64,000 bases of DNA, taken from assembly GCA_002478945.1 (NCBI GenBank), contig DLKM01000026.1, forward strand, positions 348 through 64,347. The letters run 5' to 3'. The position numbers and the translations under genes are program-made. This DNA is from Christensenella sp. UBA7588. GTDB lineage: Bacteria; Bacillota; Clostridia; Christensenellales; CAG-917. The stretch's first letter is position 1. Each line of letters begins with the position of its first letter. This document shows, piece after piece, positions 1-64,000 of this stretch. A model generated the notes under the pieces. That model was not told where the DNA came from. It did not search any database and saw only the letters and a program-made list of their open reading frames with translations.

Positions 1-633
1 TATCATCAACGCCGATTGCGCGTTGAGCGGACAATGAAGCGTGACGAAATCGGAATTTGCAAATACTTCCTCTTTTGATACGCTTCCGTCAAACGGCGTG
101 CGATTGTTAATGAGCAGTTTCATACCGAAAGCAGAACCGATTTTAGACACTTTTTTGCCTATACTTCCATAGCCGACAATGCCGAGAGTTTTTCCGTACA
201 ACTCGCTTATCGTATCGACGGTATATGAAAAATCACGACAATTTTGCCACTCTCCCCTATGCACCGACGCATCGTGAGCGGAAACTTTTGACGCAAACTC
301 GAGTATAAACGCAAACACGAGTTGCGCAACGGAATCCGTGCTGTAATACGGCACGTTGCATACGGTTATACCTCTTTCTTTTGCGTATTCGATGTCGATG
401 ACGTTGTAGCCCGTTGCCAAAACGCTGATAAGTTTGACGTTTTTGCACTTTGAAAGCACGTCTTTTGACAAAACCACCTTGTTGACTATGACGATTTGCG
501 CGTCTCCGATACGCTCAACGACGTCCTCGGGAGCGGTATAATCATAGTACGTCACGTCTCCGTACGCATTGAGAAAGTCAAAATTCAGTTCTTTACCTTT
601 AGCGGTTGCGCCGTCTAGTATTACTATTTTCAT
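1..633 (-). CDS. D-isomer-specific 2-hydroxyacid dehydrogenase family protein (N-terminal ~211 codons; C-terminus lies beyond the window edge)
   Basis: My own minus-strand translation from ATG at 633-631 reads MKIVILDGATAKGKELNFDFLNAYGDVTYYDY... It has the NAD-binding GxGxxG motif (GIVGYGSIGKKV). The frame is open to the window edge, so it is absent from the ORF track. Confidence 0.8.
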   Translation of the reverse strand, partial: MKIVILDGATAKGKELNFDFLNAYGDVTYYDYTAPEDVVERIGDAQIVIVNKVVLSKDVLSKCKNVKLISVLATGYNVIDIEYAKERGITVCNVPYYSTDSVAQLVFAFILEFASKVSAHDASVHRGEWQNCRDFSYTVDTISELYGKTLGIVGYGSIGKKVSKIGSAFGMKLLINNRTPFDGSVSKEEVFANSDFVTLHCPLNAQSALMI

Positions 634-640
634 AATCAAA

Positions 641-974
641 TTAATAGAGTGCGTCGTAACTCCTCTAAATACAATAACCCCCTCTTTCCGGACACGCCGG
701 TATTTCTCCCACCACTCGTATAAGGGCAATTCTCTACAACATTGTCCGTCGCTCGTGGGGGCGACAAGACGCGATTGACGCAAAGCGTAACAATCGCTAT
801 TCCGTCGCTACGCTCCTTACGGCACTCACATAGATAGGGACATTTCTCTCGTTGTGCCACTGCGCTTTGTGCGCCAGCTACGCAACAACACGGCGCAGTC
901 GCTTGTACTAATCGTCAAGTTCGGCACTCAAAGGCTCGCCACCTTGCGGCTCGAAATTCCGTCTCCGAAATAAT
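641..974 (+). repeat. Dispersed structured intergenic element, copy A (core)
   Basis: Shares CCCCCTCTTTCCGGACACGCCGGTATTTCTCCCACCACTCG with copy D. Shares GGCACTCACATAGATAGG with B/D/E. Shares GCGCTTTGTGCGCC...GGCGCAGTCGCTTGTACTAATCGTCAAGTTCGGCACTCAAAGGCTCGCC.CCTTGCGGCTCGAAATTCCGTCTCCGAA with C/E. Confidence 0.85.
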
Positions 975-1042
975 GAAAATCAACGTATTTGCGACAACCA
1001 TTCACTCTACAATGAGTGTAATATTGAGATGAAGAACAAGGA

Positions 1043-1105
1043 AGATGCGTTTGCACGGCAACCCTAATTTACTTATGGTAAATGAGTTGACGGACAAATG
1101 CGTCT
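1043..1105 (+). repeat. Long-hairpin module H1 (variable basal stem, conserved apex CAACCCTAATTTAC-loop-GTAAATGAGTTG)
   Basis: AGATGCGTTTG pairs with CAAATGCGTCT. The apex is near-identical to the module at 60175-60237. Flanks are CAAGGAAG and CTGACG. Confidence 0.7.
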
Positions 1106-1174
1106 GACGATGTTATTCGCTCAATAGTGCGTTCAAACTCGTTTAACCACGATATTTGCGCGTTAGGCAAGGAA

Positions 1175-1235
1175 GCGGGCATACGAAACAAAACCAAACG
1201 TACATTTAGTACGTGATTTTGGAGCGTATGCGCGC
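1175..1235 (+). repeat. Long-hairpin module H2 (tandem, diverged copy of the H1 unit)
   Basis: GCGGGCATACG pairs with CGTATGCGCGC and there is an inner CGTAC/GTACG stem. It has the same CAAGGAAG...CTGACGC flanks. The unit is bounded by 13-bp direct repeats AATAGTGCGTTCA at 1123-1135 and 1254-1266; the second covers the stop codon of the upstream CDS. Confidence 0.6.
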
Positions 1236-1263
1236 TGACGCAGCATCACGCCAAATAGTGCGT

Positions 1264-1713
1264 TCATTGCTCGACAAGCGCGCGTTTACGGTCGTTTATA
1301 ATCCCCAAACCGTCACGCATTGACTTCTCTGCTCCGTCAAGAATATTGAAAGCAAGCGAACGCGCTTCGTAATCCATTTTGTGATAGTTTTCCTCTGCTT
1401 CGCGTTGCATTGCTTCGGCTTCGGTTTTTGCGCGTTTGTAGACCTCGGTATCGGTCATCAAAAGTTTGGCTTGCGCTTCGGCTTTGTCCATAGTATCGTT
1501 GGCGTACGCTTCGGCTTTTGCGATAATGTCGTCGCGCTCTTTTTTGATTTGCGTTGCCTCTCTCAATACGAGCGGATAACTTGCTCTGAATCGAGAAATA
1601 AGGTCAAGCAAAACCGCTTTGTTGATAACGATGTCGGTGCTGCTGAACGCCGCTTTTTTGGCTTTTAGCACTTCGCTTTCGATTTCGTTGATAAGCATAT
1701 CGATGGTTTCCAT
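1264..1713 (-). CDS. Coiled-coil protein of unknown function (resembles small ATPase-subunit-b/H-like or DivIVA-like helical proteins)
   Basis: 149-aa ORF with charged heptad-like sequence (KAEAYANDTMDKAEAQAKLL...). RBS AAGGGG lies upstream. It is last in the co-directional alr-to-coaD gene string. Confidence 0.5.
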   Translation of the reverse strand: METIDMLINEIESEVLKAKKAAFSSTDIVINKAVLLDLISRFRASYPLVLREATQIKKERDDIIAKAEAYANDTMDKAEAQAKLLMTDTEVYKRAKTEAEAMQREAEENYHKMDYEARSLAFNILDGAEKSMRDGLGIINDRKRALVEQ

Positions 1714-1774
1714 ATTCTGTCCCCTTTTGTATATTCGTATTTATTCGTGCAAGCACGGTATTTTCAAATCTGAA

Positions 1775-2785
1775 TTATTCCAACGTCGCAAACTCTTTGG
1801 ACGTAACGAGCGGAATTGCAACCGACGGAAGATTGCGATAATCTCCGTTTTTAATCTGCTCTCTGACAAGAGTCGAGCTTATATCGACGTATCTGTCGAG
1901 AGTGATAAACACAGTCTCGAAGCCGTGAACGGAATTGTACTCCGCCATTTCTTTTTCGTAAGATTCGTCGTCGGAATTGCGAATGCCTCTGACAATGGCG
2001 GTCGCACCTACTGCTTTTGCCGTGTCTACGGCAAAATCGTGCGACAATATCGCTCTCGCGCCCTTTTTGTATTTGCAAACTTCTTGGCAAATCGCAAGCC
2101 TTTGCGCGTCGTTGAACGTATATTTCTTGTCGGGATTTATCAGGCACGCAACGACTACTTCGTCAAATTGACACAACGCCTCGTCCAAAAGTGCCTCGTG
2201 ACCTCTCGTAAACGGGTCGAAACTGCCCGTCATAAGCGCAACGCTTTTGCGAGATATAAACTCGCAAGTAACCGTTCCCATCTTTTTGGTGCGTTGTTTG
2301 AAACGCGAATCTTGCAGTTCGTAACGCTTTTCCGTGCCGTGTTCGAACACGATTATACCGTCTTTTGCGAGCAAGTCTAATTCGATGATAATTTCGATTG
2401 CGAGTTCTGCGAGATTTGTTGCGTACGGAGGGTCGAGAAATATCAAATCGTATTTTTTCCCTGCAACGAAACTCGAGCGAAGCGCAGAGGAAAAATCCGA
2501 ATTGACAACCTTGTAATTGCCGTCGATTCCTTTGAGATTCTGATACACCAAAGATACGCTGTCCTTGCTTCTGTCAACGAACGTAACGTCGCTTGCGCCT
2601 CTCGATATACACTCGATACCCAAAGAGCCGCTTCCTGCAAATAAATCAAGCACCACGGCTCCCGCAACGTAGCCTTGAAGCACGTTGAAAAGCGTTTCTT
2701 TTATTCTCGTCGTCGTTGGACGTACGCTTTCGTCTTTCGGCGAAATCAAATTTTTGCCTCTGTATTTGCCTGCTACAACTCTCAT
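1775..2785 (-). CDS. rsmD/coaD: Fusion protein: 16S rRNA m2G966 methyltransferase RsmD (N-terminal) plus phosphopantetheine adenylyltransferase CoaD (C-terminal)
   Basis: N-terminal half has the SAM motif VLDLFAGSGSLGIE and DPPY. C-terminal half has TGSFDPFTRGHE, RGIR and ISSTLVRE. No stop codon separates the two halves. The start overlaps the upstream stop (ATGA). Confidence 0.85.
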   Translation of the reverse strand: MRVVAGKYRGKNLISPKDESVRPTTTRIKETLFNVLQGYVAGAVVLDLFAGSGSLGIECISRGASDVTFVDRSKDSVSLVYQNLKGIDGNYKVVNSDFSSALRSSFVAGKKYDLIFLDPPYATNLAELAIEIIIELDLLAKDGIIVFEHGTEKRYELQDSRFKQRTKKMGTVTCEFISRKSVALMTGSFDPFTRGHEALLDEALCQFDEVVVACLINPDKKYTFNDAQRLAICQEVCKYKKGARAILSHDFAVDTAKAVGATAIVRGIRNSDDESYEKEMAEYNSVHGFETVFITLDRYVDISSTLVREQIKNGDYRNLPSVAIPLVTSKEFATLE

Positions 2786-3357
2786 AGCGTTTCTCCGTAT
2801 CTGTTTTCAGTTTGTCCGTCGGCGGTAATTATGCGTTTTTCGGTTACCACGCAGTCAAGCGGAATATCAAATTCACACGTTTCAAGCCCTTCCACGCATT
2901 GACAATCGAAAGCAAGTCCTATGGTATAGCAATCGTGCGAAGCAAGGTATCTGTCGTAATAACCTTTGCCGTGACCTGCGCGATTGAGTCCGTCAAAAGC
3001 GACGAGCGGAACGATTGCAACGTCAATATCTTCCACTTTATGCGAGCCTACGGGTTCGAGAATTCCCCACTTATTCGTTCTGAAATTCGTAAACGGAGAT
3101 ATTGCCACGGCGTCCATTTCGTCGCCTCTGACTCTCGGCACGCAAACGACTTTTTCAAGCATCAGCGCAAGCCCGACGATTTCTTCCGTGTTCGGCTCGC
3201 TTGAAGTGCCGAGATAGACAAAAACCTTGTGAGCGTGCGTAAACTCGTCGATTCCGCTCAAAGCGTCCGCAATCGCTCCGCTTGCCCACTCTTTCTGTTC
3301 GTCAGTCATCTTCGCAAGATTTGCGACGGCAGTTTTTCTCGCTTGTTTTTTGTCCAT
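2782..3357 (-). CDS. 5-formyltetrahydrofolate cyclo-ligase
   Basis: 191 aa with the family pattern ...CVPRV...WGILEP...IDVAIVPLVAFD..G.R.G.G.GYYDRYL. RBS AAAGGTG. Confidence 0.8.
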   Translation of the reverse strand: MDKKQARKTAVANLAKMTDEQKEWASGAIADALSGIDEFTHAHKVFVYLGTSSEPNTEEIVGLALMLEKVVCVPRVRGDEMDAVAISPFTNFRTNKWGILEPVGSHKVEDIDVAIVPLVAFDGLNRAGHGKGYYDRYLASHDCYTIGLAFDCQCVEGLETCEFDIPLDCVVTEKRIITADGQTENRYGETL

Positions 3358-4351
3358 TATAGCACCTTTTCACACGCCCTTTCCACGACGTATAGACGCA
3401 ATATTCTATAGTTTTTCTTTGTCTTGCAACCGTTTCGGCGCAGTTTTCGTCAAGCAAAGCGACCTGCTGTCCTACTCGTGCGAGAGTATCCCCCGTATCC
3501 ACGACGAACATATCCATACACACGTCGCCTATCACTTTGCAAGGCTTTTTGTCGATATAAACGTCGGAAGGGTTCTCTCTGTCAACTCCGTCGGCGTAGC
3601 CTCCGAAAACGACCGCCGTATTCGTGTCTCTTGTCACGGCGTAGTTTCCGTAACTTACGCACTCTCCCGCTTTCAGCCGTCTGCTTTCCAGTACTTGCGA
3701 AAACACGCTCATTGCGCCCGTATATGCGCCGATTCCAACCCTTACGGCATCGAATCGCAATCTCTCGTTCGCAAGCGAATGTGTGGACGCAAGATGCACT
3801 TTGGCATTTGGATAAACGTCTTTAACGGCGCAAACGCATCTGTTGAATTCCTCAAGTTGCGCCAAAGTTCCGTCACGAAGATGCGAATACACTCCTTCGA
3901 CGTTAAATCCGCTCGTTTTGAGCATTCTAACGGTATTTTTTGCACCGTCGTAATCAAAGCCGAGTCTGTGCATACCGCTGTCGACTTTGATATGAATTCT
4001 TGCGCCGTGCGTATCGATTGCGCCCTTTTTGGCAAGAGCGCGCAACGTTTGCACTTGTTCTAAGTTGTGAATTGCGACGATTGCACCGAGTTTTATCGCA
4101 GAGCGCAATTCCTCGCAGGCGCACGCGCACAATAATATATCCTTGCGTATGCCCGACTTTTTCAGCTTGCGAGCTTCCTCTACGGTAACGACGCCGAAAG
4201 CCGAAACGACGTTTTCCGTCGCTTTTGCCACTTGCACCGATCCCATACCGTAAGCGTCTGCTTTTACCATAAGCAAAATCGGCACGCCGACACTTTCTTT
4301 TATCTTTGCGATATTGCGCCTTATTACGTCAAGGTCAACGACGATTTTCAG
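3302..4351 (-). CDS. alr: Alanine racemase (start extended upstream of the track ORF to a probable CTG)
   Basis: PLP-lysine motif VKADAYGMG. The frame stays open 22 codons upstream of the listed GTG (LKIVVDLDVIRRNIAKIKESVG) back to a TAG. GAGGTGG lies about 9 nt before CTG at 4351-4349. Confidence 0.8.
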   Translation of the reverse strand: MKIVVDLDVIRRNIAKIKESVGVPILLMVKADAYGMGSVQVAKATENVVSAFGVVTVEEARKLKKSGIRKDILLCACACEELRSAIKLGAIVAIHNLEQVQTLRALAKKGAIDTHGARIHIKVDSGMHRLGFDYDGAKNTVRMLKTSGFNVEGVYSHLRDGTLAQLEEFNRCVCAVKDVYPNAKVHLASTHSLANERLRFDAVRVGIGAYTGAMSVFSQVLESRRLKAGECVSYGNYAVTRDTNTAVVFGGYADGVDRENPSDVYIDKKPCKVIGDVCMDMFVVDTGDTLARVGQQVALLDENCAETVARQRKTIEYCVYTSWKGRVKRCYNGQKTSEKNCRRKSCEDD

Positions 4352-4416
4352 TTTTATAACCCACCTCGGCTATCATTGTATGAGCCGAATGCGAAAACCG
4401 TGAAAGCGTTGTACTC

Positions 4417-6615
4417 TTAACCTCTTTTATAATAGTTGATAAGGCAACCGTCGGCTATTATTTGTTTTTCGGCTTCGGTAAGTGCGTCCATATGAACGTT
4501 TATTCTTTGAGCCTTGCAGTCGCGCACGAGGTACGCTTCAAAATCTTTGCCGTGCAACACGCTGTCTCTTGCGTTTGCTATTACGACGACGTCGCCTTTT
4601 CTATACTGCGTTTCGCTATCCAACAGCGGCAACATACCCCAGTTTATAAGATTCGAGCGGTATCTCTTTGTGGCGTATTCTCTTGCGATATTTGCGCCAC
4701 CGCCCAAAAAGCGTTGGCAACTTGCCGCCTGCTCTCTTGCGCTGCCGTCTCCCGGCTTTCTTGCGAATATACAAGAATTTATCGTCGTATCGTCCACATT
4801 CAATCCGCAAAGACGAATCGCTTTTTTCACGTCCTCGTTGTCGCTGTCTCTGACCTGCTTGCTTTCTTTGACGTACGCAGGGTCTTTCCTCGACAGCGCA
4901 AATTCGGCAAGTCGCAACGGATTGCTCCTGTAAGACGACGTTTCTCCCGAAGGTATAAGTTCGTCCGTAGTCGTAACGGGGTCCTCGATAACCGAGCAGA
5001 CTTTGAGTGCGAGATTCGTTTTGAGCGGTTCGATTGTCGGAATATCCGTAATATTAGGTCCGTAAACGAGTTCAACGGACGAATCGGCTTTGCCGAAACC
5101 GTCGTATACTCTCGAAGCATATACTTGCGGATTGTATTCGAACTTTTCAAATTCGTCGTCAAAGTCCATATCGAGCGCAGACGTCAACACTCCTCCGTTT
5201 GCGGCGGTTGCCGCAATGGAGCGTGCGTCCATAAGCGCAACGGAAGCAATTTGCTTGTCGGCAGGTTTGCTTCCCTCTCTGCGTTCAAAATTCCTCGTCG
5301 TATGCCTTATGCTGAAACCGTTGTTGCAAGGCACGTCTCCCGCGCCGAAACACGGTCCGCAAAAACAAGGCTTGACGATTGCTCCGCTCTCTATGAAATT
5401 TGCAATCGCTCCGTTTTTGACGAGAGCGTAATTTGTCGGTTGAGAACCGGGATAGATTGTCAGCGAAAACTCTCCTTCCCCGACGCTCTTGCCTTTAAGT
5501 ATGTTTGCGGCGCACATAAGATTGTCGTAAGTACCGCCTGCGCAACCTGCGATAACGCCTTGAGACACGACGACTTTGCCGTCCTTGATTTTGTCCGTCA
5601 ACTTAAATTCGCCGTCAAGTCCGAGCAATGCGTTGCCGTCTTTTTCGACTTGAGACAAAATCTCGTACGGATGAGCGATAACGTCGGCAAGTTTATATAC
5701 GTTGGACGGATGAAACGGAAGCGCAATCATCGGTTCGACCTTTGACAAATCTATCACGATGCCTGCGTCGTATTCTGCGCCGTCTTTCGGCTCGAGCGTT
5801 TCGTAATCGTTCTCTCTGCCGTAAGCGCTAAGATACTCTCTGACCTTTTCGTCTGTACGCCATACGCTTGACAGACACGCGCTTTCCGTGGTCATAACGT
5901 CGATGCCGTTTCTATATTCCACCGACAAACCGTCTATTCCGTCTCCGACAAACTCCAATACGGCGTTTTTTACAAATCCGTTTTTGAATACCGCTCCGAT
6001 AAGAGCAAGCGCGACGTCTTGCGGACCTACGCCTTTACGCACTTTGCCCGTAAGTTCCACAGCAATTACGCGAGGATAATCTACGTCGTAGGTACGTCCC
6101 AACAGTTGTTTGACAAGCTCGGGGCCGCCCTCTCCGATTGCAATCGTGCCGAGCGCGCCGTATCTCGTGTGCGAGTCGCTGCCGAGAATCATCTTGCCGC
6201 AACCTGCAAATCGCTCCCTCATATAACTATGTATAACCGCAACGTTTGCAGGAACGTAAATTCCGCCGTACTTTTTTGCGCAGGACAGACCGAAAACGTG
6301 GTCGTCCTCGTTTATCGTGCCGCCTACCGCGCAAAGCGAGTTATGGCAGTTGGTAAGAACGTACGGAACGGGAAATTCTTTAAGTCCGCTTGCCTTTGCG
6401 GATTGAATGATGCCGACGTACGTTATATCGTGCGACGCCAACGCGTCGAAACGCACGTTGAGCTTTTTATCGTCGCCGCCAACGCTGTGTTTTGACAAAA
6501 TTCCATAAGCGATAGTGCCTTTTTTGTCGCATTTCACGCCTTTTTCGTGAGCCTCGTTTTCGTCGACGAGACGACGCGAGACGTAACAAACTTTTTTGTC
6601 GATAAGTTTTATCAT
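4417..6615 (-). CDS. Aconitase-family hydratase (putative aconitate hydratase)
   Basis: 732 aa with Fe-S ligand regions ILGSDSHTRYG and CFCGPCFG, and a C-terminal swivel-domain-like segment (GDGSAREQAA...INWG). Confidence 0.8.
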   Translation of the reverse strand: MIKLIDKKVCYVSRRLVDENEAHEKGVKCDKKGTIAYGILSKHSVGGDDKKLNVRFDALASHDITYVGIIQSAKASGLKEFPVPYVLTNCHNSLCAVGGTINEDDHVFGLSCAKKYGGIYVPANVAVIHSYMRERFAGCGKMILGSDSHTRYGALGTIAIGEGGPELVKQLLGRTYDVDYPRVIAVELTGKVRKGVGPQDVALALIGAVFKNGFVKNAVLEFVGDGIDGLSVEYRNGIDVMTTESACLSSVWRTDEKVREYLSAYGRENDYETLEPKDGAEYDAGIVIDLSKVEPMIALPFHPSNVYKLADVIAHPYEILSQVEKDGNALLGLDGEFKLTDKIKDGKVVVSQGVIAGCAGGTYDNLMCAANILKGKSVGEGEFSLTIYPGSQPTNYALVKNGAIANFIESGAIVKPCFCGPCFGAGDVPCNNGFSIRHTTRNFERREGSKPADKQIASVALMDARSIAATAANGGVLTSALDMDFDDEFEKFEYNPQVYASRVYDGFGKADSSVELVYGPNITDIPTIEPLKTNLALKVCSVIEDPVTTTDELIPSGETSSYRSNPLRLAEFALSRKDPAYVKESKQVRDSDNEDVKKAIRLCGLNVDDTTINSCIFARKPGDGSAREQAASCQRFLGGGANIAREYATKRYRSNLINWGMLPLLDSETQYRKGDVVVIANARDSVLHGKDFEAYLVRDCKAQRINVHMDALTEAEKQIIADGCLINYYKRG

Positions 6616-6681
6616 ACTTGTCCTTTATGCCGTAAATTCAAGCATTCGTTGCAAAAAACGCTTCGGAATGCCTGATTTCTA

Positions 6682-7152
6682 TTATTTTTTGTTTTTATCT
6701 TTCTTTTCGGGAGTGAAAACCTCAACTATAACGTCTCCTCTGTGCGCACGCAGTTGAGCAATGAAATCGTCGACTTTCTGAGTCGGGATATTCACTCTGA
6801 AACTGATATTTCCGTCCGTTTCCTTCACGCCTTTCGTGATAAGGTAGATTTCTCTCGTTTCGCTGTTTTGTTTTACGCAAACGATGTCCGAATAGCCGAA
6901 TTTGTCGACGAAAACGCCCAAAGACGTGACGAGAATGTAGTCTTTGAACTTGTAGTAACTGTTGAAAATCATAAGCAATGCCAAAACGGCAATGAGAACT
7001 GCCGCGCCGAGCGACACTCCCGCTATGGCAGGTTCTGCAGAAACGCTGCCTACAAGCATCGCTATATCTACGCCGACGATTGCAAGCGCGCCTGCAACGA
7101 TAAGCGCAAGCAAAACGGTTTTTACTATACCGAAATACATTCTGAATTTCAT
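6682..7152 (-). CDS. Membrane protein, two N-terminal TM helices plus a small soluble (bPH-like) domain
   Basis: 156-aa ORF with a hydrophobic N-terminus. RBS AGGAGCGG. Confidence 0.5.
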   Translation of the reverse strand: MKFRMYFGIVKTVLLALIVAGALAIVGVDIAMLVGSVSAEPAIAGVSLGAAVLIAVLALLMIFNSYYKFKDYILVTSLGVFVDKFGYSDIVCVKQNSETREIYLITKGVKETDGNISFRVNIPTQKVDDFIAQLRAHRGDVIVEVFTPEKKDKNKK

Positions 7153-7183
7153 AATCCGCTCCTATTTACGATATTTGGCAACC

Positions 7184-8179
7184 TTACTCTATCGAGTCTT
7201 TATCCGTTTCGTCATTCGATTCCGTCAAATCGGCTTTGTCTTGTTGCTCCGTTCTGTATCCGAACTCCACCGTATTTACCACCGACGTCGCGTCCGTATA
7301 GAAGCTGAATCCTTTCGTCTTATAATAGCCGATAAGCTCTATTGCGCGAAGAATGAAATAATACAGCGACGGCAGAATCACGGACATAAGACCGCCCGTG
7401 GGTATCGAGAACGTCGTAGCAAACAGGTAAACGATTGTAAAAGTGACTGCGTAGGACTTGAAAAGACCGCCTACGTTTGACTTTACATAGGTCAGACTTC
7501 TTGCAAAAGCGGTAAACTCTTTTTCTTCGGGATGGAAAAGAAGTCTCGGCAACCACCCTGCGAAAAGCGTGGCTCTAAGCGAACAGAACACGACTCCGAG
7601 AACGAAAAGTATCGGCACGATGAAAAAGCCGATAAAACGGAACAAACCGAACGCTATCGAAGCTATTATCGTGAAAATAATCAAATCGATAGGCAATGCG
7701 ATTGCAAGTCTCGAAAGCGAATATCTCACGCATTTTTTGAAGTTGAGCGCAAGGTTGCTCGCAAAACCGAACTTAAGGTTGGACGCCATTATATTGTTGA
7801 TTATATCGGCAAGCGCATAATACGACAATCCGAACAAGAAACAATAGAACGCATACAAAAACACACCCGCAAACGCAAGTCCCGTCGCAACTCCTGCGTT
7901 TTGTCCCAAATCGCTCAATATGTTCTGCACTTCCAAAAACGCGCAGGACAGCGTACCCCTTATGGTACTCGAGCCGTCCCATACCGTGGATAAACACGCC
8001 TTTAGGGAATCGACGTGTACGGATATATCCGACTCGCAAGCAACGACGTTCCAAATCGGCAATATAATTGCCGCGCCGAGCGCGAGCGTAAGCGCAAGGC
8101 ATATCAAAATCCACAAGAAGATTTTGAGCGCATATCCCATATTGGAAAAGAGCATTGACAAAGAATACTTAAATTCCAT
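7184..8179 (-). CDS. Polytopic membrane protein, unknown function
   Basis: Multiple hydrophobic helices. Start trimmed to MEFKYSL, which has GGAGAGG upstream. Confidence 0.5.
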   Translation of the reverse strand: MEFKYSLSMLFSNMGYALKIFLWILICLALTLALGAAIILPIWNVVACESDISVHVDSLKACLSTVWDGSSTIRGTLSCAFLEVQNILSDLGQNAGVATGLAFAGVFLYAFYCFLFGLSYYALADIINNIMASNLKFGFASNLALNFKKCVRYSLSRLAIALPIDLIIFTIIASIAFGLFRFIGFFIVPILFVLGVVFCSLRATLFAGWLPRLLFHPEEKEFTAFARSLTYVKSNVGGLFKSYAVTFTIVYLFATTFSIPTGGLMSVILPSLYYFILRAIELIGYYKTKGFSFYTDATSVVNTVEFGYRTEQQDKADLTESNDETDKDSIE

Positions 8180-8206
8180 ATTCCTCTCCGAAACACGAGG
8201 CAAAGC

Positions 8207-9082
8207 CTAGTTTTCTTTTATTTTTTTGGACCAAATGTCCTTCTTTTTTTGGATTAAATCCATTCTTTCCGTTCCCGTAACGTCGTAGAAAACGATATAA
8301 GTCAACGTGACGTAGAACGGCACGACTACGACGTAAGCGATTACGTCAAGCAAAATTTGCGCAATCACGCCTGCGTCGAGCGCACCGCACAGTACCATAG
8401 CAAGTTCTATGGGCGCAATGCAGGTAAACAACGTAAACGCCGTTCTCGTAACCCTGCCCGACATACTGTGAAGCGCTCTGCCGAGCGCAACTTTTGCGGA
8501 CAAGCCCGTATGCAGACAATAAGGCGACCAAAGAATCAGCCACGTCATAAGCGCGAGCATCACGAATTGAACGACAATCAACGTCAAAGACGAAAACACG
8601 AGCCACGTTACCCTGCTTTCGAACGCTACAAACCACAAATAGTAAAACGCCGTAACGACGAGATTGCTCACTTCGAGTGCCGCAAACGCGGTAATTCCGA
8701 AACGCAAAGCCGTCAGCAAATTGTGATTGAGCCTCGTTTTGACTTTCGTCGGAGACACGGTAAACTCTCCGAGTCGCATATGTCTGTCGATAACGCCGAA
8801 CATTATCGCAAGCGCAAACACCAACAAAACGAGACCTATTATGCCGAGATACCAATACGAAAACGGCAAATCTCTCATCTCGAGGAACATCTGCGCAAAG
8901 TTTTGCGGAGCAATCGTCTTGTACTCGAACAAATAATTGAGCGTAGACGAGGGCGAAAGCAAAAACGGAATGAGGAGCGACGGCGCAATCGAGATAAGCA
9001 TCAGATACGCGCCTTTATCGAGAAAATATTTCCAAGTCGCCTTGAAACAGTTCATATTCTTCGTACTGTCGATTACACGCAT
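8207..9082 (-). CDS. Polytopic membrane protein, unknown function
   Basis: 291 aa with multiple TM helices. RBS AAGGAGGG. Lies directly downstream of valS. Confidence 0.5.
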   Translation of the reverse strand: MRVIDSTKNMNCFKATWKYFLDKGAYLMLISIAPSLLIPFLLSPSSTLNYLFEYKTIAPQNFAQMFLEMRDLPFSYWYLGIIGLVLLVFALAIMFGVIDRHMRLGEFTVSPTKVKTRLNHNLLTALRFGITAFAALEVSNLVVTAFYYLWFVAFESRVTWLVFSSLTLIVVQFVMLALMTWLILWSPYCLHTGLSAKVALGRALHSMSGRVTRTAFTLFTCIAPIELAMVLCGALDAGVIAQILLDVIAYVVVVPFYVTLTYIVFYDVTGTERMDLIQKKKDIWSKKIKEN

Positions 9083-9132
9083 ATACCGCCCTCCTTTTCG
9101 TTATTTTTATTTTTTCGTTTAATTTTCGATTT

Positions 9133-11757
9133 TTAATCGAACATTGCAAGTTTGTCCTTGAGTTTTGCAAGTTTGTCAACCGCTTTTTCAAGTTTGTCTT
9201 TCTCGTTGTCTATGAGTTTTTGCGGAGCTTTGGACACGAATCCCGTGTTTGCGAGCAACGCTTTGGTTTTGTTTATAACCGCTTCGGTCTGCGCGATTTC
9301 CGCATTGATACGCTCTTTTTCCTTATCTTCGTCGATGAGGTCTCCGAGCGGAATAAGCACTTCCGCGTCGTGCGTTACGATTGCGCTGACTTTGCCTTCG
9401 ACCATACTCTTGTCGGCAACGAGCGTAACTTCGGCAACGTTTGCGAGTTTTTGAATGTACGGAATCGCCGACGAAATAAACTTCTCGTCCTTTGCGATAA
9501 CGTAGGCGTTAATCTTTTTGGACGGAGCGACGTTCATCTCGTTGCGCACGTTTCTGATTGCGCCGATAATCTCTCTCAATCCCTCGAAAGACGCTTCCTC
9601 TTTGCGGAACACTCTGTGTTTGTTGTAAGAAGGCCACTCCTGCGTCATAAGCACGCTGCCCTTGGGCGCAAACTTGGAGTAAATCTCCTCCGTGACGAAC
9701 GGAATGAACGGATGCAACAACTTGAGTATCTGCGTGAGAACGTAAGAAAGCATTGCGATTGCGTGATTGTGTTGCTTTTTGTCGTCGCTGTAGAGCATCG
9801 TTTTGCTCATTTCGATGTACCAGTCGCAGAACTCGCTCCACACAAAATCGTAGATTCTTGCCGCCGCAAGCCCGATTTCATATTTATTGAGATTGATTGT
9901 AACCTCTTTCACGACGTCGTTGAGGCGCGTGAGTATCCACTTGTCCGCGCCGTTAAAGCGAGACGGCATCGTCAAATCGTCGTCGTCTTTTATGTTCATA
10001 ATGACGAAACGAGACGCATTCCACAACTTGTTTACGAAATTGCGGCAACTCTCGATTTTGCCGTCCGTAAATCTCGTGTCGCTACCGGGTGCAATGCCCG
10101 TCGCAAGCGAGAAACGCAATGCGTCCGCGCCGTATTTATCGATAATCTCGAGCGGGTCTATACCGTTGCCGAGGCTCTTTGACATCTTTCTGCCCTGCGC
10201 GTCTCTTACCAAACCGTGGATAAGCACTTCGCTGAACGGCACTTCGTGCATAAACTCCAGACCGCTGAACATCATTCTGGCAACCCAGAAGAAGATTATG
10301 TCGTAGCCGGTAACGAGTACGTTCGTCGGATAGAAATATTCGAGATTTTTGGTCTTTTTGGGATAGCCGAGCGTGCTGAACGGCCAAAGCGCGGAACTGA
10401 ACCAAGTGTCCAACACGTCCTCGTCCTGATGAACGTGATTGCCGCCGCATTTCGGACACACTTCGACTTTCGTCTTTGAAACTACGGTCTCTCCGCAATC
10501 GTCGCAGTAATACGCGGGAATGCGATGTCCCCACCAAAGTTGACGGGAAATGCACCAGTCGCGGATGTTCTCCATCCAGTTGAAATAAGTATTTTCGAAT
10601 CTCTTTGGAATAAACTCCGTCTTTTTGTCTCTGACGGCTTTGATTGCAGGCTCCGCAAGCGGTTTCATTTTCACAAACCATTGCTTGGACACGAGCGACT
10701 CCACCGTTTCGCCGCAACGATAGCAAGTGCCGACGTTGTGTGCGTACGGCTCGATTTTGACCATCAAACCGAGTGCGGTCAAATCTTCCACAATCGCTTT
10801 GCGAGCGGAAAGTCTGTCCATTCCCTTATACTTGCCTGCGTTTTCGTTCATAAGTCCGTCCTCGCCGATAACCTGAATGACGGGCAAATCGTGACGCAAA
10901 CCGAGTTCGAAGTCGTTGGGGTCGTGCGCGGGCGTAATCTTTACCGCGCCGGTACCGAAACCAATCTCGCAGTATTCGTCCGCAACGACGGGTATTTCTC
11001 TGTCCGTAAGCGGGAGTTTGACGGTTTTTCCGACGAATTTAGCCATTTTCTCGTCGTTGGGGTTGACCGCGACTGCCGTATCTCCGAGCATAGTCTCGGG
11101 ACGAGTCGTAGCAATAACGATTGCGTCGTCCTCCCCTACGACGGGGTACTTATAATACCAGAGATTTGATTGTTGCTCCTCGTATTCCACTTCTGCGTCG
11201 CTAAGCGCGGTATGGCAATGCGGACACCAGTTGATGATACGATTTCCTCTGTAAATCAAGCCTTTTTTGTAATATTTTACAAAAGCGTCGAGAACCGCAT
11301 TCGAGCAGTTATCGTCCATCGTGAACGCCGATTTCGACCAATCGCAAGAAATGCCGAGGGCTTTTTGTTGCTCGACGATTCTTCCGCCGTATTGATTTTT
11401 CCACGCCCACGCGCGCTCCAAAAAGCCGTCTCTGCCGACGTCGTTTTTGGAAAGTCCTTCTTCTTTACGCATTTTTTCCACGACTTTGACTTCTGTTGCG
11501 ATAGATGCGTGGTCCGTACCGGGCATCCAAAGCGTCTCGTATCCGCACATACGTTTAAAACGCACGATAACGTCTTGAATAGTTTCGTCAAGAGCGTGTC
11601 CCATATGAAGTTGTCCCGTGATATTCGGCGGTGGCATCATTACCGTAAACGGTTCTTTTTCCGGATTGACGTGCGCCTCGAAATACTTGCCTTTCATCCA
11701 CATATCGTAGATGCGTTTCTCAAACTCCGGATTGTAAGTTTTGTCCATCTGTTGCAT
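9133..11757 (-). CDS. valS: Valine--tRNA ligase
   Basis: 874 aa with the HIGH motif PPPNITGQLHMGHA, KMSKSLGN and a C-terminal coiled coil. Confidence 0.97.
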   Translation of the reverse strand: MQQMDKTYNPEFEKRIYDMWMKGKYFEAHVNPEKEPFTVMMPPPNITGQLHMGHALDETIQDVIVRFKRMCGYETLWMPGTDHASIATEVKVVEKMRKEEGLSKNDVGRDGFLERAWAWKNQYGGRIVEQQKALGISCDWSKSAFTMDDNCSNAVLDAFVKYYKKGLIYRGNRIINWCPHCHTALSDAEVEYEEQQSNLWYYKYPVVGEDDAIVIATTRPETMLGDTAVAVNPNDEKMAKFVGKTVKLPLTDREIPVVADEYCEIGFGTGAVKITPAHDPNDFELGLRHDLPVIQVIGEDGLMNENAGKYKGMDRLSARKAIVEDLTALGLMVKIEPYAHNVGTCYRCGETVESLVSKQWFVKMKPLAEPAIKAVRDKKTEFIPKRFENTYFNWMENIRDWCISRQLWWGHRIPAYYCDDCGETVVSKTKVEVCPKCGGNHVHQDEDVLDTWFSSALWPFSTLGYPKKTKNLEYFYPTNVLVTGYDIIFFWVARMMFSGLEFMHEVPFSEVLIHGLVRDAQGRKMSKSLGNGIDPLEIIDKYGADALRFSLATGIAPGSDTRFTDGKIESCRNFVNKLWNASRFVIMNIKDDDDLTMPSRFNGADKWILTRLNDVVKEVTINLNKYEIGLAAARIYDFVWSEFCDWYIEMSKTMLYSDDKKQHNHAIAMLSYVLTQILKLLHPFIPFVTEEIYSKFAPKGSVLMTQEWPSYNKHRVFRKEEASFEGLREIIGAIRNVRNEMNVAPSKKINAYVIAKDEKFISSAIPYIQKLANVAEVTLVADKSMVEGKVSAIVTHDAEVLIPLGDLIDEDKEKERINAEIAQTEAVINKTKALLANTGFVSKAPQKLIDNEKDKLEKAVDKLAKLKDKLAMFD

Positions 11758-11833
11758 AATAAAACTCCTTGCGCCCTAACGGGCGCATCTATTTTGTCTG
11801 TATTGAATTTTGTATTGAATTTAGCCTTGAAAA

Positions 11834-12559
11834 TCAGCCTTCGTAAGTGCCGTCTTTCTTCTCTTGCACTATTCTTTGGTCCTCTTGCTTGACGGATTCT
11901 GCCGTTGCCGCTTGCATTTTGCCCTCTTTTACGAGCTTGACCTGTTTCATCGTTTCGTTGAGATAGCTGAACGCCGCCGCATAGCTGAGCGCAATACCCC
12001 AAGCGAGAATGCCCCAATCGGCGTATTGAACGTAATTGTGGAAGAATGCGAGGATAACGCCGACGGAAATCGTGAACGAAGATACCTTTCCGAGCCAGTT
12101 TGCCTTTACCGTCGCGCCTTTTTTGAGGACGTAAAGCGCAATCATTGCCTGAATGAACTCTTTGACGAAAATCAAAATCACAAACGCATAGTGAACGAAC
12201 CACGGATTGTCAAGCACGCCCTCATTTACGAGGTTTTGTCCGAGAGGCGTAAGTCCCGTGCAGAACGCAAGACAGGCAAGCACCGCAACGTGCATAAGTT
12301 TGTCCGCAATCGGGTCGAGAACCATACCGATGCCGCTTTGCATATTGAATTTTCTCGCAATCCAACCGTCGAGCAAATCGCTTCCCGACGCAAAGAAAAA
12401 CACGCCGAGCGCGATATAAAAGAGCGTGAAATCGTCTCTTACGCCTGCAAGAGCCATAAGCGTGGCGAACACGGGTACGCAAATAATGCGGAAATAAGTG
12501 ATAATGTTTGGAATCGTCCAGATTTCTTTGAAATCGACTTGTCCGATTTTCTTTGCCAT
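11834..12559 (-). CDS. pgsA: CDP-alcohol phosphatidyltransferase (phosphatidylglycerophosphate synthase-like)
   Basis: Motif SDLLDGWIARK...G..LDPIADK. Start trimmed to MAKKIG, which has AGGAGG upstream. Confidence 0.8.
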   Translation of the reverse strand: MAKKIGQVDFKEIWTIPNIITYFRIICVPVFATLMALAGVRDDFTLFYIALGVFFFASGSDLLDGWIARKFNMQSGIGMVLDPIADKLMHVAVLACLAFCTGLTPLGQNLVNEGVLDNPWFVHYAFVILIFVKEFIQAMIALYVLKKGATVKANWLGKVSSFTISVGVILAFFHNYVQYADWGILAWGIALSYAAAFSYLNETMKQVKLVKEGKMQAATAESVKQEDQRIVQEKKDGTYEG

Positions 12560-12711
12560 AAAATCCTCCTGCACGCGCAAGCGCAAGACGTGCGTGTGCA
12601 AATATTATAAATATAAGATATTGTAACAAAGTTTTACGCGTATGTAAACAATAAATTTCGCGCAAATGCACAAAATATGTCAAAAGCTAATAATATGTGT
12701 TTGAGGTTAAT

Positions 12712-13644
12712 ATGAAAAAGTGCCTTATCGTTATCAATTTCAGTTCGGGTTCGAGCAAGAAAATCTCTTTTGAAAAAGTCGAAAAGCGACTCGGAAACGA
12801 TTTTGAATATTCGAGATGCTCTCTCCCCTCTCAAAAACTGCCCGATTTATCTTTATTCGACGCGATTGCGGTATGCGGCGGAGACGGCACTCTCGGCTCG
12901 GTATTGCAGGAAGTTTACGACAAAAAGATAGACGTGTTTTATTTTCCCGTCGGAACGCTCAACGACAAAGCAAAAGCGGAAAGATACATCCACGCAAAAG
13001 ACGGAGCGAACGACGACGCGCAAAAACAAATCGTAGTCGGCAAATGTCGTCGCATTGAAAAAGACGAAAGCGTTATCGACGAAGAAAAACGTACGGACGA
13101 CAGAAACGAAGAAATATTTACCTACGTTTTTGCGGCAGGTTCGTTTACTCCCATCGGATACACGTCGAGTCCTCGGGAAAAAAAGAAATTCGGCACTCTT
13201 GCGTACGTTGCGAAAATCATAAAAGAATATCGACCGTACAGAATGAAAACGACTTTGATATGCGACGGGAAAAAGTACGAGGACGACTTCACTCTGATTA
13301 TGTTTCTCAAGTCTCCGAGATGTTTCGGCTTTCCGTTCAACAAGGCGTTCAACTCAAAGAGCGCAAGCGGACATTTGCTTGCGATTCGCTCCCCCAAGCA
13401 CGACGGATTTCTCGGTTGCGTCGAAATGTTTTTCCCGTTTTTCAAAGCGTTTTTCATAGGTCTTAAAAACGAGAGAGACAGGGGTAAAATCATGTTCAAA
13501 CAAGTGTACGACGCCGCGATGATAACCGATGAAAATATCGTTTTTTGCAAGGACGGAGAGAGATGCGAAACGACGTCGGGAACGTACGACGTCTCGTTTA
13601 AGCGCGCTGCTTGTTCTTTCAAAGTGATTGACAAATTTAAGTAA
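12712..13644 (+). CDS. Diacylglycerol/lipid kinase family protein (YegS/BmrU-like)
   Basis: GGDGTL motif with the CLIVINFSSGS N-terminus. Start at MKKCLIV, preceded by GAGG. Confidence 0.75.
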   Translation: MKKCLIVINFSSGSSKKISFEKVEKRLGNDFEYSRCSLPSQKLPDLSLFDAIAVCGGDGTLGSVLQEVYDKKIDVFYFPVGTLNDKAKAERYIHAKDGANDDAQKQIVVGKCRRIEKDESVIDEEKRTDDRNEEIFTYVFAAGSFTPIGYTSSPREKKKFGTLAYVAKIIKEYRPYRMKTTLICDGKKYEDDFTLIMFLKSPRCFGFPFNKAFNSKSASGHLLAIRSPKHDGFLGCVEMFFPFFKAFFIGLKNERDRGKIMFKQVYDAAMITDENIVFCKDGERCETTSGTYDVSFKRAACSFKVIDKFK

Positions 13645-13747
13645 ACAAAAAAAGAAACGGCTTGCCGTCTCTTTTCTCAAATCTATTCTAAAATCAAGCA
13701 GTTTTTTGAATACTATTACAAAAAATGCGGTTTTTTGAAATAGTTAT

Positions 13748-14410
13748 TTAGTGTTTTAGCACCAAATCAACCACATTACAAGGTTTTTCCGCTATATACG
13801 TCGCACCGTTATCGACAAACTCTTTTTCGCTTCCGTAGCCGTATAAAACGGCGCAACAATCGATTTTGCAGACTTTTGCGCCCTCTATGTCGTACTTTCT
13901 GTCTCCGACCATAAGCACTTTGCTTCTGTCTTTTACGCCGAGGTTTTCAAGCACGTTTTCTATTACGTCGCACTTCGCTTCTCTGCTCACGTCGCTCGAC
14001 GCCGCGCCGACGTAATCGAAGTATTTTTCGAGGTCGAATCCTTTCAAAATCATATTTGTGAATTTGACTGGTTTTGACGTTGCGACGGCAAGAGTTTTGC
14101 CTGCGTTTTTAAGCGCGGCAAGCATATCCGTTACACCGTCGTAAACCTTGTTGTGCATCCAACCGTATTTCGCATATTCTCCCCTATAATGCGCAATAAG
14201 TTTTTCTATCATCGGCATATCGAGTCCCAAAAATTCTTTCATCGAAACTCTGAACGGCGGTCCTATCATTTTATCGAGAACGGACGGCTCGTAATCGATT
14301 CCCTCCGTATCCAAAGCATATTTTATACACTCCTGAATGCCCTCTTTGCTATCCGTCAGCGTTCCGTCCAAATCAAAGAGGATATAATCGTAATTCTTGC
14401 ATTTTTCCAT
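13748..14410 (-). CDS. HAD-superfamily phosphatase (phosphoglycolate phosphatase-like)
   Basis: Motif I FDLDGTL and motif IV-like MVGDRKYD. Start trimmed to MEKCKNY, which has GAAGGT upstream. Confidence 0.8.
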   Translation of the reverse strand: MEKCKNYDYILFDLDGTLTDSKEGIQECIKYALDTEGIDYEPSVLDKMIGPPFRVSMKEFLGLDMPMIEKLIAHYRGEYAKYGWMHNKVYDGVTDMLAALKNAGKTLAVATSKPVKFTNMILKGFDLEKYFDYVGAASSDVSREAKCDVIENVLENLGVKDRSKVLMVGDRKYDIEGAKVCKIDCCAVLYGYGSEKEFVDNGATYIAEKPCNVVDLVLKH

Positions 14411-14465
14411 AGCGTACCTTCGTTTTAATTTATCGGCGCAACGACGCGCCTTCGTACGAATAAGT

Positions 14466-15434
14466 TTAGATAAACCTTTTGATTTTGTCAATCCATTCTC
14501 CGTCCGCAAGCAACGAAACGGGAATATCAATGACGCTTTTTGCCCCTCTCGCTCCTTTCAAATACGATTTTGCGTTGGCTTTTGCGTACGCAAGCATAAT
14601 TGCTGCTGTAAAAAACGGATTGTTCTCTAATTTCAACGAAAACTCCATATTGCAATCCCACTCGTCCGCCTTTCCGAACGCCGTAACGACGCCTCCGTGC
14701 GGAAAACCGCTATGTTCGTTTATATACGTCGTTTCGTCTATAAAATGCACTATCGTGTCGTATTCGGCAAAATAATCGGGTATGGACTTGATTTGAGCCT
14801 CTATTCTCGCCTTATCCGCCCCGTCCTGCGCCACTACGAAGCATTCGCGTAAATGTTTTTCCCTATTGCTCAACGGTGCGCCACCCCCTTCTCGCGCCTT
14901 TTTCAAGGCTTCAGGCTTCGGTATTGTGTATTGTTTTGCAAATTTAACGCCGTCGAGGCGTTTTATTGCCTCGCTATGACCTTGCGATACGCCCTTTCCC
15001 CAAAACGTTTGCACGTCGCAATCGGGCAAAACAGACGAAAACAACGCTCTGCAGAGAGAAAAAAGCCCCGGGTCCCATCCTATGCCGAAATAACACAATC
15101 TATCGTTCTTCTCCGCGACCGATTGCAGTTTTTCGGCATAAAGCGGCATCTTTGAGTGCGTATCGAAACTATCTACCGTGTTGAAATCTTTTGCGAGCGT
15201 AAGCGCGGTATCCGTCAAATCGAACGCCGAACCCACGCACAAAATCAACACGTCGATTTTGCCTTTGAAGGACGGCAAATCGGTTGCAGAATACACTTTT
15301 GAGCCTAAAGAACGTACTTGCTTTGGATTTCTTCTCGTAAAAATGCCGATTATTTCGCAATTTTCGTCGTTTAGAGCCAGTTTTTCACAGGCTTTGCCGA
15401 CGTTACCGTATCCGACGATTCCTATTCTTGTCAT
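14466..15434 (-). CDS. ddh: meso-diaminopimelate D-dehydrogenase
   Basis: MTRIGIVGYGNVGK Rossmann start, then ...GIGWDPGLFS...WGKGVSQGHS. Start trimmed; AGAGGAG lies upstream. Confidence 0.85.
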   Translation of the reverse strand: MTRIGIVGYGNVGKACEKLALNDENCEIIGIFTRRNPKQVRSLGSKVYSATDLPSFKGKIDVLILCVGSAFDLTDTALTLAKDFNTVDSFDTHSKMPLYAEKLQSVAEKNDRLCYFGIGWDPGLFSLCRALFSSVLPDCDVQTFWGKGVSQGHSEAIKRLDGVKFAKQYTIPKPEALKKAREGGGAPLSNREKHLRECFVVAQDGADKARIEAQIKSIPDYFAEYDTIVHFIDETTYINEHSGFPHGGVVTAFGKADEWDCNMEFSLKLENNPFFTAAIMLAYAKANAKSYLKGARGAKSVIDIPVSLLADGEWIDKIKRFI

Positions 15435-15594
15435 AAAACTCCTCTTTGTGCGCTCAATGCAGTTTGCGTGACATAATTCTTCACGTTTAGTCGCCAAACA
15501 GGCATAATATGCATTGTGTCGCAATCTTATATTTTCGCATTTACGATATGCATAAACGACGGGATTGTTGACAATAATCTTTGCGAGTATGGAT

Positions 15595-15942
15595 ATGGTC
15601 AAACGAGGCGAATTATATTATGCGGATTTAAGTCCCGTCGTAGGGAGCGAACAAGGCGGCGTACGTCCCGTTCTTATCGTGCAAAACAACGTCGGCAACA
15701 AGTACAGCCCGACGATTATAGCCGCCGCAATCACTTCTCAACTTGATAAAGCAAAACTGCCTACGCACATAGCGTTGCCTGCGGGAGTTTACGGCCTGCC
15801 GAAAGATTCCGTCGTTCTGCTCGAACAAATCCGCACCCTTGACAAAAAACGCCTGAAAGAAAAAATCGGCGAATTGCCCGTTAATATGATGTCTCGAGTA
15901 AACGAAGCGTTGCTCGTATCTCTCGGCTTTTTCGAGACGTAA
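15595..15942 (+). CDS. mazF: MazF/EndoA-type mRNA interferase toxin (start uncertain, 15565-15595)
   Basis: [35 protein letters not shown]...[13 protein letters not shown] closely resembles Bacillus EndoA (NdoA). Confidence 0.9.
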
Positions 15943-15981
15943 AAGGCTAATATTCGGTTGAAAATATTCGGTTAGAATATC

Positions 15982-16021
15982 AAAAAAGCACAAAATCTCG
16001 CAGTACTGCGAGATTTTGTGC
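15982..16021. terminator. Intrinsic terminator shared by recX (minus, with a U-run) and possibly mazF (plus)
   Basis: GCACAAAATCTCGCAG-TAC-TGCGAGATTTTGTGC, preceded by AAAAAA on the plus strand. Confidence 0.8.
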
Positions 16022-16093
16022 TTCGTATAAATTGTGTATTATTGATTTTGATTGATACTTGTGTTTGTGAAAAATTTACTTCGTTTGTCAGTC

Positions 16094-16591
16094 TTATTCA
16101 AACACGTCGAATAAGGTTGTAATAACTTTGTTTATTACGCGTGCGTCAAAACCTTTCTGATACAAATGCGCGCCGACTTTTTGAGCGTCTTTTTTATCGA
16201 CGATTTTCTTTTGTTTGATATATTTTTGCGCCATTTTCATAGCGTTTTCAACCTGAAAATCTTCGTCGATATTATCTGCAATGACGTTTTCTACCGTATT
16301 TTTGTCAACGCCTTTCTCGTTTATGAGCTTATATGCGATTTTCTTTGCGCCGTAACGGTTTTTATTGAAAAGCAGATATGTGCGCACATATTCTTCGTCG
16401 TCGATATATTTGTACTTTTTTGCGCGCTCTATTGCGTATTCAACCTCGTTTTTGTGATAACCCTTGTCATAGAGTTTATTCTTGCATTCTTTTTCGGAAC
16501 GAGCCGAAAGCGCAAGATATTTCACAAGCGACTCATAGGCTTTTTGCGCTCTTTCTTCGTCGAGCGGATATACGATTTCTTCTTCTGCCAT
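16094..16591 (-). CDS. recX: Recombination regulator RecX (start is either ATG 16591 or TTG 16609)
   Basis: Repeated three-helix units of the RecX type (YLALSARSEKECKNKLYDKGY...VEYAIERAKKYKYIDDEEY...). Confidence 0.75.
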   Translation of the reverse strand: MAEEEIVYPLDEERAQKAYESLVKYLALSARSEKECKNKLYDKGYHKNEVEYAIERAKKYKYIDDEEYVRTYLLFNKNRYGAKKIAYKLINEKGVDKNTVENVIADNIDEDFQVENAMKMAQKYIKQKKIVDKKDAQKVGAHLYQKGFDARVINKVITTLFDVFE

Positions 16592-16643
16592 ATCTATACC
16601 GTTTTGCAACTTTTTAGCAACTCAAAGTGCGGTTTTTGAGCAT

Positions 16644-17270
16644 CTAAACACATTTATACTCTTTATTGTCGGTCAATACGACGTCTGCTTTACCGCCAGA
16701 TATTTCTCTCACGCTTGACACAAACGCCTCTGCGTCGTCCTCGGGAACGAACGCTTTGCACGCAACGTCCTGACCGTATTCCACGCTGTCGACAACGACG
16801 CCGCTTTTGCGGATAAATTTATCAATAACCGCAAAACTCGGATAATCTGCCGTTACGGCAATCTGTTTGCAAAGCACTTTTTGCGAGATTTTGCCCGCCT
16901 TTACGCCCTTACTTGCCGTATCCGAATACGCTCCGACAAGTCCGCCCGCGCCGAGTTTTATTCCTCCGAAGTATCTCGTCACTACAATCGCGCTCTTGAC
17001 AAGATTCTGCTTTCGAAGCACGTCGAGAATGGGCTGTCCTGCCGTACCCGACGGTTCTCCGTCGTCGCTGAATCTCGTCACGTTTCCGAGTTCGTCTCCG
17101 ACGTAGCCGTAGCAATTATGCGTGGCGTCGGGATACTTTTTCCGCACGCTTTTGACAAATTCTTCCGCCTCGTCGGCGTTTAATTCGCCTTTGACGGTAG
17201 CAATGAAAATCGAGCGTTTAATCTCGATTTTCACTTCGTATTCGCCGTCAATATAGCGGTAAGATTTCAC
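16644..17270 (-). CDS. yigZ: YigZ/IMPACT family protein
   Basis: KRSIFIA...HNCYGY...FSDDGEPSGTAGQPIL...VVTRYFGGIKLG. Confidence 0.85.
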   Translation of the reverse strand: MKSYRYIDGEYEVKIEIKRSIFIATVKGELNADEAEEFVKSVRKKYPDATHNCYGYVGDELGNVTRFSDDGEPSGTAGQPILDVLRKQNLVKSAIVVTRYFGGIKLGAGGLVGAYSDTASKGVKAGKISQKVLCKQIAVTADYPSFAVIDKFIRKSGVVVDSVEYGQDVACKAFVPEDDAEAFVSSVREISGGKADVVLTDNKEYKCV

Positions 17271-18478
17271 TCTACGGTAACCTTGTAGAAATTCTTTTTG
17301 CCTTTTTGCAGGACAAATCCGTTTGCGAGTTGACTATCGGTAACTTGCGCCATAATGTCCGTGATTTTTTGCCCGTCAACGGAGATTCCACCGCCTTGAA
17401 TGAGGCGTTTTGCCTCGCCTTTGGACGGAACTTTTGCAACGGCAACGAGAATATCGGCAACGGACGTCACGCCTTGCGGAATCGTTGCGGAAGGCATATT
17501 TTCGCTATCTCCCGAGAATGCCGCACGCGCTTTGTTCAAAGCGTCCTCCGCTTCTTCTTCGCCGTGAACCATTTTGGTAAGCTCGTATGCAAGACGCTCT
17601 TTTGCCTTGTTCATACGCTCGTCGTTGTACTTGGTAAGCTCTGCAATCTCGTCAAGCGGCACGAACGTGAGGAATCTGAACACCTTTTCCACGTCGGCGT
17701 CCGCAATGTTGCGCCAGTACTGGAAGAAATCGTACGGAGCGGTCTTGTTGGGGTCGAGCCACACGGCACCTTTTGCCGTCTTGCCCATTTTGATACCCTC
17801 GGACGTCGTAAGCAAGCCGAAAGTGATTGCAAAAGCGTCTTTTTGCTCTTTTCTGCGAATAAGGTCTGCGCCTGCAAGCATATTTGACCATTGGTCGTCT
17901 CCGCCGCATTGCAATACGCATCCGTATTTACGGTTAAGCACCAAAAAGTCATAAGACTGCATAAGCATATAGTTGAATTCGAGGAAGGTCAAGCCCTTTT
18001 CGAGGCGTTGCTTGTAGCACTCCGCCGTGAGCATACGATTGACCGAGAAATTCGCGCCGACTTCGCGCAAAAAGTCGATATAATTGAGGTCGAGAAGCCA
18101 ATCTGCGTTATTGACGAGAATCGCCGCATTTTCGCCCTCGAAACGCACGAATTTTGCCATTTGCTTTTTGAAGCAATCAACGTTGTGTTGAATGGTCTCT
18201 TTGGTCATCATAGAGCGCATATCGGTACGACCTGACGGGTCTCCGACCATTGCCGTGCCACCGCCGATAAGGATAATCGGACGATGTCCTGCGTCCTGCA
18301 AACGTTTTGCAACAATCATCTGCATAAAGTGTCCGACGTGAAGGCTGTCTGCCGTCGGGTCGAAACCGATGTAGAAAGATTGAGGACCTTCGTCCAACAT
18401 TTTTTTGAGGTCGTCCTCAAACACCACTTGTTTGACAAGTCCGCGCTCGCGGAGTTGATCGATAATGTTTTGTGACAT
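17267..18478 (-). CDS. tyrS: Tyrosine--tRNA ligase
   Basis: HIGH region DSLHVGHF, KMGKT (KMSKS-like) and a C-terminal S4 domain. Start trimmed to MSQNIIDQL. Confidence 0.95.
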   Translation of the reverse strand: MSQNIIDQLRERGLVKQVVFEDDLKKMLDEGPQSFYIGFDPTADSLHVGHFMQMIVAKRLQDAGHRPIILIGGGTAMVGDPSGRTDMRSMMTKETIQHNVDCFKKQMAKFVRFEGENAAILVNNADWLLDLNYIDFLREVGANFSVNRMLTAECYKQRLEKGLTFLEFNYMLMQSYDFLVLNRKYGCVLQCGGDDQWSNMLAGADLIRRKEQKDAFAITFGLLTTSEGIKMGKTAKGAVWLDPNKTAPYDFFQYWRNIADADVEKVFRFLTFVPLDEIAELTKYNDERMNKAKERLAYELTKMVHGEEEAEDALNKARAAFSGDSENMPSATIPQGVTSVADILVAVAKVPSKGEAKRLIQGGGISVDGQKITDIMAQVTDSQLANGFVLQKGKKNFYKVTVE

Positions 18479-18519
18479 AATACTATTCCTATTAAAAGAT
18501 ATTTTATTATATATTGCAA

Positions 18520-18548
18520 ATTGTACCACCGCCCCGCGCTTTTGGCAA
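18520..18548 (-). promoter_or_regulatory. Sigma-A-type promoter for tyrS
   Basis: Minus strand reads TTGCCA-17 nt-TACAAT, about 40 nt upstream of the tyrS start. Confidence 0.6.
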
Positions 18549-18601
18549 CATCTTTTTGCCACGAATCGATTGCTTGTCCGCCCCTGCCTCGAAAACGGTA
18601 T

Positions 18602-18629
18602 AAAAAAACCGCCGAAGCGGCGGTTTTTA
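18602..18629 (-). terminator. Intrinsic terminator downstream of the lipoprotein gene
   Basis: CCGCCG-AAGC-GGCGG flanked by an A-run and a T-run. Confidence 0.8.
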
Positions 18630-18649
18630 TGTAAAACGTCTTTATTCAA

Positions 18650-20014
18650 TCAACTTTTACAATATTTGTTGTTTGCGCTTTCCCAGTCATAATCAAGGTC
18701 TGTTGCGCTTGTGTAATAAGTGTAAGACATAGCATAGTTGCCCAATTCTCCAGATTTTGCCATTGAAATTATTTCTTCTCTGCTACAATATTCAGCAAAT
18801 GAAGAGAAATCATACCCGATGTATTGCGTTTTATGCTTGCTTTCATCGTAAGTCATTAATCTAACTTCGCTGAAATTTCCATTCTTATTATATATAATTT
18901 TTGAGGCGAAAAGTATCTTGTTGCCTTTGTCGTTTTCGCAACAATTAAAAATATAGATTGCCGATTCTTCATTATACGCATCTAATTTCAAAACGACTCT
19001 TACATCCCTGACACCATTAAAAAACTCAAGCAATTCTTTTGCATTGTTGTAATTTTTAGGAGTGTTAGCCCCTTCAAACGTTATAGCCATATAGTTCTTT
19101 TTGTATATTCCGCTAACATCTCTTGATATAATTTCAGCATCAACAATCAAATAGAAATTGTTCGATGTCTTTTTAATCGAATGAATTTTTCTCACATAGG
19201 AATTTGGATATTCTTTGGAATTTGCATAGTTTTCCGCATACCAATTCTTGACGATTTCAACTATCGTCCAATAGCTTTTTTCTTCTATTGCCTCATCTGC
19301 CTGTTGCTGTGCAAGTGCAATTTGTTCGTCGGTTGCTCCGTCCTCTTTTGTGGGAACAATCGGAATAATTATATCCTGCGGCTTTTTGTCGGGAACGTCG
19401 TTTTGTATTTCTTCTTTTATCTTTTCGCTTCTTGCGATTTCTTCTTGCGTAGGTGCGTTTTCCCCGCATCTAACACACTTTCCGTTTTCAAAAGAGTGAC
19501 CGAGACGAGAGACGGATTGTTTGGTCGAATACGAGCAGCCATCTCTCTTGCAAGCAACATAAGCCGTGTAACCGTCGTCAAGACAAGTAGGTTCTTGTGC
19601 TTGGTATGATTGCAAATCGTGTCCGTACTTTGCACACAAGTATTCGGCGGACGGAGTCGGTATTTCCGCGTCTGCGCTTCTTGCATACACAACCTCGTTG
19701 CCGTCGATATAAAGTTTCAAAGAACCTCTTATATGTCCGGACAACGTCAAGTCGCCGACAATACGGATATTCCCGTCCAAAACGTTATCGACGGTATACG
19801 TTCCGCAGTTTGCCTTATAATCTTGCCACGTTCCGTCGTCTTTCAAATAAAGCCATACGTCTTTATTTATATCGTCGCCGTCTTTGAGATAGAAAACGCC
19901 CTGATACGCACTATAATCTGCCTGTTGTGCTTTCGATTTGTCGCAAGAAACGAATAAAAGCATTGCGACCGACAAAACAATTAAAAACAATGCTATAGAT
20001 TTGAATAATCTCAT
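18650..20014 (-). CDS. Putative lipoprotein, unknown function; compositionally chimeric
   Basis: Signal peptide plus Cys (MRLFKSIALFLIVLSVAMLLFVSC). Start trimmed; GGGGAAA lies upstream. The 3' ~750 nt are visibly AT-rich. Confidence 0.6.
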   Translation of the reverse strand: MRLFKSIALFLIVLSVAMLLFVSCDKSKAQQADYSAYQGVFYLKDGDDINKDVWLYLKDDGTWQDYKANCGTYTVDNVLDGNIRIVGDLTLSGHIRGSLKLYIDGNEVVYARSADAEIPTPSAEYLCAKYGHDLQSYQAQEPTCLDDGYTAYVACKRDGCSYSTKQSVSRLGHSFENGKCVRCGENAPTQEEIARSEKIKEEIQNDVPDKKPQDIIIPIVPTKEDGATDEQIALAQQQADEAIEEKSYWTIVEIVKNWYAENYANSKEYPNSYVRKIHSIKKTSNNFYLIVDAEIISRDVSGIYKKNYMAITFEGANTPKNYNNAKELLEFFNGVRDVRVVLKLDAYNEESAIYIFNCCENDKGNKILFASKIIYNKNGNFSEVRLMTYDESKHKTQYIGYDFSSFAEYCSREEIISMAKSGELGNYAMSYTYYTSATDLDYDWESANNKYCKS

Positions 20015-20187
20015 AGTATTTCCCCATATACCTGCTGATACGTTCATTTTAGTTGAACGACGGAATTTTGTCAATACAACGGACACATACACAGCGAAAT
20101 GTAAAGATATGTAGGTCTAAAAATTCGGATATTTTATAAAAAACATATCAGAATTTCCGTGCGGCGGTATATTTTTTTTGTATTTTC

Positions 20188-20216
20188 TTGATAAAACTTT
20201 ATCTATATGATAAAAT
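20188..20216 (+). promoter_or_regulatory. Sigma-A-type promoter of the NifU-like/GGGtGRT operon
   Basis: TTGATA-17 nt-TAAAAT with a TG immediately upstream of the -10 element. RBS TGGAGG at 20248-20253. Confidence 0.6.
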
Positions 20217-20262
20217 ATCATCATAAAATCAATATAAACACTCTATATGGAGGCAATTATCT

Positions 20263-20964
20263 ATGCAATATTCAAGTGAAGTTGAAAACATGTGTTGCGT
20301 TGCTAAGGGTCCCAACCACGGTCCCGCACCTATCCCCGAAGAAGGCAAATGGGTGCAAGCAAGAGAAATCAAGGACATCAGCGGTCTTACCCACGGTGTC
20401 GGCTGGTGCGCTCCTCAACAAGGCGCGTGCAAACTTACGCTCAACGTTAAAGACGGCGTTATCCAAGAGGCTCTTGTGGAAACCATCGGTTGCTCAGGTA
20501 TGACTCACTCTGCGGCTATGGCAGCGGAAATTCTTACCGGTAAGACCATTCTCGAAGCACTCAACACCGACCTCGTATGCGATGCTATCAACACCGCTAT
20601 GCGTGAACTTTTCTTGCAAATCGTATATGGCAGAACGCAATCCGCATTCTCCGAAGGCGGTCTAGTTATCGGCGCAGGTCTCGAGGACCTCGGCAAAGGT
20701 CATCGCAGCCAAATCGGCACGATGTACTCCACCGTTTCCAAAGGCCCCCGTTATCTCGAAATGGCTGAAGGATACGTCACCAAAGTCGCTCTCGACGCAA
20801 ACAACGAGATTATCGGTTATCAATTCTGCAAGCTCGGCGTTTTGATGGATATGATTAAAAAAGGCGTCGACGCAAACGAAGCAGTGGCAAAATGCACAGG
20901 CACTTACGGCAGATACAAAGCCGAAGACGGTGCTGTCAAGTGGATTGACCCGCGTCAAGAATAA
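20263..20964 (+). CDS. NifU/IscU-like domain protein, partner of the GGGtGRT protein
   Basis: ETIGCSGMTHSAAMAAEILTGKTILEAL resembles the IscU scaffold region. Forms a tight operon with the next gene. Confidence 0.65.
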   Translation: MQYSSEVENMCCVAKGPNHGPAPIPEEGKWVQAREIKDISGLTHGVGWCAPQQGACKLTLNVKDGVIQEALVETIGCSGMTHSAAMAAEILTGKTILEALNTDLVCDAINTAMRELFLQIVYGRTQSAFSEGGLVIGAGLEDLGKGHRSQIGTMYSTVSKGPRYLEMAEGYVTKVALDANNEIIGYQFCKLGVLMDMIKKGVDANEAVAKCTGTYGRYKAEDGAVKWIDPRQE

Positions 20965-20979
20965 TCGGAGGACGAAACA

Positions 20980-21984
20980 ATGAGTGTAACATTTGAAGGT
21001 TATGAAAGAAGAATAGACAAAATCAACGGCGTTCTTGCTCAATACGGCATCAAGGACCTCGAAGAAGCAAGAGACCTCTGCCTCTCCAAAGGCGTTGATT
21101 GCAACGCAATCGTCAAAGGCATTCAACCTATCTGCTTTGAAAACGCAGTTTGGGCATACACCGTCGGATGCGCAATCGCAATCAAGAAAAATTGCGTAAA
21201 CGCGGCAGACGCGGCAGAAGCTATCGGCGAAGGTTTGCAATCGTTCTGCATCCCCGGCTCCGTTGCAGAGCAACGTAAAGTCGGTCTCGGACACGGCAAC
21301 CTCGCGGCAATGCTCCTCAGAGAAAGCACCAAGTGCTTCGCTTTCCTCGCAGGTCACGAATCGTTTGCGGCGGCAGAAGGCGCAATCGGCATTGCAAGAA
21401 CTGCAAACAAAGTCAGAAAAACTCCGCTCAAAGTCATCCTCAACGGTCTCGGCAAAGACGCGGCATTTATCATCTCTCGTATCAACGGCTTCACTTACGT
21501 CCAAACCAAAATGGACTACTTCAGCGGCGAAGTGAAAGTTGTCAAAGAGACTCCCTACTCCAACGGCGAGCGCGCGGCAGTCAGAGTGTACGGCGCAGAC
21601 GACGTAACCGAAGGCGTTGCGATTATGCGTCTCGAGGACGTTGACGTTTCTATCACGGGCAACTCCACCAACCCCACTCGTTTCCAACACCCCGTCGCAG
21701 GCACTTACAAGAAATGGTGCGTTGACAACGGCAAAAAATACTTCTCCGTTGCGTCAGGTGGCGGCACGGGTCGTACTCTCCACCCCGATAATATGGCGGC
21801 AGGTCCTGCGTCCTACGGTATGACCGACACGATGGGTAGAATGCACTCCGACGCACAATTTGCAGGTTCTTCATCCGTTCCCGCACACGTCGAAATGATG
21901 GGCTTAATCGGTATGGGCAACAACCCGATGGTCGGTGCAAGCGTTGCTTGCGCAGTCGCAGTACAAGAAGGTTTGACAAAGTAA
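20980..21984 (+). CDS. GGGtGRT family protein (function unknown)
   Basis: Contains the eponymous ASGGGTGRTLHP motif. Confidence 0.75.
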   Translation: MSVTFEGYERRIDKINGVLAQYGIKDLEEARDLCLSKGVDCNAIVKGIQPICFENAVWAYTVGCAIAIKKNCVNAADAAEAIGEGLQSFCIPGSVAEQRKVGLGHGNLAAMLLRESTKCFAFLAGHESFAAAEGAIGIARTANKVRKTPLKVILNGLGKDAAFIISRINGFTYVQTKMDYFSGEVKVVKETPYSNGERAAVRVYGADDVTEGVAIMRLEDVDVSITGNSTNPTRFQHPVAGTYKKWCVDNGKKYFSVASGGGTGRTLHPDNMAAGPASYGMTDTMGRMHSDAQFAGSSSVPAHVEMMGLIGMGNNPMVGASVACAVAVQEGLTK

Positions 21985-22333
21985 GTTGTGCGCAAAGCAA
22001 CGATTGATTGTTTGCGTAGCAAATAGCACCAGTAACACAAAAGGCACTCAACAGAGTGCCTTTTCTGGTGCAGAATAATCGGTCGCTTGTGCAGTAGCAG
22101 TACAAGAAGGTCTCACGAAGTAATCGTTTGCACAAGCGAACGAAAAATCTTTGCGTAAGCAAAGTAGAACCAAAACACAAAAGCACCTGAAAAGGTGCTT
22201 TTTGGGTTCTATAAATTGCGTTGCTTGCGCAGTCGCTGTTCAAGAAGGTTTGACGAAGTAAGAAAAACCTACTAAATAGTAGCATTTTGAAGAATATAGC
22301 ACCTATCCAAAAATTGCGATAGGTGCTATTTTT
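21943..22333 (+). repeat. Tandem array (period ~137-140 bp) of the last 13 codons plus stop of the GGGtGRT gene, each copy followed by its own terminator
   Basis: The 42-nt copies lie at 21943-21984 (in the gene), 22082-22123 and 22220-22261. All translate to VACAVAVQEGLTK-stop. Terminator hairpins lie at 22043-22066, 22182-22203 and 22297-22333. Confidence 0.9.
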
Positions 22334-22480
22334 ATATCTAAGAGTGTTCCGTTTGGGAAAGAAATGTAAACAATGTTTACCGTTTGTTTACCGAATTTTA
22401 AAAACGCAAAAACCCACCGTTGGATGGGGTTTCGCTATATTCAACTTCTTATTATCTTTTTTATTTGTAACATTTTAAGA

Positions 22481-22891
22481 CTACATATCTAAAACTAAAT
22501 TTTTAGTCAATTCTATAGCGTTATATATTGGCAATTGAATAGTTGACATGCCCGGTTGAGTCGTAACCAATGATATTTGACTACGCAAATATGGCAACAT
22601 TATAGCAACAGTATTTGTCTTGAGCATTGACAACTGAATCTCCTTATCTAAAATTTCAGCGTTGACAAGCTCAAAATCAGCTTGTTCACACGCCGTAACA
22701 TTCAGATCTCCTTGCCCCTTTATGGTTAGCATTATAACTACTCTTACAGATTTTTCCGTAAGTTTTCTATATTTAATATCAAAACTAGCATCAGCCTCAA
22801 TCTTTCCTATATAATCTACATTTCTTGAGATACACATACTAGGAAAGCATAAATTATACATCTTAAGTAATCCTTGTATGTTAGTTTCCAT
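22481..22891 (-). CDS. SecB-like chaperone (TAC system chaperone)
   Basis: VRVVIMLTIKG...ACEQADFEL...AIMLPYLRSQISLVTTQPGMSTIQLPIYNA parallels E. coli SecB VVLRVTVTA...LCEVQQGGIF...[41 protein letters not shown] lies 12 nt after the higA stop. Confidence 0.7.
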   Translation of the reverse strand: METNIQGLLKMYNLCFPSMCISRNVDYIGKIEADASFDIKYRKLTEKSVRVVIMLTIKGQGDLNVTACEQADFELVNAEILDKEIQLSMLKTNTVAIMLPYLRSQISLVTTQPGMSTIQLPIYNAIELTKNLVLDM

Positions 22892-22903
22892 AATACACCT
22901 CTT

Positions 22904-23272
22904 TTAAGCAGCATATACCGCTGAGTTAATAATTATCTTTTTCCCTACTGACAAATCTTCAACTGGCATAAACAGTTCGGTATTCTGTTTGTTTTCAGAT
23001 ATCTCGAATCTGCTTTTGTATGATTCTTCTTTTCCAAGTTGGAATAACTCATATTTTTTTTGTTGATACAGCAAACTATCAGCCGGATATCCTGTTGCCT
23101 TTTCAAAAGCAGCTGCCATCAATGTTGTGACGCTTCTCTTTCCTGCTAGCATACTACTAATTACAGTTTTATTTACATTCATCTCTTTTGCAAGCCATTT
23201 TTGAGATTTGTTAATTGACATTAAAACTGTTCGCATTATGCTTCCAGGATGAACGCAATAATCTTTTTCCAT
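22904..23272 (-). CDS. higA: HigA-type XRE-HTH antitoxin with a C-terminal extension (candidate chaperone-addiction segment)
   Basis: HPGSIMRTVLMSINKSQKWLAKEMNVNKTVISSMLAGKRSVTTLMAAAFEKATG is a HigA-like HTH. It is followed by a ~45-aa tail. Start at MEKDY, preceded by AAAGGAG. Confidence 0.75.
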   Translation of the reverse strand: MEKDYCVHPGSIMRTVLMSINKSQKWLAKEMNVNKTVISSMLAGKRSVTTLMAAAFEKATGYPADSLLYQQKKYELFQLGKEESYKSRFEISENKQNTELFMPVEDLSVGKKIIINSAVYAA

Positions 23273-23331
23273 ATTCATATCTCCTTTTATATTTAAAGCA
23301 ATACATCTATAACATAATATGATATGTATTG

Positions 23332-23652
23332 TCATAATCTATACTTATGTTTGTCTATTTTTATTATCTCAATTTCAATCCCTTGATTACAACGTTTTAG
23401 ATAAAGCCTATAAAGACTTTTTTTCTTTTTAGGAATAATCCTTAGTGAATACTTGTCAATTGTCCCTTGAACCTTTTCATAGTTATACCCATGGAAATTT
23501 CTCATTAGATCAATATTGTTAATTGATTCTAGCATAGAAATTAAGACTTTTAAACACATCACCAATTCTTTATTATGGTTAAAAAACTTGTTCATTTCTT
23601 TCTCGCTTGAACAAAGTTTTTCTATTTCATTATTGGCATATGTAATTATCAT
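23332..23652 (-). CDS. higB: HigB-like (plasmid-maintenance killer / RelE-fold) toxin
   Basis: Toxin-first gene order. Pattern ...DLMRNFHGYNYEKVQG..DKYSLRI....RLYLKR......IEIIKIDKHKY matches the HigB family layout. Start trimmed to MIITYANNE. Confidence 0.65.
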   Translation of the reverse strand: MIITYANNEIEKLCSSEKEMNKFFNHNKELVMCLKVLISMLESINNIDLMRNFHGYNYEKVQGTIDKYSLRIIPKKKKSLYRLYLKRCNQGIEIEIIKIDKHKYRL

Positions 23653-23678
23653 AGATCCTATACTTCCCCAAAACAATG

Positions 23679-23733
23679 GTTAACAATTTTTGTTAACTAA
23701 GGATATTATATATAAGGAAAACTTATATTTCAA
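23679..23733 (-). promoter_or_regulatory. TAC promoter with an operator-like inverted repeat
   Basis: Minus strand reads TTGAAA-17 nt-TATAAT (23733-23705). An 8-3-8 inverted repeat GTTAACAA-AAA-TTGTTAAC (23679-23697) lies just downstream of the -10 element. Confidence 0.65.
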
Positions 23734-23871
23734 GCATTTTAACGAACTTTTTTAAGTTTTTAATAAATCGCACTTTATTGTCACCAACAATACTCTTAGA
23801 AAACAGAGCTTACAATATTTAACCTCCACAAGAATTAAAAATTTCCAAGAGATAACAAATATATTAAATAA

Positions 23872-23970
23872 AGTATTTTGATATTGCTAGATATCAATTT
23901 TGGAATTACTGCAATGTTGCTTGCAGCTGTAACAATTCAAAAAAGACTTATAAGGCAAGTTAAACTTTAA
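23872..23970 (+). pseudogene. Possible relic 3' end of a divergent, AT-rich GGGtGRT-family gene
   Basis: Translates to ...NFGITAMLLAAVTIQKRLIRQVKL-stop, compared with the host gene end NPMVGASVACAVAVQEGLTK-stop. Shares TTGCTTGC at the nucleotide level. Similarity is weak. Confidence 0.35.
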
Positions 23971-24053
23971 AACAATCCCGTTTCGCCACTTTTATTTGCG
24001 TTATAGAGTTTTAAATTTATAATGTCTTAATTATTAATTTCAGTAAAAAACTT

Positions 24054-24659
24054 TTAGCACCCTAAAACTTGGTTTACAATCACCACCTCATACGGGCAAT
24101 TTGTGGGTTTGCGCCAAAGGACGACGAGACCTTTGCAAATGCGTTCGGGGCTGTTGCAATTATAGCATCTGTCGGCGTTTACGGCGCACGGCGTGTTTTT
24201 ATGAAGGCGTTTTGCATTCTTGGGTGCGGCAACGTTTCTTGCACGCCACAATGCGCTGTCGAAGTCGGGCGCAATCTTGTTGTTGCCGACGATAATATAC
24301 ACTTTCTCGTGTCCGTACAATTCCCCTGCCACTCTGTTGCAGTTGCCGTCGATATTGATAATCTCGCCCGTTTCGGCAATGCCGTTTGCACTTGTCAAAA
24401 AAACGTCGGCGGTAAGCGACTCTTTCATAACTTCGGTCGGAGTTTTTCCGTCGGGATTGTCAAACCTATATAGGACCTTGTTGTGCGATTCGAGCATTTT
24501 GAGTATTCCCGTCTCGTCAAGCGTCACGGAGCCGCCGAATCCGACGCTTTTGCCGTCTATTGCGCCGTTAAGATAGTCGTTTGCCTCTTGCACGGTATCG
24601 AATACGGACACCGTAAAGCCGTTTTTCTCGAGATTTGCTTTTATATTTGAATAGTCCAT
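24054..24659 (-). CDS. LUD-domain (LutC/YkgG-like) protein
   Basis: 201 aa; ...FGGSVTL...FLTSANGIAETGEIINIDGNCNRV... and a C-terminal Cys cluster CYNCNSPERIC. Confidence 0.7.
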   Translation of the reverse strand: MDYSNIKANLEKNGFTVSVFDTVQEANDYLNGAIDGKSVGFGGSVTLDETGILKMLESHNKVLYRFDNPDGKTPTEVMKESLTADVFLTSANGIAETGEIINIDGNCNRVAGELYGHEKVYIIVGNNKIAPDFDSALWRARNVAAPKNAKRLHKNTPCAVNADRCYNCNSPERICKGLVVLWRKPTNCPYEVVIVNQVLGC

Positions 24660-24734
24660 TCATACCCTCGCATTTTTACTTATAGTAAAGGCGCAAAATA
24701 CATTGCGCCTTAAAAATATCGTTTTTATTTACGA

Positions 24735-26102
24735 TTATTGTTCGCGAACAATATCGGTTTGAGCGAAATTCTTGATTTCTTTCATATGTGCGTTTGCTTC
24801 TTCAAACGTGTTTTGCGGAGAGCCTTTATGCACGTAAGTCTTGCGCTTAAGCACGAAGAAGAATTTGCCGTCAGCCGCTTCAATCGTGTAAGTACCGATA
24901 ATGGCGTGAGATTTGAAACGATTGATTGCTCTTTCGCAGAACTCTTTCGTCGTGTAGTTGGAACTCTCGTAAATATTGTTTCCGCTGGCGTCGTAGAGAG
25001 TATAGAAATACTCTTGAGAGCCGTCGGGCTTATCGACGTGTTCTATAACGTATTTACCGTAAATGACGGACTCGTCAAAGCCTGCGACCTTTTCGGGAGT
25101 TTTACGAACGTTCTTGGGCGTTTTGAGTGCCGCAAACGGAGGCGCGACTTTCTTGATGACGACCTTTTTATCCTTGTTTGCATTGAGGGCTTCGAGTTCT
25201 GCCTCTTTTGCCGCAAGTTTCTTTGCGAGAGCGGCAGACGGAGTGCCTTCGTAGTAGCAAGCGTCCTCGGGGTCGTAATAATAACCCTCATAGGTGCCGT
25301 CATACTTGGACCAATCGTCGGGTTTCTTCTTGACGACCTTCTTCGTAGTCGGCTTCTCAACGCCTTTCTTTACAGGAACTTCTTCCTTGACAGGTTCGGG
25401 TTCGACTACGGGTTCTTCCTTGACAGGTTCCTCTTTAACGGGAGCAGGTTCTTCTTTTTCGGCTACGGGTTCAGCCTCTTGAACGGGCGCAACCTCTTGA
25501 ACGGGTTCTGCAACTGGTTCTGCAGGGACAACGGGTTCTGCGGGAGCGGGTGTTTCGACAGCCTCGACAGGTGCAGGTTCTTGTACGGGAGCAGGTTTTT
25601 CTTTAACTTCCTCTTTCACAGGCTCTGCAACGGGTTCCGCAACGGGTTCCGCAGGAGCGACGGTTTCCGCTACGGGTTCCGCCACGGTTTCTTCTTTAAC
25701 CTCGTCGGCGGCAACTTGCTCTTGAACTTGTTCTTGCGCTTGTGCCTCCTCTGCGACAGGTTCGTCCTGCACTACGGGTTCCTCTCTCTGCTCTTGAACG
25801 GGTTGTTCGTCAACGTCGGGAACTACGGGAACGTCGTCGACGTCGTCAACGTCGTTACCTTTCAGTTTATTGCGCAATCTCGCAAGTTTCTGATTGAGGC
25901 GCAATTCCTCGCCCGTAACGCCGTATTCGGAATAAAACTCGTTTTCCTCTTTGTCCTCTTGAGCGTCTTTCTTTTCTTTGACCGCTTTCAAAATATTGAA
26001 AATGAGAACGGCAATAAGCGCCGCCGCTGCCAATGCGAGAGCAATGATAATCACGAGTGCGCTAAAACCATCGATAGGACCGAGTTTGAGGTTATCTAAC
26101 AT
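24735..26102 (-). CDS. Membrane-anchored protein with an E/P/V/A-rich spacer and a C-terminal tandem YegP (DUF1508)-like domain
   Basis: N-terminal TM helix (FSALVIIIALALAAAALIAVLIF). Repeats of the EPVAEPVAEPV type. C-terminus YGKYVIEHVDKPDGSQEYFYTLYDASGNNIYESSNYTTKEFCERAI...DGKFFFVLKRK resembles YegP repeats. Confidence 0.65.
   Translation of the reverse strand: MLDNLKLGPIDGFSALVIIIALALAAAALIAVLIFNILKAVKEKKDAQEDKEENEFYSEYGVTGEELRLNQKLARLRNKLKGNDVDDVDDVPVVPDVDEQPVQEQREEPVVQDEPVAEEAQAQEQVQEQVAADEVKEETVAEPVAETVAPAEPVAEPVAEPVKEEVKEKPAPVQEPAPVEAVETPAPAEPVVPAEPVAEPVQEVAPVQEAEPVAEKEEPAPVKEEPVKEEPVVEPEPVKEEVPVKKGVEKPTTKKVVKKKPDDWSKYDGTYEGYYYDPEDACYYEGTPSAALAKKLAAKEAELEALNANKDKKVVIKKVAPPFAALKTPKNVRKTPEKVAGFDESVIYGKYVIEHVDKPDGSQEYFYTLYDASGNNIYESSNYTTKEFCERAINRFKSHAIIGTYTIEAADGKFFFVLKRKTYVHKGSPQNTFEEANAHMKEIKNFAQTDIVREQ
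25385..25820 (-). repeat. Low-complexity coding repeat (P/E/V/A-rich) inside the YegP-like gene
   Basis: Reiterated GAACC/GGTTC-rich short units. They also create a full-length antisense shadow ORF. Confidence 0.8.
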
Positions 26103-26140
26103 ATACTTCCACCCCTTATGAGAGTATTATAAACAAAGAT

Positions 26141-26169
26141 ATATTAACACACAACGCGCGCAAGTGCAA
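26141..26169 (-). promoter_or_regulatory. Sigma-A-type promoter for the YegP-like gene
   Basis: Minus strand reads TTGCAC-17 nt-TAATAT with TGT directly upstream of the -10 element. Confidence 0.5.
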
Positions 26170-26290
26170 TACATTTTTGTTTTTTTTCGGCAACAAGCGT
26201 TTTTATGTCGCCGAAAAATGCAGAAAACACGTCTTTAGCGACGCGATTTTCCCGTCTAATCATTAGTTTATGTATTTTTTTGCGATAATA

Positions 26291-27838
26291 TCAACCGAAA
26301 TGCGCAACGATAGTCGCAACGACCATTCCCACCGAAGCGGTTATCGACAAAGCCTTGAGTCTTTCGCTTTTCTTGAGCAATACGAATCTCGAAAGCAACA
26401 ACAGCGATGTCAATAGGAAAAGCAATCCGACGATTCCGACCTCGGAATCGACCGAGGCAATATTCAAAGTGCCGATTGCTCCGACGTAAAGCCTGAACGG
26501 CAAAAGCAAATATTTGATTAGCCAAACAAAACCGCCCCACGTCGTAATCAAAGACAACAATACGAGTACGAGCATAATAACGTACACGACCATTATGTAC
26601 GGCAGAATCAAAAAGTTCGACAACAAAAACAGCACGGGAACCTGTCCGAAGAAGTATGCGACGAACGGATACGACATTAGGTTTGTGGCAAAAGAAACCG
26701 CACAAACGCTTGCGAACTTCTTGCCGATTTTGCGTTTGGGACTAATCTTGTTTACGATTTTATCTCCCACTCTTTCAAACGGTCTCACAAACGCATAAAT
26801 ACCTAAAACGGAAGCGAACGACAGCAAAAAACCGACATCCAAAATCGCGCACGGTCTGAACAATAAAATAAGTATGGCGGCAAGAGATAAAGACGATAAA
26901 TCGTCTTTCTTCCTACCGAAAGAGGACGCGAACATACTCACGCCGCTCATAACTACTGCACGCAACGACGACGCCGTGAACGAACAAAGCATCGAATAAA
27001 AGAACGTTGCGACAAGCACTATAACGAAACTGATTTTGGGATTTACCTTGAGTTTTTTGAAAACGAAATACAATGCGCCCGCAAGCGTCGAAACGTGCAA
27101 ACCGCTGACTGCGAGAACGTGTGCGAGTCCGCTGGCTTTGATGTTGTCGTATAAATCTCCGTCTATGCCGAATTTGTCGCCTATAACGAGTGCTTGCGCT
27201 ATCGACGAGGTGTAATCGTCGGTATTTTCGTAAAGAATGCGTTTGATTTTGAGTTGAATATTGTCGGGAAACTTGAGTTTGCCCTCGCCTATCTTTTGCA
27301 CGCTCGAAACGTTTGCGTGATAGCGCACTTTGTTTTGATTGTGCAAGGCATAATAAGTGCTGAATTTTTCGTGACCGTAAAAAGTTATCGTGCCTTCGAC
27401 TTGCACGAAATCTCCTGCGGAAAAATCTACGTCGTACAAGTATGCTTCCGCATAAACCGTATAACCGCACTCTCCGTCGTCGGTCTTTACGTTGTCGAGA
27501 TAGAAACGCGCTTTGCCGTTTTCGACGACGATTTCGCTCGAGACCTGCGCGGTAAAAGTGCCGCTGTATTTGCGAAAAGCCACGTCGTTATATGCAAGAT
27601 TGCTCGCAGTCATTGCGACAAAACCTATCATAATCGCAAGCGGAACGTAAAAGAGTTTTCGAGATTTTTTGAATGCGGTAACGAGAGAAAAACAGACTAT
27701 TAAAAGAGCAAGCAGTCCGATATACCACCAAACCGCAACTCCGTAAACAGCCTCCGCAAGCAATATGCCGACAATCAAAGAAATCGCAAAGCAGACCATA
27801 GGTCTGTAATTGAATATTCTTCTGCCCTTTATCGTCAT
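26291..27838 (-). CDS. comEC: ComEC/Rec2 family competence channel protein lacking the C-terminal metallo-beta-lactamase domain
   Basis: GLAHVLAVSGLHVSTLAG core, with an N-terminal OB/DUF4131-like region. Ends after the membrane domain. Start trimmed to MTIKGRR, preceded by GAGGGA. Confidence 0.75.
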   Translation of the reverse strand: MTIKGRRIFNYRPMVCFAISLIVGILLAEAVYGVAVWWYIGLLALLIVCFSLVTAFKKSRKLFYVPLAIMIGFVAMTASNLAYNDVAFRKYSGTFTAQVSSEIVVENGKARFYLDNVKTDDGECGYTVYAEAYLYDVDFSAGDFVQVEGTITFYGHEKFSTYYALHNQNKVRYHANVSSVQKIGEGKLKFPDNIQLKIKRILYENTDDYTSSIAQALVIGDKFGIDGDLYDNIKASGLAHVLAVSGLHVSTLAGALYFVFKKLKVNPKISFVIVLVATFFYSMLCSFTASSLRAVVMSGVSMFASSFGRKKDDLSSLSLAAILILLFRPCAILDVGFLLSFASVLGIYAFVRPFERVGDKIVNKISPKRKIGKKFASVCAVSFATNLMSYPFVAYFFGQVPVLFLLSNFLILPYIMVVYVIMLVLVLLSLITTWGGFVWLIKYLLLPFRLYVGAIGTLNIASVDSEVGIVGLLFLLTSLLLLSRFVLLKKSERLKALSITASVGMVVATIVAHFG

Positions 27839-27913
27839 TTTTCCCTCGTAAAACTTATCGCAACCGAGCGCGTGCGTCGGTTGCGACAATAAAGCGTTTT
27901 CTTTTGTTAAAAC

Positions 27914-28252
27914 TTATTTTCTGCCCGTAACGATAATGTCCGCTCCCAAACCGAGAACGTCGGTTGCGATAACGTCGCCTATTTTCGCGTCGTCGGGGCA
28001 AGTCAACGTTCCGACAAAGCAAACGACGTCGAAAATGCGCTCTTTTGGCACGGTACAACTCGTTTTTACGGAAGCAACGCCGCCGTTTTGCATTTTTACG
28101 AGCGTAGTCACGCATCTTTTGGGATGCGTATATTCTTCTTTTCCGTACATTTCGCCTCTTTTGCAAGTGTTTCCGCTGACGACCACAACGCCGTCTTTTT
28201 CTTCGATGGAAAGAGGACAACCCATCGGACACATTATGCAAATCGTATTCAT
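27914..28252 (-). CDS. DUF1667 domain protein (third subunit of the G3P-dehydrogenase-like trio)
   Basis: CIMCPMGCPL...GNTCKRG Cys motifs. Start overlaps the upstream stop. Confidence 0.75.
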   Translation of the reverse strand: MNTICIMCPMGCPLSIEEKDGVVVVSGNTCKRGEMYGKEEYTHPKRCVTTLVKMQNGGVASVKTSCTVPKERIFDVVCFVGTLTCPDDAKIGDVIATDVLGLGADIIVTGRK

Positions 28253-29490
28253 TTTTCCAACCTCACGACAACGTCTCCGTCAATCATAGCTTTGTCTACG
28301 ACGACGTTTCCCATTTCTCCGGGAGCGAGAACCATACATTTTTTGCTTATCAAAACGTTGTTTCCGCTCTCGACGATAAGTTTGCAATTCTTGTACACGT
28401 CTCCGACTCTGAAAAATATCTGCACTTTGCCCTCTCCCTTGCTTATTCTTTGCGGAAGCGCGTATCTAACGCCGTCTTTTGCAAGCACGTTTACTTGCTC
28501 CGCCGTGCTATCGATAGCTCCGAGCGCGTATTTTGCGGCGTATTCTCCCGCAATTTCCGCCTCGTGCGAAACGTTGTCCACAAGGTCGTGAACGTGAAGT
28601 ACGTTTCCGCAAGAGAAGATACCCTCGCAAGACGTCATACGATGCTCGTCGACGACTGCTCCGTTCGTTACTCTGCTCATTTCCACGTCCGTGCCGTTCA
28701 GCAAATCGTTTTCGGGAATAAGTCCCACCGACAAAAGCAACGTGTCGCAATCGATATATTGTTCTTCTTCGAGTATAGGCTTTCTGTCTGCGCCGACGGG
28801 TGCGTAATAAAGTCCCGTCATTCTCGGTTTTCCGACGATTCTCGTAATCGTATGGCTGTATTTGATGGGAATGTTATAGTCGTCGAGGCATTGCACGATA
28901 TTTCGTTTGAGTCCGCTCGAATAAGGCATAAGCTCGAGTACGAGTTTTACTTTTGCGCCCTCGGTAGTCATACGGCGCGCCATAATCAGTCCGATGTCTC
29001 CGCTTCCGAGAATCACGACTTCCTTTCCTACGAGATAACCGTCGAGGTTGCAGATTTTCTGCGCCATACCTGCGGTATAAATGCCTGCGGGACGAGTACC
29101 CGGCAACGCGATTGCGCCTGCGGTACGTTCTCTGCATCCCATTGCAAGCACGATTGCGCCTGCCTGAATCTTACAGAAACCTGCCGTCGGAGACAATACG
29201 CTGACCACTTTATTGCGGTCGATAGACAAAACCATACTTTCGAGCATAACGGTTATATCCTCTTTTTCGACCATTCCTCTGAAACGGTTTGCGTATTCGG
29301 GTCCCGTCATCTCCTCGCCGAAGTAATGCAGTCCGAAGCCTTGGTGTATGCATTGATTGAGTATACCGCCCAATCTTACGTCTCTTTCGAGTATAACGGT
29401 GCTTGCGCCTTGTTTTCTTGCAGACAGAGCCGCCGCCATACCTGCAGGACCGCCGCCTATAATCACGACGTCGTATTTGAGTGCGTTCAT
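28249..29490 (-). CDS. NAD(P)/FAD-dependent pyridine nucleotide-disulfide oxidoreductase
   Basis: VVIIGGGPAGMAAA and VVILGSGDIGL dinucleotide folds. 4-nt overlaps on both sides. Confidence 0.8.
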   Translation of the reverse strand: MNALKYDVVIIGGGPAGMAAALSARKQGASTVILERDVRLGGILNQCIHQGFGLHYFGEEMTGPEYANRFRGMVEKEDITVMLESMVLSIDRNKVVSVLSPTAGFCKIQAGAIVLAMGCRERTAGAIALPGTRPAGIYTAGMAQKICNLDGYLVGKEVVILGSGDIGLIMARRMTTEGAKVKLVLELMPYSSGLKRNIVQCLDDYNIPIKYSHTITRIVGKPRMTGLYYAPVGADRKPILEEEQYIDCDTLLLSVGLIPENDLLNGTDVEMSRVTNGAVVDEHRMTSCEGIFSCGNVLHVHDLVDNVSHEAEIAGEYAAKYALGAIDSTAEQVNVLAKDGVRYALPQRISKGEGKVQIFFRVGDVYKNCKLIVESGNNVLISKKCMVLAPGEMGNVVVDKAMIDGDVVVRLEK

Positions 29491-30923
29491 CTGTCCACCT
29501 CCTTAACCTTGCATACGGCTATGTTGGAATCTTCTCCGCCGCCCTTTCTGACTTTATCGAGCGGAATATTCAATTCTCTGGAAATAATCTCCATAACTCT
29601 CGGCCCGCAAAAACCGCCTTGGCATCTGCCCATACCTGCGCGCGTGCGGCGTTTAACGGCGTCTACTGTAAACGCAGGCACGGGAGAATGAATCGCTTCC
29701 ACTATTTCGGCCTCCGTGACCTTTTCGCAACGGCAAACGATTCTTCCCCACGCTTGATTCTCTTTTATGAGAGCGTTGAGAGTCTTTTCGTCGAGTTCGC
29801 AAAGTCTCTTACGCTTCGGCATAACCGTGACGTATTCGTCTTTGAGAGAGGCTCCCGACTTTTGAGCCACTATTCCGTCTATATACTCTGCTATGGCAGG
29901 AGCAGACGTAAGCCCGGGGGAACAGATGCCTATTGCCATAATAAAGTTTTCTTTTATCTTCGATTCGCCTATTACGAAATCGTGTCCGATAATGGTACGC
30001 AAACCCGAATACACTCTGATGCATTTGTTAAACGCAGGAGTTTTGTAGGATATAGGCACGCTCTTTCTCAACGTATCGAGAGAATCGAGAGACGAAGCGG
30101 TGTCGTCATCGTCGAGAGTATCGATTGCCGTAGGTCCGTATATAACGTTTCCGTCTGCGGTGGGAGCTACGAGAACTCCTTTACCGAGCGCGCTCGGAAG
30201 TTGGAATACTACGGTGTGTATATTCTTTCTCTCCGTATTGTCGAGGACGAAGTAATCTCCTCTGCGATAAGTCGTATCGTAATGTTCCGCGCCCGCTTGG
30301 TCGTTTACTTGCGCGCCGTGTGCGCCTGCGCAGTTGATAACGTATTTTGCGGTAAAGTCGCCTTTATTCGTCTTTACGATATACTCTCCGTTTTCTTTCT
30401 CGATTGATTGACTTTCGCATTCGAGCAAAACTTCCGCTCCGTTAAGCACCGCTCTGTCCGCATACGCGATGCAGAGTTGATAAGGAGATACCACGCCTGC
30501 GGTGGGCGCATAAAGCGAAAACTCGATGTCGTCGGCAACGTTCGGCTCGAGAGCAACGGTCTTTTCTCTGTCCCATATCTCCACGGGAACGCCGTTTGCC
30601 TCCGCTTTCTCTTTGAGAATTTCAAGCCCTTCGAGTTGGTCTGCTCTTGCAACGACGATAGAGGCGCATCTGTGATGCGGCACGTCAAGTTCTTGTGCGT
30701 CTTGCCACATAAGCTCGTTTCCGCGAACGTTGAATTTTGCTTTTAGCGTATTAGGTTCGCAATCGTAGCCTGCGTGAACGATTCCGCTGTTTGCTCTTGT
30801 AGAAAAAGAGGCGACGTCGTCGCACTTTTCGATAAGCAGAACTTTTAGGTTGCGCCTTGCAAGCCTGTCAAGAACTGCCGTGCCGACGATACCGCCGCCT
30901 ATTACGATACAATCGTAGTTCAT
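29487..30923 (-). CDS. FAD-dependent glycerol-3-phosphate dehydrogenase/oxidase-like protein with a BFD-like [2Fe-2S] domain
   Basis: CIVIGGGIVGTAV, and the C-terminal CRCEKVTEAEI...RAGMGRCQGGFC. Confidence 0.8.
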   Translation of the reverse strand: MNYDCIVIGGGIVGTAVLDRLARRNLKVLLIEKCDDVASFSTRANSGIVHAGYDCEPNTLKAKFNVRGNELMWQDAQELDVPHHRCASIVVARADQLEGLEILKEKAEANGVPVEIWDREKTVALEPNVADDIEFSLYAPTAGVVSPYQLCIAYADRAVLNGAEVLLECESQSIEKENGEYIVKTNKGDFTAKYVINCAGAHGAQVNDQAGAEHYDTTYRRGDYFVLDNTERKNIHTVVFQLPSALGKGVLVAPTADGNVIYGPTAIDTLDDDDTASSLDSLDTLRKSVPISYKTPAFNKCIRVYSGLRTIIGHDFVIGESKIKENFIMAIGICSPGLTSAPAIAEYIDGIVAQKSGASLKDEYVTVMPKRKRLCELDEKTLNALIKENQAWGRIVCRCEKVTEAEIVEAIHSPVPAFTVDAVKRRTRAGMGRCQGGFCGPRVMEIISRELNIPLDKVRKGGGEDSNIAVCKVKEVDR

Positions 30924-30989
30924 AGGTTATATTCCTCTAAAATGATTTTAGTTCTGTTTAGTGTCTTTCGGGTGTACCGATTGCAAATC

Positions 30990-31410
30990 AATGCAACTTA
31001 CCCCCCCTTCCTCAGGTGTTTCCCCTAAATTAACACTCTAACAAAGTTAGCGTCATAATTCCTTGAATGCAACATTACCCCTTCCCTTCGGGCTTTCCCC
31101 TATTGCTCAAATAGATGTCATTTCTCTTTTTAAGCAAACATCGTTCGCAAGAGGGGAACTCGGCACTCACATAGATAGGTATCGTTCACTTGTTATGCCA
31201 CTCGTTCGCCAACGAAAAGAACAACACTCGTTGGCTCACTTGTACAATCCGTCAAGTTCGGCACTCAAAGGCTCGCCGCCTTGCGGCTCGAAGCTCCGAA
31301 TAAGCACATTCAGTTTATAGGTACGCCTTGAATAGGCACATTCCGTTAATAAGTGCGCTTCGAATAAGTGTGCGTTCGGGTGTGGGCAAAGCCCACCCGC
31401 AATTATTAAC
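30990..31410 (+). repeat. Dispersed structured intergenic element, copy B (duplicated pyrimidine block, iteron-rich right end)
   Basis: AATGCAACTTACCCCCCCTTCCTCAGGTGTTTCCCCT plus a second AATGCAACATTACCCCTTCCCTTCGGGCTTTCCCCT. Also CTCGGCACTCACATAGATAGGTATCGTTCACTTGTTATGCCAC, GTCAAGTTCGGCACTCAAAGGCTCGCCGCCTTGCGGCTCGAA and a terminal GTGGGC-AAA-GCCCAC hairpin. Confidence 0.85.
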
Positions 31411-31429
31411 TATTAACTTTATCAAAGCG

Positions 31430-31966
31430 TTACTTTATGTTGAACTTCTTTTTGTATGCTTCCATATTGTCTTTGATGATAAGCTCGGCAAACTCTCTGT
31501 TCTTCACTTGGAATACCGTCGTTTGCTTGCCTTCGAGTTGCTTATACACTCTGAAGAAGTGCGACATTTCTTCCATAATGTGAGAGGGCAAATCTTCGAT
31601 TTCCTTATATATATTCCACGTCGGGTCTTTGAAAGGAATCGCGATGATTTTGTAGTCCATCTCTCCGCCGTCTTGCATCATCATTACGCCGATGGGATAG
31701 CATCTTACCATTGCCATCGGTACGATAGGTTCGGAGCAAAGCACCAAAACGTCCAACGGGTCGTTGTCCTCGCTGTATGTGCGAGGGATAAAACCGTAGT
31801 TTGCGGGATAGTGCGTCGACGTATAAAGCACTCTGTCCAAAATAAGTGCGCCGGACGCTTTGTCAAGTTCGTATTTGTTTTTACTGCCTTTCGAAATCTC
31901 TATGACAGCCAAAAAATCAGTTGTGGTAATGCGACTTTCGTCAATATCGTGCCAAATGCAACCCAT
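31430..31966 (-). CDS. ppa: Inorganic pyrophosphatase (family I)
   Basis: YPANYGFIP...DPLDVLVL...[11 protein letters not shown]. Start trimmed to MGCIWHD, preceded by GGAGAAG. Confidence 0.9.
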
Positions 31967-32162
31967 ATTCTTCTCCGATAAATCTTTATTATCTTTTATT
32001 ATAGTTATAATAAAAACAAAAGTCAATAGCGTTGACGCATTTGAAAATATTCTCGTTGCGTTTTGCTTGTTTGCAAGATAATATGGCACAAAACGTTTAC
32101 TATTGCGCGCAAATATGCTAATATACTGTTTTGGAAATAAATATAAAAAATCGGAATAAAAA

Positions 32163-33902
32163 ATGTCAAAACTACTCAAATACCTCAACGGTTATTGGGC
32201 AAAAACGATAATCGGACCTTTCTTCAAGCTCGTCGAAGCGGTTTTTGAACTAATCGTTCCCGTCATCGTCGCTTGGATAATCGACACGGCAATCCCTCAA
32301 GGTAAAAACGGGGATTTTTCGGGCTTGATTTACGGAAGTCTGATTATCCTCGCACTCGGCGTTTGCGGACTCGGATTTTCGCTTACGGCGCAGTTTTTTG
32401 CCTCGAGAGCGTCTATGGGATTCGGCACGAACTTGCGCAAAGAGCTTTACGCTCATATCAACACTTTCTCTTATGCCGAACTCGACAAGTTCTCCACCAC
32501 CTCACTCATTACGAGGATGACGAGCGACGTCAATCAGACTCAACAAGCGGTGCTGATGTTTATCCGCCTCGTTTTGCGCGCGCCGTTTATTGCGGTCGGC
32601 GCAATCGTTATGGCAATGATTATCGACCTTAAACTTTCGAGCATTTTCGTGATTGCGTCTCTTGCTATCGCAGGACTTCTTGCGCTCATTCTTTTCATCA
32701 CTATGCCCAAATATAAAGACGTTCAGGCAAAACTCGACGACGTGACGAGACTTACCAAAGAAAACTTGTCCGGCGCAAGAGTTATAAGAGCGTTCGACGC
32801 GGAACAGCGAGAAAAAGAACACTTCGACGGAGCGTCCGAAAAGCTCTCGTCGGCGTCTATAAAAGTCGGCGCGCTTTCGGCTTTGCTCAATCCTTTGACG
32901 TACGCCGTACTCAATCTCGCAATAATCGCTATCTTGTATTTCGGCGGCAAATCCGTAAACTACGGCAATCTGTCGCAGGGCGAGATTATCGCTTTGGTCA
33001 ATTATATGACGCAAATTCTCAACGCTCTTATCGTATTTGCCAACCTGCTCGTGACCTTTACCAAGGCTTCGGCTTCGGCGGCGCGCATAAACGAAGTGTT
33101 TGCGGTTACGTCGTCAATGAAAGAAGGAGACGGCGCAACTTGCGATTATTCAGCACCCGCAATAGAAATGAAGGACGTATCGTTCACTTACGCGTCGAGT
33201 CCTTCCCCCTCCCTCGAAAACGTCAATCTCGTCGTTGAAAAAGGCGCAAGCGTCGGCATACTCGGCGGTACGGGCAGCGGAAAAACGACGCTCGTAAGCC
33301 TTATGTCGAGGCTTTACGACGCAACGCAAGGCGAAGTTAAAGTTTTCGGCGAAAACGTAAAGAACTACACCAACGCACAGTTGTATACGATGTTCGGCGT
33401 CGTTCCTCAAAAAGCCGTCTTGTTCGAAGGCACAGTCAGAGACAACCTCAAATGGGGCAAAGCGGACGCTACGGACGAGGAAATCAACGACGCGCTTAGG
33501 ATTTCACAATCGGCGGAATTCGTAAACGCAATGAAAGACGGTCTCGACACTCTCGTCTCTCAAGGCGGAAAGAATTTGTCGGGAGGACAAAGACAACGTT
33601 TGACCATTGCTCGCGCACTCGTCGCGTCTCCGCAAATACTCGTACTCGACGACAGTTCCAGCGCGCTCGACTTTGCCACGGACGCAAGACTGCGCAAAGC
33701 CCTCGGAGAACTCCGAGAGAGAAAAGGGCTTACCACCGTTACGGTGTCGCAAAGAGCAACGAGCATCAAATACTGCGATTTGATAGTCGTTCTCGACGAC
33801 GGAAAGATAGTAGGACTCGGCAAACACGACGATTTGCTCGCTTCTTGCGACGTATATCGAGAGATTTGCCTGTCGCAGAACAAGGAGGACGAAACGAAAT
33901 GA
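32163..33902 (+). CDS. ABC exporter half-transporter (permease plus ATPase), subunit 1
   Basis: Six-TM N-terminal half. Walker [10 protein letters not shown], signature LSGGQRQR, Walker B ILVLDD. Confidence 0.9.
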
Positions 33903-35683
33903 AAAAAACCACCTCCGAAAAACAGCCGAAGATGCAAATCGGCGCAATAAAAAAACTTTTGAAATTCGCACGCCCGTATATACCGTACATCGTGCTTGCG
34001 CTTGTATGCTCGACAATTCAGATTGCCGCCACCCTGCTCGCGCCCGTAATTATCGGTAACACCGTCGACTACATTATCGGCAAAGATAACGTGGACTTCG
34101 GCGTGATTCTCAAAAATGCGGGAATTTTGGGCGGACTTATCGTTGCGGTATTCCTATTTCAATATCTCAGCAATCTTTGCATAAATTTTGCGTCGTTCCG
34201 CTCTATAAGGGACTTGCGCAGAAGTGCGTACGCAAAACTCAACGACGTGCCGCTTTCTTATATCGACTCCAACTCGCACGGAGATTTGATGTCGCGCGTC
34301 GGCAACGACATAGACCAAATATCGGACGGTCTTATTCAAGGCTTTTCGCAACTGTTCAGCGGAATCGTGACGATAATAGGCACGCTTGCGTTTATGATTT
34401 GGTACAACTGGCTGATTGCGCTTATCGTCGTCGTTCTGACCCCTCTGTCGCTGTTCGTCGCATACTTTATCGCAAAAGGCTGCCACAATATGTTTGCGTT
34501 GCAAGCTCAAAAACGCGGAGAATTGTCGGGACTCGTGACGGAAATGCTTTCCAACCAACGCATCGTCAAACTGTTCGGATATGAAAAGCGTGCGGAAAAT
34601 CGTTTTGCCGTCATCAACGGAGACTTGAAAATATGCGGACAGAACGCCGCTTTCTACTCCTCCCTCGTCAATCCCTGCACTCGCTTCGTCAACAGCGTCG
34701 TGTACGTTGCGGTCTGCGCTTTGGGTGCGTATCTCGTGATAAAAGGGAACGTCGTACCCGGTATGAGCGCATTCAGCGTCGGCGCGCTTTCCTGCGTGCT
34801 TTCGTACGCAAATCAATATACCAAGCCGTTCAACGAAATCACGGGCGTGGTCACGGAACTGCAAACGGCAACTGCCGCCGCAAACAGAGTGTTCGAGCTT
34901 CTCGAAGCTCCCAATCAATCCTCCGACGAAGGCTTTGAAAACCTTACCGACGTAAAAGGCAATATCAAAATCGACAACGTATACTTCTCTTACGTCAAAG
35001 ACGTACCGCTCATTCAAGGCTTTTCCCTCGACGTGGCAAGCGGTCAACGTATCGCGATAGTCGGTCCGACGGGTTGCGGAAAAACCACGCTCATCAATTT
35101 GCTTATGCGCTTCTACGACGCAGACAGCGGCACTATCAGCGTGGAAGGCAAAGACATTACAAAAGTTACCAGACGGTCTCTGCGACTCAATTACGGTATG
35201 GTATTGCAAGATACTTGGCTAAAAAAAGGCACCGTTAAAGAGAATATCGCATACGGCAATCCGAACGCAACCGACGAGGAAATCGTGCAAGCGGCAAAAG
35301 CGGCGCATATTCACAATTTCATTATGCGCCTCGAAAACGGTTACGACACCGTACTCGGCGACGACGGCGGAAACATTTCGCAAGGACAGAAACAACTCCT
35401 CTGCATCGCAAGAGTTATGCTAACTCATCCCCCGATGCTTATTCTCGACGAGGCTACGTCGTCAATCGATACCCGCACGGAAATAAAGATTCAACAAGCA
35501 TTCGAAGCGTTGATGAAAAACAAAACTTCGTTTATCGTTGCGCATCGTCTGTCTACCATAAAAAACGCCGACCTTATTCTCGTTATGAACAAAGGCAACG
35601 TAATCGAAAAAGGCACTCACGAGCAACTGCTTGAAAAAGGCGGTTTCTACGCGAATTTGTATAATTCACAATTTGAGCATTGA
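33899..35683 (+). CDS. ABC exporter half-transporter, subunit 2 (heterodimer partner)
   Basis: Walker A GPTGCGKTT, signature ISQGQKQL, Walker B ILILDEAT. ATGA overlap with subunit 1, with AAGGAGGA upstream. Confidence 0.9.
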   Translation: MKKTTSEKQPKMQIGAIKKLLKFARPYIPYIVLALVCSTIQIAATLLAPVIIGNTVDYIIGKDNVDFGVILKNAGILGGLIVAVFLFQYLSNLCINFASFRSIRDLRRSAYAKLNDVPLSYIDSNSHGDLMSRVGNDIDQISDGLIQGFSQLFSGIVTIIGTLAFMIWYNWLIALIVVVLTPLSLFVAYFIAKGCHNMFALQAQKRGELSGLVTEMLSNQRIVKLFGYEKRAENRFAVINGDLKICGQNAAFYSSLVNPCTRFVNSVVYVAVCALGAYLVIKGNVVPGMSAFSVGALSCVLSYANQYTKPFNEITGVVTELQTATAAANRVFELLEAPNQSSDEGFENLTDVKGNIKIDNVYFSYVKDVPLIQGFSLDVASGQRIAIVGPTGCGKTTLINLLMRFYDADSGTISVEGKDITKVTRRSLRLNYGMVLQDTWLKKGTVKENIAYGNPNATDEEIVQAAKAAHIHNFIMRLENGYDTVLGDDGGNISQGQKQLLCIARVMLTHPPMLILDEATSSIDTRTEIKIQQAFEALMKNKTSFIVAHRLSTIKNADLILVMNKGNVIEKGTHEQLLEKGGFYANLYNSQFEH

Positions 35684-35823
35684 GCAAAAATGCTGTGGCA
35701 ATGGCAACACGCACTCGTGCGTATTGCCAACTATGGCACTCAAAAACAACCTTGCAAGTGCTTTGCGCTTTATTTTTCATATATCCGCCCATTTACTCGC
35801 GAGCGAGACGGGGCGAATATATG

Positions 35824-35860
35824 AAAAAACAACCTCACGGTTTTCGCAAGGTTGTTTTTT
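35824..35860. terminator. Bidirectional intrinsic terminator (ABC operon and tRNA-Leu)
   Basis: AAAAAACAACCT-loop-AGGTTGTTTTTT. Confidence 0.8.
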
Positions 35861-35863
35861 CGT

Positions 35864-35951
35864 TGGTGCCGGCGGTCGGACTCGAACCGACACGGATGAT
35901 TAGTCCACAGGATTTTGAGTCCAGCGCGTCTGCCAGTTTCACCACGCCGGC
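35864..35951 (-). tRNA. tRNA-Leu (anticodon CAA), class II with a long variable arm and encoded CCA
   Basis: Minus strand reads GCCGGCG...CTGGA-CTCAAAA-TCCTG...GGTTCGAGTCCGACCGCCGGCACCA. The acceptor stem is 7 bp. There is one U-U mismatch in the anticodon stem. Confidence 0.85.
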
Positions 35952-35960
35952 GCAAGTGTT

Positions 35961-35989
35961 AATATACCATAATCTCATCTCTCTTGCAA
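35961..35989 (-). promoter_or_regulatory. Promoter of tRNA-Leu
   Basis: Minus strand reads TTGCAA-17 nt-TATATT with TGG upstream of the -10 element, about 8 nt before the tRNA 5' end. Confidence 0.6.
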
Positions 35990-36068
35990 CTGATTTTGCA
36001 AAAAAACTCAAAAAACGTTATTTATGATTGAGCCAAAATATAACTTGCGCCGACGTGCAAAATTTTGC

Positions 36069-36097
36069 TTGAATTAACACGGGCGGCGTTGTACAAT
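36069..36097 (+). promoter_or_regulatory. Promoter of the M20 peptidase gene
   Basis: TTGAAT-17 nt-TACAAT, 36 nt upstream of the ATG. Confidence 0.55.
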
Positions 36098-36133
36098 ATT
36101 TTTATAACGTAATACAACTATCAGGAGTTTGTT

Positions 36134-37450
36134 ATGAAATACGAAAACGGCTATGTAGACAGTTTTGTCAAGCTCATTCAATGCCCCACCGTTACCGACA
36201 GCGGTCACGAGTACTTCGAGGCTTTTCACAAGGTTTTGGACGAGGAATTTCCTCACGTCAAAGCAACTTGCGAAAAAATCGAGATAGGCGGAGACGCTTT
36301 GCTTTATAAATGGAAAGGCAAATCAAGCGACAGACCGTTGGTGCTTATGGCGCATCAGGACGTCGTACCCGTCGTCGAAGCAGATTGGAAATACCCTCCT
36401 TTCGGCGGAACGGTTGTGGACGGCAAAGTGTACGGCAGAGGCGCAATGGACTGCAAAAACACGCTTTTTTCAACAATTCAAGCCGTTGACGAACTCATAG
36501 AAGAAGGCTTCGTTCCCGAACAGGACGTATATTTGAGTTACAGCGACAACGAGGAAACGTCGGGTCCGGGTGCGAGTATGTCGCGCGATTGGTTCAAGTC
36601 ACAAGGAATAACTCCGTTCCTCGTCGTTGACGAAGGCGGCGCGATTATACGAAAAGCGGCAAGCGTTATGAAAAAAGACGCTGCCGCAGTCGGAATCCTC
36701 GAAAAAGGTTATGCCGACGTCAAGTTCATTGCAAGAGGCAAAGGCGGACACAGCTCTCAACCTCCCAAAAAAACGCCTATCGCAAGACTTGCCGCATTCG
36801 TAAACTATTGCGAAAAACACACCATTTTCAAGCCGAAAGCGTCAAAAGCCGCAAAAGCTATGATTTACGGTATCGGAGACGCACTTTCCCCCGCGCTCAA
36901 ACTGTTCTGCAGAACCATAGGCTTCAACGGTTGGTGGATTGCTAAGATTGCTCCGAAGGTCAACGCCGCATACGGCGGAGGTCTGTTCACAACGACGATG
37001 GTATTCACGATGTCGCAAGGCTCCCCTGCCCCCAACGTCATTCCGCAAGAAGCGTCCGTTGTCGCAAACCTGCGTTTTGCACCTACGGATACAAGCGAAA
37101 AATGCTTTGCAATCCTCAAAAAACTTGCAAAGAAATACGACCTCGAAATGGAAGTTTTGCAATCGCGCGAAGCGTCGCCGATGATTGATATAAAGGGAGA
37201 GGGCTTCCAAATGTACAAAAAAGCTCTCAACGAAGTGTATCCCGACGTTGCGGTCGTACCCTTCCTCGTGTTCGGCGGTACGGACTGCCGCATACTTCAA
37301 CAAATATCCAAAAACGCAATTCGTTGCACGCCGTGCGCGCTCTCGTTCGAACAACTCGGCGGTATGCACGCGGCAAACGAAAACGTGGACGTGGACTCCA
37401 TTACCAAATGCGTAGGTTTCTTCAATAGATTTATCAAAAACTATAAATAA
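36134..37450 (+). CDS. M20/M25/M40 family metallopeptidase
   Basis: LVLMAHQDVVPV metal-ligand motif, ...DNEETSG... and a C-terminal FGGTDCR. Confidence 0.8.
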   Translation: MKYENGYVDSFVKLIQCPTVTDSGHEYFEAFHKVLDEEFPHVKATCEKIEIGGDALLYKWKGKSSDRPLVLMAHQDVVPVVEADWKYPPFGGTVVDGKVYGRGAMDCKNTLFSTIQAVDELIEEGFVPEQDVYLSYSDNEETSGPGASMSRDWFKSQGITPFLVVDEGGAIIRKAASVMKKDAAAVGILEKGYADVKFIARGKGGHSSQPPKKTPIARLAAFVNYCEKHTIFKPKASKAAKAMIYGIGDALSPALKLFCRTIGFNGWWIAKIAPKVNAAYGGGLFTTTMVFTMSQGSPAPNVIPQEASVVANLRFAPTDTSEKCFAILKKLAKKYDLEMEVLQSREASPMIDIKGEGFQMYKKALNEVYPDVAVVPFLVFGGTDCRILQQISKNAIRCTPCALSFEQLGGMHAANENVDVDSITKCVGFFNRFIKNYK

Positions 37451-37470
37451 AATATAAAGTATACAATATA

Positions 37471-37500
37471 AAAAGCACGTCGTCGGACGTGCTTTTATTT
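37471..37500. terminator. Bidirectional terminator between the M20 peptidase gene and smpB
   Basis: AGCACGTC-GTCG-GACGTGCT flanked by A-runs and T-runs. Confidence 0.8.
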
Positions 37501-37519
37501 TGCAAAATTACGGTAAATT

Positions 37520-37975
37520 TTATCGAGTGTTGTACTCTTTCATCACTCTGCGCAAATTGCGGTCGTTTTCCTTTTCCTTGATTGCCTGACGCTTGTCGTG
37601 CAACTCTTTGCCTTTGCAAAGACCGATTTCGACTTTTACCAATGCGTCTTTGAAATACACTTTGAGCGGAATTAGCGTATAGCCTTTCTGCTCCACTTTG
37701 CCTCTCAATTTGTTTATCTCCGAACGATTGAGCAAAAGTTTGCGAGTGCGACGAGGGTCGACGTTATAATAACTGCCCATCTTGTAAGGAGAAATGTGAG
37801 TACCGAGCATAAAGACTTCGCCGTTTTTGATTATGACGAAACTGTCTCGAAGATTGATTTGTCCGAGACGAACCGACTTTACCTCACACCCTACAAGCAC
37901 GATGCCTGCCTCGTAGGTGTCCTCGACGAAATAGTCGTGATATGCTTTTTTATTGGTTGCGATAAGTTTTTCCAT
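37520..37975 (-). CDS. smpB: SsrA-binding protein
   Basis: NKKAYHDYF...GIVL.G.EVKS.R...RTRKLLL...Y.LIPLK.YF family pattern. Confidence 0.95.
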
Positions 37976-38030
37976 ATAAACAGATTATATATTACAATTA
38001 TCCATTATTCAAGTGATAAATTTGTCGATA

Positions 38031-38060
38031 TAAAAATAAAACGGCTCATATACGAGCCGT
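38031..38060 (-). terminator. Intrinsic terminator after secG
   Basis: ACGGCTC-loop-GAGCCGT followed by a U-run on the minus strand. Confidence 0.7.
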
Positions 38061-38080
38061 TGCGATATTGTCTTTGAAAA

Positions 38081-38398
38081 TTAAAGATTTGTACCGACAA
38101 ACTTCCACATCACAAAGCAAATGATTGCACATACGAGTATGAAAGCAAAGAGACCGAAAGTTACTTTTTTGAGAATGCTTTCTCTGTTGCTCTTTTTGTT
38201 TTTGCCGTAAAAAGTATCGCTTGCGCCCGTGATAACGCCCACGTTGTCGTTGGTGCCTTTTTGCATCATAATGACCACGATAATCGCAATAGACGCGATT
38301 GCCATCAATATAACGAATGCCATCAACACTTGTTGTGCTGTCTCATACTTAATGCCTTGTTCTGCGGCAAGAAGAATCGAATTCAAAGAATCTAGCAT
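38081..38398 (-). CDS. secG: Preprotein translocase subunit SecG
   Basis: Two TM helices with MMQKG..D...G in the loop. Start trimmed to MLDSLNS, preceded by AGGAGG. Confidence 0.75.
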   Translation of the reverse strand: MLDSLNSILLAAEQGIKYETAQQVLMAFVILMAIASIAIIVVIMMQKGTNDNVGVITGASDTFYGKNKKSNRESILKKVTFGLFAFILVCAIICFVMWKFVGTNL

Positions 38399-38563
38399 AC
38401 TATACCTCCTAAAGTTACTATGAGATTTTAGCATAAGCGATAACAATTTGCAAGCAGTTTTACAAATATATTGTGTTTTTTACTTATTTTTGGCACTAAC
38501 GGGGCAAATGCGACGTAACAAAACTCCGTTTGCGCTCATATAGTATCAAAAAAGGAGGACGAT

Positions 38564-39061
38564 ATGGACATTTCAAAGTATGCAAGCGACTTGCCTTACC
38601 CCAAAATAGAAGTGACGCAAAACGTTGCCGAATCCAAGCTGTTGATGCCCGTTTATTCAGGTTCGGCAAGCGAACTGACGGCAATAATGACCTATAGTTT
38701 TCAAAGTTACGTTTCCCCGAAATACCCCGAAATCGTCGACGCTTTGGAAGGCATTGCGATGACGGAAATGCGACATCACGAATTGTTGGGAGAAACTATA
38801 TACGCACTCGGCGGATACCCCGTTATGGGCGCGCGGACTTACTGGAACGGCAGTTACGTCAACTATACCCTTGACCCCCGAAAATATCTTAGGCAAAACA
38901 TCATTGCCGAGGAAACCGCAATAATCAATTACGAGCGAACGATTCTCAACCTGTCGACCGACAGCGTAAAGACGTTGCTCGAGCGCATAATCCTCGACGA
39001 AGAACTGCATATCGAAATATTCAAAGAGTTGTTGCGAACGCAATTCGGCGAAAGCGAATAA
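38564..39061 (+). CDS. Ferritin-like di-metal protein (CotJC/Mn-catalase-related)
   Basis: SELTAIMTYSFQSY, TEMRHHELL, AEETAIINYERTI and DEELHIEIF form four-helix-bundle E/H ligand motifs. Confidence 0.6.
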   Translation: MDISKYASDLPYPKIEVTQNVAESKLLMPVYSGSASELTAIMTYSFQSYVSPKYPEIVDALEGIAMTEMRHHELLGETIYALGGYPVMGARTYWNGSYVNYTLDPRKYLRQNIIAEETAIINYERTILNLSTDSVKTLLERIILDEELHIEIFKELLRTQFGESE

Positions 39062-39094
39062 TCTTCGTTTTTGCCGACAACGGGGCTTTATTGA

Positions 39095-39128
39095 CAAAAA
39101 ACAGGCTTATAAAACGCCTGTTTTTGTA
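39095..39128. terminator. Bidirectional terminator
   Basis: AAAAAACAGGC-loop-GCCTGTTTTTG. Confidence 0.8.
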
Positions 39129-39180
39129 TTATCGAATGTTGTTTTTCACGTTAGTTACGCCAACTTCGTTATGAGTGAGT

Positions 39181-39663
39181 TTATTTGCGGACGTAGCCGT
39201 TCAAAGTCTTTTTCGCACTCGTCACTTCCGCAAACAATTTGCCGAGAATACCGTTGAACAAGGCGTAAGTGCTTTCGTAAACTTCCTCGCTCATACCGTA
39301 CGGGTCGGCAATCGGTTGTCCGCAAAATGCGGAAAGCGACTTGACTTTTTTCTTTCCACCGAGTTTATTTGCGACGTAATCTGCTTGCTCGTCGTTCATC
39401 GTATAAATCAAATCTGCGGATTTGACGGCGTTTTTATCGCAAGTTTTTGCAACTCTGTCGATAAAATACGGAACGCCGTGTTTTTCGAGAACGAGCGCGC
39501 ACATAGGATTGAGAGTGTCAATCTTCGAGGAGGACGTATCGATTAGTCCTGCGCTGTCGACCTCTATATCTTTTCTGTCGCGCGCGAAAGCGTATGCTCT
39601 GAACATCTGCTCGAGCATCGGCGAACGACAGGTGTTTGCCGAACAGACAAACAAAACTTTCAT
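39181..39663 (-). CDS. Low-molecular-weight protein-tyrosine/arginine phosphatase
   Basis: MKVLFVCSANTCRSP (CX5R P-loop). ATGA overlap with the upstream gene. Only the last 160 codons of the listed 318-aa ORF are used. Confidence 0.85.
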   Translation of the reverse strand: MKVLFVCSANTCRSPMLEQMFRAYAFARDRKDIEVDSAGLIDTSSSKIDTLNPMCALVLEKHGVPYFIDRVAKTCDKNAVKSADLIYTMNDEQADYVANKLGGKKKVKSLSAFCGQPIADPYGMSEEVYESTYALFNGILGKLFAEVTSAKKTLNGYVRK

Positions 39664-40640
39664 ACTTCCTTGCCCCCTGCCGCTTTCGTTACGCGGTTCA
39701 TAACGGACGCTTCGAGACCGTCTCCGTTGAGTTCCTCGACGATTATGTAATCGTATTCTTTTTCGGCGGTATGCAAAGCCGAATAAATATTTCTCGTATA
39801 ATCTTCCACCGTTACGCCCAACGAAATGAGACTGCGCTCTTTTACTACGTCGCGATAAATATCTCTTGCGACTATAACGGGACGCTTGCCAAGCCCTACT
39901 TGCTTGTCGTACTCGCTCACGGCGTGCTGAATATTGAGTGCGGTTACGGTGTCGACTTTCGGAGCGTAATGGGTGTATTTCATACCCGGAGCTTTTGCGA
40001 TTTTTATAACTTTTCCGTTTTGACTGACTGCGCCGACAATATCGAGCAACATATCCGCCGTAACGGCACCCGGACGCAGAATCGTGGGAACGTCTACCGT
40101 CAAATCGAGTACTGTCGATTCGATTCCGACCTCGCACGGTCCGTCGTCCAAAATCAATTCCACCTCTCCGTTCAAATCCTCAAAAACGTGTTGCGCGGTT
40201 GTGGGAGATATATGCTTGGAGCGGTTTGCGCTCGGAGCGGCAAGCGGAAAACTTTTTGCTATAAGTTCTCTCGTATACGGATTTTTCGGCATACGGATAC
40301 CTACGGTCTCCCCTCCTGCCGTGACAACGTAAGGCACTTTGTCGCTTTTTTTGAGTATAACCGTAAGCGGTCCGGGCATAAACTTTTGCGCAAGTTTATA
40401 AAACGCGTCGGGAATATCCACGGCAAGCTCCTTTACCTGTTCGAGCGAAGAAATATGCACGATAAGCGGATTGTCCTGCGGTCTGCCTTTCGCTTTGAAA
40501 ATCTTTTCAACCGCTTTTTCGTCGAAAGCGTTTGCACCGAGTCCGTACACGGTTTCCGTCGGAAACACGACGAGACCGCCTTCTCGCAATATGCGCGCGC
40601 CCTCGTCTATTCCGTCTTTTGCGTCAACAATTCTCGTCAT
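39660..40640 (-). CDS. tsaC: L-threonylcarbamoyladenylate synthase (Sua5/YwlC long form)
   Basis: VVFPTETVYGLGANAF, KGRPQDNPLIVH, and a C-terminal Sua5 domain. Confidence 0.9.
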   Translation of the reverse strand: MTRIVDAKDGIDEGARILREGGLVVFPTETVYGLGANAFDEKAVEKIFKAKGRPQDNPLIVHISSLEQVKELAVDIPDAFYKLAQKFMPGPLTVILKKSDKVPYVVTAGGETVGIRMPKNPYTRELIAKSFPLAAPSANRSKHISPTTAQHVFEDLNGEVELILDDGPCEVGIESTVLDLTVDVPTILRPGAVTADMLLDIVGAVSQNGKVIKIAKAPGMKYTHYAPKVDTVTALNIQHAVSEYDKQVGLGKRPVIVARDIYRDVVKERSLISLGVTVEDYTRNIYSALHTAEKEYDYIIVEELNGDGLEASVMNRVTKAAGGKEV

Positions 40641-40648
40641 AATTTGCC

Positions 40649-42535
40649 TTATATCAATCTGTATACCGTATACGATACCGACGTGCCGACCGTAACCTTA
40701 TCGAATACGAATACGTTTTGCGGAGATTTCGAGGAAGAATACAACACGCTTCCCGACTGCATCGTTGCCGGCATAACGACGTTTTTGTTTACGTTCGGAT
40801 TGAAATTCTTTATGCCGAACAAATTGATTTCTTTGCCGTCTGCGTCTTTCGATTTTACGAAATACATATAGCATCCGATTTTGTAAATCGGCACACCGCT
40901 CGAATCGGACTTGGTGTACGCCATATCCGCAAGCGGTACGGAGCCGTCGCTCATTTCGGTTACGACTTTGCCGTCTGCGCCGAGAATCACTCTTTCTTTC
41001 TTTCTCGATTCGGCTTGGTATCTCTCGCCTATCGTATACGCGCCTCTGAATGCGGAAATCGAGGTGTATTCAAACGGAATAAGCAAATCGCCGTACACGT
41101 TGTATGCGCCGAACAAATAACTGTCCTCGTCGTCGGGGTCGGTTGCGGCGGCAATAATAACGTTGTTGGTAAGCTCTTGTTGAGCGATACCCGTTCTTTC
41201 GTTATGGCCTACTTTGTTGCCGTCCTTGTCGTATACGTTTACCTCGCTCGGTTGAACTGGATTGTAATAGTATCCGTCCACGCATTGCATAACGAGGTCG
41301 AAATATCCGACTTTCTCTTTTTTCTGCTCTTTTATGGTAACGCCGTAATTGCCCGAAAGCGACATCACGACGTTGAGATTTTCGTCGAGAATATACTGGT
41401 CGTAAGTGCCGAGCTTGCCGATAATCGACAAACCGTAACTTGCGTAGGTAAAGCCGTCTTTGAGATACGTGCGAGTGTCTATACCGCCCTTATCTCCGCC
41501 GTAATAGGCGTTTTCGAGATAGAGGAACACTTTGTCCGCATTATCCGTATATTGCTTGCTTGCGTCGTTATCGGGCGTGTAGATACGGCGTTGGAAAACG
41601 TAGTAATCGAATCCGTCGTAATAGGAATACTCGTCGGTAGATTCCACCGTCCAATCTTCGTGGATAAAGAATTTGCCGTTGCCGATATACGTGATTTCGC
41701 TGTAATAATCGTCTTTGCCGTTATCCTCGACGAGGCCGTTGGTCGTAGGATTGAGGTTTTTGACTTCGGAGGGATTTTGCGGAATCGCAAACATATAACT
41801 ACCGTCGGTATCCGTCACGCTGACGTATTTACCGTCAAAACCCCTGACGTTTGCGAGTTTTGCGCTCTTATTCTTTACTCTGCACGCAAGAACGCCTCTG
41901 TCCTCTGCCTTACCGTCGGTCGTCGGACGATAAATTGCGGTATATCCCGTGTTGGGGCTGACGTCGTATTGCGAAGCGACCGCAACGAGACCGCCGTCCA
42001 AAATCTTTATGACGTCGTCGATGTTCGCGCTCGAAGCGTTTGCGACGTATTTACGAGACATAACGGTGTTGCCCTTGGAGTTGAAAACGCCTGCTTTTCC
42101 GTTTGCGAACTTACAGGCAATAAGCCCGTCTTTCACTCTCAAAGCGGTAATTCCTTGGTCGAACGGAATAAGTTGTCCTTTCATTCCGCCCGTGAAGTGA
42201 ACTTGCTCGTCTCCGCATTTAATCAAGGACAAAAAGCCGTCTTTTACAATGACGAAAGCGTCGAGGCTCTCTATGTAGCCGACGTCGCTTTTAACGTCTA
42301 CGGCTTGATAAGACGTGCCTGACGAGACGTAAACGCTGCAACCTTCGTCAAGCGTAAACTCGTGTTTGAACGAACTGAATTCGCCCTCGCTCGTCTTGCT
42401 CTTGTAGATGTCGGCAACGGTTTTGGGTTCCTCCTTCTTTTTGTTGCAAGCGACCAGCGCAAAACAACACGAGACGATTAAAGCGACCGCCATAGCCAAC
42501 GCAATAAACTTTGCAAAAACTCTTTTGTTTGTCAT
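40649..42535 (-). CDS. Putative lipoprotein with repeated beta-rich units, unknown function
   Basis: Signal peptide with lipobox (CCFALVAC). 628 aa with no catalytic motif recognised. Confidence 0.55.
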   Translation of the reverse strand: MTNKRVFAKFIALAMAVALIVSCCFALVACNKKKEEPKTVADIYKSKTSEGEFSSFKHEFTLDEGCSVYVSSGTSYQAVDVKSDVGYIESLDAFVIVKDGFLSLIKCGDEQVHFTGGMKGQLIPFDQGITALRVKDGLIACKFANGKAGVFNSKGNTVMSRKYVANASSANIDDVIKILDGGLVAVASQYDVSPNTGYTAIYRPTTDGKAEDRGVLACRVKNKSAKLANVRGFDGKYVSVTDTDGSYMFAIPQNPSEVKNLNPTTNGLVEDNGKDDYYSEITYIGNGKFFIHEDWTVESTDEYSYYDGFDYYVFQRRIYTPDNDASKQYTDNADKVFLYLENAYYGGDKGGIDTRTYLKDGFTYASYGLSIIGKLGTYDQYILDENLNVVMSLSGNYGVTIKEQKKEKVGYFDLVMQCVDGYYYNPVQPSEVNVYDKDGNKVGHNERTGIAQQELTNNVIIAAATDPDDEDSYLFGAYNVYGDLLIPFEYTSISAFRGAYTIGERYQAESRKKERVILGADGKVVTEMSDGSVPLADMAYTKSDSSGVPIYKIGCYMYFVKSKDADGKEINLFGIKNFNPNVNKNVVMPATMQSGSVLYSSSKSPQNVFVFDKVTVGTSVSYTVYRLI

Positions 42536-43239
42536 ATTTGCTCCGTAAAGTAGTGAGTGCCTATGCGCACCCCCGACGTAATATATACAAATTCGGAGAG
42601 CAAAAGATTGGCTTTCACTCTCAAAGCGTGAGGAATCTGTCTATTCTCTCCGCTCAAATATTTTCTCGTTGTTTCGTCGATAGGAATATACCCGTCAAGC
42701 CCTTTGCAATGCTCGCAAACCACACCGTCCGAATCTTTGAAGTACGCCGTGCCTTCGAGATTGCACTTACACAGATTGCAATGCGCAAAATCAAGCTCGT
42801 TTCCGCATATTTTCAGCGTTTCGAGAAGGAAATCGGTCACGATTTCGTCCGTTTCCGTATCGGTATACGCAAGATTATTGAGCGTTTTGAGCGCGCATAC
42901 GAACAGGTCGGGTTGAGGCTCTATCGACAGTTTTTGAAGCACCTCAAGCACCAAAGACGCCGCATAATAGCGGTCGATGTCCGCGGTAATGTTTGAAAAA
43001 GATTCGATTTGAGAACATTCCGTGATAACGTAACGTCCGCCTCTGCCCGAGAGAACGTAATCTCCGAAATTCATAGGCTCTGCGCTGTAACGGAGTTTTG
43101 CCTTGGGCTTGAGGCAACCTTTTGCGGTCGCGGTAATTTTTCCGCATTCAACGCCGACAAGAGTGACAATCATATCACTCTCATTGTAAGGCACCGCTCT
43201 CGTTGCGATTGCTTTAATTTTCAGGTCGGCTGTTTGCAT
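42532..43239 (-). CDS. recO: DNA repair protein RecO
   Basis: OB-fold N-terminus (VPYNESDMIVTL...) and a zinc motif CNLCKC...CEHC. Confidence 0.85.
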   Translation of the reverse strand: MQTADLKIKAIATRAVPYNESDMIVTLVGVECGKITATAKGCLKPKAKLRYSAEPMNFGDYVLSGRGGRYVITECSQIESFSNITADIDRYYAASLVLEVLQKLSIEPQPDLFVCALKTLNNLAYTDTETDEIVTDFLLETLKICGNELDFAHCNLCKCNLEGTAYFKDSDGVVCEHCKGLDGYIPIDETTRKYLSGENRQIPHALRVKANLLLSEFVYITSGVRIGTHYFTEQI

Positions 43240-43356
43240 TTAATCGCTTTTTCGTCGCGACCGATTCTCCTTGTTCTCTTTCAACGCGCGGTACATCTTG
43301 TACCAATCCACGTCTCCGGTTTTTGCAAACATATTCCACAACTCGTATTCGTTCAC
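43240..43356 (-). CDS. yqzL: YqzL-like small protein (38 aa from GTG; start uncertain); not in the ORF track
   Basis: My own translation reads VNEYELWNMFAKTGDVDWYKMYRALKENKENRSRRKSD. It occupies the conserved era-yqzL-recO position. Its stop TAA directly abuts the recO ATG. Confidence 0.55.
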   Translation of the reverse strand: MNEYELWNMFAKTGDVDWYKMYRALKENKENRSRRKSD

Positions 43357-43404
43357 GATTGTAGAATGTGCAGAATCGGACGGATTATTCTTATCTTTTC
43401 GAAT

Positions 43405-44316
43405 TTAGTCTTTTTTCAGGGATTTGAGGTCGTATCCCAGTTCTTTCATAATGTAGTCGTTGTCGCGCCACTCGTCTTTCACTCTGACGTACAGAGTCAA
43501 AAACACTTGCATTCCTATCATTTGCTCGAGGTCTTTTCTTGCTTTCGTGGCAATTTGTTTGAGCATCTCTCCGCCCTTGCCGATAACGATTGCTTTGTGC
43601 GATTGCTTTTCGCAGATTATGTCGGCGTCAATGTCGACTATGGGTTGTCCTTCTCTTTCCTCAAACTTGTTGATGTAAACGCCGATGCCGTAAGGCACTT
43701 CTTTGTCGAGAAGATAAAGAGCCTTTTCTCTTATAATCTCCGACGCCATAAAACGCATACTGCTTTCGGTGTACATATCCTCGGGATACATCGGCACGCC
43801 CTCGGGCAACAAATCGACGAGTTCTTTTTTGAGAGGTTCGAGATTGTCCCCTTTCTTTGCGGAAATCGGCACGATTGCTTTGAGCGATTCGATGCCGTTG
43901 AGTTTTTGCAATGTCGCAAACATCGTCTCTCTCGTCACGCAATCTTCTTTGTTGAGCGCAACCACAACAGGCACTTTCTTTGCGTTTTTCTCCAAAAACT
44001 CGTAATCTTCTTTCTGCATACCTCTCGACGCGTCGATAACGTACACGACGCCGTCCACGTCTTTCATAGAATTATCAACCGCTTGCATCATATACTCTCC
44101 GAGATGATTGCGCACTTTGTGGATACCAGGAGTATCGATAAGCACCATTTGATAATCGTCTCCGTTTACAATGCCGAGCAATTTATTTCTGGTGGTCTGC
44201 GGTCTCCACGATACGATTGACACTTTCTCTCCCACGAGAGCGTTGGTAAGCGTAGACTTGCCTGCGTTTGCAAGTCCTGCGATACAAATAAATCCGCTTT
44301 TGAAATTTTCGTACAT
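43405..44316 (-). CDS. era: GTPase Era
   Basis: G1 GLANAGKST, G3 DTPG, G4 NKED, and a C-terminal KH domain. Start trimmed to MYENFKSGF, preceded by GAAAGG. Confidence 0.95.
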   Translation of the reverse strand: MYENFKSGFICIAGLANAGKSTLTNALVGEKVSIVSWRPQTTRNKLLGIVNGDDYQMVLIDTPGIHKVRNHLGEYMMQAVDNSMKDVDGVVYVIDASRGMQKEDYEFLEKNAKKVPVVVALNKEDCVTRETMFATLQKLNGIESLKAIVPISAKKGDNLEPLKKELVDLLPEGVPMYPEDMYTESSMRFMASEIIREKALYLLDKEVPYGIGVYINKFEEREGQPIVDIDADIICEKQSHKAIVIGKGGEMLKQIATKARKDLEQMIGMQVFLTLYVRVKDEWRDNDYIMKELGYDLKSLKKD

Positions 44317-44387
44317 ATATTTACCTTTCGTGTTAGTTTTATATAGCTTTACGCAACTTTGATTGAGTTGCAATAACTTTTAGCATA

Positions 44388-44730
44388 AATACAACTTTCC
44401 CCCTTCCTCAGGTGTTTCCCCTATTCCGTTCCCCCTCTGCGCAATGCTTGAGGGAACCCACGGAACCGCTCCGCGGGGGGACACACTCGGTCTTCGCATA
44501 AATAGGGACTTTCGTCTTATTATGTCACGCGCTTTGTGCGCCGCTACGCAACGGAATGGCGCAGTGCTTGTACTAATTCGTCAAGCTCGACACTCGATTT
44601 GCTCGCCGCCTTGCGGCTCGAATTCCGTCTCCGAATAAGGTTTATTTTATCAACCTCAATGCCGCCTTGCGGCTCGAAATTCCGTCTCCGAATAAGAATA
44701 CTAGGTGTGGGCAACGCCCACCCTCAATTA
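44388..44730 (+). repeat. Dispersed structured intergenic element, copy C (fills the whole ybeY-era spacer)
   Basis: Near-identical to copy E over about 240 nt. The GCCGCCTTGCGGCTCGAA(A)TTCCGTCTCCGAATAAG block is duplicated. Ends with a terminal GTGGGC-AAC-GCCCAC hairpin. Confidence 0.9.
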
Positions 44731-45207
44731 TTATTTCTCGTTTCTTTTTAGGTTTACCATAGCCATAATCGCTTTTTGATGAGCAATCATAACTTTTTCG
44801 TCGGCAGGTTCGATATGGTCAAATCCGAGAATGTGCAAAAAGCCGTGACACGCCAAAAAGCCCAACTCTCTCGCATAAGAGTGTCCGTATTCTTCGGCTT
44901 GTTGCATCGCTCTTTGACGACAAATCATTATCGAGCCGAGCATAACTTTTTTTCCGTCGAAATCGCAAGCGGAAAAATCTTGCGGATATACGGGCAAATC
45001 GAGCGGAGCAAAACACGGAAAACTCAATACGTCCGTCACTTTGTCCACGCCTCTTGCTTCTCTGTTGAGGTCTCTTATGGTTTCTTCGTCGACGATAGTG
45101 ATGTCCGTCACGAAGAAATCTCGTTGTTTCAGATGTCTGAAACACGCTTTTTCCACTCTTTTTATCAGCATTTTTTCGCTGAATTTTGCACCCGAAATTC
45201 TAATCAT
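44731..45207 (-). CDS. ybeY: rRNA maturation endoribonuclease YbeY
   Basis: HGFLHILGFDH metal motif. Confidence 0.95.
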   Translation of the reverse strand: MIRISGAKFSEKMLIKRVEKACFRHLKQRDFFVTDITIVDEETIRDLNREARGVDKVTDVLSFPCFAPLDLPVYPQDFSACDFDGKKVMLGSIMICRQRAMQQAEEYGHSYARELGFLACHGFLHILGFDHIEPADEKVMIAHQKAIMAMVNLKRNEK

Positions 45208-45228
45208 AATCTTTTGCGGAGTTTCGTT

Positions 45229-46719
45229 TTATTTTTTGAAAGTAGCCGTTCTGCTTTTCTTTTCGTAATTGATTCTGCCGTGATGAATGGACGGAAGAAC
45301 TTCGATAATCGTACGCTTGATAATAGCGATGTCTCCCATCGTGATGGGGCATTCGTCAAACTGACGAAGTTCCAACTTTTCGTCAACGAGCTTGTTGATA
45401 CGAGCCTCGAACTCCTCTTTCGTATCGGGCATATACGCACGCATTGCCGCTTCGATTGTATCCGAAATCATAATGATTGCCGCGATTTTCGTCTGAGGCT
45501 TCGGACCTGCGTAGGTATATTTGTCGACTGCAAGGTCGCCCTCCTCTTTGAGCGTCAAAGCCTTGCGGTAGAAATATCCGACGGGAGACGTGCCGTGATG
45601 CTCTCTGCAAATTGCGACTATCTCTTGCGGAAGTCTGTTTTGTTTTGCCAAAATCTCTCCGAAAAGCGTGTGCGAAGTTATCATACTGACGCTGACTTCG
45701 GGGATAAGTTCGTCGTGAGGGTTATAGGAAGATTGATTCTCGCTGAAGTAAATCGGGGCTTTCAACTTTCCTATATCGTGATAGTAAGCGGCGCATCTTG
45801 CCATATTGGGGTTCTCCCCTATAGCCGATGCACACGCTTCCGCGAGGTTACCAACAACCAACGAGTGATTGAACGTACCCGGAGCTTCGCTTGCAAGTCT
45901 CTTGAGCAAGGGGTTGGAAAGATTGCACAATTCGTTGAGTCTGAAATCGTCCGCGATGTTGAACACGCCCTCGAAGATTGCCACGAGAGGCATAAACACC
46001 AGCGAAGCCGCTACGTTTGCACCGTAAGAATTGAGGAAGTTCCAAAGCAGATTTATCGAGGTATCTCCCGACGCGAGCGTGAGCATAATCACGAGAGGCT
46101 GAATAATCAGCGGAGTCGCAAGCGATACCAACAGGAATTTTAGTCTCGTAAGATGCTTTTTCTCATAGAAATTCACGATAATCGCGCACAAACTGTTGCA
46201 AATCAGCGACGACATAACCGGAGCGAAGGGATAAACTTCGGGGTTCATCATATAAGAAACGATAAGCAACAAACCCACCGTACAAGTCGCAAGCGTTGCC
46301 GACCTGCGGTCGATAAGCTCGATAAGCACGAGTGTGGCAAGCGAAATAGGCATTGCGTAGATATTGAGGCCTTCGATTTGCGGAACGCCGATACACGCAA
46401 AGAACGTAAGTACGATAAGAATGACCGTGAGATAGAAATCTCTCGTACTCGTACCCTTTTTCTCCGTATAACGATAAATGCCTGCAAGCAAAATCATCAT
46501 CAAAGCGACTGCCGTAACAAGACGACCTGCCGTCGACAAAGCGTTTGCGGCAGTAAAAGCAGCCATAAAATCTCCGACGATGTAAAACGCAAAGAGCATC
46601 ATACCGACGCCTGCGACTATTGCGCCCATAAAGCATTGTCCGAAATATCTTGAAACCTTTCGCCTTGCAAGGGCTTTTTCCTTTTCGGCTCTCGAAATAT
46701 CTCTAATATCGTCTATCAT
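45229..46719 (-). CDS. pgpH: 7TM-HD phosphohydrolase (PgpH/YqfF-like), without the usual long extracellular N-terminal domain
   Basis: Seven hydrophobic helices followed by an HD domain (HSLVVGNLAE...YYHDIGK). Confidence 0.85.
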   Translation of the reverse strand: MIDDIRDISRAEKEKALARRKVSRYFGQCFMGAIVAGVGMMLFAFYIVGDFMAAFTAANALSTAGRLVTAVALMMILLAGIYRYTEKKGTSTRDFYLTVILIVLTFFACIGVPQIEGLNIYAMPISLATLVLIELIDRRSATLATCTVGLLLIVSYMMNPEVYPFAPVMSSLICNSLCAIIVNFYEKKHLTRLKFLLVSLATPLIIQPLVIMLTLASGDTSINLLWNFLNSYGANVAASLVFMPLVAIFEGVFNIADDFRLNELCNLSNPLLKRLASEAPGTFNHSLVVGNLAEACASAIGENPNMARCAAYYHDIGKLKAPIYFSENQSSYNPHDELIPEVSVSMITSHTLFGEILAKQNRLPQEIVAICREHHGTSPVGYFYRKALTLKEEGDLAVDKYTYAGPKPQTKIAAIIMISDTIEAAMRAYMPDTKEEFEARINKLVDEKLELRQFDECPITMGDIAIIKRTIIEVLPSIHHGRINYEKKSRTATFKK

Positions 46720-46722
46720 AAT

Positions 46723-47706
46723 TTATTCTCCTGCGGAATCTCCGTCGACATTTCGTCTCGCGTTTTCCGCTCTTTCGTATGCTTGAATTATTTTCGTAAC
46801 CAACTCGTGCCTTACGACGTCCTTTGCCGTCAATCGCACGATTTCTATTCCCTCTACGTCTTTAAGCACGTTGAGTGCGTCTGCCATACCGCTCGTAACG
46901 TTGTGAGGAAGGTCTATCTGCGTAATATCTCCCGTCACGACGATGCGGCTGTTTTCGCCCATTCTCGTAAGGAACATTTTCATCTGCTCTCTCGTCGTGT
47001 TCTGCGCCTCGTCGAGAATGATGAAACTGTTTGAAAGCGTTCGACCTCTCATATATGCCAGAGGCGCAATCTCGATACTGCCTCTCTCTATGTGGCGAAG
47101 ATACGCTTCCTGCCCCATCATCTCCTGCAACGCGTCGAAAAGCGGTCTGAGATACGGGTCTACCTTTTCGTTGAGGTCTCCCGGCAAAAAGCCGAGTTTC
47201 TCTCCTGCCTCCACCGCAGGTCTCGTGAGAATGATTTTGTCAATCTCCTTATTTTTGAGCGCGTAAACGGCAAGCGCAACCGCAAGATACGTTTTGCCCG
47301 TACCCGCGGGTCCCACGCCGAAAACGATGCTGTTTTTCTTTATAGCGTCGACGTACTGCTTTTGACCGAGCGTTTTCGGACGAATGATTTTGCCTCGTGC
47401 GGTAATTGCCACAGTACCCATCAAATCGTTTACGTCAAAGTCTTTGCCTGCTTTTGCGTATCCGATGACCATACTCACTTGTTGCGCCTTGAGAGGCTGC
47501 TTTTCGCTCAGTTTTTCAAGAGCGTCTATGGCGCGCATCGCGCCTTCCACGTCCTTTTCCTCTCCGCTTATTTTCACGCTCGAGCCGAGCGCGAACACGT
47601 CCACGTCAAAAGCGTCGGTAAGCCTCTCGATATTCTCGTCAAGCTCTCCGAACACGCTCATCATCGTTTCATATTTTTCAAAATGCTTTTCTTTTTGCAC
47701 TTTCAC
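46723..47706 (-). CDS. phoH: PhoH-like ATPase (GTG start)
   Basis: Walker A GPAGTGKTYLAVA and Walker B FIILDEAQN. Confidence 0.95.
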   Translation of the reverse strand: MKVQKEKHFEKYETMMSVFGELDENIERLTDAFDVDVFALGSSVKISGEEKDVEGAMRAIDALEKLSEKQPLKAQQVSMVIGYAKAGKDFDVNDLMGTVAITARGKIIRPKTLGQKQYVDAIKKNSIVFGVGPAGTGKTYLAVALAVYALKNKEIDKIILTRPAVEAGEKLGFLPGDLNEKVDPYLRPLFDALQEMMGQEAYLRHIERGSIEIAPLAYMRGRTLSNSFIILDEAQNTTREQMKMFLTRMGENSRIVVTGDITQIDLPHNVTSGMADALNVLKDVEGIEIVRLTAKDVVRHELVTKIIQAYERAENARRNVDGDSAGE

Positions 47707-49025
47707 GCTATAGATTCCTCCGCTTCTACGGTTACGTCAACCACGACTCCCCCGTCCACGTTCTTCACATCGTAATAAACGTTCAATACCTTTGCGCTCT
47801 CCTCGAACTCTGTCGCAAGCACGGAAAACGCCTTCCGTTTCATACTTTCTTCGTCGAGATTGTTCTCGACTTTGCTTATCGTCAGTTGTCTGAAAGTATA
47901 CTCGTATATTTTCATCGGCAACATAAAGCCGTAATCTCTTACCGACGTTGCCAACTCGTAACACTCGTACGGACTTTGCGGAGTTTTCGGAACTTTTCCG
48001 AACATACCGAGTCTTGTGAGAGTCTTTTGTTCGCCGTACTCCTTGACGGTCTCCTCTGTGGGGAAATATACGCTCTTTTTGTAATACACTTTGCCGAAAG
48101 CGTATCCCCTTGCAAGAGACGGAATTTTGGAATCTCCGTATTCGACGAATCCGTCTATAAGCACGTCTCCCGCTTTGACTACGTCTCCGTACTTTTTTAT
48201 TGCCGTGCCGCCCTCGACGATTATTCTGGTAACGACCGCAGTCTTTGTTGCCTTGACGCTCGAGCCTTGCATTTGAGCGAAACTCTCTTTGGGCAACTCG
48301 CTTTTTATCACTATGTCGAAATGCGTACCGTTTCTCTTTACGCTTGCAAACGCAACGCCGTCAAGCTCTGTCAACGCTTTTTCAAGTTCGTTACCGTCGA
48401 TGTCGGACGCTTTCGCGCCGCTTTCCGCTCCGTACTCGGATAGTATGTCGGAAATCTGCCGTTTTAATGCCTCGTTAGGCTCGACTGCGCCCGCATAGCG
48501 CACGCTTACGCGCGTGACGAAACTCGAATAAATCGCAAACGCCACCACCCCTACGCATATTCCGACGACAACGCCGAATCTCGCAACGGTCCTTAAAGCG
48601 GAAGGCACTACGCCCCCTATCCTAACTATTTTATAATCATAGCATAAGTTATCTAATAATGCAATAATCTTGTCGCAATGTTTTGAATCAATAAAAAAGC
48701 GCACTCCATCGGGCGTGGTTTGCACGTCCGAAACACGACAAATCTTTGAAATCGCGGCAAGCGCGCGCACTCCGTATTTTGACGAAATTTCTAGTTGCGT
48801 TTTTCCGAACTTTGCAAGAATATTATGCAATCTATCGTGCCTGATAGCAGATTTTCGCTCGATAATTCCGACAAATTTTCCAAAAAAACTTATTTCGCGA
48901 CTTTTTTTCTCTTTTTTCTTGCTTTTTCGAGCATCTATAACGGTATTTTTAGTTTTCGCATCGGTTGCGTCGACGCGCTTACGCGTTTTGTTTAAACGCG
49001 ATACTTTCGACTTCTCCCTCGACAT
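47703..49025 (-). CDS. yqfD: Sporulation protein YqfD-like, with a Lys-rich N-terminal extension
   Basis: Lies between yqfC and phoH. Has a single central TM helix (VVVGICVGVVAFAIYSSFV) and the repeated beta units typical of YqfD. Confidence 0.7.
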   Translation of the reverse strand: MSREKSKVSRLNKTRKRVDATDAKTKNTVIDARKSKKKEKKSREISFFGKFVGIIERKSAIRHDRLHNILAKFGKTQLEISSKYGVRALAAISKICRVSDVQTTPDGVRFFIDSKHCDKIIALLDNLCYDYKIVRIGGVVPSALRTVARFGVVVGICVGVVAFAIYSSFVTRVSVRYAGAVEPNEALKRQISDILSEYGAESGAKASDIDGNELEKALTELDGVAFASVKRNGTHFDIVIKSELPKESFAQMQGSSVKATKTAVVTRIIVEGGTAIKKYGDVVKAGDVLIDGFVEYGDSKIPSLARGYAFGKVYYKKSVYFPTEETVKEYGEQKTLTRLGMFGKVPKTPQSPYECYELATSVRDYGFMLPMKIYEYTFRQLTISKVENNLDEESMKRKAFSVLATEFEESAKVLNVYYDVKNVDGGVVVDVTVEAEESIA

Positions 49026-49239
49026 ATACGTCCCCTCCTCCTATTTCGGCAATAGAAAGTTCCTTGCCCGTTATCGTCAAAACGTCGGAGCCGACTTTGA
49101 TTTTGAGCTCGTTTGCGGTTGCTTCGTTCACTCTCTTTACTCCGCTTACGACGAGTTTGTGCCTTCCGAGCATATTGAGCGCAAACGGAAACATCTCGTC
49201 TTTTACGTTGAGTTTTCTTTTTATTTCATCCTTAAACAT
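48979..49239 (-). CDS. yqfC: Sporulation protein YqfC-like
   Basis: The last 86 codons of the listed ORF read MFKDEIKRKLNV...HKLVVSGVKRVNEATANELKIKVGSDVLTITGKELSIAEIGGGDVYVEGEVESIAF. Confidence 0.7.
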   Translation of the reverse strand: MFKDEIKRKLNVKDEMFPFALNMLGRHKLVVSGVKRVNEATANELKIKVGSDVLTITGKELSIAEIGGGDVYVEGEVESIAFKQNA

Positions 49240-49301
49240 AATAAATGTATATGTAAAAATTTTCGATACATTAACTTTCAACTCAAAAACTCTCTCGACA
49301 T

Positions 49302-49337
49302 AAAAAACGCCCCTTGCACGCAATTTGTGCAAGGGGC
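49302..49337 (-). terminator. Intrinsic terminator after dnaB
   Basis: 11-bp stem GCCCCTTGCAC/GTGCAAGGGGC followed by a U-run on the minus strand. Confidence 0.85.
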
Positions 49338-49357
49338 TTAAATATTCGTTTTGTTTG

Positions 49358-50971
49358 TCAGAACGGCATATCTTCGTCGTCTGTCGTATCGTCGTCCACA
49401 TATTCGTCGTCGACGTACTCGTCGTCCTCAAACGGAGCGTCGTCGTCACTCGGCGCAGGAGCGTCCTCCGCCTTGTCGTCGAACGGCATCGCAAACGGCA
49501 TATCTCCTGCGTCTGCGGCAACTTCTTTCAAATCGTCGGTAACGTCCGAAATGGATTTCATATCCATACCGCTCTCGTCGTCTTTCTTTTTAGGCTCGTC
49601 GTAAATGTACTCCGTGGTGTTTGCGTTTTGGTCTACGCACTCCTTGAAAGACGTGGTTGCGCCGTCCCAATCGAGCTTGATTTCGCCGATTTCGCCGTTT
49701 CTGTTTTTCTTTACGTCGAGAATAACCTCGTTTGCCGGCAACGCTTTATTATAAGTCCACGGTTTATTGAGGAACATAACCACGTCGGCGTCTTGTTCGA
49801 TTGAACCCGATTCGCGAAGGTCGGAAAGTTGCGGCGTGTGGTCGTTACGTTGTTCCACGCCACGGGACATTTGCGAAAGAAGAATAATCGGACAGTTGAG
49901 TTCCTTTGCGTATATCTTCATTTTTCTCGACATATCGCTGACTTCGACCTGACGGCTTTCGGCGGCTCTGCCGTTTTTGCTTGCGGTCATAAGTTGCAAA
50001 TAGTCGATAATTACGAGGTCGAGACCTTTTTCGCGTTTAAGACGTCTGCACTTCGACAATACGTCGGCAGGTCCGTTCATCGAGTAATCGTCGATGTAAA
50101 TATCCGTTGCAAGCAACGCGCGGTAGCCGTTGTAAAGTTTTTTATAATCGGTTTGAGTAAGTCCGCCTCTCGTGTCCATCTTCTTGCTTTCGACTTTTGA
50201 TATGTAAGCAAGCATACGTTTTGCGAGCAAATCGGCAGGCATTTCGAGTGAGAAAATAGCCACTTTTTTGCCGTGATTGATTGCTACGTTTGCGGCAATA
50301 TTCAGCGCAAAAGCCGTTTTACCGACGGACGGACGAGCGGCTATAAGCACCATTTCGCCGGGTTTCAATCCGTGCGTGAGATTGTCGAAAGTCGGGAAAT
50401 CGATGTAAATCGTATTCTTGGGAACGTTGCCCGTCTGTGCGTCTTGTATGTTTTTGAGCGCAAGAGCGGCTGCGTCGTCTACTTTTTCGAGAGCTTTTTC
50501 GCTCGTCTGCTCCGCAATGGCGTAAACGAGTTTTTCGGCATTGTCGAGAGCGTCCGTGCCGTTTTCGCATTCATAGCCGTATTTTGCGATATTATTGCCT
50601 GCCTCGATAACCTTTCTCGTGAGGCTGTCGCGCTTGATAATGCTTGCGTAATACTCGCCGTTTGCCGCAGATACGACGCCTTCGGCAAGTTCGCTCAAAT
50701 AAGAAACGGAGCCGACCTCGTCAAGTTGTCCTTTGACGTCGAGCGCGTCGCATACGGAAACCGTGTCTATAGGTTTGCTCTCCATCTGGAGTTGCTTCAT
50801 CGCGGCAAAAATCAGCCTGTTTTGCGCAAGATAAAAATCATCGACGGACAGCGTCGGAATTATAATATCCGCCGCTTTGTTATCAATGAGGATTGCGCCA
50901 AGCACCGACGCTTCCGCGTCGACGTTGTTGGGCATACCTCTGCTCACTCTCTTGTTTTCTTCTTTTGCCAT
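49358..50971 (-). CDS. dnaB: Replicative DNA helicase (DnaB/DnaC) with a 93-aa acidic C-terminal extension
   Basis: NVDAEASVLGAILID N-terminal domain, Walker A ARPSVGKTAFAL, and QLSDLRESGSIEQDADVV. The tail ends in ...DDEDMPF. Confidence 0.95.
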   Translation of the reverse strand: MAKEENKRVSRGMPNNVDAEASVLGAILIDNKAADIIIPTLSVDDFYLAQNRLIFAAMKQLQMESKPIDTVSVCDALDVKGQLDEVGSVSYLSELAEGVVSAANGEYYASIIKRDSLTRKVIEAGNNIAKYGYECENGTDALDNAEKLVYAIAEQTSEKALEKVDDAAALALKNIQDAQTGNVPKNTIYIDFPTFDNLTHGLKPGEMVLIAARPSVGKTAFALNIAANVAINHGKKVAIFSLEMPADLLAKRMLAYISKVESKKMDTRGGLTQTDYKKLYNGYRALLATDIYIDDYSMNGPADVLSKCRRLKREKGLDLVIIDYLQLMTASKNGRAAESRQVEVSDMSRKMKIYAKELNCPIILLSQMSRGVEQRNDHTPQLSDLRESGSIEQDADVVMFLNKPWTYNKALPANEVILDVKKNRNGEIGEIKLDWDGATTSFKECVDQNANTTEYIYDEPKKKDDESGMDMKSISDVTDDLKEVAADAGDMPFAMPFDDKAEDAPAPSDDDAPFEDDEYVDDEYVDDDTTDDEDMPF

Positions 50972-51582
50972 ACTCTGCCCTTAACGACGAAATACACGAT
51001 TAACACGATAAGCCCCGCACCCAACACGCATCCGAGCAAAGTGCCGTACCAACCGGCGGCGTTTGCGCTCTTTAACGTGAGAGTGAACGTCTGACTTTCG
51101 GCGGTCTCGTCAAGCTCGAACAGGTGCGTATAAGTTCTGTTTTTACTCGAGACTTCTCCGTCGCTTTTTATAGATTTATAGATTGTATCATACCTTATAA
51201 CCACTTTCAAGCGATTATATTGCACGCCGTCGTATATAAGCCTGTCTTGTGGTACGACGCTTTGCACGGCACTAAATATCCGTGCGGATTCAACGGCGAT
51301 ATACGTCTCGCTCGTACGATAAAAGGAAGATTTTTCGATTTCCTTACTTGTCCAAACCGTCGTCGCGTCGGGGACTTTTTCGTCCGTTTGCGAAAAAGTG
51401 AGATAGACGTACGCGGTCTGTTCTTCCTCTGAAAACGCTATTTCGTACAGATACAAATCTCTTTGCACTTCTCCTTCGTCATCGGACGAGTTGTCGCACG
51501 CCGTCAAAAAGACGGCGCAAAGCGCGATTGTCAAAACAATCGCAACAACCAATCCTGATATTCTCGGAAATTTGCTTTTCAT
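50944..51582 (-). CDS. Putative lipoprotein with a C-terminal TM anchor, unknown function
   Basis: Lipobox LTAC after a hydrophobic signal. C-terminal helix LLGCVLGAGLIVLIVYFVV. Confidence 0.5.
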   Translation of the reverse strand: MKSKFPRISGLVVAIVLTIALCAVFLTACDNSSDDEGEVQRDLYLYEIAFSEEEQTAYVYLTFSQTDEKVPDATTVWTSKEIEKSSFYRTSETYIAVESARIFSAVQSVVPQDRLIYDGVQYNRLKVVIRYDTIYKSIKSDGEVSSKNRTYTHLFELDETAESQTFTLTLKSANAAGWYGTLLGCVLGAGLIVLIVYFVVKGRVWQKKKTRE

Positions 51583-51605
51583 AATGCGATAAAACCTATC
51601 CTCGA

Positions 51606-53390
51606 TTATTCGTAAGACTTTTCGAGTTCCGCCAACGTATCGGCAAACTCTTTTATTGCAAGCTCGTACGGAGCGTCGCTCTCGAGGTCTACGTCCGCAA
51701 GACGAATGATGTCGAGCGGAGGCATACTTCCGCCTGCGGAAAGGAATTTTTTGTATTTTGCAAAATATTTCTCTCCTTGCGAAAGAATGTTGTTTGCAAT
51801 CGACACGGCGGTCGTGATACCCGTTGCGTACTTATAAACGTAGAAACTCGTGAAGAAATGCGGTATTCTCGACCATTCGTAACGAATGAGGTCGTTGTGT
51901 TCCACACTCGGGCCGTAATATTTCTTATTGAGTTCGTAATATGCGTCGCAAAGCGCGTCTGCGGTTATCGGCTCGCCCTTTTCGACCATACCGTGCGCAA
52001 TCGCCTCGAATTCGCTGAACATAGTCTGTCTGAAAAGCGTCGTGCGGAACATATCGAGATAATAGGAAAGCAAATACTTTCTGAACTCGCCCGTTGCGGT
52101 TTTGAGCAAATGCTTCAAAAGCAACACTTCGTTGACGGTGGAAGCGATTTCCGCGCAGAAAATTTCGTAATCCGCTTTCGTCTCGGGAAGCGACGAACTG
52201 CTATAATAAGAATGCATCGAGTGTCCGAGTTCGTGCGCAATGGTAAACACGTCGTGAACGGTCTTTTGATAGTTGAGAAGAACGAACGGATGCACTCCGT
52301 AAACGCCCCACGAATACGCGCCGCTTCTCTTGCCTTTGTTCTCGAAAACGTCTACCCAACCGCTCTCGAATGCGGACGCCAAAACGTCGGAATATTCCTT
52401 ACCCATAACTTTAAGTGCCTGTTTGACAAGCTCAACCGCGTCTTTGTATTCGAGCGCAAGTTCCTGCTCTTTGACCATAGACACATACAAATCGTACATA
52501 TTGAGGGTATCGACGCCCAAAACTTTCTTGCGCAAAGCGATATATCTGTGCAGAGGCTCCGTGCCTTTTCCTACCGCTTCGAGCAACTTTTGATAGCAAG
52601 TGGACGGTACGTTTTCTTTGTACATAGAATAGTCGAGCGCGCTTTGGAAACCTCTTACCTTTGCAAAGAACCAGTCTTTTTTGACGTTGCCTGCGTAGTT
52701 TGCCGCAAGCGTGTTGATATGGTCTTTATATGCGCCGAACATACTCTCAAAAGCGTCTTTTCTCACTTGTTGTGAGGGATTTTGCAAAAGTATTCCGTAC
52801 ACGCCGTGGCTCATATCCACTTTGTTGCCCGTGCCGTCGTCAACGGGTTTGAACTTTACGTCGGCGTTGTCGAACATAGAAAAGACTTCTTGGTTTGTCT
52901 CCGAGAAAAGCCCAACTTCTCCGAGCAGTTTTTCTTCTTTTTTGGAAAGAATTATATCTTTGTTTCTAATGATTTCTCCGAAGAACACGTCGTAGTCGAC
53001 AAAGCGTTTGCTATTTTTCAAAGCCTCGAGTTTTTCTTTTGAAAACTCGCTGATTTCGGGTGTAATGAAAGAACTTGCCGTCGAAAATTTGACGATTAGC
53101 ATTTCCGCTTTGTTTACCATACCTTGGTGTACGCTGTCTCTCGTGTCTTGGTCGAGACGCATTTTCGCATAGGCATAAAGATACACTATGTCGTGCGTAA
53201 GTCTCGTTTGAAACTCGAGGCAATCGAAAAGCATATCGTCGTCTGCAAGTTTATCCTGATATTTGGAAAAATAGCCTATTCTTTCTTCGCACTTGAAAAA
53301 CAATTCGTCCCAAGCGTCGTTTGACGGCACGATGTCCTCGAGCGTCCATTTATACTGTTGCGGTATTTGATTGCGATTTTCGTAAAGCAT
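51606..53390 (-). CDS. pepF: Oligoendopeptidase F (M3B)
   Basis: HELGHSMH zinc motif; 594 aa. Confidence 0.9.
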   Translation of the reverse strand: MLYENRNQIPQQYKWTLEDIVPSNDAWDELFFKCEERIGYFSKYQDKLADDDMLFDCLEFQTRLTHDIVYLYAYAKMRLDQDTRDSVHQGMVNKAEMLIVKFSTASSFITPEISEFSKEKLEALKNSKRFVDYDVFFGEIIRNKDIILSKKEEKLLGEVGLFSETNQEVFSMFDNADVKFKPVDDGTGNKVDMSHGVYGILLQNPSQQVRKDAFESMFGAYKDHINTLAANYAGNVKKDWFFAKVRGFQSALDYSMYKENVPSTCYQKLLEAVGKGTEPLHRYIALRKKVLGVDTLNMYDLYVSMVKEQELALEYKDAVELVKQALKVMGKEYSDVLASAFESGWVDVFENKGKRSGAYSWGVYGVHPFVLLNYQKTVHDVFTIAHELGHSMHSYYSSSSLPETKADYEIFCAEIASTVNEVLLLKHLLKTATGEFRKYLLSYYLDMFRTTLFRQTMFSEFEAIAHGMVEKGEPITADALCDAYYELNKKYYGPSVEHNDLIRYEWSRIPHFFTSFYVYKYATGITTAVSIANNILSQGEKYFAKYKKFLSAGGSMPPLDIIRLADVDLESDAPYELAIKEFADTLAELEKSYE

Positions 53391-53424
53391 AGTATCTCCT
53401 TTATTGAAAACGTATTTTTTATTC

Positions 53425-54912
53425 TTATTCGCTGAAAAGCGTATTGTCGAGAAATTCGGGAGCGCAAGACAATCTCACTCCGAGTTTTCTGAACGGGTTT
53501 TCGTCCGCTTTTACGAGAATATGCGTAGAATGTGCGTCGCACCCGTCGAGCATCGTCAGTTGTTCCATAGCGTTTGCCGCCTGTGCGTCGCTTGCGGCGC
53601 ATATCGATAATGCGAGCAACGCTTCCTCGAGCGTGAGCGTCTTGTGATGCTCTTTGAGAATTTTCGTCTTGAGGTCGATGATAGGTCCTATGACGTAAGG
53701 CGATATGAGTTTTTGCGAGTCTTTTATCCCTGCAAGCATCTTTACCGCATTGAAAACGCAAGCGGCGGACGCACTCATACGCTTCGTATTTTTGCCCGTA
53801 ACGATACGTCCGTCGGGCAATTCGAGCGCAACCGCTCCGCAGTTATCGTTGTCCTCGCTCTTTTTCTTTGCCGTATCGATAACCTTTCTGTCGGAAAGAT
53901 TTATTGACAACCTCGACATCAAAAATTCAAGTCTGCTGACCGTATCTTCGCTTCCGCTGCCGTTTTTAAGGTCGCAAAGTGCCTTGTAATATCTGCGGAT
54001 AATTTCCGCTTTGGACGCTTCTTGGCACGCCTCGTCGTCGACGATGCAATATCCTGCCATATTAACGCCCATATCCGTCGGAGATTTGTAGATGCACTCC
54101 TCTCCCGTAATCTTCGCAAGTATGCTTCTCACGACGGGGAACACTTCTATATCCCTGTTGTAGTTGACGGTTATTTCTCCGTAAGCGTCGAGGTGGAAAT
54201 TGTCCACCTTGTTTACGTCCTTGAGGTCGGCGGTTGCGGCCTCGTACGCAACGTTGACGGGATGATTGAGAGGCAAGTTCCAAATCGGGAAAGTCTCGAA
54301 TTTCGCATATCCAGCTTTTACACCTCTCTTGTTCTCATGATAAAGTTGCGAAAGACACGTCGCAAGTTTTCCGCTTCCCGGACCGGGTGCGGTAAGCACG
54401 ACGAGCGGACGCGTCGTTTCGATGTACGGATTTGCGCCGTATCCCTCGTCGGAAACTATCGTGTCAATCTCGTGAGGATAGCCTTTCGTCGGACGATGTA
54501 TATATACCTTGACGCCTCTGTTTTCAAGTTTTTGCTTATACGCGAGCGCGCCTTGTTGGTCGGTAAACATAGTTATCACGACGCAGTTGATATATATGCC
54601 CATTGCGGAGATATTGTCTATCATTCTCTCCACTTCGCTTCCGTAAGTAATGCCGTAATCCGCGCGAATCTTGTTGCGTTCTATAGCGTTGGCGTTGATG
54701 CAGATAATCAATTCCGCTTTATCTCTGAGTTTCTGCAAAAGTTTGATTTTTGCAGCCTTGTCAAAACCGGGCAACACTCTTGCTGCGTGCAAATCGTCAA
54801 AGAGTTTTCCGCCGAATTCGAGATAAAGTTTGTCAAATCGGTTTATTCTTTCAAGAATATGTTCCGACTGTTTTTGCATATACAGGTTGCTGTCAAATCC
54901 GATTTTTTGCAT
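53425..54912 (-). CDS. DUF1846 (UPF0371) family protein
   Basis: N-terminus MQKIGFDSNLYMQKQSEHILERI...LYLEFGGKLFDD.HAARVLPGF is typical of the family. Confidence 0.75.
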   Translation of the reverse strand: MQKIGFDSNLYMQKQSEHILERINRFDKLYLEFGGKLFDDLHAARVLPGFDKAAKIKLLQKLRDKAELIICINANAIERNKIRADYGITYGSEVERMIDNISAMGIYINCVVITMFTDQQGALAYKQKLENRGVKVYIHRPTKGYPHEIDTIVSDEGYGANPYIETTRPLVVLTAPGPGSGKLATCLSQLYHENKRGVKAGYAKFETFPIWNLPLNHPVNVAYEAATADLKDVNKVDNFHLDAYGEITVNYNRDIEVFPVVRSILAKITGEECIYKSPTDMGVNMAGYCIVDDEACQEASKAEIIRRYYKALCDLKNGSGSEDTVSRLEFLMSRLSINLSDRKVIDTAKKKSEDNDNCGAVALELPDGRIVTGKNTKRMSASAACVFNAVKMLAGIKDSQKLISPYVIGPIIDLKTKILKEHHKTLTLEEALLALSICAASDAQAANAMEQLTMLDGCDAHSTHILVKADENPFRKLGVRLSCAPEFLDNTLFSE

Positions 54913-54949
54913 ATATTTACCTTTTGTATTTAGTGCGTTTATTTGTTAT

Positions 54950-57391
54950 TTAATAATCTTCTCCCTCGTTCACGGGGGTAACGAGCGTAACTTCCTGTTT
55001 GAACAGTTGCTTGCCTTTTGTCGTTCTCGTATCGATACGAATATCCTCCGTATTTACGATATTCGTCTTTCCGCCGCTGACGAAAGCGAGGTCGTAAGGC
55101 ATTTTGACCGTTCCGACGTATTTTACGAACGATTTGTCAAGCTCGATAATCTTTATACCTTTGAGGTATCTCGACGACGGGTCTATAAGCGACGAAATAA
55201 CTCTCTTTGCATAACCCGTATTTGAGCATACGATAATCTCGCCTTCTTCTTCGACCTGACCGCCGAACACCACGCTGTCGTTGTCGTTGAGTTTTATACC
55301 CTTAACGCCCGCCGCCGTACGTCCTTGAAGCGGAATCTCGGTTGCCTTGTACACGAGTACTTGTCCATCGGCGGTAACTTCCATAACGTTCTTTTCGTCG
55401 TCAACGACTTCGCATCCGATAACTTCGTCTTTGTCTGCAAGATTGATTGCTTTAAGGTAAGCTTTATTGACGGACGTGAACTCCGACAAATCCACTCTCT
55501 TTGCGCCGCCTTGTTTTGTAAACAACACGAGTTCTCCGACAGGCACGCCGTCAAAGAAAATCAGTTTGACGACCTTTTCTCCCGTTTGCACGTCTTGGTT
55601 TATCGAACCGAGTTTGAACGCTTTTTCTTTGAATTTCTTTTCGGGCAAAGACGTAACGTCGATTTTCACTATATTGCCCAAATTGGTCGCGGCGTACAAA
55701 TTGCCCTTATTATTCACGCTCAACCATTGTAGCGGCAGATTATCTTCCGTAAGTCCGCTCATATCCTTCTTTGCGGTTGAAAACGCCTTTTGAGACATAA
55801 AGCGCAGTTGTCCTTCGCTGTTGGTTACGATAACTCCGTCGCGATACGCAACGGCTTCCGCCTCGCTCGGCGCGCTGTAATCGCCTTCTTGTTCGTCGCT
55901 GTCGAGTATTACGCTCATACGCTCGGAATTGAGGGCTTTCTTGATTGCAAGCAATTCGTCTTTGACGATGGTGTATTGTCTGCGTCTCGACGCAAGTATG
56001 GCTTCGAAAAGCGCAATCTGTTTTTCGAGATGCGCAAGTTCTTCTTCGAGTTTGCCCACCTCGAGTTTTGCAAGGCTCTTAAGACGCATATCGAGTATCG
56101 CTTGCGCCTGTGCGTCGCTTAAATCGAATCTCGCTCTCAAAGTCTCCTTTGCTTTTGCGGTAGATTCCGACTCTTTGATTATGCGGATAACTTCGTCTAT
56201 GTTCCTTATCGCAACGAGAAGCCCTCTCACGATTTCCGCTCTTGCTTTTGCCGCTTTCAAGTCGAAATTCGTGCGATTGACGATAATCTTGCGCTGATAT
56301 TCGATGTAATAATCGAGATACGCGGTAAGGCTCAACTGCTCGGGCTTTCCGTTTGCGATTGCAACCATATTTATCGAGTATCCCATCTCGAGATTGCTCT
56401 TTTTGAAAAGGAAAGAAATTATTTTGTTGACGTCGGCGTCTCGTTTGCACTTGATGACGGCGCGAGTACCCGACTTATCGCTTTCGTCCACGATTTCGGA
56501 TATGCCCGCAAGCGCGTCTTTGTTGGCTTCTTTGAGGTCTGCTATACGAGAAAGCAATTCCGCTTTGGAAACCTGATACGGAATTTCGGTTATTACGACG
56601 TTTTTCTTGCCGTTGTCGTCGTTTTCTATATGCAGACGGGAGCGAATCTTAATTCTGCCCTTGCCCGTCTCGTATATGCTTTCGAGGCTGTCCACGGGAA
56701 TAATAAACGCCCCCGTGGGGAAATCGGGTCCGTGGAACACTTTGAACAAGTCTTTAACCGTCGCATTGGGATTGTCTATCTTATAAACCGTAGCGTCTAT
56801 ACACTCTCCCATATTGTGAGTGGGAATGTTGGTCGCAAGACCGACCGCTATACCGTTTGCGCCGTTTACGAGCAAGTTCGGGAAACGTCCGGGCAGAGTC
56901 GTAGGTTCTTCGAGGCTGTCGTCGAAGTTGGGAGTCCAGCTCACGGTCTCTTTGTCCAAATCTCTCAAAAGCTCGAGTGCCAAAGGACTCATTCTCGCTT
57001 CCGTATAACGCATCGCGGCGGCGGAATCTCCGTCGATAGAGCCGAAGTTGCCGTGTCCGTCGACAAGTTTCATTCTCATAGAGAACGGTTGCGCCATACG
57101 CACCATTGCGCCGTAAACGGAACTGTCTCCGTGCGGATGGTATTTGCCGAGGCAATCTCCGACGATTCTCGCGCACTTTTTGTGCGGTTTATCGGGCGTC
57201 AAGCCCATTTCGTGCATCGAATAAAGCACTCTGCGCTGAACGGGTTTCAATCCGTCCTCCACTCTCGGCAACGCGCGGTCGAGAATGACGTTTTCCGAAT
57301 ACGGAATCATCGAATTGTGCATCACGTCCTCAAAGACGGTATCGAGCACAACCGAATTAAACTCGATTTCTTTGTGTTGTTTTTTTGCCAT
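54950..57391 (-). CDS. parC: Type IIA topoisomerase subunit A (more ParC-like than GyrA-like)
   Basis: [10 protein letters not shown] active-site region. LKPVQRR has the Q typical of ParC, where GyrA usually has H. I found no QRRGGKG-type GyrA box in the C-terminal domain. Confidence 0.6.
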
Positions 57392-57474
57392 AGTTTTCTA
57401 CCCTACAATGTATTATTGTTGGTTTTCACAACAAACTGTGATTATTTATAAATTTCTCCACCCTGAATAGAGTC

Positions 57475-57750
57475 TTAATAGAGTGCATTATACCACTCTA
57501 AATGCAACTTTCCCCCTCTTTCCGGACACGCCGGTATTTCTCCCACCACTCGGTTAGTGACATTTCTCTACAATATTATTCATCGCTCGTGGGGGCGACA
57601 CTCGGCACTCACATAGATAGGTATCGTTCACTTGTTATGTCACTCGTTCGCAAACGAAAGAACAACACTCGTTTGCTCACTTGTACTATCCGTCAAGTTC
57701 GGCGCTCAATCGCTCGCCGCCTTGCGGCTCGAAATCACGCCTTCGAAAGA
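57475..57750 (+). repeat. Dispersed structured intergenic element, copy D (between the topoisomerase B and A genes)
   Basis: The left half matches copy A (TTAATAGAGTGC...CCCCCTCTTTCCGGACACGCCGGTATTTCTCCCACCACTCG). The right half matches copy B (CTCGGCACTCACATAGATAGGTATCGTTCACTTGTTATG.CAC TCGTTCGC.AACGA...). Confidence 0.9.
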
Positions 57751-57764
57751 ATTTAGCGACAAAT

Positions 57765-59744
57765 CTATTGTTCGTCCTCTTTTTGGACTTTAAAGTTGTC
57801 TACTTTGTTGAAATCGGCGTATTTGTAGATGTAATCTTTTCTTATATTACTGTCGTCGCCCATAAGAATGGTTATACGCTTGTCCGCCATTGCGGCGTCG
57901 TCTATCGTAACCCTCGTAAGAGTACGCTTCGCTGGGTCCATAGTCGTATCCCAAAGTTGTTCGGGATTCATTTCTCCGAGACCTTTGAAGCGTTGAAGAA
58001 GCGCGTTTTTACCCATCTTCTTTTGTCCTTCCACAAGAGCGTTGTCATCGTAGCAATATAGTATTTCGTCTTTCTTTTGCAGACGATAAAGCGGAGGCAT
58101 ACCGATATAAACGTGTCCCTCGGTTATCAACTGTCTCATATAGCGGAAGAAGAACGTAAGGAGCAACGCTCTGATATGCGCGCCGTCTTGGTCCGCGTCG
58201 GCAAGAATGATAACCTTGTCGTATTTGAGGCTTTCCATATCGAAAGACGGGTCTATTCCCGTGCCGAGCGCACTGATAAGCGTTGCGAATTCTTCGTTTG
58301 CGAGAATCTTTTCAAGGCTTGCTTTTTCCACGTTGAGCGGCTTTCCTCTTAGCGGCAAAATCGCTTGGAAGAATCTGTCTCTCGCTTGCTTTGCGCTGCC
58401 GCCTGCCGAATCGCCCTCGACGATAAACAGCTCGTTAATGGCGGTATTCTTGCCAGAGCAACTTGCGAGTTTTCCGACAAGATTAAGTCCGTTGAGCTTG
58501 TTTTGCTGACGGCTCAAATCTTTTGCGCGTTTTGCGGCTTCTCTCGTTTTTGCCGCGCCCATTGCCTTTGCGATAATCTTTTCCGCAATAGCCTTGTTAC
58601 CTCTTTGCAAAAGCAAATCCGCGAGTTTTTCGCTGACTAGATTTTCGACTTTGGGACGCACTTCGGGATTGCCGAGTTTGCCTTTCGTCTGTCCCTCGAA
58701 TTGAACGTTTTGCATCTTTACGGTTACGACTGCAACCATACCCTCTCTAAAGTCCTCGCCCAAAAGATTGGCTTGCTTTTCTTTGAGTATATTGTTTTTG
58801 CGCGCGTAATCGTTGAATACTTTTGTAATCGCGCTCTTAAAGCCCACTTCGTGCGTGCCGCCTTCCGCCGTGGGAATATTGTTGACGTACGAGTAAATAT
58901 TTTCCGAATAACCTTCGGTGTGTTGAATTGCCACTTCGACCTCGAAATGGTCCTCTTTGGCCTCGACGTACAACGGCTTGTCGTACAACACCACTCTACC
59001 TTCGTTGAGATACTGGACGTAATCGGCAATACCGCCTTTATAGCAGAACACGTCGTGTTTGCCCGTGCCGCCCTCGAGAGGCATACGCAAATCGTCAATG
59101 ATAATCGTAACGCCCTTGTTGAGATACGCAACGTCACGCATACGCTCGGCAATAGTGCCGTAATCGAATTTTTCTTTGCCGAAAACTCTCTCGTCGGGTT
59201 TGAATTTTACGGAAGTACCCGTGCCTTTAACTTTGCCGATAACGGTAAGCGGAGTTTTTACGATACCGCTTTTGATTTTCGTACCGACCTGCGGAGACCA
59301 AAATTCCGCTCTGTAAAGATTGCCGTCACGCTTGACGTCAACCGTAAGCCATTCGGACAAAGCGTTGGTAACCGACGCGCCTACGCCGTGCAAACCGCCC
59401 GAATAATTGTATTGTCCGTTGTCGAATTTCGCGCCGGCGTGCAACTGCGTGTATACCACTTCGACGCCGCTGATTTTGAGCTTCGGATGCTTGTCGACAG
59501 GCACGCCTCTGCCGTTGTCGCTCACTCTTGCGACGTTATCGTCCAAGAGTTCGATACGCACGGTGTCTCCGTATCCGTTAGCAGCTTCGTCGATACTGTT
59601 GTCGATGATTTCCCAAAGAATATGGTGCATACCCTTGCTACCAGTCGTACCGATGTACATACCGGGGCGTTTTCTCACGGCGTCAAGCCCTTCGAGAATG
59701 CGTATGTCGCCTGCCTTGTAATTGTTGTAATCTTGATTTGCCAT
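57765..59744 (-). CDS. parE: Type IIA topoisomerase subunit B (GyrB/ParE)
   Basis: GHKL ATPase motif EIIDNSIDEA, Toprim EGDSAGGSAKQARD and PLRGK. Confidence 0.6.
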   Translation of the reverse strand: MANQDYNNYKAGDIRILEGLDAVRKRPGMYIGTTGSKGMHHILWEIIDNSIDEAANGYGDTVRIELLDDNVARVSDNGRGVPVDKHPKLKISGVEVVYTQLHAGAKFDNGQYNYSGGLHGVGASVTNALSEWLTVDVKRDGNLYRAEFWSPQVGTKIKSGIVKTPLTVIGKVKGTGTSVKFKPDERVFGKEKFDYGTIAERMRDVAYLNKGVTIIIDDLRMPLEGGTGKHDVFCYKGGIADYVQYLNEGRVVLYDKPLYVEAKEDHFEVEVAIQHTEGYSENIYSYVNNIPTAEGGTHEVGFKSAITKVFNDYARKNNILKEKQANLLGEDFREGMVAVVTVKMQNVQFEGQTKGKLGNPEVRPKVENLVSEKLADLLLQRGNKAIAEKIIAKAMGAAKTREAAKRAKDLSRQQNKLNGLNLVGKLASCSGKNTAINELFIVEGDSAGGSAKQARDRFFQAILPLRGKPLNVEKASLEKILANEEFATLISALGTGIDPSFDMESLKYDKVIILADADQDGAHIRALLLTFFFRYMRQLITEGHVYIGMPPLYRLQKKDEILYCYDDNALVEGQKKMGKNALLQRFKGLGEMNPEQLWDTTMDPAKRTLTRVTIDDAAMADKRITILMGDDSNIRKDYIYKYADFNKVDNFKVQKEDEQ

Positions 59745-59775
59745 TTATAAACCTACATAGGATAATAATATAATG

Positions 59776-59804
59776 ATTGTACCACAAGATATTGTTTTTT
59801 TCAA
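59776..59804 (-). promoter_or_regulatory. Sigma-A-type promoter for the topoisomerase B gene
   Basis: Minus strand reads TTGAAA-17 nt-TACAAT with TGG upstream of the -10 element, between element copy E and the start codon. Confidence 0.6.
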
Positions 59805-59871
59805 GGAAAATCGGAAACAAATATACTTAACAAATAATAAAAATAAATTCTGTATTTTCAAAATTACTTTT

Positions 59872-60118
59872 AATGCAAGTTTCCCCCTTCCTCAGGTGTT
59901 TCCCCTATTCCGTTCCCCCTCTGCGCAATGCTTGAGGGAACCCACGGAACTGCTCCGCAGGGGGCAACACTCAGCACTCGCATAGATAGGGGCAATTCTC
60001 TAATTATGCCACGCGCTTTGTGCGCCGCTACGCAACAGAATGGCGCAGTCGCTTGTACTAATCGTCAAGCTCGGCGTTCGATTTGCTCGCCGCCTTGCGA
60101 CTCGAAACTTCGATTAAG
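59872..60118 (+). repeat. Dispersed structured intergenic element, copy E
   Basis: Near-identical to copy C: AATGCAAGTTTCCCCCTTCCTCAGGTGTTTCCCCTATTCCGTTCCCCCTCTGCGCAATGCTTGAGGGAACCCACGGAAC... Confidence 0.9.
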
Positions 60119-60130
60119 TTTCCGTTATTT

Positions 60131-60281
60131 TTTCATCAATGATTTAAGAGAGAATATCCGTCATAGAACAAGAAAGAGCCACGCTCTCGGCAACCCTAAT
60201 TTACTAATCGTAAATGAGTTGTCGAGAGTGTGGCTCTGACGCAGTTATCTGGCGGATAGTCCGCTTAAATCATTGATGAAA
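60131..60281 (+). repeat. Long-hairpin module enclosed by an 18-bp inverted repeat that includes the last 5 codons and stop of the hydrolase gene
   Basis: TTTCATCAATGATTTAAG (60131-60148) is the inverted repeat of CTTAAATCATTGATGAAA (60264-60281). The inner 16-bp stem is AGAGCCACGCTCTCGG/GTCGAGAGTGTGGCTCT (60175-60237), with the same apex as H1. Confidence 0.8.
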
Positions 60282-61182
60282 TGCGAGCAAGGAAGTCCGC
60301 ATACACTTCCCCCCTGTTAACCTCGTTCAAAATCTCGTGACGTGCGTCGGGATAGAGTTTGAGAGACAAATCTTTCACGCCGAGAGTTTTGTATTGTTCG
60401 TAGAGTTTGTTGACGAGTTTGCCGTTTCCGCCGACGGGGTCTTTGTCGCCCGAGAAAATGGCGATAGGTTTGTTGACGTCGATTTTGGCAAGATTCTCTT
60501 TCTTGTAACTCTCTTTGAGTCCGCAGAGGAAGAATTTGAAGAACGCAATGGACATAACGTTTCCGCATTGCTCGTCGAGAATGTATTTCTTGACTTGTTC
60601 TTTATCTCTGGAAAGCCACGCAAACGGAATCTTATCCGCTTTGAACGGCTTGTTGTAATTGCCGAAAGAAAGTTTGTCGAGCAACTTGCCCGTTTTTTCT
60701 CCGCCGAGGGTTTTGTACTGAAGATTCGCAACCGCCGCGCCCGTGGACAGAATCGCGCCTTTCATCATAGCCGAACCGCTGAGTACTGCTCCCGTATAAT
60801 CTTTGCATTCCTCGATATAGCGTTGTCCGACCATACTGCCGTAACTGTGACCGAGATAAATCACGGGAAGATTGTATCTGTCTTTAAGCATTTTGGTAAT
60901 TGCGCACTCGTCCTGAACGGTATCAAAATATATATTGCCTTTGTGATAGCCTTTCACACCCTTTGCGGATTGCTTCGTGCTAGTCATTCCGTGAGCGCGG
61001 TGGTCGTCCGCAAAAACGATGAAGCCGTTTTGATTGAGATAATTTGCGAAATCGTCGTATCTGCGAGCGTGTTCCGCCATACCGTGCGAGATTTGCACGA
61101 CGCCTTTTGCGTTTCTTACGTTGTCCCACAGATAGCACTGCAAAACGGTTCCGTCAAAACTTTTGAATTTTTCGGTTTTCAT
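60265..61182 (-). CDS. Alpha/beta hydrolase (lysophospholipase/monoglyceride-lipase-like)
   Basis: HGMAEH oxyanion region and GHSYGS nucleophile elbow. Start trimmed to MKTEKFKS, preceded by AAGGGG. Confidence 0.8.
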   Translation of the reverse strand: MKTEKFKSFDGTVLQCYLWDNVRNAKGVVQISHGMAEHARRYDDFANYLNQNGFIVFADDHRAHGMTSTKQSAKGVKGYHKGNIYFDTVQDECAITKMLKDRYNLPVIYLGHSYGSMVGQRYIEECKDYTGAVLSGSAMMKGAILSTGAAVANLQYKTLGGEKTGKLLDKLSFGNYNKPFKADKIPFAWLSRDKEQVKKYILDEQCGNVMSIAFFKFFLCGLKESYKKENLAKIDVNKPIAIFSGDKDPVGGNGKLVNKLYEQYKTLGVKDLSLKLYPDARHEILNEVNRGEVYADFLARISSMI

Positions 61183-61309
61183 ATACACCCCTTTTATCGC
61201 GAAAATGCGATTACGTATCAATATGCATATATTGTATCACGATAAAAAGTCGATTTCAAGATGCAAATTTACGCAACTTTATGCGTTTTGGTTTCATAAT
61301 ATAGACATT

Positions 61310-62431
61310 ATGAGTCAAAAATCGTCGATAAAGAAGCAATCCGAAAAAATAATCGTTTTCACGGGAGGCGGAACGGGCGGCCACGTCTACCCCAACCTCG
61401 CGCTTATAAACGAGTTTGAAAAACGAGGCTACAAAGCCGTATACGTCGGAGGGAAAGGAGACACAATCGAAAATCGTCTCGCTCGGGAGCGAGGCATTCC
61501 GTATCACGGCGTGAATACGATAAAGTTTGTGCGGTCGTTCGACTTCGACGCAATCAAAAACAATATCAAAATTCCTCTCACTCTCAAAAAATCGATTACC
61601 GAAACGACGGAATTGCTCAAAGCAATATCCCCCGTATGCGTTTTTTCAAAAGGCGGTTTCGTGTCGTTGCCCGTCGTATGCGCCGCAAAAAAACTCGGTT
61701 TGCCGATTTTCGCTCACGAAAGCGATTTGACGCTCGGGCTTGCCAACAAAATTGCCGCAAATAAAGGCGCAACGATTTTCAAAGCCAACCCGCATTCTAC
61801 GTTCAAAGGCGTTTTTTCGGGTATGCCGCTAAGAGACGACTTGTTCAAAAAAAGCAAAATCGACGCTTATGGCAAACTTTCTATAACAAACCCTCGAGGC
61901 AAAAACGTCTTGTTGATTCTCGGCGGTTCGTCGGGAGCAAAAGCGTTAAACGACGCGGTTATTCGCAATCTCGACGCGCTGACTCGCGATTTTGTAGTAT
62001 TGCACGTTTTCGGAAAAGACAAAACCGTAAAAATCACGCACGAGGATTATTTCGGCTTCGAATACGCAGACGATATATCGCTGTTCTACGCCGCAAGCGA
62101 CGTTGTTGTATCGAGAGCGGGCGCGACGGCGGTTTTTGAGATTTCGGCATTGCAAAAACGCGCGCTGTTCGTTCCGCTTCCCAAAGGCGTTTCCAGAGGA
62201 GACCAGATTTTCAACGCGAATCTTGCAAAAGAATACGGCGCAAACGTTCTGATACAAGACGACGACTTTGAAAGAAAATTCGTACAAGCGGTTAAAACCG
62301 TCGCTTCCGCTCCGCCTATGAAAATTATCGCAAACGACGCAAACGGAAAAATTGCGGACGTCGTGTGTGATACATTGAGGCGAGGTGAAAAATGCAAAAA
62401 CAAAAAACCATCGCCAAATGGCTTAGCGTAG
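61310..62431 (+). CDS. murG: Undecaprenyldiphospho-muramoylpentapeptide beta-N-acetylglucosaminyltransferase
   Basis: FTGGGTGGHVYP...GGSSGA...SRAGATAVFE. Start trimmed to MSQKSS. Confidence 0.85.
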   Translation: MSQKSSIKKQSEKIIVFTGGGTGGHVYPNLALINEFEKRGYKAVYVGGKGDTIENRLARERGIPYHGVNTIKFVRSFDFDAIKNNIKIPLTLKKSITETTELLKAISPVCVFSKGGFVSLPVVCAAKKLGLPIFAHESDLTLGLANKIAANKGATIFKANPHSTFKGVFSGMPLRDDLFKKSKIDAYGKLSITNPRGKNVLLILGGSSGAKALNDAVIRNLDALTRDFVVLHVFGKDKTVKITHEDYFGFEYADDISLFYAASDVVVSRAGATAVFEISALQKRALFVPLPKGVSRGDQIFNANLAKEYGANVLIQDDDFERKFVQAVKTVASAPPMKIIANDANGKIADVVCDTLRRGEKCKNKKPSPNGLA

Positions 62432-63717
62432 TACTGCTCACAACCATAGCAATCGCAAGTTATTTATTGTTGACGGCGGTCAACGACCGACCCGCGGCGG
62501 AAAACGTCGTATCGGGCGCGGAACAAACTCCGTCGCAAGAAGAAACTCCGCCTCCGCTCGTGTTTTCTTCTTTTCCGAGAAAATGCGAAAAAGTGCAAAA
62601 CGCCCTCGTCGCTCACGTCGGAGGAGGAGACGACGAGAAAGTCCTCGATTACGCTTTTTATCACGGGAAAACGCTCCTGTTTTTCTCTACTCTTTCAATA
62701 GACAGAGACGTTCGCGAAAAAGGAATTTACATAGCCGTCTTTGACGAGTTCGAACTTGAAAAAACAATAAAAATTTTCGATGAAAAACACGACTATCTCT
62801 CCTCTGCTCTCTGCGATTCGGGATTGATTGTTTTCGTAAACGGAGAGAACGCAACCAAAGCCGTTATTCTCAACGACGAGTTGCAGGTTTGCGCCGAAAA
62901 CGAGTTTGAAAAACAAGACGTAGTTATCCCCGTCGACAACGGACGAGGAAGCGAATTCGCGTGCGTAAAGAACGACGTTTTGCGTATCGTAAAAATCGAT
63001 TCTTCGCTCAATCGAACGCAAGACAACTTCGTATATTCGGGCAATTCAATCTCCGTAAAACACGCCGTTAGCATCAACGGCAAAACGATGCTGTTTATAC
63101 AAAACGACAAAGAGTTCAAAACGTTGCGTTATGAACAGAACAAGGGGTTTACAAGCACGTTTTCCGCAGATAAAAGCGAATTGTTGCAAATACTTCCGAT
63201 AATTTCAAACAATAAACAGGCTTTTGCCACGCTATGTAAAACCGACGATTCGTTGCGTCTCGACTCGTTTGACGAGGACTTGAATCACACCGCTCGATAC
63301 GTTGTGAAAAACGCGCGAAAAGGAGTGCTGTCGTTTAAGGACAACAACCTTACTCTCTTTGCGGACAAAAGCGTATACTCGTTCTGCTCCCATATAGAAT
63401 TTTTGAAAAAAATCGACGTATCGGCGGAATTTTCGTTTGATGATTACGTCGAATACTTCGGCGTTGACGGATGTCCTTATCTATTCGTCGCAAAGACGGA
63501 AAACGGTTTCGATTTGTGCCGATTTTCACAGGATAACGCAATCAAATTGACGTCGTTTTCCGCGGCTTCCCGTCCTATCGTTTTCGCTACGGGACAAGAA
63601 GAAAACACAGTCGATATTTCGTTGCTTTTCGACGCAAATTCGCAAAACGAAAACACTTATATGTGTTTTGGAAAGAACGACGCGTTCTATTTGTCGTTGA
63701 CAACGGATAAAACGTGA
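62392..63717 (+). CDS. Membrane-anchored protein, unknown function
   Basis: 441 aa with an N-terminal TM helix (WLSVVLLTTIAIASYLLL). RBS GAGGTG. Overlaps the murG end by 40 nt. Confidence 0.5.
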   Translation: MQKQKTIAKWLSVVLLTTIAIASYLLLTAVNDRPAAENVVSGAEQTPSQEETPPPLVFSSFPRKCEKVQNALVAHVGGGDDEKVLDYAFYHGKTLLFFSTLSIDRDVREKGIYIAVFDEFELEKTIKIFDEKHDYLSSALCDSGLIVFVNGENATKAVILNDELQVCAENEFEKQDVVIPVDNGRGSEFACVKNDVLRIVKIDSSLNRTQDNFVYSGNSISVKHAVSINGKTMLFIQNDKEFKTLRYEQNKGFTSTFSADKSELLQILPIISNNKQAFATLCKTDDSLRLDSFDEDLNHTARYVVKNARKGVLSFKDNNLTLFADKSVYSFCSHIEFLKKIDVSAEFSFDDYVEYFGVDGCPYLFVAKTENGFDLCRFSQDNAIKLTSFSAASRPIVFATGQEENTVDISLLFDANSQNENTYMCFGKNDAFYLSLTTDKT

Positions 63718-63731
63718 CGTATAATGACAGT

Positions 63732-64000
63732 ATGAAGAAAAAACAAGAGCAAAACGTCCAAACGTCGCAAGACGGTCAAGCGGTTCAATCTCAGCCGTAT
63801 TCCGATATGAAAGCACGCAAAATCGTGCTTATTCTCGGATTCGCTCTGACGATTGCAAGTTTCGTTGCGGCGTTGTGTTCCTCTCTGCTCTTATTCGTTC
63901 CCGGTAACGGCGCAGGTTTTTCCGCTATAAGCGCGCTTTACGTCGTCGCAATGTCTTGCGCGTTCATAGGCATCGTTTTTGCGGTGGCAGGCGCAAATAC
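63732..64000 (+). CDS. Membrane protein, N-terminal fragment (runs off the window)
   Basis: My own translation reads MKKKQEQNVQTSQDGQAVQSQPYSDMKARKIVLILGFALTIASFVAALCSSLLLFVPG... The frame is open to the window end. Confidence 0.45.
   Translation, partial: MKKKQEQNVQTSQDGQAVQSQPYSDMKARKIVLILGFALTIASFVAALCSSLLLFVPGNGAGFSAISALYVVAMSCAFIGIVFAVAGAN

Follow-up and report, generated by a model that had tools for sequence, protein, structure and literature searches.

Five intergenic spacers in a 64-kb stretch of the Christensenella sp. UBA7588 genome (the window) share blocks of sequence that lie on one strand and between co-directional genes. The locus therefore raises the question of what kind of genetic entity fills them: a structured RNA that regulates the flanking genes, an element moved as single-stranded DNA (the two candidates of the preliminary description), or something of another nature. 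The five spacers hold members of one non-coding, non-autonomous, previously undescribed mosaic repeat family; its make-up, fold, distribution and likeness to known repeats are set out below.

Five mosaic copies in the window

All five copies (A to E) are on the minus strand, at the places first reported for them. A repeat search of the window recovers the blocks that they have in common, a 22-mer (TTCGAGYCGCAAGGYGGCGAGC) occurs five times, always on the minus strand (0.00 occurrences expected, from 100 shuffles), and a covariance model of the core (R1) matches the window only at the five minus-strand core positions listed below, with 142–163 bits. The flanking gene pairs are likewise as originally described, and include ppa/FAD-dependent G3P oxidase-like, ybeY/era, gyrB-like/gyrA-like, and hydrolase/gyrB-like. 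Core identity is 62–89% among the window copies (median over the family, 66%), and the elements here are ~250–700 nt long.

The elements are built from independent modules that keep a fixed order and orientation: T0, S sub-repeats, a core, optional inserts (I1, I2, H3x), a 3′ domain and terminal units. A multi-helix core of ~150 nt plus a 3′ domain of ~100 nt makes up the unit; the 3′ domain has three alternative types, and terminal units can repeat in tandem. The modules identified in the window are as follows.

1028-1137, minus: copy A, U5 module, a long hairpin of ~65 nt with conserved apex and U-rich 3′ tail (repeat D6; alignment of 14 U5)
818-967, minus: copy A, core with H1, P2, H3, x-type H4 and M5 (model R1, 162.5 bits)
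768-817, minus: copy A, I1, an optional hairpin insert (GCGATTG...CAATCGC) at the boundary of core and 3′ domain (alignment A1; I1 family alignment)
641-766, minus: copy A, 3′ domain of type 1 plus terminal unit (..CCGGCGTGTCCGGAAAGAGGGGG..TATTTAGAGGAGTTACGAC..) (nhmmer, alignment A4)
31357-31419, minus: copy B, T0, AT-rich TAATAATT repeats plus GGGTGGGC-TTT-GCCCACACC hairpin (T0 alignment)
31297-31368, minus: copy B, tandem array of S sub-repeats (CTTATTAACGGAATGTG / CTTATTCRAGGCGTA) (Tandem Repeats Finder: period 32, 2.2 copies)
31159-31304, minus: copy B, core with y-type H4 (R1, 142.0 bits)
31039-31158, minus: copy B, 3′ domain of type 3 (TTCCCCTCTTGCG...AGGGGAAAGCCCGAAGGGAAGGGG) (nhmmer D3t3; three-instance alignment)
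30990-31038, minus: copy B, additional terminal 3′ unit that resembles type 2 (GGGGAAACACCTGAGGAAGGGGGGG) (repeat D13)
44700-44735, minus: copy C, T0 hairpin immediately past the ybeY stop codon (sequence, alignment A1)
44634-44699, minus: copy C, tandem duplicate of the S-unit and 5′ half of H1 (repeat D4)
44486-44633, minus: copy C, core with x-type H4 (R1, 142.9 bits; P2 pairs counted)
44385-44485, minus: copy C, 3′ domain of type 2, a three-way junction whose closing helix pairs a C-run with a G-run (alignment A5)
57601-57745, minus: copy D, core with y-type H4 (R1, 142.8 bits)
57476-57600, minus: copy D, 3′ domain of type 1 (nhmmer, alignment)
60165-60269, minus: copy E, U5 terminator-like module immediately past the hydrolase stop codon (repeat D6; terminator-like scan, 60197-60175)
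59970-60118, minus: copy E, core with x-type H4 (R1, 162.3 bits)
59870-59969, minus: copy E, 3′ domain of type 2 (nhmmer, alignment A5)

Elements are longer and more modular than the extent initially given to them, with further segments common to copies A and E (an upstream module of ~100 nt, 1033-1137 and 60165-60269, repeat D6) and to copies B and C (an AT-rich segment and the GGGTGGGC..GCCCACACC hairpin). Among window copies the 50-nt I1 insert is found in copy A only (alignment A1). In copy C, repeat D4 places 44605-44636 and 44661-44692 at a spacing of 56 nt, and the core has M2 and M5 variants unlike those of copy A that still pair mutually. The reassortment of modules claimed in the preliminary description is real, but its "left block", which is the 3′ domain on the element strand, has three types rather than two: copy B, formerly assigned left type 2, carries type 3 (14 distinct instances with nhmmer D3t3) followed by the extra type-2-like terminal unit, where repeat D13 at 31003-31027 is identical to 44399-44423 and 59883-59907. 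Promoter-like sites of the gyrB-like gene lie downstream of the 3′ domain of copy E, at 59861-59776.

No open reading frame is conserved in any of the six frames, in each of which the longest stop-free run is 24–31 codons in the worst copy; a coding hypothesis was excluded by this absence, as the earlier reading had held. Neither a σ70-like promoter nor an intrinsic terminator is conserved at fixed positions in the window copies.

Core fold and covariation

On one strand the core is predicted to fold into a hairpin (H1) followed by a junction that is closed by a long-range helix (P2) and encloses hairpins H3 and H4. H1 has an AAG loop and is flanked by an invariant tandem GA/GA (internal loop), which is present in 114 of 114 complete copies. 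P2 pairs two "GAGYGCCGA" blocks, spans 100–280 nt and closes the multi-branch junction; 10 copies have Watson-Crick UU/AA in place of its outer GA/GA. Each of the optional inserts (H3x, I1, I2) falls at a hairpin loop or a junction and leaves the remaining fold intact, and many of the small hairpins have loops of 3 nt (AAG, GGA, GAA, GTT).

In an alignment of 31 hand-collected cores, 96.4% of cells are paired and eight pairs are changed on both sides, which none of 500 shuffles matched, and slid controls are just 24–45% paired. Among 131 distinct model-aligned copies, 17 of the 25 pairs are changed on both sides (419 such cells; 0 of 500 shuffles), including all six of the H4 main stem, which covary. 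The earlier statement that the element is structured thus has statistical support: judged from these alignments, the core keeps a conserved multi-helix fold, and the same covariation is compatible with RNA or with single-stranded DNA. In the type 2 3′ domain, 7 of 23 predicted pairs have compensatory double changes (alignment A5); for type 1, RNAalifold gave no compensatory pairs. A further hairpin, "H5" (GGCATAA with CTATCTATG), paired inconsistently across copies by inspection and was left unpaired.

Single-copy minimum free energy z-scores are weak on either strand (−1.95, −3.19) and do not identify which strand is folded. Counts of G.U versus A.C are 30 versus 8 outside H3, which is suggestive of the element strand, but 23 versus 21 inside H3, which is not.

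Distribution, gene context and turnover

The preliminary description had proposed running a covariance model on related sequence; on the sequence gathered, it gave 136 matches that merge into 121 copies. At least one copy occurs in 36 stretches from species-representative genomes, 32 of which are from metagenome-assembled genomes of "Christensenella sp.", Clostridia, Clostridiales or Bacillota or from a bin labelled Butyrivibrio crossotus, and in 65 stretches of metagenome contigs, nearly all from human-gut assemblies; viral contigs, a phage collection and a plasmid collection gave no copies. The range of the family is confined to one clade of Christensenella-like Clostridia, uncultured bacteria of the human gut. 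Other assemblies end exactly at the element downstream of ybeY. A literature search by sequence and keywords found no description of the element, and the main text of a catalogue of human-microbiome structured RNAs (PMC8040213) contains no mention of Christensenella, transposons or multi-copy families. Searches of Rfam 15 agree with the original view that no known RNA family is involved: in the window, at gathering thresholds and at E ≤ 5, only tRNA-Leu and chance matches were found, all off the element, and 18 related loci (138 kb, all module types) gave no match at gathering.

The strict strand bias of the preliminary description turned out to be local to the window. Gene calls in the related loci come from a codon-usage model built for the analysis and orthologous loci of related genomes are not independent, so that orientation and spacer-type statistics are approximate: among the 121 copies, 65 have an upstream gene in their own orientation and 48 have one in the reverse orientation; in co-directional spacers beyond the window, 23 copies run with the genes and 30 against them; and 8 of 20 multi-copy loci have both orientations within 8–15 kb. 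On the same approximate footing, spacers with a core are co-directional in 51 cases, convergent in 17 and divergent in 4, versus 313, 58 and 69 for those without (convergent enrichment: odds ratio 2.0, p = 0.03; divergent depletion: odds ratio 0.32, p = 0.03). BOX, RUP and SPRITE repeats are also enriched between convergent genes (Croucher et al., 2011, PMC3049150), and by this analogy the genomic context would be typical of tolerated parasitic repeats. The neighbouring genes are functionally unrelated housekeeping genes (pheS, ffh, ruvB, murB, obg, tgt/yajC, pfk, transporters).

Companion repeats accompany the core. U5 is a dispersed, conserved long hairpin with a U-rich tail, a conserved apex (CACGTAC..GTACGTTAGGGTTG) and conserved flanks, and the alignment of 14 instances contains many compensatory pairs. 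It is found near gene 3′ ends, co-oriented with the upstream gene in 47 cases and opposed in 7, and is solitary in 21 of 61; where U5 and a core are no more than 400 nt apart, the core lies beyond U5 in 32 of 40, and thus mostly outside the transcription units of the flanking genes. U5 is a separate terminator-like repeat, a neighbour of the core and not part of it. I1 has 15 matches: 3 are solitary, and the other 12 follow a core on its 3′ side at no more than 400 nt, in every case on the strand of the core; of 18 T0 instances at up to the same distance, 17 precede the core on its 5′ side and share its strand. When the sequences upstream of 110 distinct copies are anchored, only the S sub-repeats recur.

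Copies differ between genomes whose flanks are 96–98% identical. In the hydrolase-gyrB-gyrA-DUF1846 synteny block common to the window and CP091723, one spacer is filled in both with different modules, one in the window only and one in CP091723 only. Loci L061 and L020, with flanks 97.7–98.4% identical, have a core in the pfk spacer of one and a different repeat array in that of the other, and at this pfk site a third locus (L015) carries a core that differs in type and runs in the opposite direction. Between L039 and L084 (flanks 94–97% identical), U5 fills a spacer in L084 and part of it is replaced by a core in L039, and another spacer has cores in opposite orientations. Within a single assembly (ERZ808278), paralogous cores at unrelated loci are 94–97% identical. 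Comparison of filled with unfilled orthologous spacers shows replacement of sequence, not a clean insertion, with no visible duplication and no exact empty site, so allelic exchange of whole spacers from strain to strain could mimic transposition. Locus L018 at first suggested that the spacers of copies A and B had been rearranged with each other, but this was rejected: its 477-aa ORF corresponds to the N-terminal portion of gyrB, and L018 is syntenic with the window.

A Pfam scan of 27 proteins encoded next to cores or in recurrent clusters, selected from ~770 kb around the copies, found no transposase, nuclease or reverse transcriptase, and no Y1 or RAYT protein; 21 belong to ordinary cellular families and 6 are without a match. 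No IscB, TnpB or IS110 gene adjoins any of the 121 copies.

Known repeats and rival explanations

By its features, the family is more like the pneumococcal BOX and SPRITE repeats than a gene-regulatory leader, and it is a BOX-like modular interspersed repeat in kind, as distinct from the pneumococcal family proper, with which a sequence relationship would not be expected, the hosts being in different classes of Firmicutes. BOX (boxA-boxB(n)-boxC of S. pneumoniae) is likewise non-coding, modular and intergenic, with extensive predicted secondary structure, either orientation, convergent enrichment and restriction to a narrow clade; it turns over slowly and encodes no protein. In BOX, however, the A/C stem is simple and the B hairpin independent of it, whereas the core here has a covarying multi-branch junction with long-range helix and tandem G.A, with no terminal inverted repeats and no visible target-site duplication. 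REP/BIME repeats of enterobacteria and pseudomonads are likewise strand-specific mosaics of few motifs in spacers downstream of genes, with compensatory hairpins. REPs, however, are single palindromes of 20–40 nt with a conserved 5′ tetranucleotide, in alternating orientation, and RAYT genes are flanked by them; the present unit is larger (the ~150-nt junction plus ~100-nt 3′ domain), keeps its order and orientation, resides in a Firmicute and has no RAYT among the proteins scanned from the ~770 kb. ERIC/IRU elements are imperfect palindromes in transcribed spacers, with longer variants that arise by insertions at fixed internal sites. They resemble the family in occurring in either orientation, in their palindromes and insert-lengthened variants, and in a conservation that suggests RNA-level constraint, but they consist of a single ~127-bp hairpin with far fewer module types and no long-range junction. 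BOX elements range from 67 to 637 bp through optional and tandem modules (PMC3049150). U5, for its part, resembles SPRITE, the pneumococcal Rho-independent-terminator-like repeat (PMC3049150), in its hairpin and U-tail, its location near gene 3′ ends, its frequent solitary occurrence and its co-orientation with the upstream gene (47 versus 7), but differs in its conserved apex and flanks, and is terminator-like in its sequence.

The reading held with somewhat more than even confidence is that of a mosaic interspersed repeat of the BOX/BIME/SPRITE kind, propagated in trans, recombining, and under the constraint of a strand-specific fold. Machinery encoded in the genome would act in trans to spread and reshuffle copies among spacers, and homologous recombination or gene conversion between copies would add to the reshuffling. 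The fold would be recognized in single-stranded form by this machinery or by another binding partner, with a slight lean toward RNA, made by read-through or local transcription, over single-stranded DNA. Copies would survive where least harmful, downstream of genes and beyond terminators, and any insulation, termination or change of transcript stability at neighbouring genes would be incidental or a later co-option, as has been suggested for BOX and SPRITE. Several observations run against this reading. The loci examined yielded no mobilizing enzyme, and neither a target-site duplication nor a clean empty site. Pairing is kept at 96% despite a median identity of 66%, which is less like parasites in decay than like purifying selection on resident copies, as for a host function. 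A multi-branch fold, invariant loops and loop-placed insertions are more typical of a functional RNA than of the interspersed repeats already known.

Two alternatives have very little probability. A cis-acting structured 5′-UTR or intercistronic RNA, regulating or processing the flanking housekeeping mRNAs, would fit the co-oriented window copies between co-directional genes, with an SD-like purine tract 25–140 nt before the next start. That G-run is part of the repeated 3′ unit and is not the ribosome-binding site of the next gene, and with the strand bias confined to the window the main argument for such an RNA (and for lagging-strand-biased single-stranded-DNA transposition) is gone: in co-directional spacers elsewhere antisense copies outnumber sense ones, 17 copies lie between convergent genes, close relatives have either orientation or no copy in the same spacer, and copy E is preceded by the terminator-like U5 and followed by promoter-like sites. 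Neither a fixed sense orientation nor a coherent gene set, as a cis-regulatory leader would have, is seen; orientation is random with respect to genes, the neighbours have no common function and the core is mostly beyond U5. A classical MITE is equally improbable. Such an element derives by deletion from a DDE-transposase insertion sequence and has terminal inverted repeats and target-site duplications. The family would match one in its size range, its copy number and its location in spacers, and copy E has a 14-nt inverted repeat (86% complementary) at the ends of its core and 3′ domain, the only one found, but copies D and C have none. This inverted repeat is not common to the copies, since in a test of 64 copies that compared pairing of own with other ends 265 of 500 permutations were as good; a closing helix between S-unit and 3′ unit, hinted at by copy E, was rejected on the same null result. 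No duplication is visible at the polymorphic sites, which differ by replacement, and no transposase is among the neighbouring proteins scanned.

The other three explanations are unlikely to differing degrees, and the least so is that of multi-copy, stand-alone structured ncRNA genes with their own signals, acting in trans or as protein-binding scaffolds, with the mosaicism representing variable peripheral domains of one RNA architecture. The conserved junction with its long-range helix, the invariant GA/GA and AAG loop, the inserts that spare the fold and the pairing retained at low identity would all suit such genes, as would orientation independent of neighbours and cores mostly beyond terminators, as for independent units. 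Against them are the lack of a conserved promoter or terminator at fixed positions in the window copies (upstream of the anchored copies, only S sub-repeats recur) and the many 3-nt hairpin loops; dozens of copies per genome, presence/absence within species and tandem module duplications would also be unusual. Loops of 3 nt occur more often in hairpins of DNA than in RNAs under selection, and GNA-type and other 3-nt loops, as well as tandem G.A pairs, are stable in DNA. The element's loops and tandem G.A pairs would fit movement as single-stranded DNA: the element would be non-autonomous, of the REP/BIME-RAYT or IS200/IS605-PATE kind, and a HUH/Y1 enzyme with its gene elsewhere in the genome would recognize the hairpins and move it; this explanation is slightly less probable again, with nothing specific in favour of its mechanism. 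The missing terminal inverted repeats, strand-specific motifs (GA/GA is CT/CT on the other strand, and G.T exceeds A.C outside H3), hairpins with compensatory changes and BIME-like mosaic organization are consistent with it. The mixed orientation of the 8 loci, at odds at locus scale with the replication-tied orientation of IS200/IS605-PATE, and the 23 same versus 30 opposite copies argue against the replication-strand bias of IS608/ISDra2-type insertion; a P2 of 100–280 nt closing a multi-branch junction is unlike the short terminal hairpins of REPs and IS200/IS605 ends; no Y1 or RAYT was seen among the proteins scanned; and in H3 the counts of A.C (21) and G.U (23) are nearly equal. More doubtful still is that the core is a scaffold for mobile-element RNAs of a new class, either guide- or bridge-type in trans or SINE-like and copied back into spacers. 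Their fold would be preserved by the role of the RNA itself in the spread or retention of the element, which would explain why a selfish repeat that has neither terminal inverted repeats nor an ORF, nor any visible target-site duplication, covaries so heavily. HEARO/ω-RNAs (IscB, TnpB; IS200/IS605) and IS110 bridge RNAs are likewise multi-copy, multi-helix and 150–300 nt long, and belong to mobile elements without terminal inverted repeats; ORF-less copies of them occur, and a fold kept by its own propagation would explain the covariation. The likeness would be one of concept only, with no Rfam match even at E ≤ 5, no IscB, TnpB or IS110 neighbour and no identifiable guide segment.

To the Christensenella-like Clostridia, a poorly known, health-associated gut lineage with small genomes, the family adds a large, defined repeat system, comprising the core and at least two companion families. 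It explains assembly breaks at housekeeping spacers, and it gives strain-level markers, since spacers vary between genomes that are 96–98% identical. The family is an unusually clean case of an interspersed repeat that keeps a complex, strand-specific, multi-branch fold at 66% identity, which makes testable whether the constraint comes from host function, from the repeat's own propagation or from gene conversion. If the fold is that of a mobility RNA, it would represent a new kind of bacterial mobile RNA.

A modular intergenic repeat

The preliminary description placed five copies (A to E) of one intergenic repeat in the window, all on the minus strand, and this was upheld: a repeat search recovered the shared blocks at each site, an alignment of the five spacers showed these blocks to be collinear, and the 22-mer TTCGAGYCGCAAGGYGGCGAGC, which is conserved best among them, has five occurrences in the window, all of them on the minus strand, against none in 100 dinucleotide-preserving shuffles. 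A covariance model of the conserved core (~150 nt) retrieves exactly these five copies from the window and nothing else. Bordering gene pairs include ppa and a FAD-dependent G3P-oxidase-like gene, ybeY and era, a gyrB-like and a gyrA-like gene, and an alpha/beta-hydrolase gene and the gyrB-like gene. The source is a sporulating Clostridia genome from a gut-type metagenome, and yabP and yqfD adjoin ybeY. Downstream of ybeY, four other assemblies of this region stop within the element or exactly at its border, as is characteristic of dispersed repeats. The start of era is ambiguous: the longest ORF (322 aa) begins at a TTG at 44373, ~15 nt off the element (window 44316-44373), and the public gene call (303 aa) starts ~57 nt further downstream.

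No reading frame is conserved among the copies, which bears out the earlier view that the repeat is non-coding, and no Rfam family matched even at E <= 5, in keeping with the failure to assign it to an RNA family from sequence inspection. Comparison of the copies, read on the element strand (the window minus strand), gives the module order T0, S, core, optional I1, 3' domain and terminal units. Reassortment of modules had been recognized correctly; the 3' domain, however, comes in three types, and several further modules exist.

Modules of the repeat and composition of the window copies (element strand; x and y, the two centre types of core hairpin H4)
T0: AT-rich TAATAATT repeats and a GC hairpin
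S: alternating sub-repeats of 15-19 nt, detected in copy B by Tandem Repeats Finder
Core: ~150 nt
H3x: optional two-hairpin insert, ~170 nt, in the loop of core hairpin H3
I1: optional insert, ~48 nt, after the core
3' domain: one of three alternatives, which may carry the optional insert I2 (~90 nt)
Terminal units: 1-3 per element, ending in ..AAG(A)GGGGG-N4-TTGCATTTAAGGAGTTACGAC
U5 (hairpin repeat): window 1028-1137, 60165-60269, also 1198-1214; loci L007, L008, L019, L021, L023, L028, L030, L033, L039 and others
Copy A: U5, core (x), I1, 3' domain type 1
Copy B: T0, S array, core (y), 3' domain type 3, extra terminal unit
Copy C: T0, duplicated S/H1 unit, core (x), 3' domain type 2
Copy D: core (y), 3' domain type 1
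Copy E: U5, core (x), 3' domain type 2

A further module, S2, was seen in six related loci (L007, L015, L025, L035, L061 and L093; e.g., L035 ~6750-6850, minus strand). It begins with TTCGAAGACGGAAC, as does the unit preceding core hairpin H1, and continues into the hairpins GACGG..CCGTC and GTCCGC..GCGGAC rather than H1; the S-unit carrying TTCGAAGACGGAAC thus looks like a junction common to alternative modules.

The window holds other features of note. A tandem repeat (21941-22262; period 139 nt, 2.3 copies, 75% matches) overlaps the 3' terminus of ORF 20980-21984 (plus strand) and continues past it. Between 22000 and 24000, GC content falls to 31.9% (~46% elsewhere); this island has three small ORFs on the minus strand (one weak HTH_3 match, one sub-threshold SecB-like match, one without a match) and may represent a small insert, foreign or toxin-antitoxin-like. 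The ORFs 24735-26102 (minus strand, 455 aa) and 24738-26099 (plus strand, 453 aa) overlap fully, and the first is preferred by the codon model. An imperfect inverted repeat (35742-35859; 49-nt arms, 78% complementary, 20-nt spacer) directly adjoins the only tRNA gene of the window, tRNA-Leu(CAA) (35864-35951).

Predicted fold of the core

Hairpin H1 reads C-GA-GCCGC-AAG-GCGGC-GA-G. Its stem covaries (one pair occurs as CG in 61 copies, UA in 41, GC in 6 and UG in 6) and its closing pair alternates between C-G and G-C, while both GA dinucleotides are invariant in 114/114 complete copies. The two GAGYGCCGA blocks (TCGGCRCTC on the plus strand), previously taken for direct repeats, pair with each other to form a long-range helix, P2, in which there are single-base bulges and two tandem G.A motifs; at four of its pairs both sides have changed, and the outer GA/GA is replaced by Watson-Crick UU/AA in 10 copies. 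P2 encloses H3 (UUGAC-N4-GUaCAA) and H4, the x or y centre of the preliminary description, whose loop GUGUUGUU is common to both types, whose stems are unrelated and whose main stem covaries at 6/6 pairs. In a set of 31 hand-collected cores, pairing in the H1/P2/H3 structure amounts to 96.4% and eight pairs carry double changes, values reached by none of 500 shuffles; sliding the partners by 1-3 columns leaves 24-45% pairing. Double changes appear at 17 of 25 pairs (419 cells) in 131 distinct model-aligned copies, an alignment that leans towards the covariance model to which it was fitted. For type 2 of the 3' domain the prediction is a three-way junction, with a C-run/G-run helix as its closing stem and seven compensatory pairs; RNAalifold gave no compensatory pairs for type 1.

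The invariant GA/GA would read CT/CT on the opposite strand, and outside H3 G.U pairs outnumber A.C pairs by 30 to 8; both favour the element strand, in single-stranded form, as RNA or single-stranded DNA. H3 departs from this excess (23 G.U vs. 21 A.C), and single-copy MFE z-scores do not discriminate between the strands. The span of P2 (100-280 nt), the junction architecture and the placement of inserts at loops and junctions look RNA-like; DNA, too, forms very stable tandem G.A pairs and 3-nt loops, and there are many such loops here.

Distribution, turnover and gene context

The 22-mer found 36 stretches among species-representative genomes. Of these, 32 come from metagenome-assembled genomes (MAGs) that carry the label Christensenella sp., Clostridia, Clostridiales or Bacillota, or from a bin named Butyrivibrio crossotus; the remaining four (Armatimonadota, Azoarcus, Myxococcales, Pseudomonadota) are about the chance expectation. 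A slightly relaxed pattern gave 65 stretches in metagenome contigs, nearly all from human-gut assemblies, and copies were absent from the viral contigs, phage records and plasmids searched. Across the window and 97 fetched loci (767 kb), the core model gave 136 matches merging to 121 copies, counts inflated by orthologous loci of related genomes.

The complete long-read MAG CP091723.1 is syntenic with the window over hydrolase-gyrB-gyrA-DUF1846 (hydrolase proteins 85% identical). Both have an element between hydrolase and gyrB, each with a different 3' domain; between gyrB and gyrA only the window has one (spacer 373 vs. 74 nt), and between gyrA and DUF1846 only CP091723.1 (332 vs. 37 nt). The gyrB of CP091723.1 is split into two overlapping ORFs (L018 917-2350 and 2241-2900), probably by an assembly frameshift error. 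Close relatives also differ from each other. L061 and L020 have flanks 97.7-98.4% identical, and their pfk spacers are occupied by T0-S-core(y)-type 1 in the former and by an unrelated array of small hairpins, with AGTGATATT between them, in the latter; L015 (flanks 89% identical) carries at this site a core(x)-type 2 element in opposite orientation. The tandem hairpins of this other repeat family have variable stems (GCACC-GTA-GGTGC, TGTGC-TAC-GCACA and others), each followed by AGTGATATT; it occurs at L020 2595-2720, L019 ~7100-7160 and L045 ~5040-5100, and is absent from the window. Between L039 and L084 (flanks 94-97% identical), one spacer has a complete U5 in L084, part of which is replaced by a core in L039, and another has oppositely oriented cores. 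Core identity is 62-89% within the window (median 66% overall), and paralogous pairs 94-97% identical lie at unrelated loci of a single assembly. The copy of one strain is 98.7% identical to a paralogue and 95.3% to its own orthologue, which suggests gene conversion among copies.

U5 differs from the core in its behaviour. It forms a hairpin of ~65 nt whose apex (CACGTAC-N6-GTACGTTAGGGTTG) and flanks (GCGAATARC..., ...CTTGTTCTTCATC) are conserved, with many compensatory pairs, a conserved U.G and a U-rich tail. Of 61 nhmmer matches, 21 are solitary; in 47 of 54 instances U5 has the orientation of its upstream gene, in 7 the opposite one, and where U5 and a core are close, it is beyond U5 that the core is placed in 32 of 40 cases. 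U5 is therefore a terminator-like repeat family separate from the core, and looks like a family of 'branded' intrinsic terminators.

Strict strand bias, proposed earlier from the window, does not extend to the family. With gene calls from our own codon-usage model, trained on the same loci, 65 copies share the orientation of their upstream gene and 48 oppose it. In co-directional spacers, 23 copies run with the genes and 30 against them, and both orientations are present in 8 of 20 loci with more than one copy. The five same-strand copies of the window are thus accidental to this locality or, at most, reflect a regional effect. Core-bearing spacers comprise 51 co-directional, 17 convergent and 4 divergent ones, against 313, 58 and 69 among spacers that lack a core, an enrichment of convergent (odds ratio 2.0) and a depletion of divergent gene pairs (odds ratio 0.32; both p = 0.03); they are also longer (median 505 vs. 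84 nt). In copy E, U5 scores terminator-like and the promoter-like sites of the gyrB-like gene lie downstream of the element. The mixed orientation, the spacer types, the position of the core beyond U5 and the arrangement in copy E argue against the 5'-UTR or intercistronic RNA first envisaged.

Alternative explanations and likeness to known repeats

The most plausible rival is a multi-copy family of structured non-coding RNA genes. Next in plausibility is a single-stranded DNA element mobilized by an HUH enzyme. Among 27 proteins of the fetched loci, picked as core neighbours or recurrent clusters and scanned against Pfam, there was no transposase, nuclease or reverse transcriptase and no gene associated with the element; 21 belong to ordinary cellular families (pheS, ffh, ruvB, murB, obg, tgt, yajC, pfk, ABC and P-type transporters, and others) and six had no Pfam match. 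The cis-regulatory RNA of the preliminary description, weighed against gene context above, ranks third, and a DDE-type MITE last: a 14-nt terminal inverted repeat was noted in copy E alone, and such repeats are not common to the copies (a test of own vs. other ends over 64 copies was null).

In its behaviour the family resembles small interspersed repeats known from other bacteria, pneumococcal BOX most of all; U5 takes the part of SPRITE, to which it is comparable. The pneumococcal repeats are modular, 67-637 bp long and predicted to be structured as RNA; they are enriched between convergent genes, restricted to a clade and slow to turn over, the same combination as here, and were judged to be parasitic elements (Croucher et al., PMC3049150). 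The present family differs in that its copies share no terminal inverted repeats and show no target-site duplication at the filled and unfilled spacers compared, which differ by replacement rather than by clean insertion; it also has a complex junction fold with a long-range closing helix, and keeps its pairing in diverged copies. From this likeness and these differences, the family is read as a mosaic repeat, propagated in trans and recombining, with a strand-specific fold that would be under constraint as RNA or single-stranded DNA.
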